DNA from: Vulcanimicrobiota bacterium
GTDB taxonomy: Bacteria; Vulcanimicrobiota; Xenobia; Xenobiales; JADMJV01
Length of the DNA stretch: 64,000 bases
Assembly: GCA_050250895.1 (NCBI GenBank)
Contig: JBFWNU010000001.1
Span: 3,012,891 to 3,076,890, forward strand
Direction of reading: 5' to 3'
Shown here: positions 1 to 64,000 of the stretch, in pieces
Numbering within the stretch: the stretch's first letter is position 1
Layout: the number at the start of each line of letters is the position of its first letter
Made by a program: the position numbers and the translations under genes
Notes under the pieces: model-generated
The model's database searches: none
What the model was told of the DNA's origin: nothing
Seen by the model: only the letters and a program-made list of their open reading frames with translations

Positions 1-393
1 ACGCTGGTGGTTCAGTATCACACTCTGGGGGCCGACCTGGCGCCGCTTGAGCTCGAACTCTCGCGGGGGCGGGTCACCGACCAGGATTCGGCCGTCCGGT
101 TGCTGGCACCAGACCACCCCGTCTTCACCACCCCCAACCGGATCGGCCCGGCCGACTTCCAGGGCTGGGTCCACGAGCGAGGACTCTACTTTGCCTCGAG
201 CTGGCATCCAGATTTTCAGCCCCTGCTCTCATGCCATGACCCGGGCGAGCCGGCGCTCGAGGGCGGCTTGCTGGTGGCCCCCTTCGGACGGGGTTATCTG
301 GTCTACACCGGGCTTTCGCTCTTTCGCCAGCTACCGGCCGGCGTGCCCGGAGCCTATCGTTTGCTGGCCAATCTGGTGGCCCTGGGAGCCTGA
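1..393 (+). CDS. LmbE/PIG-L family deacetylase, C-terminal part (5' truncated by window)
   Basis: GRVTD...APDHPVFTTPNRIGPADFQGWVHERGLYF and YTGLSLFRQLPAGVPGAYRLLANL are typical of the C-terminus of long LmbE-family proteins. Confidence 0.75.
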   Translation, partial: TLVVQYHTLGADLAPLELELSRGRVTDQDSAVRLLAPDHPVFTTPNRIGPADFQGWVHERGLYFASSWHPDFQPLLSCHDPGEPALEGGLLVAPFGRGYLVYTGLSLFRQLPAGVPGAYRLLANLVALGA

Positions 394-1142
394 TGATCAT
401 TTGTCTCGGCCAACAGCCCTGCGGCTTTCTACCCAAGCGGTTTCTGGTGGCCAAGTTGCTCACCGCCCGCCGTGTGCAGCAAGAGGCGGGCGGGCGCCTG
501 GTGTTGTTCTATCACGACAGCGACCATGATCACCGCGAGACGCGCACCAGTCTACGCGACGCCCAGGGCCGCCTCGAGCACCTCAACTTCGCCGTGGCCG
601 ACAAGCTCGAACGCAAGTATACACCGCTCTACCTCAAGACCATCGCGGCCGGGTGGCAAGAAAAGATGGCTCGTCGCCTGCCGCGTTTTGCCCCTGAGCT
701 GGTCGACCTGTTCCTTTCCGTCCAGGCCACCCGAGTGGCCGATTTCTGTCTGGAGATGTATCAAGGCCTGGGTCTGCTCGACGGCGTCGAGGTGGTGCGC
801 TCCAGCGACCCGGCGGTGCGCCGCGCGGCCGTGCGGGTGTCGGATTACTATGCCGACCTGCCCTACCAGGGCAGGGTGGTCAGGGCCAGGGCAGGGCCCG
901 GAGGGTATCGGCTTCATCAGGGCGGAGAGTCTTATCTGCAGGTGCGGGCCGAGAACGTCGATCCCGAGCAAATCAGCCCCACTCGGGACAGTCGACTGGT
1001 GTGGATGCAGTCGGTGATCGGCTGCACCCACTATGTGGCTGGCGTCTCCGAGATGGTCTATCTGGACCGCGCCCAGACCCCTGCGATCACCTTTGTCGAG
1101 CGCGACTTCGTGGCGGACGCCGCGCTCGCATGGACGGGCTAG
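393..1142 (+). CDS. Short BshC-like protein (bacillithiol cysteine-adding enzyme family)
   Basis: N-terminal GQQ, FYHDSDHD and C-terminal YVAGVSEMVY match BshC motifs GQQ, FWxxxEDHD and YxGGPxExxY; TGATG coupling to the upstream LmbE gene. Confidence 0.6.
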   Translation: MIICLGQQPCGFLPKRFLVAKLLTARRVQQEAGGRLVLFYHDSDHDHRETRTSLRDAQGRLEHLNFAVADKLERKYTPLYLKTIAAGWQEKMARRLPRFAPELVDLFLSVQATRVADFCLEMYQGLGLLDGVEVVRSSDPAVRRAAVRVSDYYADLPYQGRVVRARAGPGGYRLHQGGESYLQVRAENVDPEQISPTRDSRLVWMQSVIGCTHYVAGVSEMVYLDRAQTPAITFVERDFVADAALAWTG

Positions 1143-2779
1143 GGTACCCACACCCCGCGCTCGAGTTGCACTCGGCCGCCCGGCAGCTTTTTGACGATGG
1201 TGTCGAGGTAGGCCGGGTTGAATTTCATGTTGATGTGGTTGGCGTTGTGAATGGACAGGTCTCCGCCGTGGGCGACCATGGCTCCCTCGACGCTGATCGA
1301 GCGCCCGGTGGCATGGATGTTGATTTCGTTGCGGGCATACACCAGGCCCCGAAAGGCAAGATCGTGGAGCACGCCCGCATCGGGCGGGCGGATGTTGACG
1401 TTGTTGCCGGAGTAGATCGAGAGATCCGATTGGGTGTCGCCTTCGATGTCGGCATAATTGGGATAGAGGCTGACGCTGCCGTCGGCCAGCAGCTTGCCGC
1501 TGCCGAAGACGTTGCCCTCGATGGTGATCTCGCCGCTGGCCGAGATCGACCCGCGGTCGGCCTGACCGTCATAGTCGGCGTCGAGGAATTGAATCGAGGG
1601 GACCTGACCCTCGATTTGCGAGAACACCCCAAAGTCACCGTCGACCCTGAGGTCGACATTCGCGCTCACCCCCACCGTGGCGGTGGCCAGGTTGGCCGAC
1701 ACCAGATTGGTCGGGTCGATGTAGAAGTCGAGGGTGTTGACGGCGTGGCCGACGGCCAGATCACCATTGAGACTGACCCACTCGTCGGTGTCGTAGTTTT
1801 CGGGCAAGGAGCCGTTGTAATACCACAGTTCCTGCACGTCTCCCGGTTCGAGCCGGCCATCCACCACCGCGTAGGCTCGGCGTTCCAGGGCGGACACATT
1901 GGCCGTGGCCTGCTCTCCCTCGGCGTTGATGTAGCTGACGTTGCGCTGGGTGAAGACATAGATACCGGGATTGATGGTGACGGCTTGCTCGGCCACCTGT
2001 ACCTCGGAGCGCTGCAGATTGTGGACCTCGTAGTAGGTCTTGGAGCGGGGCAGAAAACGTCCCTGGGTGGCGCTGACCGCGGCCTCCAGGTCGGTCGTAT
2101 TTTCCATGTTTTTCGAGCCCAGGCTAATCCCGCCGTTGGCCCACAACACGCCCTTCTCGGACGAGTTGGGGGCTGGTTGAAAGTCGACCTGAGACGCGGG
2201 AGGGGCGATAATATCTCTCTTGCTACGAATGAAGTTGCGCGTGGGGTCGGTGCTGGCCACGTTGAGTTGATTGGCGTCGAAGTTGATATTGTGGGTCGAG
2301 ACGGCCGACGAGTCGTAGAGTGGAGCGGTGTAGAGGAGGACTTGCCGCAACTGGCTCAGGCTGCCTCGGTTGACCGAGATGTCCAGGCGGCAACCCCCGG
2401 CCGGGACCCCGTCGGACTCGGCCGAGCCTTCGATGTTATTGTGAATGACCACCTCATACTGGGTGTCGAGCCCCACCACTTCGCCGGCCACGCGGGTGGT
2501 ATTCTTGATCTCGTTGACGGTGAGAATGGCGGCCACCTCGCCGTCGACCCCGTCGCTGGAAAATGGGTTGGCCGCCCAGCTCTTGTCGTGCTCGAGGCGA
2601 TAGAAACAGTATTCATAAACGCTGCGAGCGGCCCGCTCGAGGTTGGCCCGATGGTCGGTGTTGTTGATGAAACTGAACTGGTGCGAATTGAGTTGGACGA
2701 AGGCCCCCATGAGCACAAGCATCAGGGCCGCCACGGCAAAGACCAGAAATAGCGCGATTCCTCGTTGTGATCGTCTCAA
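1139..2779 (-). CDS. PilX-like minor pilin with large beta-rich C-terminal domain
   Basis: Class III signal RRSQRG|IALFLV plus hydrophobic helix; AARSVYEY helix; GLVYA/GAMVA beta repeats. Confidence 0.7.
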   Translation of the reverse strand: MRRSQRGIALFLVFAVAALMLVLMGAFVQLNSHQFSFINNTDHRANLERAARSVYEYCFYRLEHDKSWAANPFSSDGVDGEVAAILTVNEIKNTTRVAGEVVGLDTQYEVVIHNNIEGSAESDGVPAGGCRLDISVNRGSLSQLRQVLLYTAPLYDSSAVSTHNINFDANQLNVASTDPTRNFIRSKRDIIAPPASQVDFQPAPNSSEKGVLWANGGISLGSKNMENTTDLEAAVSATQGRFLPRSKTYYEVHNLQRSEVQVAEQAVTINPGIYVFTQRNVSYINAEGEQATANVSALERRAYAVVDGRLEPGDVQELWYYNGSLPENYDTDEWVSLNGDLAVGHAVNTLDFYIDPTNLVSANLATATVGVSANVDLRVDGDFGVFSQIEGQVPSIQFLDADYDGQADRGSISASGEITIEGNVFGSGKLLADGSVSLYPNYADIEGDTQSDLSIYSGNNVNIRPPDAGVLHDLAFRGLVYARNEINIHATGRSISVEGAMVAHGGDLSIHNANHINMKFNPAYLDTIVKKLPGGRVQLERGVWVP

Positions 2780-2790
2780 TTCTGTCCTCC

Positions 2791-3492
2791 CTAGATGCCC
2801 GGATAGCTATTCATGGCTTCGACGCTCAAGACCGTCTCGTGAACTTCATCCACCGTCTGGTTGCTGTTGACTCGTTTACCGCCCTTTTGCCGTAGCAGCA
2901 GTTTGAAATCGAGCACCTGACGGGTCTGGTTCTTGCCCACTTCGAATTCTAGCACATGCTTGGAGAGGGTGCCGGAGCGAACGACGTTGGCGTTGGTGTT
3001 GGGCAGATCGCTGATGTTGATGGCCAGCTCGTCGTAAGGGACCGGCCCCGGCAGGGGACCGAGATTCACTTCTTGGCGCACCAGCAAGCCCTCTTCGTCA
3101 CGGGTGGCGTAATAGACGATGTAGCGGTCCCAGCGGGGCAGACCGCTGGGGAAGAAGTTGGCCGGATTGTGCCAATCCGACAGCCCGACAAAGGCGACGG
3201 CATCCCGTCGAAGGCTGGCTCCGCCAGGCAGGTTGATGGTGCGCGGCACCACCGTGATCGAGCGGAAATGGGTGGGGGAGGCGTCGGCCTTGAAGCGCGT
3301 GGCCGAAGCCTGGGCATCGCCCAGCAAGCCCTGGCGCAAAACGGCGTGCTGAAAGCCCCGGCTACCGAATTGAAAGAGGGCGAATACCACCAGCATGACG
3401 ACGGAGAGGATGGCCAGTACGACCACTGCCTCGAGGACGGAAAAGCCGGTTCTTAGTCTTCGTAGTAGCGTAACTGCTCGATTCTGGTCCAC
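2791..3492 (-). CDS. PilW/PulJ-like prepilin protein (start uncertain)
   Basis: RRLRTG|FSVLE prepilin cleavage/methylation motif followed by hydrophobic helix. Confidence 0.75.
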   Translation of the reverse strand: MDQNRAVTLLRRLRTGFSVLEAVVVLAILSVVMLVVFALFQFGSRGFQHAVLRQGLLGDAQASATRFKADASPTHFRSITVVPRTINLPGGASLRRDAVAFVGLSDWHNPANFFPSGLPRWDRYIVYYATRDEEGLLVRQEVNLGPLPGPVPYDELAINISDLPNTNANVVRSGTLSKHVLEFEVGKNQTRQVLDFKLLLRQKGGKRVNSNQTVDEVHETVLSVEAMNSYPGI

Positions 3493-3896
3493 AGCTTGCC
3501 GACCTCACGGCGAGAGCCCGTGCTGTCGTGGGCGCCGTTCCACCAGTAGACTTCCACCTGAACATGATACACATTGCCCATGGGATAGGTGGGTTTGGGA
3601 GTGGTCAGTCGGACCGGGGTCACCGAATAAGTGAAGGATGTGCCGGAATAGTTGTCGTGCGAATACAGGTTGATCTGCGTCGCTCCGGCCCCGACACCCC
3701 AGCCGGGGGGGCCCTCTTGAAGGGCTCGGTCGAGCACTTTTTCGGCCAGCGCGCGACCGACGGATTGGTCTGCGTTCTTCACGCCAGCCGTCAGTAACTT
3801 CGAAAAGACGCCGATGACTGCCAGCGCGATGGTGGTGAGCAACCCTAGCGCCAACACCGTCTCCGCCAGGGTCAGCCCCTGTCGAACTTTTCCCAT
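3453..3896 (-). CDS. PilV-like prepilin protein
   Basis: KVRQG|LTLAE motif; C-terminal HVQVEVYW strand typical of PilV-like pilins. Confidence 0.75.
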   Translation of the reverse strand: MGKVRQGLTLAETVLALGLLTTIALAVIGVFSKLLTAGVKNADQSVGRALAEKVLDRALQEGPPGWGVGAGATQINLYSHDNYSGTSFTYSVTPVRLTTPKPTYPMGNVYHVQVEVYWWNGAHDSTGSRREVGKLWTRIEQLRYYED

Positions 3897-3943
3897 GACC
3901 GCTAGATTAGCAAAGAGTTGTAAACTTTCTGTGAACGACCTGG

Positions 3944-5329
3944 CTACCAGGTGGCCGTGGCGATCGAGTGGGCGGGTAGCTCGAGGGGGGCCGCTTGGCC
4001 CTCTTGCCAGAGCCAGACCGTACCCGGGTTGTCGCTCTCGTTCATCACGATGGCCACGGTTTTTCGCTCGACCAGGAAGGCGGTGGCTCGAACCTCTTTC
4101 GAGGTCGAGGTGCAGGCGATGCGGCGGGCTCCCGGCGGCAGAAACTTCGAGAAATGGCCGATGTAGTAGTAGCTGGCCATGTAACGCAATTTTCCCTGGG
4201 CATCCTTATGCACCGGTGCGTAGCAGAAGTTGTTGACATGGTTAGGTCCGCCGCGTTCGTCGAGCAGGATGTTCCAGTCGGTCCATCCGCAGGTCCAGTT
4301 GTTGAAGTCGTCGATCATGGCCCGACCGTAGTTCTCGCCCCAGTGCCATTCGTCGAAGTGCTCCCAGCTGAACGGATAGTTGCACCCCTCGCTAAAGAGT
4401 AAGGCCTTGTCGGGAAAGGCGTCGTGGACCTGACGGACGTTATCCGCCCGGGCCCCGTCATACCAGTGAAAGGCGGTTCCCCAGACATAGCCGGCGGCCT
4501 TGGGATCCGACAACAGGGTGCTGGCGCGCTGATAGAGCAGGTTGCGATTGTGATCCCAGATCATCAGCTTGAGACCAAGGCCCTCGAGAGCGGGCCCAAG
4601 ATGATCGACCACAAAGTCGCGCTCTTCTTGGGCCGTGTAGATGCAAGACTCCCAGGTCTGGGTGGCCATGGGCTCGTTCTGCACGGTCAGTCCCCAGATA
4701 GGAATTCCCTGCTTTCGGTATTCCTCGACGAAGCGCACGTAATAGCGGGCCCAGACCGAGGCCCACTCGGGCTTGAGTTTGCCTCCGTGGAGCATCTCGT
4801 TGTTGCTTTTCATCCAGGCGGGCGGGCTCCAGGGAGAGGCGAAGATCTTCAGCTCGGGCGCCCGTTCGAGCACCTTTTTGATGAACGGCACCCGATAACG
4901 CAGGTCGGGTGCGATGGAGAAGGTGGCCAGTTCGCGGTCCTCAGGCTCGGTATAGGCATAGCTGGCGCTGGAAAAGTCGCAACTGTTGATGTGGGTCCTG
5001 GCCAGACTGTAACCGATGCCGGTCTGGCGGTCGAAATAGGCGGTGAGCAACTCTTGCTGGGCGGCCGGCGAGAGACTGGCCCAGGTCTCGGCGGCGGCGT
5101 CGGTGAGGGCCCCGCCGATCCCCTCCAACGTCTGATACTGCTGGCTCGGGTCGAGAAAGACGGTGGTCATGGACTCGTCGGGTTGAGGCCGAGGAGCAAA
5201 GGTGATGATCCCTTTCGGGCTCAATCGATCGTTGCTGTCTTTGGCCGTCAGGGTGACCTCGGCGGTCTGGCCCAGACAGGGCAAAGCAAGAGCAAAAAGG
5301 AGCGACAGTATCAGGGTGGTGCGAAGCAT
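3944..5329 (-). CDS. Glycoside hydrolase family 30 (glucosylceramidase-like), secreted
   Basis: Signal peptide MLRTTLILSLLF; GIGGALTDA, SCDFS, SPWSPPAWMK, TVQNEP, FSEGC, WTDWN, HFSKF motifs; start trimmed to ATG 5329. Confidence 0.92.
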   Translation of the reverse strand: MLRTTLILSLLFALALPCLGQTAEVTLTAKDSNDRLSPKGIITFAPRPQPDESMTTVFLDPSQQYQTLEGIGGALTDAAAETWASLSPAAQQELLTAYFDRQTGIGYSLARTHINSCDFSSASYAYTEPEDRELATFSIAPDLRYRVPFIKKVLERAPELKIFASPWSPPAWMKSNNEMLHGGKLKPEWASVWARYYVRFVEEYRKQGIPIWGLTVQNEPMATQTWESCIYTAQEERDFVVDHLGPALEGLGLKLMIWDHNRNLLYQRASTLLSDPKAAGYVWGTAFHWYDGARADNVRQVHDAFPDKALLFSEGCNYPFSWEHFDEWHWGENYGRAMIDDFNNWTCGWTDWNILLDERGGPNHVNNFCYAPVHKDAQGKLRYMASYYYIGHFSKFLPPGARRIACTSTSKEVRATAFLVERKTVAIVMNESDNPGTVWLWQEGQAAPLELPAHSIATATW

Positions 5330-5540
5330 TGGCGAGGATTCGCTTCGGCCGGGATTTTCCCCGTCGTTACGGTTGAGTGAATTTTTCTCCACCAGTCTAT
5401 CCACAGCAGTGGACAGTTCACGACTCGGAAACGATCGGCCCGCCAGGACAGCAGCATCCGAGGCGGCGGCCAGGTTCCGGCAAGGGTAAAAGTTTAACAG
5501 AGGTGGGTCACTACGGCTCGTTGAAAAATAGGAAGCGGGG

Positions 5541-5981
5541 ATGCCCCGCGATCTTGAGGGGAGAGGGATTTCTGTGCTAGAACAACCGGGCGCCATTGGG
5601 CGCGAGCAAGCCACCCACGACACCGACCGCCTGCACGTCGAGAAGGTCGCCAAATCGCTGGTCTGGATGCAGACCATCTTTCTGGGGATGCTCTTACTGG
5701 GTTTCGGGGCCGGCTTTCTGATGGTGGCCGCCAACGTCGACGAGGACGCCGTCTTCGGTTTGATCGGGCTGGCCTGCATCATTCCGTTGATCTGCTTCTA
5801 TGTGATGGTTTATCGCTGCGCCGCCGGAATCGGTCGTTCCGGCCTGCTGTGGGTCCTGTTCTGTATTTTTTTCCGGGGCTTGATCCCGATGATCATCCTG
5901 AGCTATTTGACCCGCAAATGGGTCGAAGAGCGAGGCGTTCGCTTGCGCATGCTGGGGCTTGGTTACGACATGCCTAACTAA
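5541..5981 (+). CDS. Hypothetical membrane protein (about 3 TM)
   Basis: ORF with several hydrophobic helices, divergent from GH30; start uncertain. Confidence 0.6.
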   Translation: MPRDLEGRGISVLEQPGAIGREQATHDTDRLHVEKVAKSLVWMQTIFLGMLLLGFGAGFLMVAANVDEDAVFGLIGLACIIPLICFYVMVYRCAAGIGRSGLLWVLFCIFFRGLIPMIILSYLTRKWVEERGVRLRMLGLGYDMPN

Positions 5982-6639
5982 GGAAGGCCGCCAGCACCGC
6001 CACCAGCACGGGTAGAGCCAGGCAGATGCCGAGCAGCCACAGCACCCACTTTAAGGTGTCATCCTGGTATTCGACGTATTCGATGGCCAGGGGTTCGGGT
6101 GTCACTGCCAGCACTCTTTCGGGTTCGCCTTCGACCAGGTCGAGGTTGAGCACTTTGGCCAGGCTCTGCGCCTCGACGATGGCTTTGCCGCGATCCTTCT
6201 CGAGCGGGCTGATCAGGGTGAACTGGCGGCCGTCCTGCAGCACCAGGGCCAGGCCATACTCCCACCACACCCCCTGTTTGTTGGCTCGCTTCTCGGGCCG
6301 CACGGCCAGTCGATAGAACTGGTCGAAGTTGCCTATCGGGCAGAGTCGGTTTCGACCAAAGAATTTTCGCACGAAGGTCAGCTCCCGGGCTTCGAAGTCG
6401 AACACGAAGTGGTCGTCGAGCCGGTAGCGAAGCCAGCCACCCAGCCCGGCCAGGCAGGCGAGCAGCAGCACGACCCCACCCTGTAGTCGGTCAAAGCCTG
6501 AACTGGCCCACCCCACCGCCAGCGCCAAGAGGAACAGGCTGGTCAGACAGGTGAAGACGGTCAGGCCGCTTTCTAGCGGAGTCTCGGGGTCGACCACCAG
6601 TTGCGACGGTCGTTCTCCGGGGCGAATGTTGTCGCTCAC
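5974..6639 (-). CDS. Hypothetical membrane protein, paralog of 18985-20019 repeats
   Basis: Two N-terminal TMs, soluble beta domain (DDHFVFDF...FVRKFFG...WEYGLAL), C-terminal TM. Confidence 0.65.
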   Translation of the reverse strand: MSDNIRPGERPSQLVVDPETPLESGLTVFTCLTSLFLLALAVGWASSGFDRLQGGVVLLLACLAGLGGWLRYRLDDHFVFDFEARELTFVRKFFGRNRLCPIGNFDQFYRLAVRPEKRANKQGVWWEYGLALVLQDGRQFTLISPLEKDRGKAIVEAQSLAKVLNLDLVEGEPERVLAVTPEPLAIEYVEYQDDTLKWVLWLLGICLALPVLVAVLAAFLS

Positions 6640-7955
6640 AGATGCCGCTCGAGGGCGTAGGACGAACAGCGGATGGCGCCTTCGAGCACGGTGATGGCGG
6701 CCATGGCGAGGGGCACCACCTCGAAGCCGTGACGCTCGTAGGCCTGGCGGGCCAATCGGTCGAGAGGCTCGCAGTCATACTGGGGCAGATAGACCTTCTT
6801 CACGTCGTCATAGACTTCCATGATGCAGTTGTTGTAGGTCAGGTAAGGCAACGAGTGGGTGAAGCGTTGGCCCAGCAGACAGGGAATGCGTTCTACCTCG
6901 TAGTGGGGCGAAAGCTCGCGGGCCAGGTTGTCGAAGTTGGCCTGATGGCCGCGGTTCTCGGCGATGAGCTCGCCCACCAGATCGCGGCTCGGGTCGAGGC
7001 CGGCGGCAGCGGCCATCTTCTGGCTGACCTGCTGGCGCTCATCGGCCCCAAGGTCGGCGAGCACTCGCGAGGCTAGTCCCGGGTCGCCCACCATGAAGTT
7101 CTCGTCGCCGATGGGAGTGGCCACCATGTCGATGTGAAAGGCTGGTTGCGTCTCGACTTCGGGAGTGTTGGGGTCGTCCTGGCCCACCACCAGCGCGGGC
7201 TTGCCAAACTCGTGCTCGAAGAGCTTGACCGCCAGTTCGTTCCAGTTGCGGTCTCCGCCCACCAATTCGCGCAGGCGGGCGGCGGTGTGCTCGACCGAGT
7301 CGAGGCCGACAATCAGTTGGTGGCGGTTGCTCAAGATGTTGCCCCCGTCGAGGCGCAGCCCCGGGTGGGCTTCGGCCTGCACCGGCAGGTTGAAGGGAAC
7401 GGCCTGCTCGTCGGGTCCGGCGAAGTAGGTGCGGTCCTGGACCAGCACTCGGGTGCCCTGGTCGCTCCAGACCGGCAGCATCGAGTCGCGAATCCAGATG
7501 GAGAAGCCCTGCTCAGAATCCAATCCGACGATTTTCACTCGCTGCGGATTGGCGATGCCGGTGTCGTCGACCAACTTTTTCAGGTCTTCGACGCCGCGGG
7601 CGTCGGCGGCCACGATGGTGAACTTCGTCTCGGGGTGCATGTTGGTGAGCAGCTTGCGATAGACTCCCAACACCGCTTTGCGAGCCACCTCGGGCAGAGG
7701 CTTGTCGAATTCCCTGTTGCCGAACTGCAAGGCCAGATGGCCGATGCGACCTTCGCTGTCCGGCAGCAAGAGCCCGGCCGGGCCGAACAATCCCGGAATG
7801 GCCGCGGCCAGGGCGGTTTGATGAGGCGAAGGCGGGAGGACCGGTCGGCTGGGGCCGGCCGGCTGGTAAACGTCAACTGGCCCCGTCGCCCGGCTGCTAG
7901 CGAGGCGAGTGGGGGCCAGATTGCGATAGGTGGCAAGCTGCCGGCCGATGATCAT
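6636..7955 (-). CDS. Pentein-family deiminase (agmatine/peptidylarginine deiminase-like)
   Basis: WIRD, DGGN, FHID, TYNN and C-terminal GAIRC catalytic motifs. Confidence 0.75.
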   Translation of the reverse strand: MIIGRQLATYRNLAPTRLASSRATGPVDVYQPAGPSRPVLPPSPHQTALAAAIPGLFGPAGLLLPDSEGRIGHLALQFGNREFDKPLPEVARKAVLGVYRKLLTNMHPETKFTIVAADARGVEDLKKLVDDTGIANPQRVKIVGLDSEQGFSIWIRDSMLPVWSDQGTRVLVQDRTYFAGPDEQAVPFNLPVQAEAHPGLRLDGGNILSNRHQLIVGLDSVEHTAARLRELVGGDRNWNELAVKLFEHEFGKPALVVGQDDPNTPEVETQPAFHIDMVATPIGDENFMVGDPGLASRVLADLGADERQQVSQKMAAAAGLDPSRDLVGELIAENRGHQANFDNLARELSPHYEVERIPCLLGQRFTHSLPYLTYNNCIMEVYDDVKKVYLPQYDCEPLDRLARQAYERHGFEVVPLAMAAITVLEGAIRCSSYALERHL

Positions 7956-8071
7956 CGGCTATATTCTACGGCGTTTGGCTCAAAAATGCCTGAATCAGGC
8001 TAGCTTCCATTGGGCTACGCCCGCCCGCATGAAACTACCCTGAATTTCCTCGGGTGTGCTAAACTTGGCCA

Positions 8072-8542
8072 ATGGGGTCCAGGGTAACACTTCGCTTTCT
8101 AGCCGAGCCGAGTGATGTCAACTTCGGCGGCAAAGTCCACGGCGGCACGGTCATGAAGTGGATCGACCAGGCTGCCTACGCCTGCGCCGCCAACTGGAGC
8201 GGCCGCTATTGCGTGACCGTCTATGTGGGCGGGATCCGCTTTTACCATCCCGTCCACATCGGTTATCTGGTCGAGGTGAAAGCCCGTATCATCGACACCG
8301 GCAACACCAGCATGCACATCAGCGTCGACGTCTGGGCTCGCGACCCTCGCCAGTCAGAAGGCACCAAGACCACCCATTGCATCGTGGTCTTCGTGGCCCT
8401 CGACGACCAGGGCCAACCCACCCCCGTTCCTCCCTGGCACCCCGGCGACGGCGAGGAAGAGGCTCTCCAGGGCTACGCCCGCCGACTGGTCGAACTGCGG
8501 CGTTCGATTGAAGAGGAGATGCGCCCGTTCCATGACGGTTAA
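8072..8542 (+). CDS. Acyl-CoA thioesterase (hotdog fold, YciA-like)
   Basis: DVNFGGKVHGGTVMKWID, TGNTSMHI, VFVALD motifs. Confidence 0.92.
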   Translation: MGSRVTLRFLAEPSDVNFGGKVHGGTVMKWIDQAAYACAANWSGRYCVTVYVGGIRFYHPVHIGYLVEVKARIIDTGNTSMHISVDVWARDPRQSEGTKTTHCIVVFVALDDQGQPTPVPPWHPGDGEEEALQGYARRLVELRRSIEEEMRPFHDG

Positions 8543-8849
8543 CGTCGATCGCTACCTGCTCGAGGCGCTGGACCTGGTGCAAGCGGGACGTAAGCGTCAG
8601 GCGGCCGAGGTGCTCGACCTCGTAGCCGTCATTTGCCGCTCCTGTGGTGAAGAGGAAGAGGCGCAGGATTATGAAGCTCTGGCTCGCTGGGCCCGCGCTG
8701 AAGGGGAAGACGATGACGGCACGACCGCCCCGCGCCGGCCACGACTACCGAGCGCCGGGGGCGCCGCCGCCCTGACCTTGCCGATCGAAGGCGCGCCCGC
8801 TCCTGATCTGCTGGGCACTCGCCACCCTGGCCGCGTGACCAGGCTGTGA
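8532..8849 (+). CDS. Hypothetical protein
   Basis: ORF overlapping the thioesterase stop; helical N-terminus; no family recognised. Confidence 0.5.
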   Translation: MTVNVDRYLLEALDLVQAGRKRQAAEVLDLVAVICRSCGEEEEAQDYEALARWARAEGEDDDGTTAPRRPRLPSAGGAAALTLPIEGAPAPDLLGTRHPGRVTRL

Positions 8850-8909
8850 CACCTTGTTAACCCCCCGCATCCGGCGGGCGGCTATCATAGAAGCTACAGG
8901 AGAGTCACT

Positions 8910-9182
8910 ATGAAAATCACACCACCTACAAACACGCTATCGTTCCCTCGCGCCCACCAGGCATCCTCGAACCAGCCCGAGCAACCCAAAGATCGGTTTT
9001 CCAGCTCCGAACCCGGCCCGTCTTTGATGACCCGCAGCGGCGGTTGGCAGCGCGCCAAGCCGCTAGTCGGCATGGGCGTCATGATGACGGGCATGATGGT
9101 CGGCGCTCAGATGGGCGCCCCCTGGGGCCCGGCAGTCATGATGGGCTCGATGTTCGCCGGCATGGCGATCATGGTCAGTTAA
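8910..9182 (+). CDS. Small Met/Gly-rich 2-TM protein with low-complexity N-terminus
   Basis: AGGAG RBS upstream; MKITPP...PKDRFSSS leader then hydrophobic hairpin. Confidence 0.65.
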   Translation: MKITPPTNTLSFPRAHQASSNQPEQPKDRFSSSEPGPSLMTRSGGWQRAKPLVGMGVMMTGMMVGAQMGAPWGPAVMMGSMFAGMAIMVS

Positions 9183-9218
9183 GAGGAGCATGGGCTTCCA
9201 TCGTTCAATCATTGGACG

Positions 9219-9713
9219 ATGAGAAGTCTACTGTTGTTGCTCGTAATGCTGACCGGTCTCGCCTGGGCCGAGACTTATGCCGATCCCACGCTAGGCGTAA
9301 AGTTGGACTATCCCTCGCACTGGGAGGTCATCCCCCAGGGCAGCTACCCGCTGGCGCTCAAATATCCGGGCAAGATCGTCGATCTGAACACCGAGCACGT
9401 GCGCCTCGAGGTGCAGCAACTCAGCGGCAACGGCGGCCTCGACATGGTGGCCGAGATGAGCCGCCACATGATCGAGTCGAGCTTTCCTAACCTCAAACTG
9501 GTCGAGTCCAAGGCGGTCGCCTTCGGCAACTTGCCGAACAGCCACCGCTTTCGCTTCGAGGGCACGCACATGGGCCGCTCGCTGGTGATTGTCGACCTGC
9601 TCGGCATGAAGAGTAACAAGAGCTACGAGCTGTGCATGATGGCCACCGCCGAGAACTACAAGAAGCAGATCAGCTATTTCGACAAGATGGCCGCCTCGTT
9701 GAAAGCCGACTAG
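9219..9713 (+). CDS. Secreted PsbP/DcrB-like protein
   Basis: Signal peptide (AWA); YADPTLGVKLDYPSHW and FDKMAASLK signatures of the PsbP/Mog1 fold. Confidence 0.6.
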   Translation: MRSLLLLLVMLTGLAWAETYADPTLGVKLDYPSHWEVIPQGSYPLALKYPGKIVDLNTEHVRLEVQQLSGNGGLDMVAEMSRHMIESSFPNLKLVESKAVAFGNLPNSHRFRFEGTHMGRSLVIVDLLGMKSNKSYELCMMATAENYKKQISYFDKMAASLKAD

Positions 9714-9716
9714 TCG

Positions 9717-10382
9717 TCATCCCAGAGCGGCCTGCAGGGGACAGTCCTGGGCCGGTCGGTCGCCCCGGCGGTAGCTCTGCAGCAGTTGGTGGGAGCGCCG
9801 GGCCAATTGGCGGCGAACCTCGCGACGCTGGCCCTTCACCCGAGCGATGACCATGTTGTCGTAGCCGGTGGTCTGGTGGCGCATCCAGGCGATGACGGCC
9901 GCCTCGGCCCGCTTCTCGACGGGAATCCGCTGGGTTCGGGCCACGGTGCCGCTACCCACCGGAGTGGCGTGGGCAGTGACCGCGTCGGCGATGCGGTCGG
10001 CCAGTTCACAGAAGCTGGGGGCGAAGGCGAGAAAGGCCAGCACCGCACCCCGAAAATCCTCGACATAATCTTGTTGAACCTTCTCACGCCGGCGAGCGGC
10101 CGAGGCCTGGCGGTTGGCATAGGCGTCAGTGGAACGCTCTTGTTCGAGTTCGGCTCTCAGGCGCTCGATGAGCGCGGCATCAGCCCACACTCCCTTAGAA
10201 AAGGTCTTGCGACCTTTCTTCTCCTGCACGGCCCAAAAGTCACCCGCCGCTTTGACTCGGCGGGTCAGGCCGGGGTCGCCGGGGGGGAGAAGCACCCAGT
10301 GGGCGGGTGGAGTGAGGGTCTGACCATCGGGAGCGAGGACGGTATCAGGAGTGGGTCCGGGCAAGAAGACGCGCTGGCTCAT
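9717..10382 (-). CDS. DUF2293 domain protein
   Basis: WVLLPPGDPGLTRRVK, HATPVGSGTVART, AVIAWMRHQTTGYD; start trimmed to MSQRVF. Confidence 0.8.
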   Translation of the reverse strand: MSQRVFLPGPTPDTVLAPDGQTLTPPAHWVLLPPGDPGLTRRVKAAGDFWAVQEKKGRKTFSKGVWADAALIERLRAELEQERSTDAYANRQASAARRREKVQQDYVEDFRGAVLAFLAFAPSFCELADRIADAVTAHATPVGSGTVARTQRIPVEKRAEAAVIAWMRHQTTGYDNMVIARVKGQRREVRRQLARRSHQLLQSYRRGDRPAQDCPLQAALG

Positions 10383-11545
10383 GGCCGCGCCTTCCCGCCG
10401 GGCTCTGGAGCTTCCTTCGTGGCGAGGAAGTGGCCTAGCTCGCGATAGGCCACCTCGTTCGGGTGGGCGTCGATGGGGATATGGTAGTGCCTCAGGTTCT
10501 GGCTGTAATCGGGAATGATGTCGTTGATGGCCACGAAGTTCAAATGAGCACCCTCGAAGAGTTCGGTATAGAAGGGTAGATCGTCGTTCCAAGCCCACAG
10601 GATCACGCACAGTTCCACTCCGTAGCGCTCCGCCAGCAAAGTCCTCGACCTTTTGACGATGGCGAGGTAGGTCTCGAGCTGTGGCCGGGTGCAAGGCCGG
10701 CTCGCCGGGCTGAGGAATCGAACGTAGGCTTGGCTCGTCTCGCAGAATTTGAGCAGCCGGGCCGCCCTAGCGGAATGAAACGGACCGGTGTTGACGAGTT
10801 CTTGACCCCGAATCCGGTAGCGAGGGCCGCGCAAGTCCCAGAAGGCCTTGCCCGCGGCTCGCTCGGCATGGGGCGGCAGGGTGGCGATGTAGTAGGCCCG
10901 TTTGACTGGCGGCTCGTCGGGCCCGGGCTTTTCCAGACCGGCCTCGAGGATGGCCAGCATCTGGTGGCCTCCGTAGCCCGGCATGGCCAGGTTGCGGGTG
11001 TGCCAGGTTCCCCCGGATTCGGCTTCGAGGCGGCTCGGCAGGGTCTGGGAATCCTCCAGACCCTCGCCAAACATGAACGAGCCACCGAAGCACAGGACGG
11101 TCTGGTTGGCCCGCGGTGTCTGCTTTGCGCTCTTTCGCCAACCGTCGCCATCGAGACGATAGGTGACCCGAAAGGCTTCCCGTCCGTCGGGTAGCACCCG
11201 GGCGACTTCGGCCGCGACCGACGGACGGCCCGCGTAGCCAAGTAAGGAGTGCGGCTCGGTGTAGGCAACCGAGTGGACGATCCTTCCTTTGTCCGGCGGG
11301 ACATGCCAGACGCGGGCAACCACCTCGAGTCCAGCCAGCGGCAGAGTCAGCCCGAGCAAACTCAGGGCCAGCCGCCGCCAGGCCGGCCGCGGCGAAAAGC
11401 ATAGCGCAAACTCGGCCAACAAGAGGCAAGCCAGGGCGGGCACGAAGCCCCATCGCCAGCCCCCATAGATTCCCAGTCCTAACATGCCGAGCGAGACGAG
11501 CAGAGGTCTCTGGCTCAAGGCAGGCCGGGAAAGTGGTTCACCCAT
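10379..11545 (-). CDS. Membrane-anchored SGNH/GDSL hydrolase-like protein
   Basis: N-terminal TMs; FGGSFMFGEG block I, NLAMPGYG block II, DAHPN block V. Confidence 0.75.
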   Translation of the reverse strand: MGEPLSRPALSQRPLLVSLGMLGLGIYGGWRWGFVPALACLLLAEFALCFSPRPAWRRLALSLLGLTLPLAGLEVVARVWHVPPDKGRIVHSVAYTEPHSLLGYAGRPSVAAEVARVLPDGREAFRVTYRLDGDGWRKSAKQTPRANQTVLCFGGSFMFGEGLEDSQTLPSRLEAESGGTWHTRNLAMPGYGGHQMLAILEAGLEKPGPDEPPVKRAYYIATLPPHAERAAGKAFWDLRGPRYRIRGQELVNTGPFHSARAARLLKFCETSQAYVRFLSPASRPCTRPQLETYLAIVKRSRTLLAERYGVELCVILWAWNDDLPFYTELFEGAHLNFVAINDIIPDYSQNLRHYHIPIDAHPNEVAYRELGHFLATKEAPEPGGKARP

Positions 11546-11979
11546 TGGATGCTGAAGTCTTCGCCAACGTTGACCAGGCGAATCTTGTAGTCAGGAAGGT
11601 GGTCGACGACCTCCCATTCCCCGGCGCTATCCGCGAAGTGGTCGACCTTCTTCACCTTCAGGTCGGGAAAGTGGTCGACGACCTTCACGTCATAGTCGGC
11701 TCCCGCGGTGACGAATTGGATCCGGCCATGAATTTGGGAGAGGTCGATCTGCTGGGGCTCGCCGCCACCTCCGCCCAACAAAGCCGCCGCCACTCCCAGA
11801 CCGGCGATGACGCCGAAGGGCAAGAGCCACTTCTGGTCGGAGCGCACCGGCGTCAGGCTGGTCGGTTCCAGGTCGAGCCGATCGGGCTCTGGACCCGGGG
11901 GCGAAGCCGAGGCCCTGGGCGGCGCCTGGTGAGTCAGACTGGCAGAGCGGATGGCTGGGGAAAACGTGACCGGTGACAT
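11515..11979 (-). CDS. Protein with C-terminal V-D-x-F-P-D repeat domain (7(1) knot-like family)
   Basis: One TM then GRIQFV..ADYDVKVVDHFPDLKVKKVDHFADSAGEWEVVDHLPDYKIRLV..EDFSIQWVNHFPG. Confidence 0.6.
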   Translation of the reverse strand: MSPVTFSPAIRSASLTHQAPPRASASPPGPEPDRLDLEPTSLTPVRSDQKWLLPFGVIAGLGVAAALLGGGGGEPQQIDLSQIHGRIQFVTAGADYDVKVVDHFPDLKVKKVDHFADSAGEWEVVDHLPDYKIRLVNVGEDFSIQWVNHFPGLP

Positions 11980-12060
11980 AATGACCTCCTTCAATCGGGT
12001 GAAAGAGGATGGCGGACCAACCTCACTCTATCCAGCCAGGCTGAATCCAGTCTTAAAAAA

Positions 12061-13107
12061 CTACCAGGCGTACTGATAACGAGCCCGCAAGCCCCGGCTC
12101 GCAGCGGGCGCCCCCTCGTCGGCCTGGCGAAATTCGTAGTTGAGCTGAAAGCGATGCACCGGCTTGCGCGAGAGATAGTAGTTCACGCCGAGCACGACCC
12201 GGCTGCGGGCGTTGGTGGCGTCGCGAGCCCGCTGAAGGTCGACCCGGTCCAGGTCGGGGTCGAACTGATCAAAGCTGACCACCGCGTCAACCTCTTCCGA
12301 GGCCCGATAGACGCCGGTCAGGTAATAGCCTCGCCAGCGGCTGTCGGCGCGCGAGAAGAGGTTGTAGCCATCTCCCAGGATCAGCTCGCCTTCGAGCTTC
12401 CAGGGGCCCTCCTCGAAGTGGGCCTCGAGGCCGTATCGCTGCACCGGCTGAGTGATGTCGCTACCCTCGGGCACGATGGTGCCCAGGTGCCCCGAGGCGC
12501 CCACTCGCAGGCTGGGGCTGAGCGAATAGACCAGGCGCGCGGCCAGGTCCTTGCCTCCATTGCGGTCGGCAACGTTCTGGCCCTGGCCTCCCACGACGGC
12601 CACCCCATACTCCCAGCGCTCGGTCTGTCCAAACCCGCCGAGGCCGATGTCTCGCTGGAAGAGAACTCGGCTAACATCGCTGCGCTCGATGGTGTCCAAC
12701 GCCCGCGAGCTACGAAAGAACTCCCATCCGAAGGGCACCTTGAACTGGCCGATGCGCAAATGATGCTGGTCGTCGAAGCGGTGCCGCACATAGAGATCGA
12801 GCATGGTCAACTGAGTCTCGTCGAAGTCGAGTTGATCAGCCTCGAAGTCGGTCTCGTTCACCAGGGCCCAGTTGGGAGCCAGATGGACGGTCGGGATCAG
12901 TCTCAGGCGACGTACCCTGAGGACATCACGAGCCGGAAACCCGCTCAATCCGTTGCGAGCGGGGCGGGCCCCGGCCCTCAGAGCGCCCAGTTCGCCATCC
13001 TCGAATTGTAGCTGCACCTGTCCCTCCACCACGATGTCGGGGTAACGATCCTCGTCGGCTTCGGCCAGCACCGCCAGGCTCAACAGCAGAAACAATATCA
13101 GGAACAT
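12061..13107 (-). CDS. Porin (OprO/OprP-like beta-barrel)
   Basis: Signal peptide; RVRRLRL, IGQFKVPFG, IERS, RDIG motifs; terminal aromatic YQYAW. Confidence 0.8.
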   Translation of the reverse strand: MFLILFLLLSLAVLAEADEDRYPDIVVEGQVQLQFEDGELGALRAGARPARNGLSGFPARDVLRVRRLRLIPTVHLAPNWALVNETDFEADQLDFDETQLTMLDLYVRHRFDDQHHLRIGQFKVPFGWEFFRSSRALDTIERSDVSRVLFQRDIGLGGFGQTERWEYGVAVVGGQGQNVADRNGGKDLAARLVYSLSPSLRVGASGHLGTIVPEGSDITQPVQRYGLEAHFEEGPWKLEGELILGDGYNLFSRADSRWRGYYLTGVYRASEEVDAVVSFDQFDPDLDRVDLQRARDATNARSRVVLGVNYYLSRKPVHRFQLNYEFRQADEGAPAASRGLRARYQYAW

Positions 13108-13180
13108 TCCTCTGTTTTCGTTTGCCTGGCTTGCATCCCTGTGGAGGGAACCGGCGCATTTGGCGGGAACCACGCCGGCC

Positions 13181-14338
13181 ATGCCGGACCGTCACGAACT
13201 CACTCTCGCGCTGCTCTCCCGGGCCCTGGTCTGGGGTTCGCTTTTCGCCACGATCTACATCTTGCGATCCTTTTCCGTGCTGCTTTTCCTGGTCTTCATC
13301 TTCAGTTATATCCAGGCCAATGCGGTCAATCGGCTCGAGCCCTGGATCGCCAATCGGACGGCCCGAGTCGTGCTGGTGGGAGTGAGCTTTCTGGCCTTCT
13401 TCGTGCTGGTCATCGCGGCCCTCATCCCTCCCGTTCGCGATCAGACCACAAGTTTCGTTAGCAATTTGGCCATCTATGGAAAGGCTTTAGACCAGGAGTT
13501 GATCGCTTTCGCTCAATCCCATCCCACTCTGGCCGAACTCTTGCCAGTCGATGTGTCTCACGTGCCGCGCCAGGAGCCGTGGGACTTTCGCACCTCTGCT
13601 CTGGCCCAGATCCTGCAGCCCTTCGTGGGGATGGGCGAAGAGGTGGACAAAGATTCTCTCGTGACCTTTGTCGAGACGGCCGGTCATTTCGGCTCGAAGT
13701 TGCTAAAGCTCAGTTCGCAGTTCGTGCTCTCGATTCTGTTCTCGTTTTTGATCGTGCTCGATTTGCCGAACCTTGCCGAGGGAGCCCGCGCCTTGCGCGA
13801 TACGCGTCTGCGTTACGTGTACGATGAGGTGGCCGACAGTCTGCTTCGTTTCGGGGCTACCGTGGGCAGAGCCTTCGAAGCTCAGTTCGTGGTGGCCATC
13901 TTCAACACTCTGCTGACAGCTATCGGCATCTGGTGCCTGGGCTTGCGCGACGAGATCGCCTTTGTCTCGTTGGTGGTCTTTTTGTGTAGCTTCATTCCCA
14001 TTGCCGGGGTGTTCGTGAGCTCGATCCCCATTTGCCTGTTGGCCCTGGCCCAGGGCGGCTTTCCGAAAGTGATTCTGGCGGTGGTCCTGATCTTTGCCAT
14101 TCACGCCATCGAGGCATACATTCTCAACCCTCGCATCTTCGGTCGCCACCTGCATCTCAATCCGGTGGTGGTGATGATCTTGCTCACTATCTGCGGCAAA
14201 CTGTTCGGGGTCTGGGGCCTGATTCTCAGCCTGCCCATCGCCACCTACCTCTTCCGCGAAGCCATCCAGCACAAGCGGCGCCTGCTCTTGACGGCCTGGC
14301 CCACCGAGGTCCACACGGTTCAGCGCAGCGACGAGTAG
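13181..14338 (+). CDS. AI-2E family transporter
   Basis: FIPIAG, IEAYILNPRIFGRHLHLNPV, FGVWGLILSLP motifs; multiple TMs. Confidence 0.9.
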   Translation: MPDRHELTLALLSRALVWGSLFATIYILRSFSVLLFLVFIFSYIQANAVNRLEPWIANRTARVVLVGVSFLAFFVLVIAALIPPVRDQTTSFVSNLAIYGKALDQELIAFAQSHPTLAELLPVDVSHVPRQEPWDFRTSALAQILQPFVGMGEEVDKDSLVTFVETAGHFGSKLLKLSSQFVLSILFSFLIVLDLPNLAEGARALRDTRLRYVYDEVADSLLRFGATVGRAFEAQFVVAIFNTLLTAIGIWCLGLRDEIAFVSLVVFLCSFIPIAGVFVSSIPICLLALAQGGFPKVILAVVLIFAIHAIEAYILNPRIFGRHLHLNPVVVMILLTICGKLFGVWGLILSLPIATYLFREAIQHKRRLLLTAWPTEVHTVQRSDE

Positions 14339-14724
14339 ACCTCGACCAGGTGGTAGCCGTTGAGGAAGACTTTCTCGAGTCCCTCGCACTCACCGGGCTG
14401 GGCGGTGGCCGGATTGTCTTCGATTCGTTCCAATTGATGATGGCTGTATTCCATCACCCGCCACACGAACGTCCCCAGTCGGTCCGCTCCCGGCTGCCCG
14501 TCAGCCCATTGGTCGACCGCCTGATGCAGCACCTGGATCTCGCGGCGATGCTCGGGGCTCAAAGCCTGGATCGACTCGCCGAAATCACGGGTCGCGCCTT
14601 CGAATCTTTGCGATAGAGTGGGGGGATCGTCGGGGAGGGTGAAGTCGGGCGACTGGGCTCCCAGAGGAAACATCCGAGGAGGGTAAGGCGAAAGCGGCTG
14701 GGGCGTGATGGGAGGCAGAGCCAT
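14320..14724 (-). CDS. Hypothetical protein
   Basis: MALPPITPQ start coupled (TGATG) to the upstream gene; helical acidic body. Confidence 0.55.
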   Translation of the reverse strand: MALPPITPQPLSPYPPRMFPLGAQSPDFTLPDDPPTLSQRFEGATRDFGESIQALSPEHRREIQVLHQAVDQWADGQPGADRLGTFVWRVMEYSHHQLERIEDNPATAQPGECEGLEKVFLNGYHLVEVYSSLR

Positions 14725-15134
14725 CAGTTGGGCTCCGTCACGTTGATAAGTTTGGCCCCGCGTTCCATCCGGTAGTCCCAGATGAAGGTCGAACCATCCT
14801 CCCACTCCACCCGCACCTGGTAGTAGCGTCCCATCGCTGCGCCCTCGAGCCGCGCCTCGACCGAGTAGAGCGCCCCCGGATTGTCGGTGCTGGTGCTGCT
14901 GGCCTGGGTGGTCTTTTCGTGAATCTCGACGCTGGTCACCGAATAATACTTCTGCTCGTAGTGGTTGAAATAGCGATGGGCCACGACCCGCAACACCTGC
15001 TCGCCGGACGGCAGGGGCCGCAACATGCGGGCCGCTTCGCCCAGGTAGCGAACACGGGTGGCCCGGTCGAGTCGGCATTCGGCCAGGCTTGGGCCGGCCA
15101 GAGCTATCAGGAGCATGAGCGCCGTCCATCGCAT
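14724..15134 (-). CDS. Secreted hypothetical protein
   Basis: Signal peptide MRWTALMLLIALAGPSLA. Confidence 0.6.
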   Translation of the reverse strand: MRWTALMLLIALAGPSLAECRLDRATRVRYLGEAARMLRPLPSGEQVLRVVAHRYFNHYEQKYYSVTSVEIHEKTTQASSTSTDNPGALYSVEARLEGAAMGRYYQVRVEWEDGSTFIWDYRMERGAKLINVTEPN

Positions 15135-15206
15135 GCAGCGGGCCTTCGTGGCCCGCCGCCACTAGCCTTCAGGAGGGAGTTGTCCACGCTCGGGGAAGGG
15201 GCGACC

Positions 15207-16088
15207 ATGGCTTCTCGCCTGCTCTTGTTGCTTTTGCTCACTACCGGTCTGGTCCGGGCCGACACCTGGTTTCTGCCATCCGGCGGCTGGATCGCGCGCC
15301 AGTTGGAGCAGGTCGGCTGCGATCGCGTTCGCCAGCGGGGGCAGGCGGTTGGTGGGTTGCTTCGCGGCGCCGAACCTGGTCAGGTGGTGGTGTTTTCTAG
15401 CAACGACCCCGAGGCTGCGCTGCGCGTGCTGGCTGCCGTGGGCCGTCCCCAGCGAGGACGCCTGTTGACCGTGTTTGGCGAGGGCATCAAGTTGCGCCAC
15501 GGTGATCTGGTGGTCAAGCTCGACTTTGATCCGGGCTTGCCCCCCGGAGTCGTCGCGCTGCCCGCCCGCGGCCCCAGCATCGACACGGTGCGACTGCTGC
15601 TCTCGCCCGGAAATGCTCCCACCATGGTCATCGCCTCTGATCTGGTGTTGAGTCTGCAGAATCGGGCCCGCACCTCCAGCGACCTGGTGGTGGTGCGTTT
15701 GGTGGGCTACGAGCCCCGGGCCGAGGGCCGACTCGAAGTGATGTTGTCGGTGCGCGTCTTTGACCCCGGCCTGCGCCAACAGATGACCGATACCGTCGTG
15801 GCTAGCGCCCGCCAGCGAGCAAGCCTGTACGGGGCCGAGATCCTCGAGTCCTCGGTGACGCCTTCGGCCCAATCTGGGAGCTGGCCGCGCTTGCGCGAGG
15901 CTCTGGCCGGCGAACTCGGACCCGATTCCATCGTCTCGCGCGAGCCGGAAAAAAGCCAGCTCTATCTCGAAGACTTCGGACGCCCCGAATTACCCACTGT
16001 GATCCTCCAGGTCGGTCCCGACCGGGACGGCGTAATCACGAGAGCGACGGCCGCAGTGTTGCGGCTGGCCCTGTCTTTCGAGCGCTAA
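15207..16088 (+). CDS. Secreted degenerate M20 amidohydrolase-like protein
   Basis: Signal peptide; dimerisation-domain remnants (IASDLVLSLQ, SVRVFD, EDFG) but no metal-binding motifs. Confidence 0.5.
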   Translation: MASRLLLLLLLTTGLVRADTWFLPSGGWIARQLEQVGCDRVRQRGQAVGGLLRGAEPGQVVVFSSNDPEAALRVLAAVGRPQRGRLLTVFGEGIKLRHGDLVVKLDFDPGLPPGVVALPARGPSIDTVRLLLSPGNAPTMVIASDLVLSLQNRARTSSDLVVVRLVGYEPRAEGRLEVMLSVRVFDPGLRQQMTDTVVASARQRASLYGAEILESSVTPSAQSGSWPRLREALAGELGPDSIVSREPEKSQLYLEDFGRPELPTVILQVGPDRDGVITRATAAVLRLALSFER

Positions 16089-16106
16089 GCCCCTTGGTCG
16101 ACCCTC

Positions 16107-16148
16107 TTGACACGGATTGATTTCCTATATATATTTATATATATCAAT
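16107..16148 (+). promoter_or_regulatory. Sigma70 promoter with AT-rich palindromic operator
   Basis: TTGACA 16107-16112, -10-like TATATT 17 nt later, ATATATAT-TT-ATATATAT at 16127-16144, AAGGAG RBS downstream. Confidence 0.7.
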
Positions 16149-16164
16149 ACTAAAGGAGTTTGGA

Positions 16165-17544
16165 ATGTATCTCGAGCGCTTCTATGACGAGAATCTGGCT
16201 CAAGCGAGCTATCTGGTCGGCTGTCAAGCCACCGGAGAGGCGATCGTCATCGATGCTGCCCGCAACATCCAGCCTTACCTCGATGCGGCCGCGGCCCAGA
16301 GCCTCAAGATCGTGGCCGCCACCGACACCCACATTCACGCCGACTACGTGTCGGGCATGCGTGAACTGGCCCTGCAAACCGGAGCCACGATGTATCTTTC
16401 CGATGAAGGCGGTCCGGACTGGACCTATCGGTTCGCGCGTCCCCAGGACGTGCTGGTCAAAGACGGCTACAAGATCGAGATCGGCAACCTGGTGCTCGAG
16501 GTGATGCACACCCCTGGGCACACGCCCGAGCACATCAGCTTCTTGCTCACCGACAAGCCGGCCAGCAGCCAGCCAAGAGGTCTGTTCACCGGCGACTTCA
16601 TCTTCGTCGGCGACGTGGGTCGCCCCGACCTGCTCGAGAAGGCCGCGGGCATCACCGGCACCATGGAAGCGGGAGCCCGCCAGCTCTACCAGTCGCTGCA
16701 AAGGGTGGCCAGCCTGCCCGACTTTATCCAGCTCTGGCCGGGCCACGGAGCCGGCTCGGCCTGCGGCAAGGCCCTGGGTGCAGTTCCCCAATCGACGCTA
16801 GGCTACGAGAAGCTTTCGAACTGGGCCTTCGCGTGCGAATCGGAGGCCGATTTCGTGGCCAGGGTGCTCGACGGTCAGCCCGAGCCTCCCTATTACTTCG
16901 CCGAAATGAAGCGCATCAACAAGGTCGGGCCGCAGTTGCAAGCTCCCCTGGCGCCCAAACTCGATCTCGATTCCCTCGAGAAAGTGGTCAAAGACCAGCC
17001 CTGGGTGGTCGACGGTCGGGGTGCCGACGCCTTTGCCAAAGCCCACCTTCCGGGCTCGGTGTATCTGCCCCCCAACACCGGATTCGTCAACTGGGCCGGT
17101 TGGGTCTTGCCCTACGACCAGGACTTCTATCTGGTCGCTCGCGACACCGAGCAAGCCCTCGGCTACCAGCGTGCCCTGCGCTCGATCGGCCTGGACCGGC
17201 TGGTAGGGTTCTTCCTGGCTCCGACCCTGGCGCGCTGGGTCGAGCACAGCGGAATGGCCCGGAGTTCGCACCGGGTTCGGGTCGAAGACCTGCGCGGCGA
17301 CGAATCTTTGGTCGACGTGCGAGCCACCAGCGAGTGGAACGCCGGTCACATCGAAGGTGCTCTCCATATCCACGCCGGCCACCTCTCGCGCCGTCTGGCC
17401 GAGGTGCCCGAAGAGCCCCTGCTCTACTGCGCCTCTGGAAATCGCTCCCTGATTGTTAGCAGCCTGCTCGAGCGCCACGGTCGTTTGGCCCGCGACCTGA
17501 TTGGCGGCTACGCAGCCTGGAACAAACGGCCCGCTCTGGCCTAG
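16165..17544 (+). CDS. MBL-fold persulfide dioxygenase with two rhodanese domains (CstB/Blh-like)
   Basis: THIHADYVSG, HTPGHTPEH, GDVGRPDL, PGHGAGSACGK, C-terminal YCASGNRS. Confidence 0.88.
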   Translation: MYLERFYDENLAQASYLVGCQATGEAIVIDAARNIQPYLDAAAAQSLKIVAATDTHIHADYVSGMRELALQTGATMYLSDEGGPDWTYRFARPQDVLVKDGYKIEIGNLVLEVMHTPGHTPEHISFLLTDKPASSQPRGLFTGDFIFVGDVGRPDLLEKAAGITGTMEAGARQLYQSLQRVASLPDFIQLWPGHGAGSACGKALGAVPQSTLGYEKLSNWAFACESEADFVARVLDGQPEPPYYFAEMKRINKVGPQLQAPLAPKLDLDSLEKVVKDQPWVVDGRGADAFAKAHLPGSVYLPPNTGFVNWAGWVLPYDQDFYLVARDTEQALGYQRALRSIGLDRLVGFFLAPTLARWVEHSGMARSSHRVRVEDLRGDESLVDVRATSEWNAGHIEGALHIHAGHLSRRLAEVPEEPLLYCASGNRSLIVSSLLERHGRLARDLIGGYAAWNKRPALA

Positions 17545-18767
17545 CGCACTTCGATGGAGATGTCGCCGATGGTGAGCAGGTTCTCGTCGAGTTGCAATTC
17601 GGGCCCCTGGGGAACTGCCTTCATGGCTTCGAGTTTGCGCGCGAGGGCGTCCTCGGCCAGGGCCACCAGTCGCCCCTCGGCTGCCACATAGACGATTTCG
17701 TGGTGATGCAGCGGCACCTGAGCCAGCCGGCTGCCGCCCACGAAGTTCCAGCGATTATCTCCGGTTTTGGCGTCGAAAACGTGGAACTTCTCGGTGCGCC
17801 CGCCCGCGAAATAGACCTCCCCTTCGGCTCCCACGGCCGGCTTGAAAGCCCCGTAGCCGCCGGGCTGGCGGGCCCACTTCTCGGCTCCGGTGTTGGCATC
17901 GACGCAATAGACCGACTTACCCCAGTCGCCCACGAAGAGATTGCCGGCCGCTTCATCCAGGGCCAGGCTAGGAATATTGTGCCCGAGCACGTCTTTGTTC
18001 TCGAAGCTCCACAGCTCTTTGCCGCCCGCCTCGATGGCCCGCACCAGGTGGCGTTCATCGTTGCCGATCGAACCGATCAGGATGCGCTGGCCACTCACGA
18101 TGGGACGCCCGCCGCGCCCCTCCAGGGGAAAGCGCCATCGCTCCTCACCGCTTTGCTGGTCGAGACAGACGAGAGCCTTCTCGGCGGCCAACAAAACCGT
18201 TCCGCCGGGCCCGAGCACGGGGGCGGCGTCGTCAGGGCTCATGCCGCCGGTGAAGGTCTTGGACCAGGCCACCTGGCCTGATTCGGCTTTCAACTTGACC
18301 AGTTTGGCCACCGGGGTGGCCACTCCGCGCTCGAAGTACTCAAACGAGGTGGATAGCCCATACGCGTTGCCCTGGTCGTCGACGGCCGGCGAGCAGCGAA
18401 AGTCGCCCTCTTGCTTTTCGGCCTGCCAGAGCAGGTGCCCGTCGGAGCTGTCCAGAGCATAGAAGTTGCCCCAGTCGCTATTGACGTAGAGGCGGCTCTG
18501 CCAGGGGGTGGGGGCCGAACGCACCCCCCCTCGGGTGTCGAACTTCCACTGCAGCTGACCTTCGTCGTCGAGCTTGTGGACCGAGCCCATGTGGTCGGAT
18601 TTCCACTGGGAGCTGCCGGTGTTGACATAGATTCCGTCAGGCCCCGGGGTAGGATTCGAGACGAAGCTATCGTCGGTCTTATACTCCCAGAGCAAGAACG
18701 GGTCTTTGACCTTTTCCAGGGCCTGCTGGGCGCGGCCCAGGTCAATCGGGCCTGGATCGATTTTCAT
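17541..18767 (-). CDS. PQQ-like (BamB-type) beta-propeller repeat protein
   Basis: Repeated YALD..G..xW blades; no signal peptide; C-terminal ELQLDENLLTIGDISIEVR tail. Confidence 0.8.
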   Translation of the reverse strand: MKIDPGPIDLGRAQQALEKVKDPFLLWEYKTDDSFVSNPTPGPDGIYVNTGSSQWKSDHMGSVHKLDDEGQLQWKFDTRGGVRSAPTPWQSRLYVNSDWGNFYALDSSDGHLLWQAEKQEGDFRCSPAVDDQGNAYGLSTSFEYFERGVATPVAKLVKLKAESGQVAWSKTFTGGMSPDDAAPVLGPGGTVLLAAEKALVCLDQQSGEERWRFPLEGRGGRPIVSGQRILIGSIGNDERHLVRAIEAGGKELWSFENKDVLGHNIPSLALDEAAGNLFVGDWGKSVYCVDANTGAEKWARQPGGYGAFKPAVGAEGEVYFAGGRTEKFHVFDAKTGDNRWNFVGGSRLAQVPLHHHEIVYVAAEGRLVALAEDALARKLEAMKAVPQGPELQLDENLLTIGDISIEVR

Positions 18768-18840
18768 CGCTCCAAATCTAGACGAGCCGACTGAAGAAGT
18801 GCTTAAAGAGGGCTATCCGGGCAGGCGCGAAATAGAGTCA

Positions 18841-18928
18841 GGTCTTGACCCACCGGCCGTCGAGAGCGGCCACTACCGCCGGTTTGCGGCAATCACGCGA
18901 GCTGGCGTGAGCAATGGGTCAAACGACC
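18841..18928. ncRNA. Candidate structured RNA (four-way junction)
   Basis: Closing stem TTGACCCA/TGGGTCAA enclosing three hairpins GGCCG/CGGCC, CCGC/GCGG, TCACGC/GCGTGA in intergenic DNA. Confidence 0.35.
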
Positions 18929-18984
18929 CCATCGATGATGATGTTCACTATAGTAAAATCAAACCTGATTGGATGGCTTGGTAA

Positions 18985-20019
18985 GTGAACAATCTGGAGT
19001 TGAAGCCCCCCACCTTCCTCAGCACCTTTATGGCCTGCAACACCTGCCTGGTCATGCTAGCCTGTTGGGGAGCCGTGCCGTTTCTGGCTTCGGGGGCCTA
19101 CTGGGGGCAGACCCAGCGACCCGACTTATTGGGCTTGGTCGCGGTGGTGTGCCTGGTGTTGCCCTTGCTTTTCATGTGGCTCTTCCAGGTCGAGGACCGC
19201 TATTGCGTAGAGCAGGGTCACCTTCGCTTTTGCCGGCGCTTTCTGGGGCTTCGCGGTAGCCAGGATGTGGTCCGACTCGACCAGTTGACCACGCTGGTGG
19301 AAGAGCCCAGAAATTCAAATCACTGCCGGTTTCATGTCTTCACTAGCGACGGGCGCAAGCTAGCCATCCACGATATGCCCAAGGAGCCCTACTCGGAGGT
19401 GAAGGCTTTCGGTGCCCGCCTGGGTGAGGCCCTGGGCGTGCCTTTTGTAGCCAGCGGCGAGGATGTGGCCGGCTGGGCCTCGATCCGGCGCGGGGCCGAG
19501 AGCGGGCAACTGATTCTCGACCCCACCACCACGCCCGAGCGAATCCTGGGCGGCGGCGGATGCCTGTGCTTGACGGTGAGCCTGGCTTGCCTATTTGTGT
19601 CGCCGCTGTTTGTTGTGGCGGCTCTGCCCGGCATGTTCTTGCTGTTTCTGGCTCGTCACCTAGACGAATACTACCTGCTCGACTTTGGCGGCGGGAGGTT
19701 CGTCTTTGTGCGCGTTTTCTTCGGCTTCGAGTCGCGCCGGGAGGTCTGTCGCCTGAGCGACTTCGAGGCGTTGGTGGTCGAGTCCAGGCTCTCACGGGGC
19801 AAGAACACGGTGGACTGGTACTACGGGCTGACCCTGCTGACGCAGCAGCGCAAATACCGGGTCATCGATCAGAGCGAGTCAAGCCACCAGCGCACCTGCC
19901 GCGAGGCGGCCAAGCTAGCCGAGTTGCTCGATGTCGAGGTCAAGCAGGGCGAGCCCGAGCAGCTGACTCGCATCCTCCCCGGACCGGGCGGCTTTCGGGT
20001 CGAATTCGTGGCGCCTTAG
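18985..20019 (+). CDS. Membrane protein with two tandem 2TM+beta-domain repeats
   Basis: Internal duplication (EDRYCVE..RRFLG / DEYYLLDF..RVFFG); similar to 5974-6639. Confidence 0.65.
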   Translation: MNNLELKPPTFLSTFMACNTCLVMLACWGAVPFLASGAYWGQTQRPDLLGLVAVVCLVLPLLFMWLFQVEDRYCVEQGHLRFCRRFLGLRGSQDVVRLDQLTTLVEEPRNSNHCRFHVFTSDGRKLAIHDMPKEPYSEVKAFGARLGEALGVPFVASGEDVAGWASIRRGAESGQLILDPTTTPERILGGGGCLCLTVSLACLFVSPLFVVAALPGMFLLFLARHLDEYYLLDFGGGRFVFVRVFFGFESRREVCRLSDFEALVVESRLSRGKNTVDWYYGLTLLTQQRKYRVIDQSESSHQRTCREAAKLAELLDVEVKQGEPEQLTRILPGPGGFRVEFVAP

Positions 20020-20231
20020 CTGGCCTTCCGGGCCGGGCGACTCGCCCGGTCCGAGGCGTGTTCCACCCTTTAGGGGCTGACGGTGATAGTCACTCTGGCC
20101 GGTTACGGCGTCGTAGGCTGGGACGGGTTGGCTCGAAGTCGAGCCGGCTTGTATCGCTTGCGTTCCAGGCTGCGGCCGGGTATGGTTCTGGGCAACAGGA
20201 AAGCGGGCCGGGTATAGGCAAGGTGGTCAAG

Positions 20232-20471
20232 GTGAGATGGGACTTACCCCAGAGTCAAAAACCCCCCGAAACCGTCAGCCAGAGATTGGCCGTGGCCCTT
20301 TCGCTCTTTGAGGACGGAGTGGCCATGATGCGGGCCAATCTGCGCCGGCAGCATCCCGACTACACCGAGGCAGAGGTCGAGCAGGCTCTCGAAGCCTGGC
20401 TGCTTACCCGACCAGGCGCCGAACACGGCGACGGAGTAGGAGTCAAGCGCGAGTTTGACCCCTCTAGCTGA
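20232..20471 (+). CDS. MenA1 (Rv0078B)-like antitoxin
   Basis: QRLAVALSLFEDGVAMMRANLRRQHP...VEQALEAWLLTRPGAEHGD closely resembles Rv0078B as recalled; overlaps the toxin start; GTG start uncertain. Confidence 0.8.
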   Translation: MRWDLPQSQKPPETVSQRLAVALSLFEDGVAMMRANLRRQHPDYTEAEVEQALEAWLLTRPGAEHGDGVGVKREFDPSS

Positions 20472-21036
20472 GAGCCTCGGTCGGGCTACTCGAGTGCTCG
20501 ACTCTTTAAAACTGAGCTATGCCCTGGTGGGCGGTCTGGCCATCGGCGCCCTGCTAGAGCCGCGCTTTACTCGTGATGTCGATCTGGTGGTCGGCGTGGC
20601 CACCGACCGCGAAGCCGAGAGGGTGGCCAGAGCGTTCTTGTCTGAGGGCTTCGAACTCGACTCACTGTTGCAGAACTCTAGCCTGGACTGCGTTGCCACA
20701 GCCCGCCTGTTTTCACCGGTCGTTCCCCGTCATTACGTCGATTTGCTTTTCGCGACCTGCGGCCTCGAGCCCGAAATTGCGGCCCGAGCCAGGCCGAGCG
20801 AGCCGTTCCCCGGACAACAGGTACCGGTGGCCCGGTTGGGCGACCTGATTGCCATGAAGGTTCTCGCCCGTGACGATCAAAGCCGTCCTCAGGACCGGGT
20901 CGACCTGGTGAATCTGCTGGCCGTGGCCGACGCCGAGGACCTGGCTCTGGCCCGCGAGGCCTGCCGCCTCATCCAAAGCCGCGGGTTTGGCAGAGGGCGG
21001 GATCTGGTCGGCGAACTGGCAGCGCTGCAGGGTTAG
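20455..21036 (+). CDS. MenT1 (Rv0078A)-like nucleotidyltransferase toxin
   Basis: ALVGGLA..EPRFTRDVD, VDLLFATCGLEPEI, LIAMKVLARDD..RPQDRVDL, RGFGRGRDL. Confidence 0.88.
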   Translation: MTPLAESLGRATRVLDSLKLSYALVGGLAIGALLEPRFTRDVDLVVGVATDREAERVARAFLSEGFELDSLLQNSSLDCVATARLFSPVVPRHYVDLLFATCGLEPEIAARARPSEPFPGQQVPVARLGDLIAMKVLARDDQSRPQDRVDLVNLLAVADAEDLALAREACRLIQSRGFGRGRDLVGELAALQG

Positions 21037-21069
21037 ACTTCCGCGGAACCCCGCGACCCCCGCGGTTAA

Positions 21070-23883
21070 TTATTGCTGCCCCTCGGCGCTGACCAGGCCC
21101 GAGCCGTCGAGTTGAGCGCGCAGGCGGGCCACGATGCGATCGTGGAGGTGGTCGGTGTCTTGAGTGGGGTCGTCGAGTGGGAAGACCAGGCTCTGGCCGT
21201 CGCTGGTCTTGAGGCCAAGGCTCAAGCCGTCGGCGGCGAAGTGGAGTTCTTTCACCGGTTTGGGGCTAAACAGCGGTGGTGAGACGGGCACGCCGGTGCG
21301 CGCCTCCCAGATGCGCACGCTCGAAGGGCCGCGCGAGACGCGCGAGGCGGTGGCCAGCCACTGGCTGCGGGGGCCGAAGGCCAGGGCCTCGACCGCCCCC
21401 TCGTGGGGGATGGGCTGGCCCACCTGAGAACCGTCGCGGGCCAGCCAGACCCGAGCCGTGCGATCTTGCGAGGCAGTAGCCAACAGGCGTCCGTCGGGGC
21501 TGACGGCCACATCGTTGATGGTCACGTGGGGCCCGTGGGTGATGGTGTGGCCGGCCACCATCAGGTGGTCGCCGTCGAGAATCTCGGGGTCGGCCGGATG
21601 CGGTGGCGCGGCCGGTAGAGGGCCGGGCTGGGGCGAATGGACGATCCAGCTTCGGGCCAGTCCCTGATAGAGCGAGGTCACCCGCAGGCCGCTGCCCGAG
21701 GCGGTCACCACCAGGCCACCGTTGGGATGGAAGAGCACCTGGTTGACGGGGCCGTCGTGGGGCCAGTCGGGAGTCAGCGGCTGGTGGGTGTCCACATCCC
21801 AGACCCGGCCTGTTCCGTTGGGCTCGGTGGTGGACCAGAGCACGTTCTTTTCGGCGGTTCCCACGGCCAGCTCGTGGCCGCCGGGGTCAAACGAAAGGGT
21901 GCGCACCGGACGCCGGTGAGGCAGGTAGTCGCTGGCGTTGGGCACCGTGTCGGGGCTGCCGTCGGAGTGCCACAGACTGACGTTGCCGTCATCACCGGCG
22001 CTGGCTAGCAGGTCGCCAGTGGGGCTGAAGGCCACCGCATTGACTCCGGCGCCGTGAGCCATGGTGTGCAGCAAAGTGCCGGTGCTGGTGTCCCACAGCT
22101 TGACGGTGCGATCGTCAGCAGCGGTGGCCAGCAGCTTGCCATCGGGAGAAAAGCGCAGGTCGTTGATCTCGTCGGCGTGGCCCAGGGGAGGGGTGGCCCG
22201 CTGGCCGGTGGCCACCTTCCAGATGACCGCTTGATCGACTTCGGCCAGACCCGCCAGGTACTGGCCGGAGGGGTCGAAAGCCAGGTGTTGCTCGTAGAAT
22301 CCCGTTTCGTGGTCGAGAGGTATTCGTTGGCCATCGAGGGTCCACAGCCGCACGCTGCCGTCTTCGCCGCCGGTGGCGATGTGGTCGGCACTCACGGCTA
22401 GGGCCACCAGTCCGGGCAGGCTCTGGTCGTTGCGATGGTCGAGGGTAAACAGCGTCTGACCGCTGCTGAGTTGGTAGGCCCTGGCGGTCCCGTCCCAGGA
22501 GGCCGAGAGCAGGCGCTCGCTGTCGAGGAAGGCGACCGCTTGCACGCGGCCCTGGTGCTTGAAGGTGTGCAGTTTGCGTCCGCTGGCGGCCTCCCATACA
22601 CCCACCGTCGAGTCGGCCGAGGCGGTGGCCAGCAGCCTTCCGTCGGGTGAGTAGGCTACAGCGATGACCTCGTCGTCGTGGGGGTAGGTCATCTGGATCG
22701 GCATAAACGACAGCCGCGCCAGCGTGGAGCGGTCCCAGCGGTATTTAAGCGCCTCGAGCCAGTGCAGATAGGCCTCTTCGGTGCGACCGGACTCGAGCGA
22801 GTGCAGCCCTGTTTCGACATCCGAGGCAAACCTGTTATAACGCGACTCCATCAGCAGGTAGTAGCCGGCCACCAGAGTCAGCAAAAGCCCCACCACCACC
22901 AGCTGGATCTCGCGCCGGGCCAGGGCGGTGCGGGCCAGGTAGGCGGCCGTCCAGGGACGCTTGCAGTGGAGCGGCTCCTTGCGGTCACGGCGCTGCAGGT
23001 CTTCGAGCACGTCCTGCATCGACTGATAGCGGCGGGCCGGGTCGGGGCGCAGGCAGGCCTCGATGATGGTGGCCAGCTGCCAATCGACGGCCGGATTGTG
23101 CTCGCGAATGGGCACCAGCCGGTTGTTCTTGAGGCATTCGACGTAAGCCTGAAGTCGCTCCTGAGTGTTGGAGAGTTCGGACATGCGCTGGTCGTCGCCG
23201 TCGGCGATGCGGGGCCGCTGGCCGGTGAGCAGCCAGTAGGCAGCGGCTCCAAAGCCGTAGACATCCCAGCCCACCGAGGGGGTCACCTTCTTGCCGGCCA
23301 GACACTGTTCGGGAGCCATGTAGCCGATGGTGCCCCAGGCGCCGTCGTCCGAGAAACTACGGCGGGATTGGCCAAAGTCGCCCAGGCGGATGCTCTCGGC
23401 TCCCGAGAGGTAAATATTGGAGGGCTTGACATCGCAGTGGATGACGCCTTTGGAGTGGATGTAGGCCAGCGCTTCGGCCAGCTGGCGAATCCAGACGATG
23501 GCTCGGCCCACCTCGGGACGCTCGTTCTGATCGAGCGAGCCTCCTTCGACCAGGGGAGTGACGATGTAGGGAGGGGTATGGTTGAGATCGGCGTCGAGCA
23601 CCGTCAGGGTGTAGGGATGGTCTTCGAGGTCGCGCAGAAAGTCGAGTTCGTGCTTGAAGTGTTCCCAGTTGAGGAGCTGCTCGTGCAAGACCAGCTTGAT
23701 GGCCACCCGCTGGCCGGTTTGTTGGCGCTCGGCCTCCCACACCACGCCGAAGCTGCCGTGGCCGATCTGGCGCCTCAGACGATACCCCGGAATGTCGACC
23801 GCGGTGGCGTCTTGCGAGGCCTTGCGCAGCTCCTCCTGACTGGTCAGGGACATTCCCAGGGTATCCTGGAAGCGTGGCTCCAT
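21070..23883 (-). CDS. Ser/Thr protein kinase with TM and WD40 repeats
   Basis: GHGSFGVV, VAIK, HCDVKPSN, DFG, YMAPE, DVYGFG; TM; many FSPDG..LATA..D..VxxW repeats. Confidence 0.92.
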   Translation of the reverse strand: MEPRFQDTLGMSLTSQEELRKASQDATAVDIPGYRLRRQIGHGSFGVVWEAERQQTGQRVAIKLVLHEQLLNWEHFKHELDFLRDLEDHPYTLTVLDADLNHTPPYIVTPLVEGGSLDQNERPEVGRAIVWIRQLAEALAYIHSKGVIHCDVKPSNIYLSGAESIRLGDFGQSRRSFSDDGAWGTIGYMAPEQCLAGKKVTPSVGWDVYGFGAAAYWLLTGQRPRIADGDDQRMSELSNTQERLQAYVECLKNNRLVPIREHNPAVDWQLATIIEACLRPDPARRYQSMQDVLEDLQRRDRKEPLHCKRPWTAAYLARTALARREIQLVVVGLLLTLVAGYYLLMESRYNRFASDVETGLHSLESGRTEEAYLHWLEALKYRWDRSTLARLSFMPIQMTYPHDDEVIAVAYSPDGRLLATASADSTVGVWEAASGRKLHTFKHQGRVQAVAFLDSERLLSASWDGTARAYQLSSGQTLFTLDHRNDQSLPGLVALAVSADHIATGGEDGSVRLWTLDGQRIPLDHETGFYEQHLAFDPSGQYLAGLAEVDQAVIWKVATGQRATPPLGHADEINDLRFSPDGKLLATAADDRTVKLWDTSTGTLLHTMAHGAGVNAVAFSPTGDLLASAGDDGNVSLWHSDGSPDTVPNASDYLPHRRPVRTLSFDPGGHELAVGTAEKNVLWSTTEPNGTGRVWDVDTHQPLTPDWPHDGPVNQVLFHPNGGLVVTASGSGLRVTSLYQGLARSWIVHSPQPGPLPAAPPHPADPEILDGDHLMVAGHTITHGPHVTINDVAVSPDGRLLATASQDRTARVWLARDGSQVGQPIPHEGAVEALAFGPRSQWLATASRVSRGPSSVRIWEARTGVPVSPPLFSPKPVKELHFAADGLSLGLKTSDGQSLVFPLDDPTQDTDHLHDRIVARLRAQLDGSGLVSAEGQQ

Positions 23884-25097
23884 CAGGGTCCTGCCATGGG
23901 GATCTCTTCTTGGCGCACGCGCTTGCCCCAGTCGGCCAGCACGTTGAGCAGTTCCCACTGGCCGGCCAGGGGCCAGACCCCCGTTTGATAACCTTCATCC
24001 AGACGGTCGACCACGACTCCCCAGGGCATATCCATCAGCGGTTTGAAATAGCGATTGAGCTGCTTGTCCGACAATCCCAGGGCCAGCACCAGTTTGCTCG
24101 AGGACAGGCTGCCGGTGCCGTAGCGGCGGTCTTCATACCAGGCCACTACCCCGGCACAAGCGTGAAAAAAACGAGTCAGGCGCTGACCGTGCACGTCGCG
24201 ACCTCGCGGCACCGGCAATTCTTCGGGATTGGCTCCGTCCTGGACCACCTGTTTGGTCCATTCGACGGCGTCGTTGAGATAGTCACCCAGCACCAGCAAT
24301 TCCTCGAGCCATTTGCCAGCCGCTCGGGTGGTCTTCTCGCCCCAGCGGTCGGCCTCGAGACAGTCGGCAAAGAGCGAGCGCAACTCGACCACGTCTTTGT
24401 GGCCGTCAAAGCGGCGCCAGGCCAGCGGCAGCCCGCCGTCCAGCGCTTCCCGGTCGTCGCGCTTGACCGCGTCCATCGCGGCAAGCCAGGCGTCCTTGTC
24501 GACCACGATGGCCTGCAGGTCGATGACCTCGGCCAGGCGTTGGCGATACATCTCCAGGGCCGGGCCCCACGAGGTGGCCGGGTTCTGGCTGATAATGCCT
24601 CCCAACACCCGCGAGCACGACTCGACCAGTTCGCGGTCTTTGCGCCCCTTGACCTGGCCTACTTCACCCTCGGCCCGGGTCGAATCACGCATGGCCAGCA
24701 GAAAGCCCATGAAGGTCTGGGCGTAGGCGTCGTTGGCAAACGAGGATGCGTCCATGCTGTAGACGGCAAAGCCGAACGGATGAAAGCGGTCGCGGCCGAA
24801 CATGCGGGCGATGAAAACGGCCCCGTGCAAGAGTCCGCGGGGGTCGCGGCCGCGCAGGGTCTCGGACATGGGAACGTACTGATAGTCTTCTTCGAAGCGA
24901 CAGTCGATGAGGACCAGGTCGGGCTCGGTGGAGGGAAAGAGATTCTCGCTCCACAGACGCAGATGCTGGGCCCAGGTGCCCAAGGACGGGTCGAGTTCGC
25001 CTTCGCGATAAGGAACCTGTTGAATTTCGAGATGTTGGGTTTCGAGTTCGGTGACCGGACGGTCATCCACCAGCATGAGCCTGAGCTTTCTGGCCAA
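23883..25097 (-). CDS. Atypical response regulator (divergent REC plus AraC-like HTH)
   Basis: LRLMLVDD, PDLVLIDCRF, FAVYS receiver motifs; C-terminal LVLALGLSDKQLNRYFKPLMDM HTH. Confidence 0.55.
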   Translation of the reverse strand: MARKLRLMLVDDRPVTELETQHLEIQQVPYREGELDPSLGTWAQHLRLWSENLFPSTEPDLVLIDCRFEEDYQYVPMSETLRGRDPRGLLHGAVFIARMFGRDRFHPFGFAVYSMDASSFANDAYAQTFMGFLLAMRDSTRAEGEVGQVKGRKDRELVESCSRVLGGIISQNPATSWGPALEMYRQRLAEVIDLQAIVVDKDAWLAAMDAVKRDDREALDGGLPLAWRRFDGHKDVVELRSLFADCLEADRWGEKTTRAAGKWLEELLVLGDYLNDAVEWTKQVVQDGANPEELPVPRGRDVHGQRLTRFFHACAGVVAWYEDRRYGTGSLSSSKLVLALGLSDKQLNRYFKPLMDMPWGVVVDRLDEGYQTGVWPLAGQWELLNVLADWGKRVRQEEIPMAGP

Positions 25098-26721
25098 GGC
25101 AAGTCCTCCATTCGGCTACCAGCCGGCCCCAGTGAAAGGTCCAGCGGTGTCGGATTCTTACGATATGGGAAAGGCTGGTCGGCCCCAGCAGCTCGACCGG
25201 GTGGGTTTCGACCAGCCCGCGCACCAGCGTATCTTCCAACGAACGAATGCGGTCGAGGCTGCGCGAGCGCGGAATCTGCCCGTCGCCGGTGGTGACCACC
25301 GGCTGCTCGATGACCACGCTGGCCTGTCCCGGCAGATTTTCACAGCCAATGATGACGGCTCGCTCGCCGGCTTCTAACTCCGAGAGCTCGCGACGGTCTT
25401 CGCGCCCGGCCCCCCGGGCTTCGGGATACTTGCGCAGGTTGCTCAACATTTCGATTAGACCCACCGTCAGCGCCAGGGTTTTGTCAAACAGCACGGGGTT
25501 ATCGCGCAGGGGGGGAAGACCCTGAAAGGGAGCGTCGGCCGGAGGTTGACCGTCGATGGTCCACTCCAGGAAGGGAGGCTCTTCGCCGCCGGCCCAGGCG
25601 TGGCCCACCAGCCCGCGCAGCCGCTCGACGATCACCGCTCCCAGGTCATCCCGTTCGGCCCAGTCGGGGTCGATCCAGTTGCGTAGCAGATCGTGCCACT
25701 CTTGCTCGCCCCGCTTCTTATGCAGCGAGATGGCCTGGGAGATGCCCCAGATGGGCAGCAGGTTCTCGAGCACCCGCTTGATATCGGGCGGAGCCTGGCC
25801 GCCCGACCACAGCTTGAGCGCTCCCGAGGTCTTGAACAGCGTGCCCACATGGTGCCCAAAAACTCCCAGCAGCGAGCTGTACTGGGCGGCCGCCTCGACC
25901 ACCAGGTGATGACCCACCAGCTCGGCCACCACGTCCACGATGGCGGCCACTTCCTCTAAGGTCTCGCGGGCCAGATAGCTCTCGCCAAAGGCGCACAAGA
26001 CAAACGATGTGCCCTCGAGCCCGGTCACCGGACTGGCCACCGCCCACGAGGAGCGGGCGCACAGGGTCTGGTCGGTGGGACCGGCCGTGTCTTCCCACAC
26101 GAAGGTCACGGTCGAGTTCTGCTCGAGGGCTTTCTGCAGCAGCTGGATATCGATCTCGGGCTCGCCCTCTTTGTCGAGCACGTCGAAGGTGGCCGCTCCC
26201 CGATGCACCTGCACGAAGGCCTGGCGTTCGACATCGGGCAGAATCTCGCGCACCACCGGAAAGGCCACCCTCCAGGGAGCCCCTCCGCCGGCTTCACCCC
26301 GCAGGGCCTCGAGCAGATGCAGGACGGCTCCGAAGCAATCCTCGAGACGCCTGAGCCGGGCTCGCTCCTTGGCCTGGCGGGCCAGGGTGAACTGCACGGT
26401 GGCGGCCGGCGCCCGCAGAATCGAGCCAAATTGCGTCTTGCCGCTAAAGAAGACGCCACCGGCCTCGAGTTCGAACTCGTTTTGTTGCTCGCCCCGATAA
26501 AAGAGCGGATTGCGAGCTCCCTCACAGCGCTTGACCAGCAGGCTGCTGCCTACCCGGTGCAGTTCGAAGTGCTGGCGCGACAGGTGGGGGTCGCCGGCCA
26601 CCGCAATGCGCCCTTGCTCGCGGCGGCCGTCATCGCGCCCGACCACGTAATGCTCGGCGGCGATCACCCACTCGCTGCGCTGGCCCTCGGGGTCGATGGC
26701 GATAAAGACTAGCTCGTCCAC
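25063..26721 (-). CDS. FHA-domain protein with GAF-like and degenerate histidine kinase domains
   Basis: FHA motifs VVGRD, LSRQH, RNP; H-box-like FGHHVGT; N-box-like LIEMLSNLRKY; no G boxes. Confidence 0.6.
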   Translation of the reverse strand: MDELVFIAIDPEGQRSEWVIAAEHYVVGRDDGRREQGRIAVAGDPHLSRQHFELHRVGSSLLVKRCEGARNPLFYRGEQQNEFELEAGGVFFSGKTQFGSILRAPAATVQFTLARQAKERARLRRLEDCFGAVLHLLEALRGEAGGGAPWRVAFPVVREILPDVERQAFVQVHRGAATFDVLDKEGEPEIDIQLLQKALEQNSTVTFVWEDTAGPTDQTLCARSSWAVASPVTGLEGTSFVLCAFGESYLARETLEEVAAIVDVVAELVGHHLVVEAAAQYSSLLGVFGHHVGTLFKTSGALKLWSGGQAPPDIKRVLENLLPIWGISQAISLHKKRGEQEWHDLLRNWIDPDWAERDDLGAVIVERLRGLVGHAWAGGEEPPFLEWTIDGQPPADAPFQGLPPLRDNPVLFDKTLALTVGLIEMLSNLRKYPEARGAGREDRRELSELEAGERAVIIGCENLPGQASVVIEQPVVTTGDGQIPRSRSLDRIRSLEDTLVRGLVETHPVELLGPTSLSHIVRIRHRWTFHWGRLVAEWRTCLGQKAQAHAGG

Positions 26722-26780
26722 CTCAGGACCTTTCGCTCCCCGGGGTGGGAATCCCGGGTGTTCAAGCCGAAGGCGCGGCG

Positions 26781-27173
26781 ATGAAAATTCTCAAGCTAAC
26801 CGTTCTTTTTATGCTCGCTCTTTCGACCCTGGCCCTGGCCAACGACCCGCTGCCCTTCGCCGTCAAACTCGGCGACCAGGCGGCCCAGCGCAAAGAGGGC
26901 GTCGACACCCACGCTGTCTTCGCCGGTCCGGTGGCCTCTAACGCCGTCATGTCGGTCTCGGGCGTCGAGGGTCAGATCATCGTCAACATCTTTCCCGCCC
27001 ACGAGGACGGCACCGTCGACTCGGGCGCCCAGGCCCTCATCCTGCTGTTCGACGCCAAAGCGTCCAAGGCCATCAGCCAGAACATGCAGGGCAAGGCCCC
27101 GGCTGCCGGTTGGTACCTGGCGAACGTCGTCGGAGGGGGCAATACCTCGCGCATCGTTTTCCAGGTGAAATAA
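26781..27173 (+). CDS. Secreted hypothetical protein
   Basis: Signal peptide MKILKLTVLFMLALSTLALA; beta-rich mature domain. Confidence 0.7.
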   Translation: MKILKLTVLFMLALSTLALANDPLPFAVKLGDQAAQRKEGVDTHAVFAGPVASNAVMSVSGVEGQIIVNIFPAHEDGTVDSGAQALILLFDAKASKAISQNMQGKAPAAGWYLANVVGGGNTSRIVFQVK

Positions 27174-27204
27174 AAAGAAAAAGCCCCGGCTTTCGCCGGG
27201 GCGT
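27172..27204. terminator. Intrinsic terminator-like hairpin
   Basis: GCCCCGGC-TTTC-GCCGGGGC preceded by an A-run just after the stop codon. Confidence 0.6.
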
Positions 27205-27310
27205 TAGGTCCAACCATTGCTCATCTCACTGAGGAAACTTTACCGCCCCGGCGTCACAAGAGCGTTAAATCCCTGGTAGGCTCCGGGCCGGCCTTGCCGA
27301 AGTAACCAGC

Positions 27311-27595
27311 ATGAACAGAAGAACTCTCCTTTCCTACCTGCTAATGCTACCTCTGTCTGCTCTGGCGGCTGCCAAGACCGCCCAGGTGAAGCTCAAGATC
27401 TCCGGCGTTAGTTGACCCACCGGGTGAGGCAAGCGCGTCGAAGACGCGCTGATGCGCCTGGATGGCGTAGTAAAGGCAAAACTGATTCGACGGGACCTGG
27501 CCCAGGTGTTCTATGACGCCTCGGTCACCAACCCCGAGAAGATCGTGGCGGACTTCAACAAGACGGGTGGACGCTACCAGGCGGCGCTGACCTGA
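27311..27595 (+). CDS. Exported HMA (MerP/CopZ-like) metal-binding protein with two in-frame TGA at the Cys positions; probable di-selenoprotein
   Basis: Read-through translation MNRRTLLSYLLMLPLSALAAAKTAQVKLKISGVS*PTG*GKRVEDALMRLDGVVKAKLIRRDLAQVFYDASVTNPEKIVADFNKTGGRYQAALT; TGA at 27413 and 27425. Confidence 0.8.
27432..27469 (+). promoter_or_regulatory. Two tandem SECIS-like hairpins
   Basis: AGCGCGTC-GAA-GACGCGCT (27432-27450) and TGCGCC-TGGAT-GGCGTA (27453-27469) downstream of the two TGA codons. Confidence 0.55.
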
Positions 27596-27702
27596 ACTCA
27601 ACTTGTAACCTCTGTAAGTGATCTGTAAGCGGCCTGTCATCGGCTCGTTGGCGAGCCGGGATAAGCTTGACTCACAAGCAAGCACGAAAAGAGGAAAACA
27701 AG

Positions 27703-27975
27703 ATGAAAACTTCGTTCACCACCGCTAATGGCAACACCGTCTACCTGGCCGCCGGCAAAGCCGCCGGCCCCCACCGCGCTGGCGCTGCCGCCGGTTGGGC
27801 CGTCGATGTCGGCAGTGACGGCACCCTCGACGCCGGTCGCGGCCGGGCGGTCGGCGTCGGCCCCAACGGGGCGGCCGCCGTGCACGCCGGCTTTGGCCCC
27901 AACGGGCACGGTGCCCGGGCCATCGCAACCAACGGCGAGACCACCCGCACCTGGTCGCGTTTCGTTCACTCCTAG
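27703..27975 (+). CDS. Small Gly/Ala-rich hypothetical protein
   Basis: GAGGA RBS; repeated G..AV.VGPNG beta-hairpin units. Confidence 0.6.
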   Translation: MKTSFTTANGNTVYLAAGKAAGPHRAGAAAGWAVDVGSDGTLDAGRGRAVGVGPNGAAAVHAGFGPNGHGARAIATNGETTRTWSRFVHS

Positions 27976-28018
27976 ACCCTGACGTTAGCCGCTAGAAAGA
28001 ATGCAGGAGGAAGCCAGA

Positions 28019-28387
28019 ATGTTCACCCACGCCACTTTCGTAGATTTTCTCGAGAAGGTCTTCAAGGAAACCATCGACATCGACCTGGCCATCAACTGGC
28101 TCGAAGAGGCTTACAACAGCCTCCAGTCTGAATCGGCTCAGTTGAGCGAACTGATCGAAAAATCAGGATACTTCGACGTCTCACCGGAAGAAGTCGAGTA
28201 TGGATTGACGGCGATGGGTGACTATCAGGCCGCCATCGAGGCGGTGCACAGCTTCCTCAGCGAAGGCTGGGAAGAGGGCCTGGAAGTGGCCATCGAGCGG
28301 GCCGGCGAAGCCCACCAGAAAATGCTGGTGGCCCACGACCTGGCCCAGCAAACCTCCCTCGACCTGGCTTTCGAAGCCGTTTACTAG
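28019..28387 (+). CDS. Acidic helical hypothetical protein
   Basis: AGGAGG RBS before ATG 28019; GC-typical codon usage. Confidence 0.65.
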   Translation: MFTHATFVDFLEKVFKETIDIDLAINWLEEAYNSLQSESAQLSELIEKSGYFDVSPEEVEYGLTAMGDYQAAIEAVHSFLSEGWEEGLEVAIERAGEAHQKMLVAHDLAQQTSLDLAFEAVY

Positions 28388-28390
28388 AGG

Positions 28391-30802
28391 CTAGCTCTCG
28401 ACCACCTGCATATACAAGGCCGTCGCCTGGGGCGACGGCGCCAGATTGAGTTCACGCTCTAGCGTTTTACAATATTCGTGGTAACAAGCCACCGCCTGAT
28501 CGCGGCGATTGGCCGCCAGATGGGCCCGGATGAGGCCGAGATGCGCTTCTTCCCGACAGCTGTCTCTTTCGAGCATCTGGCGGTAGCAACTCTCGGCTTC
28601 TTCTGGTTTTCCGTTGGCCAGATAGCTCTGGGCCAGACGCTCGGCCAGACGCATCCACTTTTCCTTGAGGGAGCGACGCGGCTCGAAGGTCCACTCTTCC
28701 CAAAGGCCTTCCAGAAAGTCCCCGCGATAGAGAGCCACCGCTCGGATGGCGGCCGCTTCGGCCTCGGCCCCCAGATCGTCGCTCTTGACCCGAGCCACCT
28801 TCTCGACCGCCTTCTCGAGCTCCCAGAGGTCGGCCCAGACCGACAGAGCGGGGTCGAGAAAGTAGAAGTCGCCCTCGGACAAGACCGCCGAGAAATCGCG
28901 TCCAGCGGCTGTGCGCAGGGCCCGTCGCACCCGCGAGACGGTGGTGTGGAGATTCTTGCGCACCTTGTCGCCGGCCTCAGGCCAGAGCAATTCGGCCAGA
29001 CGACCGGCCGCGATGGGCCGCTGCCAGTGGAGCAGCAAGGCGAACAGCTCCTGGGCTTTGCGGGTGGTCCAGGCGCTCGACTCCAAAGCACGACCGTTGA
29101 CGCTCACCTGCAGCCGACCCAGGCAACGGGCCTCGAGCACGGGCTGGTCGCTGGGCACCTCGGGAGTCGGGGCCGGCTCGATGCGGCGGGCCTGCTCGGG
29201 CGGCAGGTGTTCGCGGGCGAAGCTGGCCAGAAAGGGCCAGGTCTCGACCAGTTCGGTCAGCCGGGTCAGGGTGGTCTCACCACCCAACCCCATCTGCAGA
29301 CCGCCCACCAGCACCCCGGCTGCCTCGCGCGCCTGACCCGGCGACAAGCCGCCCAGGCTGGTGGGCTGGGCCAACCACTCGGGAAAGGCCCGGGCAAACT
29401 CGTCGCGCCGCTCAGCCTGCAATTGCAATCGCATCCACAGCCGATCGCGCTCGGGAGCCAGCGCGTCGGCCTCGGGAAAGAGCCCCAACACCGAGTCTGC
29501 CTGCGACAATCGCCCCAGAGCAATCAACAAGCGGGTTAGCTCGAGCACGACCCGGGGCGGCTTCTGTCCCAACCCCTCGAGCAAACGTCCGGCCTGGGCG
29601 GCCAGTTTGGCTGCCCCCGCTTTGTCGCCTCGGGCCAACGCCGTGAGCGCCCGTCCGATGGCCAGCGAAGCCTGCAAATCGTGATCTCGCTCGCCGGTCA
29701 GGGCCTCGGCCTCTTGATAGGCTCGCAAGGCCTGATCATACTCACCCGACTCGCGCAACAGGTTGCCCAGCTGCTCGAGGTTGCGACAACGCTCGCGGTG
29801 ACCCTGGTCGCTGCGCCCCATCAGAGCCTCGAGATCGGTCAACTCGCGATGCTCTCTCGCCAGGTCACCACACAGCGAGACGACCGTCGGGTCAAAGCGA
29901 GTGCGAGCCTGCTCGTCGAGCCATTCCAACGCTTTGGCAGCCGTCAAGGCTTTGCGCTGAGGACGGTCGTGGGTCAGGCTGTCGAAAGCCTCGGCCACGG
30001 CCAGGATGCGCGACTCGATGGGAATGGCCTCACCCGCCAGGCCCCGTGGCTGCCCGCTGCCGTCATAATGCTCGCGCAACCCCTCCAAGATGGGCGTGAG
30101 GGCGGCCAACTCGGGCACCTGGGCCAGCAAGCGCCGGGCCAGCAGCGGATGGTTGTGCAGCTTTTCATACTCTTCGGCCAGTAGGGGCTCGGTCTTTAAC
30201 AACAGCTCTCGGTCGATATAGGCCAGCCCGATGTCATGCAAGAGCGCTGCCAGCTCGAGCCGATCCAGGGTCTTGCCCTCGAGTCCCAGCTCTTCGCCCA
30301 GGTCGGCGGCCAGAGCGGCCACTCGCCTCGAGTGGTCGTAGAAGAAGCTATCCTGGCCCTGGAAGGTGTTGACCAGGGTGGCCACCAACCGCAAATAGCC
30401 GCGCTTGAGCTCTTCATTTTCGGCCTGGCTGCGCACCTCGACCCGGCGCAGCTCTAGACTGTGGCGCACGCTCTTGAGCAGATCATCCATCTCGAAAGGC
30501 TTGAACAGATAGTCGTCGACCCCGTTCTTGATGGCCCGCACCGGCGCGTCGTCGCTGGCATAGCCGGTGATCACGATGGTGCGCAGCCCACCCTGCATCT
30601 GGCGCAAGATCCCAATCGCCTCCAGCCCGTCAATCTCGGGCATGCGCACGTCGCAGACCAAAAGATCGAGCAGCTCGGCCCTGGCTACCTCGATAGCCTC
30701 GGCCGCTCGGGCCGCCGTGAATACCCGATAGCCGGCCCGCTCCAGGGTGCGGGCCAGGCCTTTGAGAATCAGCGGGTCATCGTCGAGAACCAGAATGGTC
30801 AT
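28391..30802 (-). CDS. Response regulator: REC + HD-GYP-like + TPR + SARP/BTAD activator domain
   Basis: ILVLDDD..CDVRMP..ITGY..KPF; HDIG..EHYDGSGQPRGL; C-terminal LYRGDFL..W, REEAH..LI, ELNLAPS. Confidence 0.85.
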   Translation of the reverse strand: MTILVLDDDPLILKGLARTLERAGYRVFTAARAAEAIEVARAELLDLLVCDVRMPEIDGLEAIGILRQMQGGLRTIVITGYASDDAPVRAIKNGVDDYLFKPFEMDDLLKSVRHSLELRRVEVRSQAENEELKRGYLRLVATLVNTFQGQDSFFYDHSRRVAALAADLGEELGLEGKTLDRLELAALLHDIGLAYIDRELLLKTEPLLAEEYEKLHNHPLLARRLLAQVPELAALTPILEGLREHYDGSGQPRGLAGEAIPIESRILAVAEAFDSLTHDRPQRKALTAAKALEWLDEQARTRFDPTVVSLCGDLAREHRELTDLEALMGRSDQGHRERCRNLEQLGNLLRESGEYDQALRAYQEAEALTGERDHDLQASLAIGRALTALARGDKAGAAKLAAQAGRLLEGLGQKPPRVVLELTRLLIALGRLSQADSVLGLFPEADALAPERDRLWMRLQLQAERRDEFARAFPEWLAQPTSLGGLSPGQAREAAGVLVGGLQMGLGGETTLTRLTELVETWPFLASFAREHLPPEQARRIEPAPTPEVPSDQPVLEARCLGRLQVSVNGRALESSAWTTRKAQELFALLLHWQRPIAAGRLAELLWPEAGDKVRKNLHTTVSRVRRALRTAAGRDFSAVLSEGDFYFLDPALSVWADLWELEKAVEKVARVKSDDLGAEAEAAAIRAVALYRGDFLEGLWEEWTFEPRRSLKEKWMRLAERLAQSYLANGKPEEAESCYRQMLERDSCREEAHLGLIRAHLAANRRDQAVACYHEYCKTLERELNLAPSPQATALYMQVVES

Positions 30803-30921
30803 CGCAAGCGCCTTCACCGTGCCAGCAAGGCTCCCCTCGTTCATAAAACAGCAATCTGACGGCAACTCTCTCTTAACGGTCTGGCAACGGACAGGCAAAC
30901 TCGGGCCCCGATCATGAAAGC

Positions 30922-31722
30922 ATGTTCAGACCACTGCTCCACCACACCCTCCGCCGCCGGCGCGACGGGCTCAAACTCTCCCAAACCGAACTCGCCCGCC
31001 GCTGTGGCATCAAACGCAGTCGCTACGCCATGCTCGAGCTTGGCCTGCGGGCTCCCAGCCCCGACGAGTTACAGCAGCTCGCTGGCGGCCTGGGCACCTA
31101 CGTCGAATACCTCGGCGAGTGTCGCACGCGGCCGCCAGGCTACCATCAGCTCCTTCATCTCAACGCCAATCGCGACTATCGCAAGCCCACCCCTTTTTTT
31201 CCTCCGAAGGACCGCGCCACCGGGGTTCGGCTGCACCAGGCACGTCGTCGCTACGGTGACTTGATGCGGGCCATCGAGATGAGGTTGACCCGGCGCGGCG
31301 ATACCGACCTGTGCGCCTTCTTCTGCGAAGAGCTAGCTTGCGATTCGGCCGAAGAGTTCTTGTTCATCCTCTGCCTGCTCTTGCAGGGCGGGACTCCCGG
31401 CATCGCATCGCCCAACCGCTACTGTCATCCGCCTCACCCCATCGTCGACCCCACCAATCGCGACCCCGTTGGCCATCGCGCCCTCCCCGCGATTTTTCTC
31501 GCCGGTCAACCTCACTTCATCCAGGCCTCGCTTGCCACTCCGCGCCTCTACACCGTCGACGTGTTGCGCTGGAACGGTTCGTGGAGCATCATCGAAGTCG
31601 ACGGCACCGGCCACTACAACCCCGAAGAACGCGAGCGAACCCGGGCCCTGGCCGTGCCTATCGAGCGCCTGACTACCGAGGATGTCCTGGCGCTGGCCTG
31701 GCGCCTGGTCTCTGGTCGCTAA
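30922..31722 (+). CDS. XRE HTH protein with C-terminal DUF559/Vsr-like nuclease-fold domain
   Basis: LRRRRDGLKLSQTELARRCGI..LELG HTH; YTVDVL...IIEVDGTGHY..ERERT...IERL PD-(D/E)xK-like motif. Confidence 0.7.
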   Translation: MFRPLLHHTLRRRRDGLKLSQTELARRCGIKRSRYAMLELGLRAPSPDELQQLAGGLGTYVEYLGECRTRPPGYHQLLHLNANRDYRKPTPFFPPKDRATGVRLHQARRRYGDLMRAIEMRLTRRGDTDLCAFFCEELACDSAEEFLFILCLLLQGGTPGIASPNRYCHPPHPIVDPTNRDPVGHRALPAIFLAGQPHFIQASLATPRLYTVDVLRWNGSWSIIEVDGTGHYNPEERERTRALAVPIERLTTEDVLALAWRLVSGR

Positions 31723-31730
31723 GCCGCCCC

Positions 31731-33045
31731 GCGCGCTCTGCCTCGCCGGGGCGGGTTGTTCCCACCAAACCCCGGAGCAAGCCCGCTCTGCCTCGCTGTG
31801 GCGGGTGGCTCCCACGAAATCCCGGAGCATGCTCCCACGAAACCCCGGAGCAAGCCCGGCCTGCCTCGCCGGGGGCGGGTTGCTCCCACGAAACCCCGGA
31901 GCATGCTCCCACAAAACCCCGGAGCAAGCCCGCTCTGCCTCGATGGGGCGGGTTGCTCCCGCGTAATCCCGGGAGCAGATCCGTTCGGCCAGGCAAGCCC
32001 GGGCCACCGCCCGCGAAGCCCAGGCCACAACCCGCGAAGCCAGGCCACCGCCCGCGAAGCCCGGGCCACAACCCGCGAAGCCAGGCCACCGCCCGCGAAA
32101 GCCCGGGCCACTGCCCGCTCTGCCTCGCTGGGGCGGGTGGCTCCCACGAAAGCCCGGAGCATGCTCCCACAAAACCCCGGAGCAAGCCCGGCCTGCCTCG
32201 CTGTGGGCGGGTTGCTCCCACGAAACCCCGGAGCAAGCCCGGCCTGCCTCGCTGTGGCGGGTGGCTCCCACGAAATCCCGGAGCATGCTCCCACGAAACC
32301 CCGGAGCAAGCCCGCTCTGCCTCGCTGTGGGCGGGTTGCTCCCACGAAAACCCGGAGCATGCTCCCACAAAACCCCGGAGCAAGCCCGCTCTGCCTCGAT
32401 GGGGCGGGTTGCTCCCACGAAAACCCGGAGCATGCCCGCTCTGCCTCGCTTGGGCGGGTTGCTCCCACGAAACCCCGGAGCATGCCCGTTCTGCCTCGCC
32501 GGGGCGGGTTGCTCCCACGAAAACCCGGAGCATGCTCCCACAAAACCCCGGAGCAAGCCCGGCCTGCCTCGATGGGGCGGGTTGCTCCGACGAAAACCCG
32601 GAGCAAGCCCGCTCTGCCTCGCCGGGGGCGGGTTGCTCCCACGAAAACCGGAGCATGCTCCCACCAAACCCCGGAGCAAGCCCGCTCTGCCTCGCTGTGA
32701 CGGGTGGCTCCCACGAAACCCGGGAGCAGGTCCGTTCTGCCAGGCAAGCCCAGACCACCGCCCGCGAAGCCCAGGCCACTGCCCGCTCTGCCTCGCTGTG
32801 GGCGGGTTGCTCCCACGAAAGCCCGGAGCATGCTCCCACAAAACCTCGGAGCAAGCCCGCTCTGCCTCGCTGTGGGCGGGTTGCTCCCACGAAAGCCCGG
32901 AGCATGCTCCCACAAAACCCCGGCGCAAGCCCGCTCTGCCTCGATGGGGCGGTTTGCTCCCACGAAACCCGGGAGCAGGTCCGTTCTGCCAGGCAAGCCC
33001 AGACCACCGCCCGCGAAGCCCAGGCCATCGCCGCGAAGCCAGCGC
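31731..33045. repeat. Mosaic array of short palindromic modules (REP/BIME-like)
   Basis: About 17 copies of GCCCGCTCTGCCTCGnnnnGGCGGGT, about 25 of TGCTCCCACGAAACCCCGGAGCA, plus GGCCACCGCCCGCGAAGCC units (hand counts). Confidence 0.9.
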
Positions 33046-33053
33046 AAAGCTAG

Positions 33054-35024
33054 CTAAGGGCGGGAAGCCTGGGGGAGTTCGAGGGTGAACACGGTGCCCT
33101 GCGAGCAGTCGAAGGTGATGCGCCCGCCGTAGGCCTGGGCGTGGGTGTAGGCGAGGTAGAGGCCGAGGCCGGTGCCTGAGCCCACCGGCTTGGTGGTGAA
33201 GAAGGGCTCGAAGAGGCGGTCGCCGATTTCCGGGGGCACGCCGGGGCCGTTGTCGGCCACGGCGATGCGGACCAGGCCGTCCGAGGCGTGGGCCGAGACC
33301 GAGAGGGCGGGGGCGGCCAGGCCGGCCACGGCGTCACGGGCGTTGGCCATGAGGTTCACCAGGCAGGCCACCAGTTCGTCCGAGTGGCCCTGCACCCACA
33401 GCCCATCCGGCACGGATAGGGAGAAGGGGGTGTCGAGGGAGCCCTGGGCCTGGCGAACCAGGTCGGCCACCTCGAGGGGGCGGGTGGGGGTCTCTTGCTT
33501 GCGCGAGAAGGTTAAGAGCTCTTTCACGATGGTCTGGCAGCGGGCCACCGCCTGGGCGATGGTGTCCACGCTCTCGAGGTCTTCGTCGTCGGAGATGGCT
33601 CCCCGCAGCAGATTGAGGTGGACGTTGATGGCCAGCAGGGGGTTGTTGATCTCGTGGGCAACTCCGGCGGCGAGCTGGCCGACCGCGGCCATCTTATTCG
33701 CCTGCAACAGGTCGGCCTGCGAAGTCTGCAAGCGCTTATAGAGGTCGGCGTTGGCTAGAAAGACACCCATCAGGTCGGCCAGCACCGTCAGGTAGCGCTG
33801 TTCGGTCTCGCCGAAGGCGCGCGGGTCCGACGAGGTGAGGATCACCTGACCCCGGGGCAGGGGAGCGACCAACATCGCCTTCTGGCCCACCACCGGCACG
33901 TCGGGCAGACGATCGAGGGCCAGGCGCGAGTCGGGCACCGAGAGATATTTGTGAGCTAGCTGGCCGTCGAGGGTGACCAGCAGGCACTCGGCCGGGATGG
34001 CTCCGCGCAAGCTGGTTTCGAAGCGGGTCAAGAGGTCGCCGCGGTCGAGGGTTCCGCCTACCTCGCGGGCCCCCTCGAGCAGGCGTAGCAGCAGATTCAC
34101 CCAGTGCTCCAGGCGAGCCCCTTCCTGGCCGAGTTCGAGGCGCTGCTCTTTCTGGTGGGCGGTGCGCAGGGCGGCCGCGCTGTGGCGGGCGAAGCGCTCG
34201 AGCAGGGGAGAGACCTCGTCGACCCCGGTCAGGTGGATGACCGCTTCTTTTTGCCAGGGAATCGCCACCGACTTCCCGTCGCGAACGGTCTTGCCCTGAC
34301 GGGCCTGGAGCACCAATTGGGGGGCGTCCTCGAAGGTTTGATAGACGCGGGCCGTGCGGGCTCCGGACAAGCGTGTGAAGGAGCGGACTACCCCGTCGAT
34401 CAGCTCGTCGGGTCGCTGGTGGGCGTGTAGCGAAAAGGCGAAAGCGTCGAGTTCTTCGAGGTGTTGGCGGGCGGTGAGCACTTCGAGGCGCTCGCCCTCT
34501 TCGCGATAGTCGGGGGGGTCTGATGGGGAGCGGGGAGTGAGCGCGAATAGCACGGGGGCGATCCACAGTGGCTGGGTCAACTGGCTGGCCACCAGGCCAG
34601 AGCCGGCCACTCCGAGGTAGAAGGGCCAATGCCCGAGCGACTCGCCCTGAGTGGGCAGCACATTAGACAGAGCCAGGGGCAGGAGCAGGGCCAGCCCCAG
34701 GTAGAGCGCACAGGCGGCCGGTGCTGGTAGCCACACCAGGCTGGCCACAGCCAGCAAGGTGGCCAGGGCATCGTGGCGGGGGCCACGGCGAGCCAGCATG
34801 GCGATGGCCAGGGCCCCGGCGCCGGGCGGGCCGAGGGCCAGATAGAGAGCAGGGGCGGCTGATAGGGCGCCGTAGCCGGCCAGGGGCGGGGCCAACCATT
34901 CGAGGGCCAGAGCCAGCAGGAGGGCCAGACCGTGCCAGGGGGTGAGTTCCAGGCCGTGGCGCAGGCAGACCAGCACCAGCACGGCCGCGGTGACCAGTTC
35001 GAGAGCGAGAAGTAGCTTCTTCAT
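33054..35024 (-). CDS. Membrane sensor histidine kinase with GAF-like domains (NtrB-like core)
   Basis: AAGVAHEINNPL, NLMANARDA, DNGPG, FEPFFTTK, GTGLGL. Confidence 0.92.
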   Translation of the reverse strand: MKKLLLALELVTAAVLVLVCLRHGLELTPWHGLALLLALALEWLAPPLAGYGALSAAPALYLALGPPGAGALAIAMLARRGPRHDALATLLAVASLVWLPAPAACALYLGLALLLPLALSNVLPTQGESLGHWPFYLGVAGSGLVASQLTQPLWIAPVLFALTPRSPSDPPDYREEGERLEVLTARQHLEELDAFAFSLHAHQRPDELIDGVVRSFTRLSGARTARVYQTFEDAPQLVLQARQGKTVRDGKSVAIPWQKEAVIHLTGVDEVSPLLERFARHSAAALRTAHQKEQRLELGQEGARLEHWVNLLLRLLEGAREVGGTLDRGDLLTRFETSLRGAIPAECLLVTLDGQLAHKYLSVPDSRLALDRLPDVPVVGQKAMLVAPLPRGQVILTSSDPRAFGETEQRYLTVLADLMGVFLANADLYKRLQTSQADLLQANKMAAVGQLAAGVAHEINNPLLAINVHLNLLRGAISDDEDLESVDTIAQAVARCQTIVKELLTFSRKQETPTRPLEVADLVRQAQGSLDTPFSLSVPDGLWVQGHSDELVACLVNLMANARDAVAGLAAPALSVSAHASDGLVRIAVADNGPGVPPEIGDRLFEPFFTTKPVGSGTGLGLYLAYTHAQAYGGRITFDCSQGTVFTLELPQASRP

Positions 35025-36223
35025 AGCTGGGTCAGCATGGCCATCATAGGTAGGAACGAGGCGGTCACGATGGCCCCCACGATGGCCCCGAGGATGAGCA
35101 AGACCAGCGGCTCGAAGAGCTGGAAGAACTGCTCGACCAGCAGTTGGAACTCTTCGTCGGCGAGGTTGGCATAGAGGGTGAGGAATGGTCCGATGCGGTT
35201 GCTTTCGTAGCCGGTCTCGAGCAACCCCTTGAGCACCGGAGGAAACAGTTCGCAGCCGGCGATGGCCCCGGGCAGGTCGTGGTTCTTGAGGTCGCTGCGG
35301 AAGCGGTCGAGATGACGGTCAAACCCTTCCCAGCCGCTCTTGGAGAGCACCACGGCCCGGTCCCAGTCAAAGCCCACCTCGAGCAGCAAGGCCAGATTGC
35401 GGGCGAAGTCGATGAGCAAGAGGCGGGCCACCAGGGGGCGCAAGGCAGATTCGAAGAGCAGCTTGTGGCGCAGGGCCGGTCCGGCCGGAGAGAACCAGGC
35501 GGCCAGCGCCAGCGCCAATACCAGCAGGCCGACAACCAGGGCCGTCACCAGGCGATGAGGCTCGAACAAGCCCACCACCAGCCGCGTGAAAGCCGGCATC
35601 TCGAGGCCCATGTTGGCGATCAGCGCGTTGACGCGGGGGACCAGATAGCCCACCAGCAAGAGCACCATCGAGCCCACCGCCCCGAGCAAAAAGAGGGGAT
35701 AGGTGAGCGACGAGACCAGCTGATCGCGCCGTCGCTGCTGCTCGCGGCAGGCGGTGGCCAGACGGGACAGCACGCCCACCAGCTTGCCGCTCTCTTCGCC
35801 CAGGCGAATCAGGCTGACCTGGCTTTCGGGAAAGACGCCCGAGCGGGCCATGGCGGCCGAGAGATAATGACCCGAGGCCACCTGGATAGCCAGTTTTTCG
35901 TAGAGTTCAGCGAGGGAGGGGTGTTCGCCCCGGGCGGCTACCTCCAGGGCGTCCAGGATGTGGACTCCGGACTGGGTCAAGACCGACAACTTGAGGTAGA
36001 GGAGCGAGCGGTCTTTGAGGGCGAGCGGTCGACTCGAAGTGGGTTCGGGGTCGGGTGAAGGCCGAGGCGCGAGGCTGGGAGCGCCCTGGACCGACTTTAG
36101 CCGAACCACCGTCCACCCGCGGGCCAGCAGGATTTCTCGAGCCGCAAGTTCAGACCTGGCGTCGACCAAACCGTCGCGCACCTCGCCGGCTTGATCTTGG
36201 CAACGATAATGAAACGATTGCAT
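35021..36223 (-). CDS. pilC: Type IV pilus/T2SS inner-membrane platform protein (PilC/GspF)
   Basis: G.V.A.S...AR..L N-terminus, LGEESGKL, LTYP, FEPLVL...FLPM. Confidence 0.85.
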   Translation of the reverse strand: MQSFHYRCQDQAGEVRDGLVDARSELAAREILLARGWTVVRLKSVQGAPSLAPRPSPDPEPTSSRPLALKDRSLLYLKLSVLTQSGVHILDALEVAARGEHPSLAELYEKLAIQVASGHYLSAAMARSGVFPESQVSLIRLGEESGKLVGVLSRLATACREQQRRRDQLVSSLTYPLFLLGAVGSMVLLLVGYLVPRVNALIANMGLEMPAFTRLVVGLFEPHRLVTALVVGLLVLALALAAWFSPAGPALRHKLLFESALRPLVARLLLIDFARNLALLLEVGFDWDRAVVLSKSGWEGFDRHLDRFRSDLKNHDLPGAIAGCELFPPVLKGLLETGYESNRIGPFLTLYANLADEEFQLLVEQFFQLFEPLVLLILGAIVGAIVTASFLPMMAMLTQL

Positions 36224-36237
36224 GCTATACTACGGAG

Positions 36238-37833
36238 GTGTCAGCCTGGTTTCGACAACGTGGGATGGCCCTGGTCACCGCTCTTTTCGTGGTTCTGCTG
36301 CTACATGCCTTGGTGGCGGTCATCCTGGCCGGGCTGTGGACCGATACCGGGGTTTTGCGCCTGTCTGACCGACAGACAGCCAGTTTTTATCAGGCCAAAG
36401 CGGGCATCCACTACGCTCTCGAACAGTTGGCCGGCCCCGACGCGCTGACCTGGGAGACCGCCCACCTGGTCGATGACCCCAACTATCCCGCCAACCAGGT
36501 GCCGACGGTGGCCGCCCAGGTGCCTCTCGATGGCACCGTGATGGTCTGGGTCCAGAACACCAGCAACCCGTCCTTTCGACTATTGCGGGCGGCCGCCCGC
36601 CAGGGCGAGGGGTGGACCTTCGTCGGCTTGACGGCCCGCCGCTGGGAGCGCATTCCCGGGCTGACCTTCGCCTTTGAGGCAACGCCCCCCGATACTCCCG
36701 ACACCGTCTATAGCCTCGCGGGCGACGATCCCAACTGGAACGTGCTGGGAATGCCTCCAGCCATGATCTGGGATGGACCGGCACCTCGTCCGGTGCCGGA
36801 GCCGCCTCATACCCTGCTCTTCCCCGAGGCGGACAACAGCGGCAACCTGTATGTCCAGGGTCTGACCGGCGACGGCATCAGCAGCCTGCGCTACGACAGT
36901 CGGCGGACGGAATGGGGTCTGCTGCCCACCGTTCCCTCTCCCGATGTCTACGGTTTGGCGGCCGGAGGCGGCCATGTCTACGCCGCCAGTCAAGACCAGA
37001 TCTTCGACTTGCTCGATCCCGAAGCCGCCACCTGGTTTGCTGGCCAGCCGCCTTCGTCGGTGCAGTGGACCACCCTCGAAAAGCCGCCCACGGCCTGGTA
37101 TGACCGCCACGGAGACTTGCAGGTGCTCGCCGACCGGCCTTGTCGCACCTTCGGCCTGGATGCCGACGACTCGGGCAACTTGTACGCTCGTTTGATGGGG
37201 CCGACCCAGCTGTTGGCGCGACGTGACGCCCAGACCGGCAACTGGGACTTCTTGCCCCAGCCGCCTCCCAAAGCCTATCAGAAGAACGCCGCCGGTGAGT
37301 TCGAGGTGGTCGATATCGATCTGCCGCCTCAGGTGCTGAGCCCGCCCACCGTCGACGGCGACGGCAACCTGTTCTGCCTTTGGCAGCCACCGGGACGCGA
37401 GCGACTTCCTGACACCATCTTCAAGTTCGTACCCGAAGGCCGGGTGGTCAATCGCACCGTCCAGGGCCAGTGGAAGGTGCTGCCACCCGCTCCCCTCAAG
37501 GTCTATGACCTGAGCGGCAACCTGCACAGTCTACCCGACGAATTGGCCCGGGATTTTCAAGCCCTGGAGGTCGATTCTCAGGGCCGCTTGCTGGTCAAGT
37601 ATAACGTGCCCAACTACTTTGGCCTGGGACTGGGAGTGGACACGGTCTACCGTTACGATACCCATAGCGGCAAAGCCCAGATGACCGACATTCTGCCTCC
37701 CATCCAGCGCCAGAAACCCACGGGGGCCGGCCCGATCACCCTGCCCGGCTACGTGACGAGACTACCGTTTTTGGGGGCCGGCGGCAGCCATCAGCCCGGA
37801 CAGTTGGAGTATGTCCCGCTTAGCTGGTTCTAG
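36238..37833 (+). CDS. PilX-like minor pilin with beta-propeller-like C-terminus
   Basis: FRQRG|MALV class III signal; AKAGIHYA; repeated D.SGNLY...W..LP blades; GTG start 6 nt after TGCTATACT. Confidence 0.7.
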   Translation: MSAWFRQRGMALVTALFVVLLLHALVAVILAGLWTDTGVLRLSDRQTASFYQAKAGIHYALEQLAGPDALTWETAHLVDDPNYPANQVPTVAAQVPLDGTVMVWVQNTSNPSFRLLRAAARQGEGWTFVGLTARRWERIPGLTFAFEATPPDTPDTVYSLAGDDPNWNVLGMPPAMIWDGPAPRPVPEPPHTLLFPEADNSGNLYVQGLTGDGISSLRYDSRRTEWGLLPTVPSPDVYGLAAGGGHVYAASQDQIFDLLDPEAATWFAGQPPSSVQWTTLEKPPTAWYDRHGDLQVLADRPCRTFGLDADDSGNLYARLMGPTQLLARRDAQTGNWDFLPQPPPKAYQKNAAGEFEVVDIDLPPQVLSPPTVDGDGNLFCLWQPPGRERLPDTIFKFVPEGRVVNRTVQGQWKVLPPAPLKVYDLSGNLHSLPDELARDFQALEVDSQGRLLVKYNVPNYFGLGLGVDTVYRYDTHSGKAQMTDILPPIQRQKPTGAGPITLPGYVTRLPFLGAGGSHQPGQLEYVPLSWF

Positions 37834-38188
37834 GGGCCTGACCCTGGCCGAGATTTTGTTGTGCGTCTTCATCCTGGCCGTGGCCATTCTGGGCCTGGTC
37901 AGCGTTCAGGTGTTCGCGCTCAAGTCGCGCACCGTCACCTCCGAGCGGTTGCGCGCCGCCAACGCCGCGGCCGGGGTGATGGCCGGCCTCGAGAGCCAGG
38001 CCGGGATCGATTACGCCACCAGTTTCGGGCGGGCGAGAGGCGCTCTCGAGCCGGGGTTGGAGTATGCCGTCGACGACCAGCCTCGCTCGGCGTCGTTGCG
38101 GCAGTTGACCATCACAGTCTATTTTCGCGATTTAGAAGGCGGGAGGGAAAGTGCCTACACCTTGCAGACGCTCCTGCACCGGCGTTAG
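37811..38188 (+). CDS. PilV-like prepilin protein
   Basis: SRG|LTLAE motif; LRQLTITVYF strand. Confidence 0.75.
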   Translation: MSRLAGSRGLTLAEILLCVFILAVAILGLVSVQVFALKSRTVTSERLRAANAAAGVMAGLESQAGIDYATSFGRARGALEPGLEYAVDDQPRSASLRQLTITVYFRDLEGGRESAYTLQTLLHRR

Positions 38189-38660
38189 CCTGGTCGAGGT
38201 GATGGTAGCCGGCGGCCTGTTTCTGGTCCTGGTTACGGCTGTTCTCTTCACCCTTGAGCTGGGGCGTCGCAATCAGGGCAAACAGGGCGAGCGCGAGGCC
38301 GCCGTGCGGGCTTGCCTGCTCACGGTCGAGCATCTGCGCAAAGCCCTGGCCACCGGCTTCGTCGAGTCGGTCACGGCCGATGAGCTGGTCTATCGGCAGG
38401 CTCGCATCGGCGCCAACGGCATGCCCGAACTGGGCGCCACCGGCGAGGTCATGTGGCTGGCTCCTAATCGGGTCTGGCTCGAGCAAGGTACCGTGTGGCG
38501 TGACTACGAAGGGCAGTCGCGCGTCCTGGCCCGGCTGGGCGACGAGGGGAGCCTGAGTTTTGCGCAGGTGCGCTCGGACCTGCTCGAGGTCTCGGTGAGC
38601 TCGAGCTTGGGGACGGGCTATTCCGTGACCACCCGGCTACGCCTGCTCAATCAGTTCTGA
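38151..38660 (+). CDS. PilW-like prepilin protein
   Basis: G|VSLVE motif plus hydrophobic helix. Confidence 0.7.
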   Translation: MPTPCRRSCTGVSLVEVMVAGGLFLVLVTAVLFTLELGRRNQGKQGEREAAVRACLLTVEHLRKALATGFVESVTADELVYRQARIGANGMPELGATGEVMWLAPNRVWLEQGTVWRDYEGQSRVLARLGDEGSLSFAQVRSDLLEVSVSSSLGTGYSVTTRLRLLNQF

Positions 38661-39085
38661 ACCGCCTCGGCCCCCTGGGTGCCGGTGCTGCTGCCCGATT
38701 TTTCGCCGCTGGGGTCGAAGGTCTGCCCGGGCTGTTGTCGTTGCCGGTCTTGACCGCCTCCCAGGGCGGTAGGCAGGTCGCGAGCCGCGGGCGACTTTGG
38801 CCAGTTGTTGGTCTGGACCCGCGAGCCCCAGGCCATGTGGTTATGCTTGGGGTCCAGCCGCTCTTGACTCATCGGTCGGGAGAGCGCCTCGACCACGGCC
38901 ATGGCGTGGGCCGAAGGTGGGCTCTGGGGCCGGCGAGCCTCCGGCGAGAGATGAGCCAGATCCTGCGGCCAGGTCGACTGGGGGGTGGGGGCCGGCGGGG
39001 GGGCCACGGCCAGCCCCCGGGCCTCCATCAGTTCTTCCCAGCGGCGCGGTCGCTCCTGATTGATTCCACTCAGATAGTTAGCCAC
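38651..39085 (-). CDS. Hypothetical low-complexity protein
   Basis: GTG start 6 nt after TGCTAAGCT; QDLAHLSPEAR motif. Confidence 0.55.
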   Translation of the reverse strand: MANYLSGINQERPRRWEELMEARGLAVAPPPAPTPQSTWPQDLAHLSPEARRPQSPPSAHAMAVVEALSRPMSQERLDPKHNHMAWGSRVQTNNWPKSPAARDLPTALGGGQDRQRQQPGQTFDPSGEKSGSSTGTQGAEAVQN

Positions 39086-39157
39086 CCCACCAGCTTAGCA
39101 GGCCCAGCCGGAGAATCTCTTGGAATTGTTACCGCGAGCTTGCCCGCGGCTGAACAT

Positions 39158-40183
39158 TTAGGGCAAGATGGCGAAGGCCCGGGCCGGAAAGCCCAGCCCT
39201 TTCTCGGGCTTAGGCCAGCTGACCACTAGCAGAGCCCCGGTGGGCGGCACCTGGTCGAGATTGGTCATCACCTCGACCTGCCAGTGACCGTGCTGCAAAA
39301 GCCAGGTTTCGGCCTCGAGGTTGGGCGTGTTGTCGGTATCGAGGGCTTCGTGGCCGTTGGCCGTAATGCCGCGCTGTTGGTAGAGAAAGCGGATGGCTTC
39401 GGGGGACCAGGCCGGAAAGGGGTGGCGGCGGAAACGGTTGGTGTTCCAGTCCTTCGACAGATCGGTGCGCAGGGCCGCAAAGCATCCTTCCGGCACTCGG
39501 CCGTGCTCGTTCTCCCACTCGAGAATGTCGTCCACGGTCAGTTCGTAGGCCGGATGGTCCGCCAGCTTGGGGGTGATGTCGAAGACCACCATGGGCAGGA
39601 TCATCTGCTCGATAGGAATCTCGTCCACGGTCTGGCCCTCGGCCGAAAAATGGGCGGGAGGATCGATGTGGGTGCCGTACTGGCCCACCAGCGAATAGTG
39701 GGTCGCGCGAAAGCCGTCTTTTTCGAGGCTATAGGCCCGTCCCGTCTTGGGGTCGGCGGCGGGTCGGAATTGGGACGGACCAAAGCCTTCCCAGACCGGA
39801 GTGGTGGGGCTGAAGCGGTGAGTAAGGTCGACCCACTTTCGGGATTTCAGCCAGCGGTAGGCCTCGGCCAGGGCGGCCTTCTCGACATCCGCCAGGCCGC
39901 CGCCGTTCACGACCTGGCTGTAGCCGCGCTCCTCGAGTTGGGCTTTGAGTTGGGCGGCTCGACGGCCGCTCTTGCAGTAGAGCAGGATAGGCCGGGCCTT
40001 CTCGGACGGCAGCACCTCGAGGTGCTCTTGCAGACGGTCGTGGGGCACGTTGATGGCCCCCTCGAAGTGGCCTTCGGAATATTCCTGGGGAGTGCGGGCA
40101 TCGATCACCAACTGGCCGCGCAGGACCGGCTGGGCCCAGGCCACCGTGTTCAGGCAAAGTAGAAAAATGAGTAACCGTTTCAC
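39158..40183 (-). CDS. Secreted rhodanese + cyclase (kynurenine formamidase-like) fusion
   Basis: Signal peptide; IDARTPQEY..GH..GA, LLYCKSGRRA; VDLTH, QYGTHIDPPAHF, GFPARAFAI. Confidence 0.82.
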   Translation of the reverse strand: MKRLLIFLLCLNTVAWAQPVLRGQLVIDARTPQEYSEGHFEGAINVPHDRLQEHLEVLPSEKARPILLYCKSGRRAAQLKAQLEERGYSQVVNGGGLADVEKAALAEAYRWLKSRKWVDLTHRFSPTTPVWEGFGPSQFRPAADPKTGRAYSLEKDGFRATHYSLVGQYGTHIDPPAHFSAEGQTVDEIPIEQMILPMVVFDITPKLADHPAYELTVDDILEWENEHGRVPEGCFAALRTDLSKDWNTNRFRRHPFPAWSPEAIRFLYQQRGITANGHEALDTDNTPNLEAETWLLQHGHWQVEVMTNLDQVPPTGALLVVSWPKPEKGLGFPARAFAILP

Positions 40184-40254
40184 GCCCTTGACTACGACCC
40201 CGCCCGGGGCCGTTCCTTGGGGGTGAACTCAGCTCGGACCAAGAAGTAGACGGA

Positions 40255-40857
40255 ATGAAGCCACCTGCGTTCTTGCCCTCCTTTTGCATCTTTCTGGTGC
40301 TGGACTTGCTGGGGATTGTGAGCATCCCGTTCCTGCTGGGGATCGATCCCAATCTGGCCATCATGGTGTTGCTGGCGTTGCTTTATCTCGTGCCCGCCCT
40401 GGCCAGCACGGCCGGTTGGAGCACCATCAACTGGATGAAAGAGCAAGCCGGAGACACGGGCTCCGGCTTGGCCCGGCTCATCGCCGGCAGCAGCCTGGTG
40501 TTCTTGCTTTGCGCCGTGCTGGTCACCGTGCTCGATGGTCAGCACAACCTGGGTGTGGCGCTGTTCTATATCTACTGCCTGATTCTGTGCCTGCGGCTGG
40601 CGCCGGGAGCGATCATCAACGTGGCCGTGGCCGCGCCTCTAGCCTTTATAGGCAAGAGCAAGCGAGCCCGTGTGGCCGCCCTGGTCGCCGGCCTGTCCAG
40701 TGGTGTGGGGTTGTGGTTGGTGCGTGAGATCTACGCGTCCAATAGCGGCCAGCAGAACCTGATGATGGCCCTCTTTATGGCCTTGAGCTTTGGCTACGGT
40801 CTGACCTGGGGAGGCGCTCTCAGCTGGGTGGCCGCCAAGATCCGTCAGCGAGGCTAA
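40255..40857 (+). CDS. Hypothetical membrane protein (about 6 TM)
   Basis: Hydrophobic ORF co-oriented with the downstream gene. Confidence 0.65.
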   Translation: MKPPAFLPSFCIFLVLDLLGIVSIPFLLGIDPNLAIMVLLALLYLVPALASTAGWSTINWMKEQAGDTGSGLARLIAGSSLVFLLCAVLVTVLDGQHNLGVALFYIYCLILCLRLAPGAIINVAVAAPLAFIGKSKRARVAALVAGLSSGVGLWLVREIYASNSGQQNLMMALFMALSFGYGLTWGGALSWVAAKIRQRG

Positions 40858-42807
40858 GTGGGAGGCGAAGAGTCGTTAGACCTTTTCCTGGCTCAGCTGA
40901 GAGGGGCGGGGGAGGTCGACTCGGAAGGCGGGTTCTCGATCGACCTGCGCAAAGCCATCGCGCGTTTGGACTCGATCCAGATCGCCCGGCCCGATCTCTA
41001 CTTTCGTCATTTGGTGGCGGCCGGGATTGCCTCCGCGGCCACCTGGGTGCGGGTCCAAACCAGGGGACGGCGAGTCTGTATCGAGCATGACGGCCAGCCC
41101 CTGTCGTTCGAGACCATGCAGGAGATCTTTCCCAGTCTTTTCATGAGCCCGCTCAAAGCCAGAGCCTATCTGCGTGAACTGGCCGTGGGGCTCCACGGCG
41201 CTCGGATGGCAGGCCTCACTTCGTTGGTGCTCGAGTCGTGGTCGGGCGGGGAGGGGGCTCGACTCCAAGTCGCTGGCTGCAGGCTCGAGATTCGGCCTTT
41301 GAAGACTCAGCCCAAATGGCAGAACGCCGGCGCCACTTGCTCGGTCACCCTCAAAGACCCGCGGGCCCTGATGGATTACCTCTTCGTCAATCCCTACGCT
41401 CCTAAGGAGCCGGACTGGCGCCAGCTACGCTATGCCGCGGTTCCGATCGAAGTCAACGGTTCCCTATGTAACGCGCTCCCGACGCTCGAGGACCCGGTGC
41501 TGGTGGTGGCTCTCCGGGGCACTGACGGGACCTTGCCAGAGGTCCCGCTGGATGAGCAGGTCCAGAGCGCTCGAGTGGACTTGCCGATCAGTGGCTATCT
41601 CTATCTCGACCAGAGCCCGCGAGTCAGACTGCAGGGCATCGGTCCGCTCGACTTGCAGCTCGGCGGCCATCTCTACCTCGAAGGTGGGCCTGGCAGCACG
41701 ATCCATATCGTCATCCACGGAATCGACTACCCCTGCCGGATGGACCTGCAATTGCCTGGCTCGGCTGGACTGATCTACTGCAACGAGGTGCTTCGGGACG
41801 CCTCGCTATCGGGCGTGGTCCAAAACGAGTTTTTCGAGACGTTGCGGCAACGGCTTGCTCGTGAACTGGCCAGGGCCATCGTTCGCCTGGCCCAGACCAC
41901 TGACAACTCGGCTCTGGTCGATTGTTTCCGCCAGGCGGTGGCCGGCCTGGTCGAGCCCGACGAGGTTTCCCAGCAGAGCGGAATCCAGGCTTTCGATACC
42001 TCCAGCGGGCCCAGATCGCTGCGAGAGTTGGCGGCCAGCTATCAGCAGCACAGATTTCTCGTCGCCGGCGACGGCTCTGACTATCGACCCCCGTTTTCGG
42101 CTCTGGTGGTGGCAGTCGACGATTGGTGCCGCCATCTGCTCGAGACCCGCTTTGCGGGCTGGGTGGACATCAGGACGCTTCGCTTGCTCTATGCCGGCTC
42201 TGAGCCAAGAGACGAGCCGCTGGCCGGCGTCCCTTTTGCTTTTGCTCACCAACTGGGGACCGTCTTCGCTCATCTGCGCCTGCCCGCCACGCCATTCTTG
42301 CGCCCCGCGCGCCTATTGCTGGTCTCCAAAGGTCAAGTCATTAAACAGAGCTGGCTGGCCGGGCAACCCCGAGGATTGGAACTGGTGTTTGAGGTGGGAG
42401 CCCATCGCCAGGTTGCAATCGAAGGCTTTCTGCATCAGGTCCTCTCCCAGGTGGACCACCTCTATCAGCTGCTGCTCGAGAGTCACCACGACCTGTCCGA
42501 GGTGGCTCAGGAGCACGTGTTGGCGTTTCTGGCCACTCGGTCCGGGCGACTCGACGAGTACCAGGAACTCGTCTCGCGCGTATCGATTCGCTTTGATGAG
42601 GCGCGAGTGGGTCTGGCCGAGATCTTGAGCGGACAGAACTGGGCTTACACCTGTACCGACTCCGAAGGCGCTCTTCGTTTGACCGCTTTCCAGCTGGTCT
42701 GCCTGCGCGAGCTGATGCCTTCAGGCACGCTGGTGTCGGTCGACCCGGTCGAGATTCTGCCGGAGTCTGGCCAGGTCGACTCAGGTTACTTCATACCATT
42801 TCCCTGA
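40858..42807 (+). CDS. Hypothetical protein with degenerate GHKL/HSP90-like N-terminal domain
   Basis: SEGGFSIDLRKA...YFRHLVAAG..SAA..V.V......IEHDG resembles a decayed N-box/G1 region. Confidence 0.45.
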   Translation: MGGEESLDLFLAQLRGAGEVDSEGGFSIDLRKAIARLDSIQIARPDLYFRHLVAAGIASAATWVRVQTRGRRVCIEHDGQPLSFETMQEIFPSLFMSPLKARAYLRELAVGLHGARMAGLTSLVLESWSGGEGARLQVAGCRLEIRPLKTQPKWQNAGATCSVTLKDPRALMDYLFVNPYAPKEPDWRQLRYAAVPIEVNGSLCNALPTLEDPVLVVALRGTDGTLPEVPLDEQVQSARVDLPISGYLYLDQSPRVRLQGIGPLDLQLGGHLYLEGGPGSTIHIVIHGIDYPCRMDLQLPGSAGLIYCNEVLRDASLSGVVQNEFFETLRQRLARELARAIVRLAQTTDNSALVDCFRQAVAGLVEPDEVSQQSGIQAFDTSSGPRSLRELAASYQQHRFLVAGDGSDYRPPFSALVVAVDDWCRHLLETRFAGWVDIRTLRLLYAGSEPRDEPLAGVPFAFAHQLGTVFAHLRLPATPFLRPARLLLVSKGQVIKQSWLAGQPRGLELVFEVGAHRQVAIEGFLHQVLSQVDHLYQLLLESHHDLSEVAQEHVLAFLATRSGRLDEYQELVSRVSIRFDEARVGLAEILSGQNWAYTCTDSEGALRLTAFQLVCLRELMPSGTLVSVDPVEILPESGQVDSGYFIPFP

Positions 42808-42849
42808 GTCGCCTTTCCTCTACCCGTCTGGCATGTTAGAACTATAGGG

Positions 42850-43221
42850 ATGCGAGGCAGAGCGGCCATGGTGTTGACCGAGGCGGTGGTAGCATTGGCT
42901 GCCCTGATTCCAATCGTCATCATCCTGATAGGCATTTTCCCTTATGCTTATTCCGTCGATCAGACAGCCTGGCAACGAGTAGGGGCTCAAGATCTTGCGG
43001 TCAGCGCCCTGGCCCAGGCGCGCCAGAGCGACTTCGACAGCCTCTCCTCTTCCAGCCGCCTGGCGCAGGTCGAGGGGATTGACTATACCGTCGAGGTGAC
43101 CGTCACTCCCACTCCCTCCAGCGGCACCGCGCGCAAGAAGGCAGTGCTCGTCGAAGTCAGCTGGCAGACACCGCGGCGACGCGAAGTGATGTCCATCGAG
43201 ACCAGGCTGGTTCGGCAATGA
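42850..43221 (+). CDS. PilV-like pilin protein
   Basis: RAA|MVLTE variant motif; KKAVLVEVSW strand. Confidence 0.65.
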   Translation: MRGRAAMVLTEAVVALAALIPIVIILIGIFPYAYSVDQTAWQRVGAQDLAVSALAQARQSDFDSLSSSSRLAQVEGIDYTVEVTVTPTPSSGTARKKAVLVEVSWQTPRRREVMSIETRLVRQ

Positions 43222-43808
43222 GGCGCGGCTTCACCCTCGGCGAAACGCTGGTAGGCCTGGCCGTGGTCTCGGTGATCTTGACCATTCTGCTGATGGTCTT
43301 TAGCCACAGTCTACGGGTCTGGAACCTCACCCAGGCTCGCTCCACCGACCGCTCGGCCCTGATGTTCGCCGAGAAGGCGCTGTCAGACGATCTTTCGGGC
43401 AGTTCCGCCGATACCTTGACGGTGCTAACCGATCCCGGCCTGTGGGCGGTATCGTTTCTCGAGTCGAGGCGGTTCGACACGCTGTCCGGGCGACCCGTCT
43501 GGGAAAGGTTGGTGGTCTACAGCCTGGTTGACGGCCAGCTCCACCGCCGAACTTGGACTCCGCCCGGACCTCCGGTGTTGGTGCGGGTGCTTCCCTCCAC
43601 CATCGGCTTTGCTATCACCCAGGCCGAACTGCGCACGATCTGCGCCACTCCCAACCCCCAGCGCCGCTTGATTGCCACCGGCGTCGATAGCGTCGAGCTG
43701 GCGGCCCAGGCGGACGGCAGCTGGCGCCTGACCCTGCAAGCCCGCACCTTGACCCAGAAAGGGGTCGAGGTCCAGCAACGCCAGCTCGACCTGGGGATGC
43801 TGCAATGA
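43218..43808 (+). CDS. PilW/PulJ-like prepilin protein
   Basis: MRRG|FTLGE motif; GRPVW..LVVY. Confidence 0.78.
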   Translation: MRRGFTLGETLVGLAVVSVILTILLMVFSHSLRVWNLTQARSTDRSALMFAEKALSDDLSGSSADTLTVLTDPGLWAVSFLESRRFDTLSGRPVWERLVVYSLVDGQLHRRTWTPPGPPVLVRVLPSTIGFAITQAELRTICATPNPQRRLIATGVDSVELAAQADGSWRLTLQARTLTQKGVEVQQRQLDLGMLQ

Positions 43809-45082
43809 GGCGCCGCGGCCTGGCCCTGTTGCCAGTCTTGATGGTCGGCTTGCTGTTGTTGTTGTTCGGTCTGACCCTGGTGAATCTGGCCACGGTCAAC
43901 TATCGAGCCGCAGCCATTCGCTTCGACCAGCAGGTGGCCCTCGAGGGGGCCCGGGCGGGGGTCGACGAAGTGGCGGCCGAGCTCATGGACAACGTCGACT
44001 TCGGGAAGGCCGGCGAGGTGGTGAGCCAGCCCCTGGCCAACGGCTGCAGCTATACAGTGACCTTCGCGGTGGGGCCCGAGCCTTATTCGACCAACAATCT
44101 CGACGGATTGGGCACGGCTTCGGGATGGAACGGTCGCACCGTTCCTCCTCACTGCGCCCACCTGGTGGCCGTGGCCACTACCCGCACCGGCCGACGCCGG
44201 ATCGTCGAGTCGGTCATCACCCTCGAAGCCATCCCCTACACCCTGGCCGGCTCGGGCCCCGTGTCGGGCGACGCGATCACGGTGGCTGGGGCCGATTCGC
44301 TGTTGTCCGCTCTGGCGGGCGAGAATCTGCTGGCCGCCCATGTCTATAGCGACTCCAGTAGCGCCGCGGCCATCACCTTGACCGGCCCGTCGGTGGTCAG
44401 CGGCGATGTCCGCACTCCTGGCGGCGTGAATCTGGACGCCCTCACCACGGTGGCCGGCTCCATCGATACCGGAGCCAGTTCGATCCAGCTGCCCCTGCTC
44501 GACATCCAGTCTTTTAGCAACGTGAGCTTTCCGGGCGTCCAGGTGGTACCGGGCGGCAGTTACGGTCTGCTCAGCCCCCTCAACACCACCGGGGGTCCGG
44601 GGTTGCCGGCCACCCACGTGCTGAGCGGGCCCGTCTACATCGACGGCTCGGTGCACCTGACCGGCAATGTCCTGCTGCAGAACGCCTTCGTGTTCGTGGA
44701 TGGCTCGGGAAGCTTCGAAGTCGACGGGATGCTGACCGGCACGGGCTCGCTGTTCGTGACCGGAGATACCTCGTTTCTGGGGGCGGCCGTGCTCGACCAG
44801 GATAACAAGATCGCGGTCTTTGGGCAGGGTCAGATCGACATACCGACCGGAAGCTTCTTTCAGGGAGCGCTCTATTCCAATACTGGCATCACCACGGCCA
44901 CCAACATCACGGTGCTGGGGTCGGTCATCGCCAACGGGCCGGGGGGGCCGGCCTCGGTTCACATGGGCGCCCTCTCCCGGGTGATCCATGTTCCCGAGAT
45001 TTCGGCCTTTGCCAGCTACTGGTTTGCCCGGGGAGGGAATTCGGCAGGCGTTCGCCGCTTGTTCTGGAACGAAGTCCGGTGA
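43805..45082 (+). CDS. PilX-like minor pilin with beta-helix-like C-terminus
   Basis: RRRG|LALL; ARAGV; YSTNNL; GSLFV/GALYS/GSVIA repeats. Confidence 0.72.
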   Translation: MRRRGLALLPVLMVGLLLLLFGLTLVNLATVNYRAAAIRFDQQVALEGARAGVDEVAAELMDNVDFGKAGEVVSQPLANGCSYTVTFAVGPEPYSTNNLDGLGTASGWNGRTVPPHCAHLVAVATTRTGRRRIVESVITLEAIPYTLAGSGPVSGDAITVAGADSLLSALAGENLLAAHVYSDSSSAAAITLTGPSVVSGDVRTPGGVNLDALTTVAGSIDTGASSIQLPLLDIQSFSNVSFPGVQVVPGGSYGLLSPLNTTGGPGLPATHVLSGPVYIDGSVHLTGNVLLQNAFVFVDGSGSFEVDGMLTGTGSLFVTGDTSFLGAAVLDQDNKIAVFGQGQIDIPTGSFFQGALYSNTGITTATNITVLGSVIANGPGGPASVHMGALSRVIHVPEISAFASYWFARGGNSAGVRRLFWNEVR

Positions 45083-46347
45083 AAATCCGCTGGCTCGCGC
45101 TGCTCCTGGCCATCTGGACTGTGCCGGGGCTGGCGCAGGAGCGATTCTTGCAGCTCGAGACCGTCCCCCCCGAGGCTCAGGTGACGGTGTACTCACCCAG
45201 CCTTCCCACCGGCAAGATGGAGGGCAAGGAACTTACCCTGCCGGCGCAGGTGGGGTCCGTTACGGTCCGGGTTATTGCTCCAGGCTATCTTGCCCGGGAA
45301 CAAGACTTGCAGTTGTTGAGTCGCAATCAGCACGGGCCCAACAGCTGGGCCTTCACCATCGTACTCGAGCCTCAGGGAGTTCTCGGTCACTTGCGCCACC
45401 TGGTCCGGTACCGACCCTGGCTGGTGGCTCTCGGGCTGGGCGGGTTCGGCCTGCTGGGATTTGGCTACCACCGTCGCCAGAGCCACCGGCGCCTGACGGT
45501 GGAGCGCGAGAAGGAAGCCCTGCAACAATGTTATGACGAGGTCAATCCTGATCTCACGGGGAAACAGATCGACTCCTATCATCTACTCGAGTTGTTGGGC
45601 GAAGGCGGTTTTGCCCAGGTCTATAAGGTCCGCCACGTCGACTATGACGAGTATGCCGCCTTGAAGGTCCTCAAGGAGAAGGTGCTCGACGAGCGGTCAT
45701 GGCGACGGCTGGCTCGCGAAGCCAAGATAGGGACCCAGCTCGACCACCCCGGGGTGGTCAAGACGATGGCCTACGGCACCTACCGCGACCGGCCTTACCT
45801 GGTGATGGAACTGGCGGAAGGCCGGTCCCTCGAGAAGCTGGTAGAGCAACCCTTGCCGCTGGAAGAGGCCCTGACGATCTTTGCCGAGTTGTGCCAGGTG
45901 ATGGCCTACGCTCACGGTCAGGGCGTGATCCACCGCGACCTCAAGCCCGGCAACATTCTGGTGGGCCCGCAAGGCGTGAAGGTGTTGGACTTCGGGGTCG
46001 CTCGGCTGCGTTCGGACCTCAAGATCACGGCTCAGGGCGAAGTGGTCGGTACGCCCGACTACATGTCGCCCGAGCACATCCAGGGTAAGCCCGATGCCCG
46101 CTCGGACATCTATTGCTTGGGTTTGATCCTGTACGAGATGTTGACCGGGCAGGCCGCTTACGAGGGTACGACTCCGGCCCGGGTGATGGCCATGCATCTA
46201 CACGCGCCGCCGCCCAAGGTCAGGGCGGTGCGTCCCGAACTTCCCTCCGAGGTCGATCAGCTACTGGAGGCTTTGCTAGCCAAGCGGCCCAAGAATCGTA
46301 TCCAGACCGTGGAAGAGGTGCTCTTTCGTCTGGCGGACATCGTTTAA
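45079..46347 (+). CDS. Ser/Thr protein kinase with extracellular PEGA-like domain
   Basis: Signal peptide, ETVPPEAQV..APGY, TM, GEGGFAQV, HRDLKPGN, DFG, GTPDYMSPE. Confidence 0.92.
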   Translation: MKIRWLALLLAIWTVPGLAQERFLQLETVPPEAQVTVYSPSLPTGKMEGKELTLPAQVGSVTVRVIAPGYLAREQDLQLLSRNQHGPNSWAFTIVLEPQGVLGHLRHLVRYRPWLVALGLGGFGLLGFGYHRRQSHRRLTVEREKEALQQCYDEVNPDLTGKQIDSYHLLELLGEGGFAQVYKVRHVDYDEYAALKVLKEKVLDERSWRRLAREAKIGTQLDHPGVVKTMAYGTYRDRPYLVMELAEGRSLEKLVEQPLPLEEALTIFAELCQVMAYAHGQGVIHRDLKPGNILVGPQGVKVLDFGVARLRSDLKITAQGEVVGTPDYMSPEHIQGKPDARSDIYCLGLILYEMLTGQAAYEGTTPARVMAMHLHAPPPKVRAVRPELPSEVDQLLEALLAKRPKNRIQTVEEVLFRLADIV

Positions 46348-46429
46348 CAACTCGTTTACCGAGCCCCGCCTCGGTAAGGCTATGCTCAGGCCGGTCTCCA
46401 AAGCTCTCTCACCACTTTGGAGGACGACC

Positions 46430-46876
46430 ATGAGAATTCACAACGGTTTTACCCCGGCCGCGCCGATGGCCCTGCGCTCGGCCCGCCAACCCGACCCCGG
46501 GCCGATGGACCAGATAACCCTCGGCAGCCCGGTTCGCACGGCGGCCGTGGCCGCCGGTGTGGGTGCCGCGATTGGTGCGGGCACTTCGCTGCTCTATGCC
46601 ACGATGGACCGGGGCACGGCCACTTCTATCCATATGGGCCTGATTCTGGCCGGCGGACTGGCTGGAGCCCTCACCCTCAACGGCGCCCTCGAGCCGCGCG
46701 TCGGTGATGCTGGCCTTGCCCGGGCCCTGGGCGGCCTGGCCGGGGCCGGCTTCGTGTGGGGAACGAGCGGTTTCGGCATTCTGGCCTCCGTGCCGATGGG
46801 AACGGTGGCAGGGGCCCTGATCGGCGCAACCTACGGTGGAATGGGCGCCGTGATTCTGGGTACCACCGGGTCCTGA
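46430..46876 (+). CDS. Glycine-zipper-like membrane protein with low-complexity N-terminus
   Basis: GGAGG RBS; MRIHNG...MDQITLGS leader, GxxxG hydrophobic helices. Confidence 0.65.
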   Translation: MRIHNGFTPAAPMALRSARQPDPGPMDQITLGSPVRTAAVAAGVGAAIGAGTSLLYATMDRGTATSIHMGLILAGGLAGALTLNGALEPRVGDAGLARALGGLAGAGFVWGTSGFGILASVPMGTVAGALIGATYGGMGAVILGTTGS

Positions 46877-46959
46877 GTCGGTCGGCGCGGCAGGTCTCAC
46901 AGTGTATTGATGTTTTTGTGTATTGCGTTTCGGATCGCTTTCGACTACACTGAGCGTAT

Positions 46960-47265
46960 ATGGAGACTATGCAAAAACTCACCCAGGAGCGAGTGGAGTT
47001 CGCGGCCAACATGTTCAAGCTGCTCGGCCACCCCCTTCGCTTGCGGATCGTCGAGTTGCTCGACCTCAACGGCGAGATGACGGTGACCGAGATTCAGACC
47101 GCCACCGAAGAGCCACAATCGACCGTCTCGATCTATCTCAATCGAATGAAGACGGTCGGCTTGCTGACCAGCCGGCGCGACGGCAACCAGAGCTACTACA
47201 CCCTGGCCGAGCCCAAATTGCGCACCTTGCTCGACTGCCTGCGCGGCTGCCCCCTCGACGCCTAG
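46960..47265 (+). CDS. ArsR/SmtB family transcriptional regulator
   Basis: FKLLGHPLRLRIV, QSTVS..L, GLL..RRDG...YY.L; C-terminal CLRGC. Confidence 0.9.
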   Translation: METMQKLTQERVEFAANMFKLLGHPLRLRIVELLDLNGEMTVTEIQTATEEPQSTVSIYLNRMKTVGLLTSRRDGNQSYYTLAEPKLRTLLDCLRGCPLDA

Positions 47266-47319
47266 CGCGAAGCCCCGCCAAGAAAAGAGCGGCCGTCGCC
47301 GGCCCGCGCTCGGTCCCCC

Positions 47320-49365
47320 CTAGCCTTTCTTCCAGGTGAAGTAAGGCTGGGCGTCTTTACCTCTACGCAGGTTGATCTCTTCGAGGTTGCTAGCGGTGAT
47401 CTGCGAGTCTTTGTCGGTCCAGCCCTCGGACTGGTAAAGCACCTTGCCGTCGGGATCCATCAGACGCAAGCGATTCTGCCCGGTGTCGACGCTGAGGCGA
47501 TCGTGCTCGCTGGTGAGATAGTTGCTGCCACCGTCGACGGTGAAGCGATTGCGGCCGGCGCCGAGTTTGATGTTCGCCGTGTCGTCGCCGCGACCCAGCC
47601 GGATGTCGCCGGTATTGTTGCCTTTGGTGGCATCGATATCGGTCGTGTTGCTCGAACTGTTGCCGTCGATGGAGATTCGATTGTCGCCGTTGCCGGTGGT
47701 GACGCTGTGGCTGGAGCCACTCCACCAACCGGCCTTCTGGGTGATGGTCTGGCCGCCGTCCTGGCCGGCGACGGTCTGGTTGGTCTGGCCGATGAGCGAG
47801 CCCTTCTGGGTGACTTCTTTGCCGGTGCCGAACTGGTCGGTCTGGCCGACCCACGAGCCACTTTGGGTGACCTTGTCACCACGTCCGGTCTGAGCCGAGT
47901 CGCCCCAGATCGAGCCGTTCTGTTGGACGGTGCCCTGGTCGGCCCGAGCGGCTTGCTTGCTATCGGCGAAGGCCGACCCGTTCTGGGTGATCTGACCCTG
48001 GCCCAGGACCCGGGCCTGTTGGTCGACTTTGCCAGTGGAGCTGCCGTTCTGCGTGATCTCTCCCGACTTGACGATAGCCTTCTGGGTGCCGCTGGTCGAG
48101 CCGTTGATGTCCTGGGTGACGGTGGCATCCTTACGGCCGACCGCCTGCTGCTCGACCTTCACTCCGGGACTTGCCGTGGCCGTCTGATCGATCTTGCCCT
48201 GGTCGCCGACCGCCGCCTGCTGGGTGGTCTGGCCGCCTTTGTTGCCCACATTGACGGCGGTCTGCTTGATCGTCGCCTCGGGGCCGGCCGCCTGAGCCTG
48301 CTGCAAGGTGGTGGCCTGGCCCTGATTGCCCTGGGCCACCACGGTCTGGTCGGTTCTGGCTTTCTCGCCTTTGGTCGTGGCTGCCTGGGTGGTGCTGACA
48401 TCGCCCTGGTTGGCGCGGGCGACATCGGTCTGGCGCACATCCGAGCCTTTACCGGTGGTGGTGGCGACCTGCTGGCTGGCTACCGGTCCTTTGTTCTTGA
48501 CGGCCTGGTTGCGCTGGGCTACATCGGCGTCTTGACCGGTGGTAGAAGCCTGTTGGCGGCTGGTGACCGGACCTTTGTTCGCAGTGGCCGTGTTGACCTG
48601 GTTGACCTTCGAGCTGTCGCCGCTGGTGGCTGCCTGCTGGCGGCTGGTGACCGGTCCTTGGTTGGCCACGGCGGTATTGCGCTGATCGACCGGGGAGCGG
48701 TCACCGGTGGTTTGCGCCTTCTGGGTGTTGTCGGCACCACCCTTGTTGGCGATGGCTGTATTGCTCTGCTTGACCGGCGAGTCCTTACCCGTGGTGGTGC
48801 CAGTCTGCTTGTTGACCACTTTGCCATCGACGCCGATGTCGCTGTTGCGCTGCTCGACGGGGGCCTTGTCGCCGGTGGTTGCCTTGGTGTCGGTGTTGGT
48901 TTTGGCCGCTTCGTCTTTGAGCTTGCTGGGGACGCTGAGGTCCTGGCCATCGTGAATCAGGTTGGGGTTGCGCAACTGGTTGGCCGCGGCCACCCGGTCG
49001 ACCAGGGTCTTGCCGTCTTTGCCTTTGCTCCAAATCTCCTTGAGCGAGTAGCCCTGGCCTCGCAGGATCCCTTCGACGGAACTGTTCTTGCCTTTGCCCC
49101 ACGGTTCGACCTTCACGCTGCGGCTCTCGACGCCGAGGTCGGCATAGGGATTATCTTTCTTGCCGGTGTCGCTGTAGGCATTGGTCAGCCCGCTCTGGAG
49201 GGCCGCGCCGTTTCTGGTGGGAGCTGCCTCGGAACCTCTTACGGTAGAGCGATCACGAGCCGCCGGTGCCGGACCCCGGTTGGCTTGGCTGCGCGTGGGG
49301 GCAGGCGCAGTCTTCTTCGTGGTCGGTGCGGGGGATTTCTTTTGCGTTGCAGTTCCAATAGCCAT
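47320..49365 (-). CDS. LysM-like domain plus long Q/N/T/G-rich beta-solenoid repeat protein
   Basis: VAAANQLRNPNLIHDGQDLSVP LysM end; about 28-aa repeats; RTX-like LGRGDD..I.LGAG..VDGG C-terminus. Confidence 0.75.
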   Translation of the reverse strand: MAIGTATQKKSPAPTTKKTAPAPTRSQANRGPAPAARDRSTVRGSEAAPTRNGAALQSGLTNAYSDTGKKDNPYADLGVESRSVKVEPWGKGKNSSVEGILRGQGYSLKEIWSKGKDGKTLVDRVAAANQLRNPNLIHDGQDLSVPSKLKDEAAKTNTDTKATTGDKAPVEQRNSDIGVDGKVVNKQTGTTTGKDSPVKQSNTAIANKGGADNTQKAQTTGDRSPVDQRNTAVANQGPVTSRQQAATSGDSSKVNQVNTATANKGPVTSRQQASTTGQDADVAQRNQAVKNKGPVASQQVATTTGKGSDVRQTDVARANQGDVSTTQAATTKGEKARTDQTVVAQGNQGQATTLQQAQAAGPEATIKQTAVNVGNKGGQTTQQAAVGDQGKIDQTATASPGVKVEQQAVGRKDATVTQDINGSTSGTQKAIVKSGEITQNGSSTGKVDQQARVLGQGQITQNGSAFADSKQAARADQGTVQQNGSIWGDSAQTGRGDKVTQSGSWVGQTDQFGTGKEVTQKGSLIGQTNQTVAGQDGGQTITQKAGWWSGSSHSVTTGNGDNRISIDGNSSSNTTDIDATKGNNTGDIRLGRGDDTANIKLGAGRNRFTVDGGSNYLTSEHDRLSVDTGQNRLRLMDPDGKVLYQSEGWTDKDSQITASNLEEINLRRGKDAQPYFTWKKG

Positions 49366-49494
49366 AGTCTGAAGATATCGGACTCGACTGGTAGCGGGTT
49401 TTGGATCTTCTCCAAAGATTTGTTACAGGTTTGTTAAAAAATGGCGAGATGTTTCCACAAGGAACCACCCTTTCTCTCTTGAAGCGCACTGGCC

Positions 49495-52038
49495 ATGAGG
49501 CAGGCTTTTCGGCGTTATTTGGTCGTTTTTTTGGCCCTGTGTCTGTCTCGAACCACCTTCGCTCAAGAGACGACCGTGGCCGATCGAGCCTACGAGTTCA
49601 AAGCCCTACCCCTACAGCTCGAGGTCCTTCGCGGTGGACGGAGCTTGCCCATCACCCAGGTGCCGGAGCTGCAAAAAGGGGATCGGGTTCGCTTGCGCAT
49701 CGACCTGAGTCGCCCCGAGTTCAACTCGGACAATGGCCGCGAGCGGCAGCGCTTGCGGGACTGGTCGATCGGCTGGTTCTTGACCACCCGCGATGGTAGT
49801 CTGGTTTACAACAACGACAACCCCCGCCGGGGGCCCGCCGACCTGGGACGGATCGACCTCTATCGCGAACAGACCGAGAGCGTGATGGAGGTTGCCGACG
49901 AGCAGCAGAAGTTTCCGGTGCTGGTGTTGGTGCGCACCCGCACCCTCGACTCGTGGGACTACATTCGCCAAACCCGCGAGAAGAAACAGGCCAATTTCGT
50001 GGATGTCTTCGGGCGCTACTCGGAAGCCGTCGACCACTATCGCAATCTTCAGCTGTTTTTGCGGGCACTCGACACCGAGGGAAGCCGGGGAGAGCACCTC
50101 GCCGAGCGTCTGGCCGACGGCTTTACTGAACTCGGGTTCACGGTCGACACTAGAATGCAGCTGACCAAACCCGAAACCGTGGCCAAGCTGCTCTCGGAGG
50201 TCGACCGCAACTTCCTGCGGGATGGCAAGACCATTCAGGCCGATGTCGCCGGCAAAGCGGTCTCGAGGATGATTGCCGACAATAACCTGGGGTTGGTGGG
50301 GGTGGCCGTGCAGCTCGGATTGCTGGTCTACGAGGCCTCGGAATACGAGGAGTCCTACCGCTGGAGTTCGGCTCGCCTCAAGCCAGACAAGGCTGGCTAT
50401 GTGGTCATGAGCTCCGAGAGCATCCGCTATGGCGAGAAGGAAGAGGCGCCCGACGGCCAGGTGCGCAACAACGTGCGCTCGATTTTGGTGTGCACTCCGA
50501 TGCCGACCGAGGCGGTCAAGACGCCCACCCTCGGTTGGAGCTGTAATGATGACAACCATCTGGTTCCCGGTCAACAGCAGCGACTCGAGCTGCGCATCGG
50601 GGAAGACGTGTATCGCGCCGGAACTCAGCCGGCCCTGGTCGAGCGTTTCGCCTCGTCAGACTGCCGAGTCTGGGACTCGCTCAACGGACAGGCCAGCCCC
50701 GTCGAGGCCCGCCTCAGCCCGCGCGGCGAACTGGTGCTGAGCAACCTCGACGAACTATGGAAAGAGGGCGCTCTCGAGGCCGACCTGCGGGTGGTCGGCC
50801 AATGGGGCTTTGAACCGTTGCCCCTGCTGGAATGTCGCTTGTTCAAGACGCCGGCCGAAGTCGAACTGACCCTCTCGCGCTCGGCCCACATTCTCACTCG
50901 AGGCAAGAAATACCGATTGGAGTTGACGGCGAGCGACACCACCGCGGTGGGGCGGGCCCGCTTTCGTGACCAGGACCTGCCCCTGGAGGCAGCGCTGGCT
51001 CCCGCCGAACGGGGCAAACGCTACGCTCTGGTGCTCGATCTGAGCGAGGCGCCCGTTGGTCCAGGGGACCTGGACCTTTATGCCGGCCACGAACTCAGTC
51101 GATCGATGCGGCTACTGCACCGGAAGATTCAGGTGGTGCCTTCGGCTCGCTTTCATGTCGTCTTGCCCCAGGGTAGCCCGGTCTGTGAACTGGTCACTGA
51201 TGACGAAGCGGTCAAAGACGCCCTCAGGGACGTAGCCCGGATTCGCCTGGGGACGAACCAGGTTTTTCAACGCAAGGGCCAGAGCTGGCTGTTCGAGGGC
51301 AAGCCCCCCCAGGCTCAAGAACTCAAGTCTTCAGGTTACCAGGCCGAGTTGCTGTATGAAGATGCCGAGAAAGATCCCGTTCCCAACGTCTTCTTGCAGT
51401 ACGAGCAACACCCCGACGACCTCGACTTCATCCTCTATCCCCCCGCCCCGGCCCAGCCGCAGGGTTACCGGGTCGAACTCGATTCGCTCCACAGCAGGGT
51501 GTTGGCCAGCGGCAGGCCGGTCGAGTTCAGGGTGGTGGCCCCCAACGCCTGGCGGGGCGACAGCATGGTCGGTCTATGCATCGAGACACCGCTGTTCTCG
51601 GACCGCTGTACCACCTTCGCCTATAACCCGGCCGAGGGCCAGTCGCGCCTGAGGATCAAGCGCAACATCCTGTTCGGCAGCTTCACGCCTGACCGAGCCG
51701 GCCAGCTCGGTTGCCGATTTTCTACCGGTATCGAGGGGGCCCAGTTGCAGGTGCAGTGGGAAATGCCTACCGAGTGGGTCGTGGTGGACGTGCCCGCCAT
51801 CGACAAGGTCGAATACACCTCGGGACGTTGCTATCTGGAAGGCAAAGATCTCGACGTGCTGGTAGCCCGGGTATTCCGCTCGGGCGATCCCGCCGTCGAC
51901 GCTATCGGGGCCGGACTGACCCGAACACCGGAAGGAGTGTGCACAGCCAAGATCGATAACTTCGACCCGGCCGACTTCTGGTTGGAGCTACGTGACCTCG
52001 AGGGCCAGCGCTTCCGGGTCCGCGCCAACGACGACTAG
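49495..52038 (+). CDS. Large secreted hypothetical protein
   Basis: 847-aa ORF with signal peptide; N-terminal V.RGG..LPI.QVP.L..GDR. Confidence 0.7.
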   Translation: MRQAFRRYLVVFLALCLSRTTFAQETTVADRAYEFKALPLQLEVLRGGRSLPITQVPELQKGDRVRLRIDLSRPEFNSDNGRERQRLRDWSIGWFLTTRDGSLVYNNDNPRRGPADLGRIDLYREQTESVMEVADEQQKFPVLVLVRTRTLDSWDYIRQTREKKQANFVDVFGRYSEAVDHYRNLQLFLRALDTEGSRGEHLAERLADGFTELGFTVDTRMQLTKPETVAKLLSEVDRNFLRDGKTIQADVAGKAVSRMIADNNLGLVGVAVQLGLLVYEASEYEESYRWSSARLKPDKAGYVVMSSESIRYGEKEEAPDGQVRNNVRSILVCTPMPTEAVKTPTLGWSCNDDNHLVPGQQQRLELRIGEDVYRAGTQPALVERFASSDCRVWDSLNGQASPVEARLSPRGELVLSNLDELWKEGALEADLRVVGQWGFEPLPLLECRLFKTPAEVELTLSRSAHILTRGKKYRLELTASDTTAVGRARFRDQDLPLEAALAPAERGKRYALVLDLSEAPVGPGDLDLYAGHELSRSMRLLHRKIQVVPSARFHVVLPQGSPVCELVTDDEAVKDALRDVARIRLGTNQVFQRKGQSWLFEGKPPQAQELKSSGYQAELLYEDAEKDPVPNVFLQYEQHPDDLDFILYPPAPAQPQGYRVELDSLHSRVLASGRPVEFRVVAPNAWRGDSMVGLCIETPLFSDRCTTFAYNPAEGQSRLRIKRNILFGSFTPDRAGQLGCRFSTGIEGAQLQVQWEMPTEWVVVDVPAIDKVEYTSGRCYLEGKDLDVLVARVFRSGDPAVDAIGAGLTRTPEGVCTAKIDNFDPADFWLELRDLEGQRFRVRANDD

Positions 52039-52370
52039 CGGGCCACTTCCTGGCTTAGATCCTGGCCCAGCTCGGTCATCTGCTGGCCCAGTTGCAAGAC
52101 CAGGGCATCTAGCTTGTCGCCGCTTCGCTCCTTGGCGAGTTGCTCGATGGAGCGGGCGGTATCGGCGGCCGGGGTGGCATGCAGATAGACCATGCCCCCC
52201 TTGATCCAGTGCGCTTTCTCGCGTAGGGAGTCGAAGTCGCGGGCGTCGGCTGCCTGGCGCAGCTGGCCGAACATTCCCTCCGCCTCAGCGAGATAGACAG
52301 CCCCGGCTTCGCGAAGGACATCGGCGCTACCAAATGTCTTTAGCGCCTTCTCTCGGTCAAAAGACTGCAT
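52035..52370 (-). CDS. Hpt (histidine phosphotransfer) domain protein
   Basis: FDRE.AL...G, LREKAHWIKGG...L.A......IE motif. Confidence 0.85.
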   Translation of the reverse strand: MQSFDREKALKTFGSADVLREAGAVYLAEAEGMFGQLRQAADARDFDSLREKAHWIKGGMVYLHATPAADTARSIEQLAKERSGDKLDALVLQLGQQMTELGQDLSQEVAR

Positions 52371-52424
52371 CAGGTTGATCCCTCCACTCTCGAGGATGCG
52401 TGCTGGGGCGACACCCTCCCACCC

Positions 52425-52487
52425 ACCTGGGGATGACCCGGGGGCATCCCCAGGGATATTTCGTCTGGTTATCCACCGGGATGCCCC
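52425..52487. promoter_or_regulatory. Repeated palindromic ATCC-N4-GGAT boxes in divergent intergenic region
   Basis: GGGCATCCCCAGGGATA (52442-52458), TATCCACCGGGATGCCCC (52470-52487), partial copy at 52425-52437. Confidence 0.45.
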
Positions 52488-52562
52488 GATTGGCTCCACA
52501 AGACGCCTGTCACCTCAACTAGCCCCGCCTATGATGGCATGAGACTCAAACTGGAGGTAACA

Positions 52563-53126
52563 ATGGAAACTCTCTTCGCACGATTTAAAGATGTCGACCT
52601 GGCTGTCAAAGCGGTCGGTGCCCTGATCGACCACGGGGTCAAAGAGGAGCACCTGGATCTGATCGCCGATACGGCCAAAGGCCAGTTTTTGGTGGAGAAA
52701 AAGCACAGTGACGCGGCCAAGAAGGCCACCGACGGGGTGACGACCACGACGGCCGCCGATGCTCTCGAAGGAGCCAAGGAGGGCGGTTTGGCTGGTTTGG
52801 CGCTGGGCGCCGTGGCCGGACTGGCTAGTCTCATCATTCCCGGCTTCGGGATCGTGCTGGGCGGCGGAGCAGTGGCAACCGCTATCGGCGCGGCCATCGG
52901 TACCGGAGTGGCTGGAGCCGCCGCTGGTGGAGTGGCCGGTTACCTGAAAGATATGGGCGTCGAGGAAGCCATCGCCCGCGACTATGGCAAGGTCATCGAA
53001 GAAGGGGGAGCCGTGGTCAGCGTGACCCTGCCCTCTGGTAAAGTGGACGAAGCCAAAGCTCGCATGCTGTTAAGCAAGTATCGCGCCGACCATTTGATGG
53101 TGCGTCAGACGGCAGCGATTCGATAA
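52563..53126 (+). CDS. General stress protein (YflT/17M-like glycine-zipper)
   Basis: GGAGG RBS; GGLAGLALG..IIPGFG; YLKDMGV.E..A..Y...IEEGG. Confidence 0.75.
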   Translation: METLFARFKDVDLAVKAVGALIDHGVKEEHLDLIADTAKGQFLVEKKHSDAAKKATDGVTTTTAADALEGAKEGGLAGLALGAVAGLASLIIPGFGIVLGGGAVATAIGAAIGTGVAGAAAGGVAGYLKDMGVEEAIARDYGKVIEEGGAVVSVTLPSGKVDEAKARMLLSKYRADHLMVRQTAAIR

Positions 53127-53189
53127 GCTCGACGATCATAGCCCTTGGAGGCTTGTTCCATCCCTCTGACTCTGCTAGGTTAGGAGGGT

Positions 53190-53756
53190 ATGAGGACAAG
53201 CCTGCTTGGGTTTGTGGTTTTGTTAGCTCTGGTGGTCCAGGCTTTCGCTCCTCCGGCCGCCTACAGGGCAGTGAGTTTTGACGGTCGAGTGAGTCGTCTC
53301 GAGGCCCTGCCGGTGCGCCTGCCATCAGCCCCCGAAGAATATCAACTCGCTTTGCGTGAGGCGGCCGAGACGTGGAATCGAGCCGGAATCGGTCAGGTTT
53401 TCGTGCTCGATTGTCCTCAATCCGACCTGGCTATCGACTGGACGGGGCGTGGGCTCGAGGACGCCAGTGCGGCCAGGACAACTCTCTCGCCCATCGCTCC
53501 GGGGCGACTGCAACTAGCCGGCTTGTCGGTGCGTGCCGAGGGGCGCGAGCATCACGTGTTGAGGCACATCCTCACCCACGAGCTAGGGCACGTGCTGGGT
53601 CTGGAACACTCGGAAATTCCCGGGGATGTCATGTTCTGTCGCCATCAAAACGGAACCGGGCGCCTCAGCAATCGCGACCGCCGAATGCTTCGTTGGCTCT
53701 ATCGCCGGCCCGCATATACTCCGCTATTGGCCGGGCGGGTAGGGCAGGGCGGATAG
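53190..53756 (+). CDS. Matrixin-family (M10/M57) zinc metallopeptidase
   Basis: Signal peptide; HELGHVLGLEHS, Met-turn DVM, LS.RD..ML..LY. Confidence 0.85.
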   Translation: MRTSLLGFVVLLALVVQAFAPPAAYRAVSFDGRVSRLEALPVRLPSAPEEYQLALREAAETWNRAGIGQVFVLDCPQSDLAIDWTGRGLEDASAARTTLSPIAPGRLQLAGLSVRAEGREHHVLRHILTHELGHVLGLEHSEIPGDVMFCRHQNGTGRLSNRDRRMLRWLYRRPAYTPLLAGRVGQGG

Positions 53757-53826
53757 GGTGGCTCTATCCCAGAGCCGGTTAGCAGCGGCTCGTCTTTAGC
53801 TCCATACTGGTCTTACAACGAACAAT

Positions 53827-54186
53827 ATGGAGGCTATGATGATTAAGAATTTTGTGAACCTGTGTCTGGCTCTAATGCTATCCTGTGTAATGCTTAACGG
53901 CGCCGCCCTGGCCCAGGATGAAAATAGCAGCGCGCCTGCCGACAGTCCTGCCCCGGTGACCGAGAAGGTCGAAGTCAACATGCCCGACGTCAAGGTCGAG
54001 CCCCCCTCGATGCCCGACGTGCACGTCACCAGCGAGAGCGCGCCAGCGCCGAACCCCGACATCCACCTCGACGTCAAAGAATCGCCGGCCACCCCGGATA
54101 ACACCCCGGTGATGATGTGGGTTCTCGGCATTGCGATGCTAGCCGTGGTAGGCGTCGGTGTCGCTGCCGCCGCTTCGCGAGCCTAA
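53827..54186 (+). CDS. Secreted Pro/Asp-rich protein with C-terminal TM anchor
   Basis: Signal peptide; repeated MPDV.V units; terminal TM. Confidence 0.65.
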   Translation: MEAMMIKNFVNLCLALMLSCVMLNGAALAQDENSSAPADSPAPVTEKVEVNMPDVKVEPPSMPDVHVTSESAPAPNPDIHLDVKESPATPDNTPVMMWVLGIAMLAVVGVGVAAAASRA

Positions 54187-54204
54187 CCCGACCCCTTAAA
54201 GGCC

Positions 54205-54232
54205 AGGGCCGGTCCTCGGACCGGCCCTTTTT
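54205..54232 (+). terminator. Intrinsic terminator
   Basis: AGGGCCGGTCC-TC-GGACCGGCCCT followed by a T-run. Confidence 0.8.
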
Positions 54233-54309
54233 CGATCTATCCGAAAGGATGCCCGAACCCACTTCACTGGTGGGCTCTAGCTCTGCCCGGATGTGGGTAG
54301 AATTGGTCT

Positions 54310-56073
54310 ATGACGGTCGAGATCTTCTTCACACTGGTGGTGGCTGCGGCCACCGTCGTTTTGTTCGTCACCGAGAAGTTTCGAGTCGATGTCGTGGCAG
54401 CCCTGACAATGACTGCCTTTCTGGTCTCGGGAATCATCACTCCCGAGCAGGGCATCTCGGGCTTCTCCAATCCGGCTACGGTCACGGTCGCAGCCATGTT
54501 CATCCTCAGCGCCGGGCTCTATCGCACCGGCGCCCTGGATAACGTGGCCGCGCTCATCTCGCGCCTGGGCGGCAGCTCGCCGCTCTTGACGGCGCTCTGC
54601 CTGATGCTGGTGGTGGGGACCATCTCGGCCTTCATCAACAACACCGCGGCGGTGGCCATCTTCCTTCCGATCACTTTCGAGCTAGCCCGGCGCTGCAAGA
54701 TCAGCCCGTCCAAATTGCTGATTCCGCTCTCGTTTGCCTCGCTATTTGGCGGGGCTTGCACGCTGGTGGGGACGTCGACCAACGTCCTGGTCAGCTCGAT
54801 CGCCAAGAATCACGGAATGGAGCCTTTCGGGATGTTCGAGATGGCTCCCCTGGGCCTGCTGCTGGCCGGGTTCGGCATCGTCTATATGCTGACCATCGGC
54901 ATGCCGCTCTTGCCCAGCGCCCGCCTGCCCGAGAGCCTCGAGGGCGAGTTTGAAGTGGCCCCCTATCTGTGCGAAATCGTGGTGGGGTCCGAATCGCTCA
55001 GTTGCGGGCAACCGTTGGCCACCGCCCCCTTGATTCAGGCGCAAGACCTGGATGTGCTCGAGGTGCGCCGCCAGGGCCAAAACTTCTGGAACCCAAGCGG
55101 CGACTTCGTGCTGCAGGCCGGCGACGTGCTCAGGGTCCGTTGTGCCGTGCACGACCTGATGGCCAGCGCCCAACATCACGGGGTGACCTTTCGGGCCGAG
55201 GGCCCCGGTCCGGTGGAAGAACGCGCCTTTGTTGAGGCGGTGGTGGGACCCGGTTCGCCCTTGATCGGTCACTCGCTGAGTTCTTACCGGTTTCGCGAAC
55301 GTTTTCCGGCCTCGGCTATTGCCCTGCGCCGCTCGGACACCATTCGCCACAGCCGCCTGAGCGCCAGCCGTCTACGGGTGGGCGATGTGCTGCTGTTGGC
55401 CACCAAGAAAGACGCGGTAGATCGGCTGCGCAATGACCCGGCCTTCGTGCTGGTCAGCGAGGTCAACCATCAAGAGGACCGCCGCCGTCTGATGTTGCCG
55501 GCTCTAGCCATCATGGTGCTGGTGGTTGGGTTAGCCGCCCTCGACCTGCTGCCCATCGTGGTCTCGTCGATCCTCGGCTGTGCCCTGATGTTACTCCTGG
55601 GCTGTCTCAAGCCCGATGAAGCCTACGCAGCTATCGACTGGAAAGTGATCGTGCTGCTGGGGGGAATGTTGACCCTGGGCACGGCCATGGAAGAGACCGG
55701 GGCCGCCCGTCTACTGGCCGAGAGCCTGGTTCACACCGCCGGGGAAATGGGTCCCTGGGCGGCCGTCTCGGCCCTCTATCTGCTCACCTCGATCCTCACC
55801 GAGGCGCTCTCGAACAACGCCACTGCCGTTCTGCTAGCCCCCATCGCGATCTTGAGCGCCGAGAGCATGCAGGTCGACCCCCGGCCGTTTATCATGGCCA
55901 TTACCTTCGCCGCGTCAGCCAGTTTCATGACGCCGGTGGGTTATCAAACCAACACCCTGGTTTATGGCCCCGGGCGCTATCGTTTCACCGACTTCTTGCG
56001 GGTGGGAACGCCACTCAACCTGCTCTTCTGGGGCCTGGCCAGCGTCTTCATCCCCCGCATCTGGCCGTTCTAA
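54310..56073 (+). CDS. SLC13/DASS permease with TrkA-C domains
   Basis: [35 protein letters not shown]. Confidence 0.92.
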
Positions 56074-56097
56074 CGACCGGGCCTAACGCGCGGCAGT

Positions 56098-56496
56098 TTA
56101 GCGGAAGAGCGAGCTGCCGTTTTGGCCGAGGTTGTGGCTCATCTGGTTGAAGCCCTGGCTCAGCATGGCCATCGGGTCGGGCTTTTCGGCGCCGCGAACG
56201 CCCTGGGCGTTCTCTTCGTCGAGGCGCTGCTGGAGCGTCACCTGGGCCAGGCACGCACAACTCACCGAGCCGCACTCGGGACAGACGACCATCTCTTTCT
56301 CGTACTCGACCTCGGTCCCATCGGCCAGGCGCTCTTTAAACTTGACCATCTTGGTCTCGACATCTTTGAGGTCCATCGTCAGCCAGGGGTTGAACTCTTC
56401 GCCCTGGGCACCCTGGTCGCCACGAACTTCAGCCGGCGAGCGAACGCCACCGAGTTGGCTGACCGTGTTGTTGGCAAAGTGAACCGGAAGATTCAT
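56098..56496 (-). CDS. Hypothetical protein with CPxCGxxxCxC zinc-binding motif
   Basis: CPECGSVSCAC; GAAGAGAG upstream of ATG. Confidence 0.6.
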   Translation of the reverse strand: MNLPVHFANNTVSQLGGVRSPAEVRGDQGAQGEEFNPWLTMDLKDVETKMVKFKERLADGTEVEYEKEMVVCPECGSVSCACLAQVTLQQRLDEENAQGVRGAEKPDPMAMLSQGFNQMSHNLGQNGSSLFR

Positions 56497-56562
56497 CTCT
56501 TCATTGTTTCACTTTGCCCCCGTTTCCCCTGCGCTGACACAAAAAGTTAACAGGTGGGGCCG

Positions 56563-56750
56563 CCGAAGCCGACCTTCTCCCCGCGATTCTCGGGGTGAAC
56601 CCCCGAAACCGGCCTTCACCCCGCGATTTCTCGGGGTGAACCCCCGAAACCGGCCTTCACCCCGCGATTCTCGGGGTGAACCCCGCCGCAGCCCCGCCAT
56701 GCCCGGCGAAGCCCCGGCGGTCTCAAAGACTCCCGCGACCGGCAACGCCC
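56563..56750 (+). repeat. 40-bp tandem hairpin repeat (about 3 copies) plus conserved tail
   Basis: Unit CCGAAACCGGCCTTCACCCCGCGATTCTCGGGGTGAACCC; tail GCCCGGCGAAGCCCCGGCGGTCT..CGCGACCGGCAA. Confidence 0.85.
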
Positions 56751-56812
56751 CTCCAGCCACGCCAAACCCGGCCTCCGAAGGCTCGCTCGTGGTCACCGAC
56801 GAAGAGCCTTCG

Positions 56813-57103
56813 ATGCTCTCCTCGCGTCGAATTGACCCGGAGACCGAGTTCGTCTACCTGGCCAAACTCTCTGACGAGGTTCGCGTGATCAGATATTCCG
56901 GCGGGGTCGACCTCTATCCCCCGACCGACGTCCGGTTCACCCCGGCCGGACTGGCCGACTTCGCCCGCTACCGACCCCTGGAAGCCAACGGTTTGCGAGT
57001 TCGATTGTCGAAATTTCAGCCAGTGTTGCTCGAGCTGGCGGCTTTCGACTGCCGGACCGAGCGCCAGGCCGCGGCTTTAGCCCGCAAACTCTTCCAAAGT
57101 TAG
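56813..57103 (+). CDS. Hypothetical protein
   Basis: Globular-looking 96-aa end of ORF 56504-57103; upstream part is repeat-derived. Confidence 0.5.
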   Translation: MLSSRRIDPETEFVYLAKLSDEVRVIRYSGGVDLYPPTDVRFTPAGLADFARYRPLEANGLRVRLSKFQPVLLELAAFDCRTERQAAALARKLFQS

Positions 57104-57138
57104 AACCTGAAAGCCTGGGAGGGTTTTATCTCCCCGAT

Positions 57139-57930
57139 GTGGAGGCCGAAATCGCCCTCGACGCGTACCTCCTTTATCGGTGCGGCTGTCGGCCGTGGGC
57201 CTTGCATCCCGTCTGTCGCTCCCTTTCTTTTTCCGGCCCCGAGGCGTCGGCCTCAGGGGTCTTGGCCACCCTGCGCAAGCAATTCCCGGAGGCTCAGTGC
57301 CAAACACTGGCCAGTTACGTCTACCGCAACTTTTTTGACTCGCCGAGCCCGGCGCTGGGCCTCAAGTTCCCCAAGCCTCGGCTTTCATGGGATGCCATTC
57401 ATCGCGAAGTTCCCGGAGGGGGCGGGCTGCTGACCGTGTCACGCGTGGGCCTTTCGAGCGATGGTCGCGAGGCCTTTCTGTCGGCCCATAATCGGGTTGA
57501 CTCGAGTCCGGCCCAGCCCCTCAATCGCGCTTCCGGTACACTTCCCTTCGCCGAGCAGGCTCTCTTGCGCCTTGAGGACGAGCGCTGGAAGGTGGTCAAG
57601 TCGCGGGTCAGGCTCTATCCTGAGCACCAGGGCGACGAAGACAGGCGATTTACCTGGAACGACGGCTTGCCTCGCTCCCTGTACGCCGGCCGTTTCGATG
57701 GCAGCTGGCTCGGGGCTGTTCGGTTGGGTGAAAGCGTGTTGAAGTTGGGTCCCGACGGGTTGATGCTCGATCAAGAGATGATTCCCTTCGAGGCTGGCCC
57801 CGAACTGCTAAAGAAGCTCGTCGTGGGCGGCAGGAAGGCTCAACAAAGGGCGGCCCGCAAGGCGGTCGCCCGGCTTCTTCGTCGCGCCATGGACCTGGCC
57901 GCAGTGGCTAACCGTTCGGGCCGGCGCTAA
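57139..57930 (+). CDS. Hypothetical protein
   Basis: 263-aa ORF; LTVSRVGLSSDGREA motif. Confidence 0.5.
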   Translation: MEAEIALDAYLLYRCGCRPWALHPVCRSLSFSGPEASASGVLATLRKQFPEAQCQTLASYVYRNFFDSPSPALGLKFPKPRLSWDAIHREVPGGGGLLTVSRVGLSSDGREAFLSAHNRVDSSPAQPLNRASGTLPFAEQALLRLEDERWKVVKSRVRLYPEHQGDEDRRFTWNDGLPRSLYAGRFDGSWLGAVRLGESVLKLGPDGLMLDQEMIPFEAGPELLKKLVVGGRKAQQRAARKAVARLLRRAMDLAAVANRSGRR

Positions 57931-58250
57931 ACCGACCTTGCACCCCGCGACGTCTCGGGGTGAACCCCCGAAACCGGCCTTCCCCCCGCGATTCTCGGGG
58001 TGAAGCCCCGAAACCGGCCTTCACCCCGCGATTCTCGGGGTGAACCCCCGAAACCGGCCTTCACCCCGCGATTTCTCGGGGTGAACCCCCGAAATCGCCC
58101 TTCACCCCGCGATTCTCGGGGTGAACCCCCGAAATCGCCCTTCACCCCGCGATTCTCGCGGTGAACTCGGCCGCAGACCCGCCAGGCCCGGCGAAGCCCC
58201 GGCGGTCTTACCGAACGCCGCGACCGGCAAGGACCCCCGCGACCGGCAAA
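57931..58250 (+). repeat. 40-bp tandem hairpin repeat (about 6 copies) plus conserved tail
   Basis: Same unit and tail as 56563-56750, same orientation. Confidence 0.88.
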
Positions 58251-58346
58251 GCCAGGCCCAGCCTGGCCAAGACCGCGGCCCGCAACGCGGTCGGCCGGCT
58301 CTAAGCGCCTCTGCAATAAACGCGGTCGCTGGTTCGTTTCATCCAT

Positions 58347-59360
58347 GTGCTCAACCATGTCTTTTTAGAGTCGATAGCTTATGAACTCCCACCCTACGTG
58401 ATTTCTAGCGACTCGATCGTCGAGCGGCTCGAGCCGGCGGCGGTTCGATTCGGGCTGGATGTGGGGGCGGTGATGGCCGCCTCGGGGGTCGAGGAGAGAC
58501 GATTCTGGGCGCCGGCCGCCACGATGGTGTCGGCCGGTGCGGTCGCAGCCCGCAAGGCTATCGAGCGGTCGGGTATCGACCCCAACGAGATCGGAGCCCT
58601 GGTCAGCACCTCGGTCTGCAAGGACTATATCGAACCCTCGATGGCCAGCCTGATCCACGGAGAACTGGGGCTGGGGCCGAGCTGTCTGAATCTAGACGTG
58701 GGCAACGCCTGTCTGGGCTTTCTCAACGGCATCGCGCTGGTGGCCGACCTGATCGAATTAGGGCGAATCCGGGCGGCCGTGGTGGTCGATGCCGAATCGT
58801 CGCGCGAGGTCGTCGAGGCTACCATCGAGCGGCTTTTGAGCGACCAGGCCCGCCGTCAAGACTTTCACCTGAATTTCGCCACTTTGACGCTGGGCTCGGG
58901 GGCGGTGGCCGTAGTCATGGCTCACTCGAGCCTGAGCCAGAAACGTCATCGGCTGGTGGGGCACGTTTCCCTGGCGGATACCGTCCATCGCCACCTGTGT
59001 CTGGGCAGCCCTCAACAGATGCTGGTGCATGCCCAACAGCTGTTGGAAGCAGGATTGCTGCTGGCACGCCAGACCTGGGGTATGGCTCAGCGTCTATTGG
59101 GTTGGAGTTCGGCCAACCTCGATTTCATCATCGGACACCAGGTGGGAGCCCGCCACTTTCGCTGCTTGCTCGAGTTGTTCGGACTCGATTCGCGACGCAC
59201 GTTCGTGACCTATCCATTCCTGGGCAATGTGGGGCCGGCTTCGCTGCCCTTGACCCTGGCGATCGCTGTCGAGCGCGGCGTGATCCGACCGGGCTATCGA
59301 CTGGCTCTGATGGGCATCGGCAGCGGCCTCAACTGCTCGATGATGGAGCTTGAATGGTGA
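58347..59360 (+). CDS. oleA: OleA-like thiolase / 3-oxoacyl-ACP synthase III
   Basis: SVCKDYIEPSMA, NACLGF, FATLTLGSGA, HQVG, GNVGPASLP, LMGIGSGLNC. Confidence 0.8.
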   Translation: MLNHVFLESIAYELPPYVISSDSIVERLEPAAVRFGLDVGAVMAASGVEERRFWAPAATMVSAGAVAARKAIERSGIDPNEIGALVSTSVCKDYIEPSMASLIHGELGLGPSCLNLDVGNACLGFLNGIALVADLIELGRIRAAVVVDAESSREVVEATIERLLSDQARRQDFHLNFATLTLGSGAVAVVMAHSSLSQKRHRLVGHVSLADTVHRHLCLGSPQQMLVHAQQLLEAGLLLARQTWGMAQRLLGWSSANLDFIIGHQVGARHFRCLLELFGLDSRRTFVTYPFLGNVGPASLPLTLAIAVERGVIRPGYRLALMGIGSGLNCSMMELEW

Positions 59361-59363
59361 TGG

Positions 59364-59630
59364 CTACGGGAGCGGCAGATAGGTGTCCTGAATCCAGAGA
59401 CCGCCTTCGTCGGACTCGATAGCCACGGCCGAGGGCGTCTCGAGGGCTTTTGCCAGGGTCTCGACCTGCTGGCGCGGCGGGGGCTCTAGCGGGCGGGGGA
59501 CGGCCGGGCGGGGAGCCGGCGCGCGGCCAGAACGGGAGGGCCGGCGAGGCGGCGGCGCTGGAGCGGAATAGCGGCCTCCGAAGTCAAAGTCGATATGGGC
59601 AATGGCGCGATGGACGGGTGGAAAATGCAT
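59364..59630 (-). CDS. Small Pro-rich hypothetical protein with conserved-looking C-terminal tail
   Basis: MHFPPVHR...VAIESDEGGLWIQDTYLPLP; longer track ORF 59364-60161 not credible. Confidence 0.55.
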   Translation of the reverse strand: MHFPPVHRAIAHIDFDFGGRYSAPAPPPRRPSRSGRAPAPRPAVPRPLEPPPRQQVETLAKALETPSAVAIESDEGGLWIQDTYLPLP

Positions 59631-59724
59631 GGTCACAGTATGCGAGAGAGGGCTTGGACCAGGGCTGGATCGGGTCGGCCTGAGGCCGTAGAGTGTGAAC
59701 GTCAGGTTGCCTTCCGGCGAAACG

Positions 59725-59754
59725 AAAAAGGGCCCGTGGCAAAGCCACGGACCC
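59725..59754 (-). terminator. Intrinsic terminator of the DUF892 gene
   Basis: GGGCCCGTGGC-AAA-GCCACGGACCC with an A-run on the plus strand (U-run on minus). Confidence 0.65.
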
Positions 59755-59820
59755 GCGAACCCGACTGACCAGGAGCTCGGGGGGGTAGGGACCTCCCGAG
59801 TCAGCCGAGTCCTTTCTGGA

Positions 59821-60654
59821 TCACCGGTGGCGACGTTGATAGTCCCATCCGGCGAAGATTTTGCCGCGGGCCGGTTCGTATTCTCCGCCGTAGTGCGAGC
59901 GGAGCGAATCCTCCACCGCCGGACCCCAATCCCGGTCGTGATAGTGGATAGCCGCGCAGTAACCGTAGCGAAAGGCGGGCTCGTCCGCTTCAAAGCCGGC
60001 CAGGGGAGCATCAGCCGGGACGGGCCTGGTGCCGGCCATCTGCCCGAGCGTGTCCCCGGCGGTCTGGCCTGGACCTTCGTCCGAGCGGAAGCGGGACTTG
60101 GTTTGATCCCAGTCTCGACGGAAGGCAGTCTTGACGCGCTGCCAGGCGGTCGAGTGCTCACGCGTCCACCAGCTGGCCCGCCAGTGGATCTGGTGAGTAG
60201 CGATGTGAGAAAGCCTTTCGTCGGCAGCTCTGGTGGTGTCGAGAAAGCCTCTCAGGTCGGCGGCCAGGGCCTCGCGGTCGACGAGATGGGCCAGTCGTGC
60301 GGCCAGTCCCAGCCCCGCCATCTGGTAGTGAAGAATGCGCTGGGCCGAGACGATCAGTTCGGCGTCGACGATGTTCTGGTCTCCCAACACCGCCAGCCGC
60401 TCGTTGGCTTCGACCAACATTCCGCGCACGGCCTGGCGTGGACTTTTAGTGGGAGTCACCGGATACTCGGCCAGCTTGTTGACTTGCTGGTCGACCTGGC
60501 GGCGGATGCTCTCGAAGGCTTCACCCAGCACCGGATTGTGGGCGTGCTGTCGAAATCGGTCCAGCGCCTCGGCCAGGATCGCCGCGTCTTGCAATATCGT
60601 CGTCATCTCGTGGTACAGAAGGTCCTCGAGACTCATCTTTTCTGACGTTTTCAT
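59821..60654 (-). CDS. YciE/YciF (DUF892) ferritin-like domain fused to a Trp-rich stress domain
   Basis: SLEDLL.HE, AVRGMLVEA, DAELIVSAQRILHYQMAG, ADERLS; C-terminal WQRVK.AFRRDW.QTK, EPAFRYGY. Confidence 0.72.
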   Translation of the reverse strand: MKTSEKMSLEDLLYHEMTTILQDAAILAEALDRFRQHAHNPVLGEAFESIRRQVDQQVNKLAEYPVTPTKSPRQAVRGMLVEANERLAVLGDQNIVDAELIVSAQRILHYQMAGLGLAARLAHLVDREALAADLRGFLDTTRAADERLSHIATHQIHWRASWWTREHSTAWQRVKTAFRRDWDQTKSRFRSDEGPGQTAGDTLGQMAGTRPVPADAPLAGFEADEPAFRYGYCAAIHYHDRDWGPAVEDSLRSHYGGEYEPARGKIFAGWDYQRRHR

Positions 60655-60825
60655 AGTCCCAGATTAGAGTTCAAGAGCCAGCGCGCACACCCCACCGGGG
60701 TCCTTTTACGGGCATCCTGTGGGATACCCCTGGGGGTGGTCCGGCCGGATGCTGGTTGTCTATGCCGACTGAGGGCGCCCAGCATCGGGCAAGCACACAA
60801 CATAGGAGTAAGGAGGATTTGATCC

Positions 60826-61251
60826 ATGAAATTCATTCGCATATGCCTGATCTTACTTGCCGCGTTGGTAACCTCAGCGGCCGCCGCGCCCTGGTTCCTG
60901 GGCCCGAACGGCGTCTCGCCGACCGGCTATGAGAAACACCCCACACCCTACAACGCCCGACCTGACGCCGAGACCTATCACAAGCAACCTTCGGCTTCCC
61001 CTCGCAGTGACGCGGAGAGCTACGAGAAGCCGGTTCGCCCAAACCGTGAAACTCCAGAGGCTTCTTCCTACCAAGATCGACCCACGCCGGCCCAGGACAC
61101 CCTGGACGCCAAGACTTATCAGAAACATCCCGACCCGGAGGGCCAGGACCAGGACTTCGACGCCAAAACCTATGAGAAACACCCAGACCCCCAGGGCCGT
61201 GATCAGAGCCTGGATTCCGTCGACTACGAGACCAAGCCGGGCCAGCGCTAA
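60826..61251 (+). CDS. Secreted protein with about 7 A-x-T-Y-x-K-H-P repeats
   Basis: AGGAGG RBS; signal peptide; repeats TGYEKHP, AETYHKQP, AESYEKP, AKTYQKHP, AKTYEKHP. Confidence 0.7.
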   Translation: MKFIRICLILLAALVTSAAAAPWFLGPNGVSPTGYEKHPTPYNARPDAETYHKQPSASPRSDAESYEKPVRPNRETPEASSYQDRPTPAQDTLDAKTYQKHPDPEGQDQDFDAKTYEKHPDPQGRDQSLDSVDYETKPGQR

Positions 61252-61323
61252 TTAGCGGTCAGGGCAGGATTGCGGCACGGGCGGCCCAAAGGGCGCGGCA
61301 TCAGCATCACCAGGGGGGCGACC

Positions 61324-63372
61324 GTGAAGCATTACCTTTCCATTCTACTATTAGTTCTGGGGCTGACCGCCTGCGGCGGCGGAGGGGCAACCCCTGGAGG
61401 AAGAGCCAGCCAGGGGCCCGGCCCCGCTTCGGCAGTGCTCAACCTACGACTCCGAACGGCCAGCCCTCGTGGCGTTCTTGCCCAGGGGCTGGCCTCTCTT
61501 GTTCGAGTCAGCCTCTACGCTGAGGATAGCGAGGCGGCGGTGGCGGGCTCGGGCCAGACGCCTTTGGACCCCAGCGGCGTGACTGTGGTCACTTTACACG
61601 ATCTTACGCCGGGCCGCTTCAAGCTGGTGGTCGAGCTACTCGATCAGGACGGCAATGGGCTCGAATCGCAAGAGCGAGGGGTTGACCTGGTGGTCGGGCA
61701 GGTGGTGACTGTGGAGTTTAACCTGGGCTCACCTTCACCCCCTGTCCCAGGGATCGCCGACCCCTTCTTGCTGGGCACTTCGCTGCAACGGCCCGCCGTC
61801 ACTCTGGTTGGCAATCAGGCGGTGGTGGTGGCCATCGATACCACCACCCAGGTGGTGATGGCCAGCCTGCTTACCATCGACAGCTTTGGCTCGGCTCCGT
61901 CCAGCCAGCTCTCCTATCAGCTCAGCTCGCTCGGGCCGGCCGATCGGCCCGATGTCTGCATGACCGGTCCCACCCAGGTGACGGCCACCTGGGAGGTGGG
62001 TTCGACCACTGCGGTCCGCAGCTTCGACGCCAACGACAACTCAGGCCTCGAGCTGATTGTAGCTGGGGGTGCGGCTTTGACTCCCAGTCTGGCAACTCCC
62101 GGCCCGGCCGGCATCCCTGTGATCAACTTCGACCTGGGCCAAGAGGCGGTCTTGAGGTTTCTGGGCCCGTCACTAGCCACCGGTCTCACCACTACCGCCA
62201 GCGAGACCGGGCCATTCATGGCCGCCCTGGACTACAGCCCCTATCCGGTCATCGCCAGCAATCCGACCCATCTGGTGGCCACCGTGCTGACCCATCGACA
62301 GACGCCCAAGCTGGCCTTTGCCCTCTACGATCTGGGCGCGCCGGCCACGCCCATCGATAGGTTGGCCCTCACCTTGCCGGGCACCGGCGCCACGGCCGGG
62401 GGCAGCGCTCAGGTAGCCGGTCCCAAAATGGCCATGGATACGGCCGGTAATATCGTGGTGGTTTTCGAGTTCGACGCTAGAATCTTGGCAACCGCTTTGC
62501 ACGTTGGCTCTGGCACACTGGTGCTCGATGCGGTGCGAGTGCTCATCGACCAGCATGACAGCGATCTCGAGCCCGAGGTCGCGTTTGGGCCCGACGGAAC
62601 CTTTTGGGTGGCCTGGACTGGCTACACCGGGCCCGATGGCGAGGTCTATCTCCAGCAGTTTAGCTATCCCACCCTGACCGCCCCCACCAGCGCTTTCAAC
62701 GCTTCCGTGTCGGGGTCCCCCGACAGTTGGCCAAGCCTGGGGGTCAACGGCAACGGTGACGTGCTGGTGGTGTGGCAGCAGATGGGGCCGAGTGGACCTC
62801 AGCTGATGGGTCGTTGCCTGCCCGGCGGTTTTGACCCTGGCAACCCTTTCACTCCACCCTTGCAAGAGCCCGCCAACCTGCTGGTAAATGGAGATTTTTC
62901 CAACGGTCTCAGCGGTTGGACCCAGGTGGTTGTCCACGCGATTCCTGGCTATCCGCAATTCACCCTGGATGACGAGGCGTTGTGCATTGGGCAATTCGAC
63001 AATGAGCGCTTTGCTCTGGACGTGCCCAATACGTCCGATGGCTACATTTTTCAGCAGGTGACCCTGCCGTCGCTGGCTGCCGGGCAGACGCTGCGCCTGG
63101 AATACAGAACCTGGAATAACCTGGACCCGGTCAACGCCCGCGTCGAGATCTTCGACGTGGGCACCAACACGGTGGTGGCTTCCGACCACTACATTCCCAA
63201 TACCATCGAAGGTATGGGGGTCGACTGCAGCGGCAACAACGATGCCCTGCGCACTCTCGACTTGACGGCCTCGGCCGGACGCACCGTGCAGGTTCGCCTG
63301 GGGGGCAGCAGCACCCTGGGAATCGGGACACTCGTGAATTGGGACGACCTGCGTCTATCGGTCATTCCCTAG
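61324..63372 (+). CDS. Lipoprotein with propeller-like repeats and C-terminal CBM-like jelly-roll
   Basis: Lipobox LTAC after GTG 61324; P.VA..PDG.F.VAW repeats; NLLVNGDFSNGLSGW...WDDLRL. Confidence 0.72.
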   Translation: MKHYLSILLLVLGLTACGGGGATPGGRASQGPGPASAVLNLRLRTASPRGVLAQGLASLVRVSLYAEDSEAAVAGSGQTPLDPSGVTVVTLHDLTPGRFKLVVELLDQDGNGLESQERGVDLVVGQVVTVEFNLGSPSPPVPGIADPFLLGTSLQRPAVTLVGNQAVVVAIDTTTQVVMASLLTIDSFGSAPSSQLSYQLSSLGPADRPDVCMTGPTQVTATWEVGSTTAVRSFDANDNSGLELIVAGGAALTPSLATPGPAGIPVINFDLGQEAVLRFLGPSLATGLTTTASETGPFMAALDYSPYPVIASNPTHLVATVLTHRQTPKLAFALYDLGAPATPIDRLALTLPGTGATAGGSAQVAGPKMAMDTAGNIVVVFEFDARILATALHVGSGTLVLDAVRVLIDQHDSDLEPEVAFGPDGTFWVAWTGYTGPDGEVYLQQFSYPTLTAPTSAFNASVSGSPDSWPSLGVNGNGDVLVVWQQMGPSGPQLMGRCLPGGFDPGNPFTPPLQEPANLLVNGDFSNGLSGWTQVVVHAIPGYPQFTLDDEALCIGQFDNERFALDVPNTSDGYIFQQVTLPSLAAGQTLRLEYRTWNNLDPVNARVEIFDVGTNTVVASDHYIPNTIEGMGVDCSGNNDALRTLDLTASAGRTVQVRLGGSSTLGIGTLVNWDDLRLSVIP

Positions 63373-64000
63373 AGTGAACTCGAACCCCGTCTCGCTGGTT
63401 CGAAAGTTGTCGGTCGCGGCGTACGGTCCACCGACCACCGGATGACCCACCACTCGGCGAACGGCGGCGGGAACCTCCACTCTCAGCCGATTTTCGGCGG
63501 GTTCGTAGACGACCATCGAGGGGGCAAGTCCCAGGCCTTCGACCTCAAGTTTGGCCGGCAGGCTGTGATGGTTGGCTCGATAGGCGAGGATTTCGGTGAC
63601 CAGAGTGGCAGCCGCCATCCGATAGCGATTGTACAGCAACTGTGCCGAAACCTTGCTCAGGTCGGGAACCATCATATTGGCCACGATACCGGTCTTGCCG
63701 GTCAGATAACTGGCGGTGCCAGGGTTGGTCAAATGGGCCGGCATGACGACCATCTCGTCCTGGTGACTGGCCGCTAGCAGGCCCGTCATGACGTTGTAAT
63801 AGACCCTCTCTTCGCGCCGCATCAGCCAGGGCCATTTGGTCAGAGGGTGGGCGGATTGGCCCTGATAAAGATCCTGGAAACTGTTGTGGGCAAAGGCGAT
63901 CTCTTCTTCAAGCAAAGTCGAAATCTGCCCCTGAGGAGGCATCGAACGGCGCACTCGTACGGCCAGTTCTTGCCACTGCGCCGGGCTGAGCGCAGTCTCT
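63355..64000 (-). CDS. Hypothetical protein, C-terminal part (5' end beyond window)
   Basis: Open frame running to the window edge; AYRANHHSLPAKL resembles pilin-associated C-terminal motifs. Confidence 0.5.
   Translation of the reverse strand, partial: ETALSPAQWQELAVRVRRSMPPQGQISTLLEEEIAFAHNSFQDLYQGQSAHPLTKWPWLMRREERVYYNVMTGLLAASHQDEMVVMPAHLTNPGTASYLTGKTGIVANMMVPDLSKVSAQLLYNRYRMAAATLVTEILAYRANHHSLPAKLEVEGLGLAPSMVVYEPAENRLRVEVPAAVRRVVGHPVVGGPYAATDNFRTSETGFEFTLGNDR

Follow-up and report, generated by a model that had tools for sequence, protein, structure and literature searches.

The plus strand of the window, i.e., of the whole stretch of 64,000 nucleotides that was analysed, carries at this locus a short reading frame that runs from an ATG to a terminal TGA and holds exactly two internal stops, both of which are TGA codons like the gene's own stop codon (Table 1). 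Read with TGA as U, the frame encodes a product that starts with the leader MNRRTLLSYLLMLPLSALAAA and continues as KTAQVKLKISGVS-U-PTG-U-GKRVEDAL...GGRYQAALT; in full, it is MNRRTLLSYLLMLPLSALAAAKTAQVKLKISGVSUPTGUGKRVEDALMRLDGVVKAKLIRRDLAQVFYDASVTNPEKIVADFNKTGGRYQAALT. Under translation table 11, the ORF list has just two entries at the locus, one on the minus strand (27347..27685, 112 aa) and one of 47 aa on the plus strand that starts at the internal ATG 27452, which makes the gene invisible to ordinary gene calling. The homologue in a second genome of the same genus (G001), also with two TGA codons, spans residues 1-94 of the source protein. Homologues have an equal N-terminal hydrophobic leader closing in AxA-like sites, and residues 1-20 show low pLDDT and no secondary structure ahead of strand 23-31 in the AlphaFold model described below.

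Table 1. Features of the putative selenoprotein gene, in positions of the window.
Feature	Position	Strand	Description
CDS of exported HMA-like selenoprotein (putative)	27311..27595	+	ATG to terminal TGA stop, 94 residues; from the sequence and homologues
Predicted signal peptide	27311..27373	+	About residues 1-19/21: MNRR, hydrophobic core, ALA/AAA; putative cleavage site, judged by eye
UGA 1	27413..27415	+	Codon 35, first metal-ligand position (Cys in Cys forms), probably read as Sec; TGA in 19/23 family loci
UGA 2	27425..27427	+	Codon 39, second metal ligand, in the opening turn of helix 1
Hairpin 1, candidate SECIS upper stem-loop	27432..27450	+	AGCGCGUC / GAA / GACGCGCU, 8-bp stem
Hairpin 2	27454..27468	+	GCGCC / UGGAU / GGCGU; loop at +34 from the U of UGA 2
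Terminal TGA, read as stop	27593..27595	+	Homology ends here; the G001 homologue stops two codons later at a non-TGA stop

The encoded protein scored 28.8 bits against the Pfam HMA family PF00403 when U was passed as C for profile scoring (E 1.7e-6; residues 28-86 on profile positions 2-60 of 62), and it is a member by score because the gathering cut-off of this family is 24.8 bits. An AlphaFold model with a 15-row family alignment as input reached a mean pLDDT of 85.5 and shows the elements beta23-31, alpha39-48, beta53-60, beta63-69, alpha75-84, and beta90-93, i.e., a ferredoxin-like beta-alpha-beta-beta-alpha-beta fold that fits HMA domains, in which U35 sits in the loop that follows strand 1 and helix 1 begins with U39. 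Foldseek found 24 PDB chains at E <= 0.001; the best, with TM values of 0.77-0.82 on the target, are the metal-binding domains of ATP7B and HMA7 and MerP (1osd), and 1afi is also among the matches. The ligands of HMA domains follow the consensus GMxCxxC, and the source protein departs from this canonical C-x-x-C spacing with its U-x-x-x-U. An earlier note on this DNA had described the frame from the ATG at 27311 as a complete HMA/MerP-like fold interrupted solely by TGA codons at 27413 and 27425, exactly where the two ligands sit. The sequence reads as described there; the fold is borne out by the Pfam score, the order of elements in the model, and the matches to ATP7B, HMA7, and MerP, and the placement of both TGAs on ligand positions as the only interruptions is confirmed by the sequence together with the predicted structure.

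A search of 61 related genomes with the protein, in which stops were read through, gave a match in 16 of them. In G001, the match has 51% identity over residues 1-92 (E 1.9e-22) and TGA at both ligands (G-M-T-U-P-S-G-U-G); most of the other matches have one TGA. A 15-member profile was run over 401 genomes sampled from the phylum (including four unpublished ones that give only generic HMA matches), and four loci were fetched in addition. Family-level matches of about 65 bits or more came solely from the class to which the window belongs, and there from three taxonomic families; weaker profile matches are N-terminal HMA domains of long ORFs, presumably P-type ATPases. The 23 family loci that we read comprise 2 UxxxU forms (the source genome, G000, and G001), 11 UxxxC forms, 6 UxxC forms, and 4 CxxxC forms, one of the last being a paralogue in the source genome (C3:246137-246394). 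UxxxU and UxxxC together make 13 loci with x3 spacing next to the 6 UxxC loci with x2 spacing. By position, the first ligand is TGA in 19 loci and Cys in 4, and the second is TGA only in G000 and G001 and Cys (TGY) in the other 21. All 23 loci encode a hydrophobic leader, and nearly all share a C-terminal G-R-Y-x-A motif that we take to be the family's version of the HMA "GY".

Selenoproteins are generally recognised by an in-frame UGA that aligns with Cys in homologues and is flanked by conserved sequence on both sides, and this is what the alignment of the family displays. Since both ligands are TGA in the 51%-identical G001 and the first one is TGA in 17 more homologues, the TGAs at the ligand positions are not there by chance. 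A profile search of the public protein collection, restricted to proteins of 40-165 residues (E <= 1e-10), gave 38 matches, and the family members among the 16 that were read are Cys forms; one that is identical to the Cys form of genome G020 is named "hypothetical protein [Candidatus Xenobia bacterium]". No further relatives were found by protein-pattern scans of genome contigs and metagenome contigs or by a degenerate DNA pattern on metagenome contigs, and no RNA run matching the locus was among the public runs found by run search.

In the maximum-likelihood tree of the family, G000 (UPTGU) and G001 (UPSGU) group together with support of 98/95, their sister is the single-Sec form G015a (UPSGC), again with 98/95, and the terminal branches of the pair measure 0.91 and 0.27 changes per site. 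From this grouping and these branch lengths, it follows that both TGAs survived a long divergence in an otherwise open frame. UxxxU looks nested inside UxxxC on the tree and the second Sec looks like a later gain in the genus. The simplest reading of the sequences would be a stepwise history from Cys-Cys to Sec at ligand 1, with the second Cys-to-Sec change having arisen in the ancestor of the source genus.

The source genome (9.5 Mb, 63% G+C, 17 contigs) encodes the machinery for selenocysteine (Sec). Profile searches found selB with 383 bits (cut-off 242), selA with 517 bits (cut-off 268), and selD with 358 bits, and these genes adjoin in the order selD-selA-selB at C1:698421-702633, with selD itself carrying 1 in-frame TGA. 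A tRNA-Sec at C1:1879539-1879630 reached 73 bits with the Rfam model and was called tRNA-SeC with a UCA anticodon by ARAGORN. The Rfam model also exceeded its cut-off in 5 of 14 control genomes including Caulobacter vibrioides, Thermus thermophilus, and Thermotoga maritima, which to our knowledge do not use Sec, and the call in the source genome therefore rests on ARAGORN and selB. Both selB and tRNA-Sec were over the cut-off in all 5 other Sec-form genomes that were tested.

The earlier note had proposed that UGA recoding to Sec (or Cys) is the best fit for the two TGAs, and had pointed to the sel genes and to homologues as the places to look. Its proposal has found support from both and from the fold: selA, selB, selD, and tRNA-Sec are all present elsewhere in the genome, and in the relatives each ligand position is either Cys or a conserved TGA. 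A genome devoid of this machinery with Cys codons in close relatives, which the note had named as the mark of a pseudogene, is not what we found, given that the machinery is present and relatives share the TGA. Conserved TGAs, the pairing of Sec with Cys, and Sec machinery in the relatives make this pattern the bioinformatic definition of a selenoprotein rather than of a pseudogene or an assembly error. We therefore consider it highly probable that the locus is a functional unannotated gene with UGA recoding that encodes a small exported HMA (MerP/CopZ-like) selenoprotein with two Sec codons.

Bacterial selenoprotein genes generally have a SECIS-like stem-loop a short way after the UGA, and hairpin 1 is our candidate for the upper stem-loop of a SECIS. 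Counted from the U of each codon, its loop begins at +27 for UGA 1 and at +15 for UGA 2. A segment of 76 nt that starts at 27405 folds with an MFE of -34.3 kcal/mol (z -3.41; 0/200 shuffles as good) into the apical hairpin at 27432-27450, an internal loop, and a lower stem of 27415-27426 with 27455-27468. We counted as SECIS-like any hairpin whose stem runs for 5 bp or more without a break and whose loop (3-9 nt) starts +18 to +30 after the U of the UGA and has a G in its first two positions; with its 8-bp stem and the loop GAA at +27, the source gene has such a hairpin for UGA 1. It is present in 16 of the 19 Sec forms, for which dinucleotide shuffles predict 6.2, and the three others, the two-Sec G001 among them, have interrupted stems. 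Since 3 of 5 Cys forms (including a MerP-like outgroup) also show it, with 2.3 predicted, the conserved R-V-x-D codons, which the stem overlaps, and the high G+C may account for part of the hairpin.

The hairpins have no common register across the family, so that covariation was tested in one subgroup only, namely the seven sequences whose loop is AGUU. In this subgroup, both partners vary in 3 of the 7 pairs, pairing holds in 83.7% of cells as opposed to 6-47% with the partner slid, and 0/500 shuffles reach the covariation score. Folding energy in a 45-nt window gave z -2.65 for the source gene, and the mean z was -0.29 for the 19 Sec forms versus -0.17 for the 5 Cys forms, with only 3 of the 19 Sec forms below -1.64; this z-score was dropped as a SECIS test because it does not separate Sec from Cys forms. 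Synonymous-site identity to G001 is 8/12 codons near the UGAs and 13/23 elsewhere and therefore not clearly higher around them, and an Rfam search over 26900-28100 returned nothing near any gathering score. We regard the candidate SECIS for UGA 1 as well supported but not proven. The 3' arm of hairpin 2 can pair instead with 27415-27426 as the lower stem of hairpin 1. All 15 nt of hairpin 2 belong to a run of 22 nt (27446-27467) without any difference between the source gene and G001. Because two single-Sec relatives, G015a and G043, have hairpin 2 as well, it is not specific to the second UGA.

The gene is surrounded by a Ser/Thr kinase with WD40 repeats, ORFs without family matches, an HD-GYP-type response regulator, an HTH protein, a histidine kinase, and a T2SS F protein; near the gene there is no metal-related neighbour and no merT, merA, or merR. 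When ORFs from all 23 loci (about 3 kb each) were compared all against all, no neighbour was common to the Sec forms beyond close relatives, and the Pfam matches of neighbours across the family loci are unrelated housekeeping genes. The four Cys forms share a neighbour of about 500 aa that has no Pfam match and no copy near the source gene.

The absence of conserved operon partners could be taken to mean that two nonsense mutations have killed an HMA gene, and the public record would fit: the full gene has neither an annotation nor a protein record, and a single-protein search of 5.8 billion proteins returned one match, a 79-aa ORF from an internal Met in a close relative. However, both TGAs fall exactly on ligand codons with the rest of the frame intact, the same two are found in G001 across long branches, and the first one is common to 19 of 23 loci from three taxonomic families with Sec machinery present, so that a pseudogene is strongly disfavoured. 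We give hardly any credence to the idea that both TGAs are assembly or sequencing errors for TGC or TGT. The metagenome data leave some room for it: five runs had small shares (0.05-0.07), and one contig each in two of the four that were examined covers 27187/27204-28100, but with 91 other letters and 4 gaps (about 90% identity) these contigs stem from a relative and not from the source strain. Yet two independent substitution errors would need to strike exactly the ligand codons, the pair recurs in the independently assembled G001, and position 1 is TGA in 17 other assemblies. It is just as hard to believe that the minus-strand ORF is the real gene and the HMA reading a coincidence, even though this ORF is the only long uninterrupted one under table 11 and the minus strand has a terminator-like hairpin followed by a T-run at 27202-27183. 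The ORF has no Pfam match at E up to 1, and its one match in a search of 21 genomes (G000 and 20 relatives) is the antisense of the corresponding G001 locus, where the sense frame is conserved with E 1.9e-22 and 51% identity as opposed to E 3.8e-6 and 40% for the antisense. The terminator-like site is part of a repeat of 99 nt that is dispersed over the genome, where it has 22 matches.

UGA 2 follows UGA 1 by 12 nt and lies only 5 nt before the base of hairpin 1, closer than the gap of roughly 11 nt in E. coli fdhF. Only UGA 1 might be Sec, with UGA 2 being read as Cys (by a recoding tRNA or a near-cognate tRNA-Cys/Trp) or decoded partly into the full-length protein and a 38-residue product. 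The unusual nearness of UGA 2 to hairpin 1, with its loop at +15, is in favour of such a scenario, and for the UXXU motifs of hydrogenases it has been considered, in the part of the report available, that one or both UGAs may be Cys where tRNA-ReC exists (PMC13582414). In the source genome, ARAGORN called 64 tRNAs with a single UCA anticodon and two tRNA-Cys of ordinary length (72 and 74 nt), and no tRNA-ReC-like (UGA-to-Cys) tRNA was seen among them, neither a second UCA nor a long-armed GCA tRNA; because ARAGORN may miss odd tRNAs, this is a missing sighting and not a proof of absence. Moreover, the second TGA is kept in two species with 51% identity, which argues for productive decoding, and the loop of hairpin 2 at +34 may be suitably spaced for UGA 2. 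On balance, Cys or partial decoding at UGA 2 appears unlikely. For the preferred reading with Sec at both positions, UGA 1 would most likely be decoded through the stem-loop 27432-27450 with its lower stem 27415-27426 / 27455-27468, and we infer that UGA 2 would be decoded by the element of hairpin 1 or by the second hairpin. A specific version of this, in which the hairpins work in tandem with hairpin 1 serving UGA 1 and hairpin 2 serving UGA 2, is a tentative possibility to which we assign a minor share of the probability; the product would then be the first U-x3-U diselenol/diselenide site on an exported HMA scaffold, with relatives that preserve the series from CxxxC over UxxxC to UxxxU.

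HMA domains with Sec ligands, including the two-Sec form, are already known. The table of a 2026 review of prokaryotic selenoproteins lists, among its entries, the NF041115 family (UxxU, 2 Sec), a cation-transporting ATPase (UxxC), a mercuric transport protein (C/SxxU), and MbdU (PMC13188914). The NF041115 entry goes by the name "putative mercuric reductase / metal-binding protein" in the passages of reviews that list it (PMC13188914, PMC9312934), with the list in the 2022 review giving the same UxxU entry as "putative mercuric reductase" (PMC9312934); the 2026 review attributes the entry to its reference 60. NCBIfam holds NF041115 as "UxxU_metal_bind, metal-binding (seleno)protein" as well as NF045683, a "MerT/CopZ fusion-like heavy metal transport selenoprotein". 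Like the source protein, NF041115 is a small domain of HMA type with Sec in place of both ligand Cys, and this NCBIfam model is matched by 15/15 aligned family members with a best E of 4e-19. However, the source protein scores 36.9 bits against a cut-off of 95, and the source genome has no match over this cut-off anywhere. The source protein also differs by its U-x3-U in place of U-x2-U, by an N-terminal signal peptide where the model starts at the mature domain (profile 1-69 on residues 21-91), and by belonging to a family from a different lineage that has the C-terminal GRY motif and in which the single-Sec state is the common one.

MerP, the periplasmic Hg(II) binder of mer operons (TIGR02052), resembles the source protein as an exported single HMA domain of the same fold with a GMTCxxC-type loop, but the ligands of the source protein are Sec with one extra residue between them, its score is 32.9 bits against a cut-off of 92.55, and there is no mer operon context. 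CopZ, P-type ATPases, and MerT/CopZ fusions have the same fold and ligand positions, and for the ATPase family the table of the 2026 review already records Sec as the first ligand (UxxC) (PMC13188914). Whereas those proteins are cytoplasmic or membrane-fused, the source protein is predicted to be free-standing and exported, and no ATPase or MerT partner was found in the loci of roughly 3 kb that were examined. It reaches 38.5 bits with the CopZ model NF033794 (cut-off 95) and 24.5 bits with NF033795 (cut-off 91), and NF045683 matches 13/15 family members weakly. Two UGAs a few codons apart with a SECIS-like structure after them are also found in the UXXU Group 4 [NiFeSe] hydrogenases, Prx-like UxxU proteins, FmdB (UxxU), and TsoB (UxxxxU), all of which are protein families other than HMA. 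How two close UGAs are decoded is stated to be an open question for the UXXU hydrogenases, and tRNA-ReC (SelB-dependent UGA-to-Cys) is reported to be enriched in genomes with these enzymes, in the available portion of the same report (PMC13582414). The terms "UxxxU", "UxxxC", and "PF00403" have 0 occurrences in the available text of the 2026 review (PMC13188914), and a full-text literature search for UxxxU, UxxxC, and CxxxU gave, as judged by title, no bacterial selenoprotein with three-residue spacing. By its sequence, the source protein is thus placed in a new lineage-restricted branch of exported HMA proteins outside the cut-offs of NF041115, MerP, and CopZ.

In our reading, the gene belongs to a family of exported HMA proteins that is restricted to its lineage, carries a C-terminal GRY motif, and usually has Sec as the first ligand (UxxxC or UxxC). 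Both of its UGAs would be read as Sec by SelA, SelB, SelD, and tRNA-Sec of the genome, which would give a U-x-x-x-U site with one Sec in the loop and the other at the N-terminal end of helix 1. In the periplasm, the mature protein (about 73 residues) would most likely bind a soft metal ion, i.e., Hg(II), Cu(I), or Ag(I), between its two selenolates. The earlier note had suggested a very high-affinity Hg/Cu/Ag trap or a redox carrier; the context of the gene favours no particular metal. As the neighbours show no link to metals, this function rests on the fold and on the chemistry of the ligands. The likeliest role would be that of an exported single-domain binder of soft metals, with cycling between diselenide and diselenol as a redox function being the alternative, and we put the chances that metal binding is the physiological role at about even.

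With 19 Sec-bearing loci in the genomes that were searched, the family enlarges the prokaryotic selenoproteome by an unannotated, lineage-restricted group of exported HMA selenoproteins. It also shows that such genes systematically escape gene callers in the source lineage. Since its mature domain has about 73 residues, the two-Sec form is a compact natural system for studying how the ribosome and SelB decode two UGAs that are four codons apart, and the same system lends itself to asking how the exchange of one or both thiolates for selenolates affects the binding of soft metals (Hg, Cu, Ag) outside the cytoplasm. Together with its relatives, it forms a natural series of CC, UC, and UU sites on one small scaffold. 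Should the two hairpins indeed work in tandem, this series would be ready-made for asking what periplasmic metal affinity or redox potential gains from a second selenium.

The genetic surroundings of the family differ between its cysteine-only and its selenocysteine (Sec) forms, since a conserved protein of about 500-540 amino acids adjoins the CxxxC members in four of four cases, including the paralogue in the genome that holds the window, whereas the Sec forms, with TGA at the first ligand, are found without it. This neighbour gave no match in a Pfam search. Downstream of the two-TGA HMA gene itself lie two small ORFs, and neither the shorter one (Pfam, E up to 1) nor the longer one (Pfam, E up to 0.001) matched any domain; no counterparts of either were found beside family members in other genomes. 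In G001, a genome of the same genus, the two-Sec homologue (L030, G001:C259) is immediately preceded by a molybdopterin-oxidoreductase gene (PF00384, E 8.7e-32), a context that is absent at the window locus.

Features at the HMA locus, at its CxxxC relatives and in the selenium machinery (G000, genome holding the window; C1 and C3, its contigs)
Feature	Position	Strand	Remarks
Dispersed repeat, 97-99 nt, sharp ends	window 27172-27270		between upstream ORF and HMA gene
90-aa Gly/Ala-rich ORF	window 27703-27972	+	same strand as HMA gene, downstream
128-aa ORF	window 28001-28384	+	same strand as HMA gene, downstream
selD, selA, selB	G000:C1:698421-702633		side by side; L001, L009, L018
CxxxC paralogue with neighbour	G000:C3:244507-246394		L045/L061
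Other CxxxC loci with neighbour			L032, L041, L049

The genome that holds the window contains 22 matches to the repeat upstream of the HMA gene, and ten of these show 96-100% identity; the depth over the repeat reaches 313 from piled-up metagenome contigs of three studies. Its minus-strand end reads GCCCCGGC-GAAA-GCCGGGGC followed by a T-run and resembles a terminator. Possible identities for the repeat are a small-RNA gene present in multiple copies and a mobile or palindromic element of the MITE/REP type; an Rfam search over it returned no family near threshold.

Several members of the UxxC subgroup (L064, L081, L082) carry a second strong hairpin, CACCACC ... GGUGGUG, after the SECIS-like hairpin with the AGUU loop. 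It is located around 35-52 nt after the TGA, over the T-T-V-x-G-V codons, and echoes the second hairpin of the window gene (27454-27468, GCGCC / UGGAU / GGCGU).

Within the selenium gene cluster of the window's genome, selD itself contains an in-frame TGA, and the selenophosphate synthetase of this organism is therefore also a selenoprotein.
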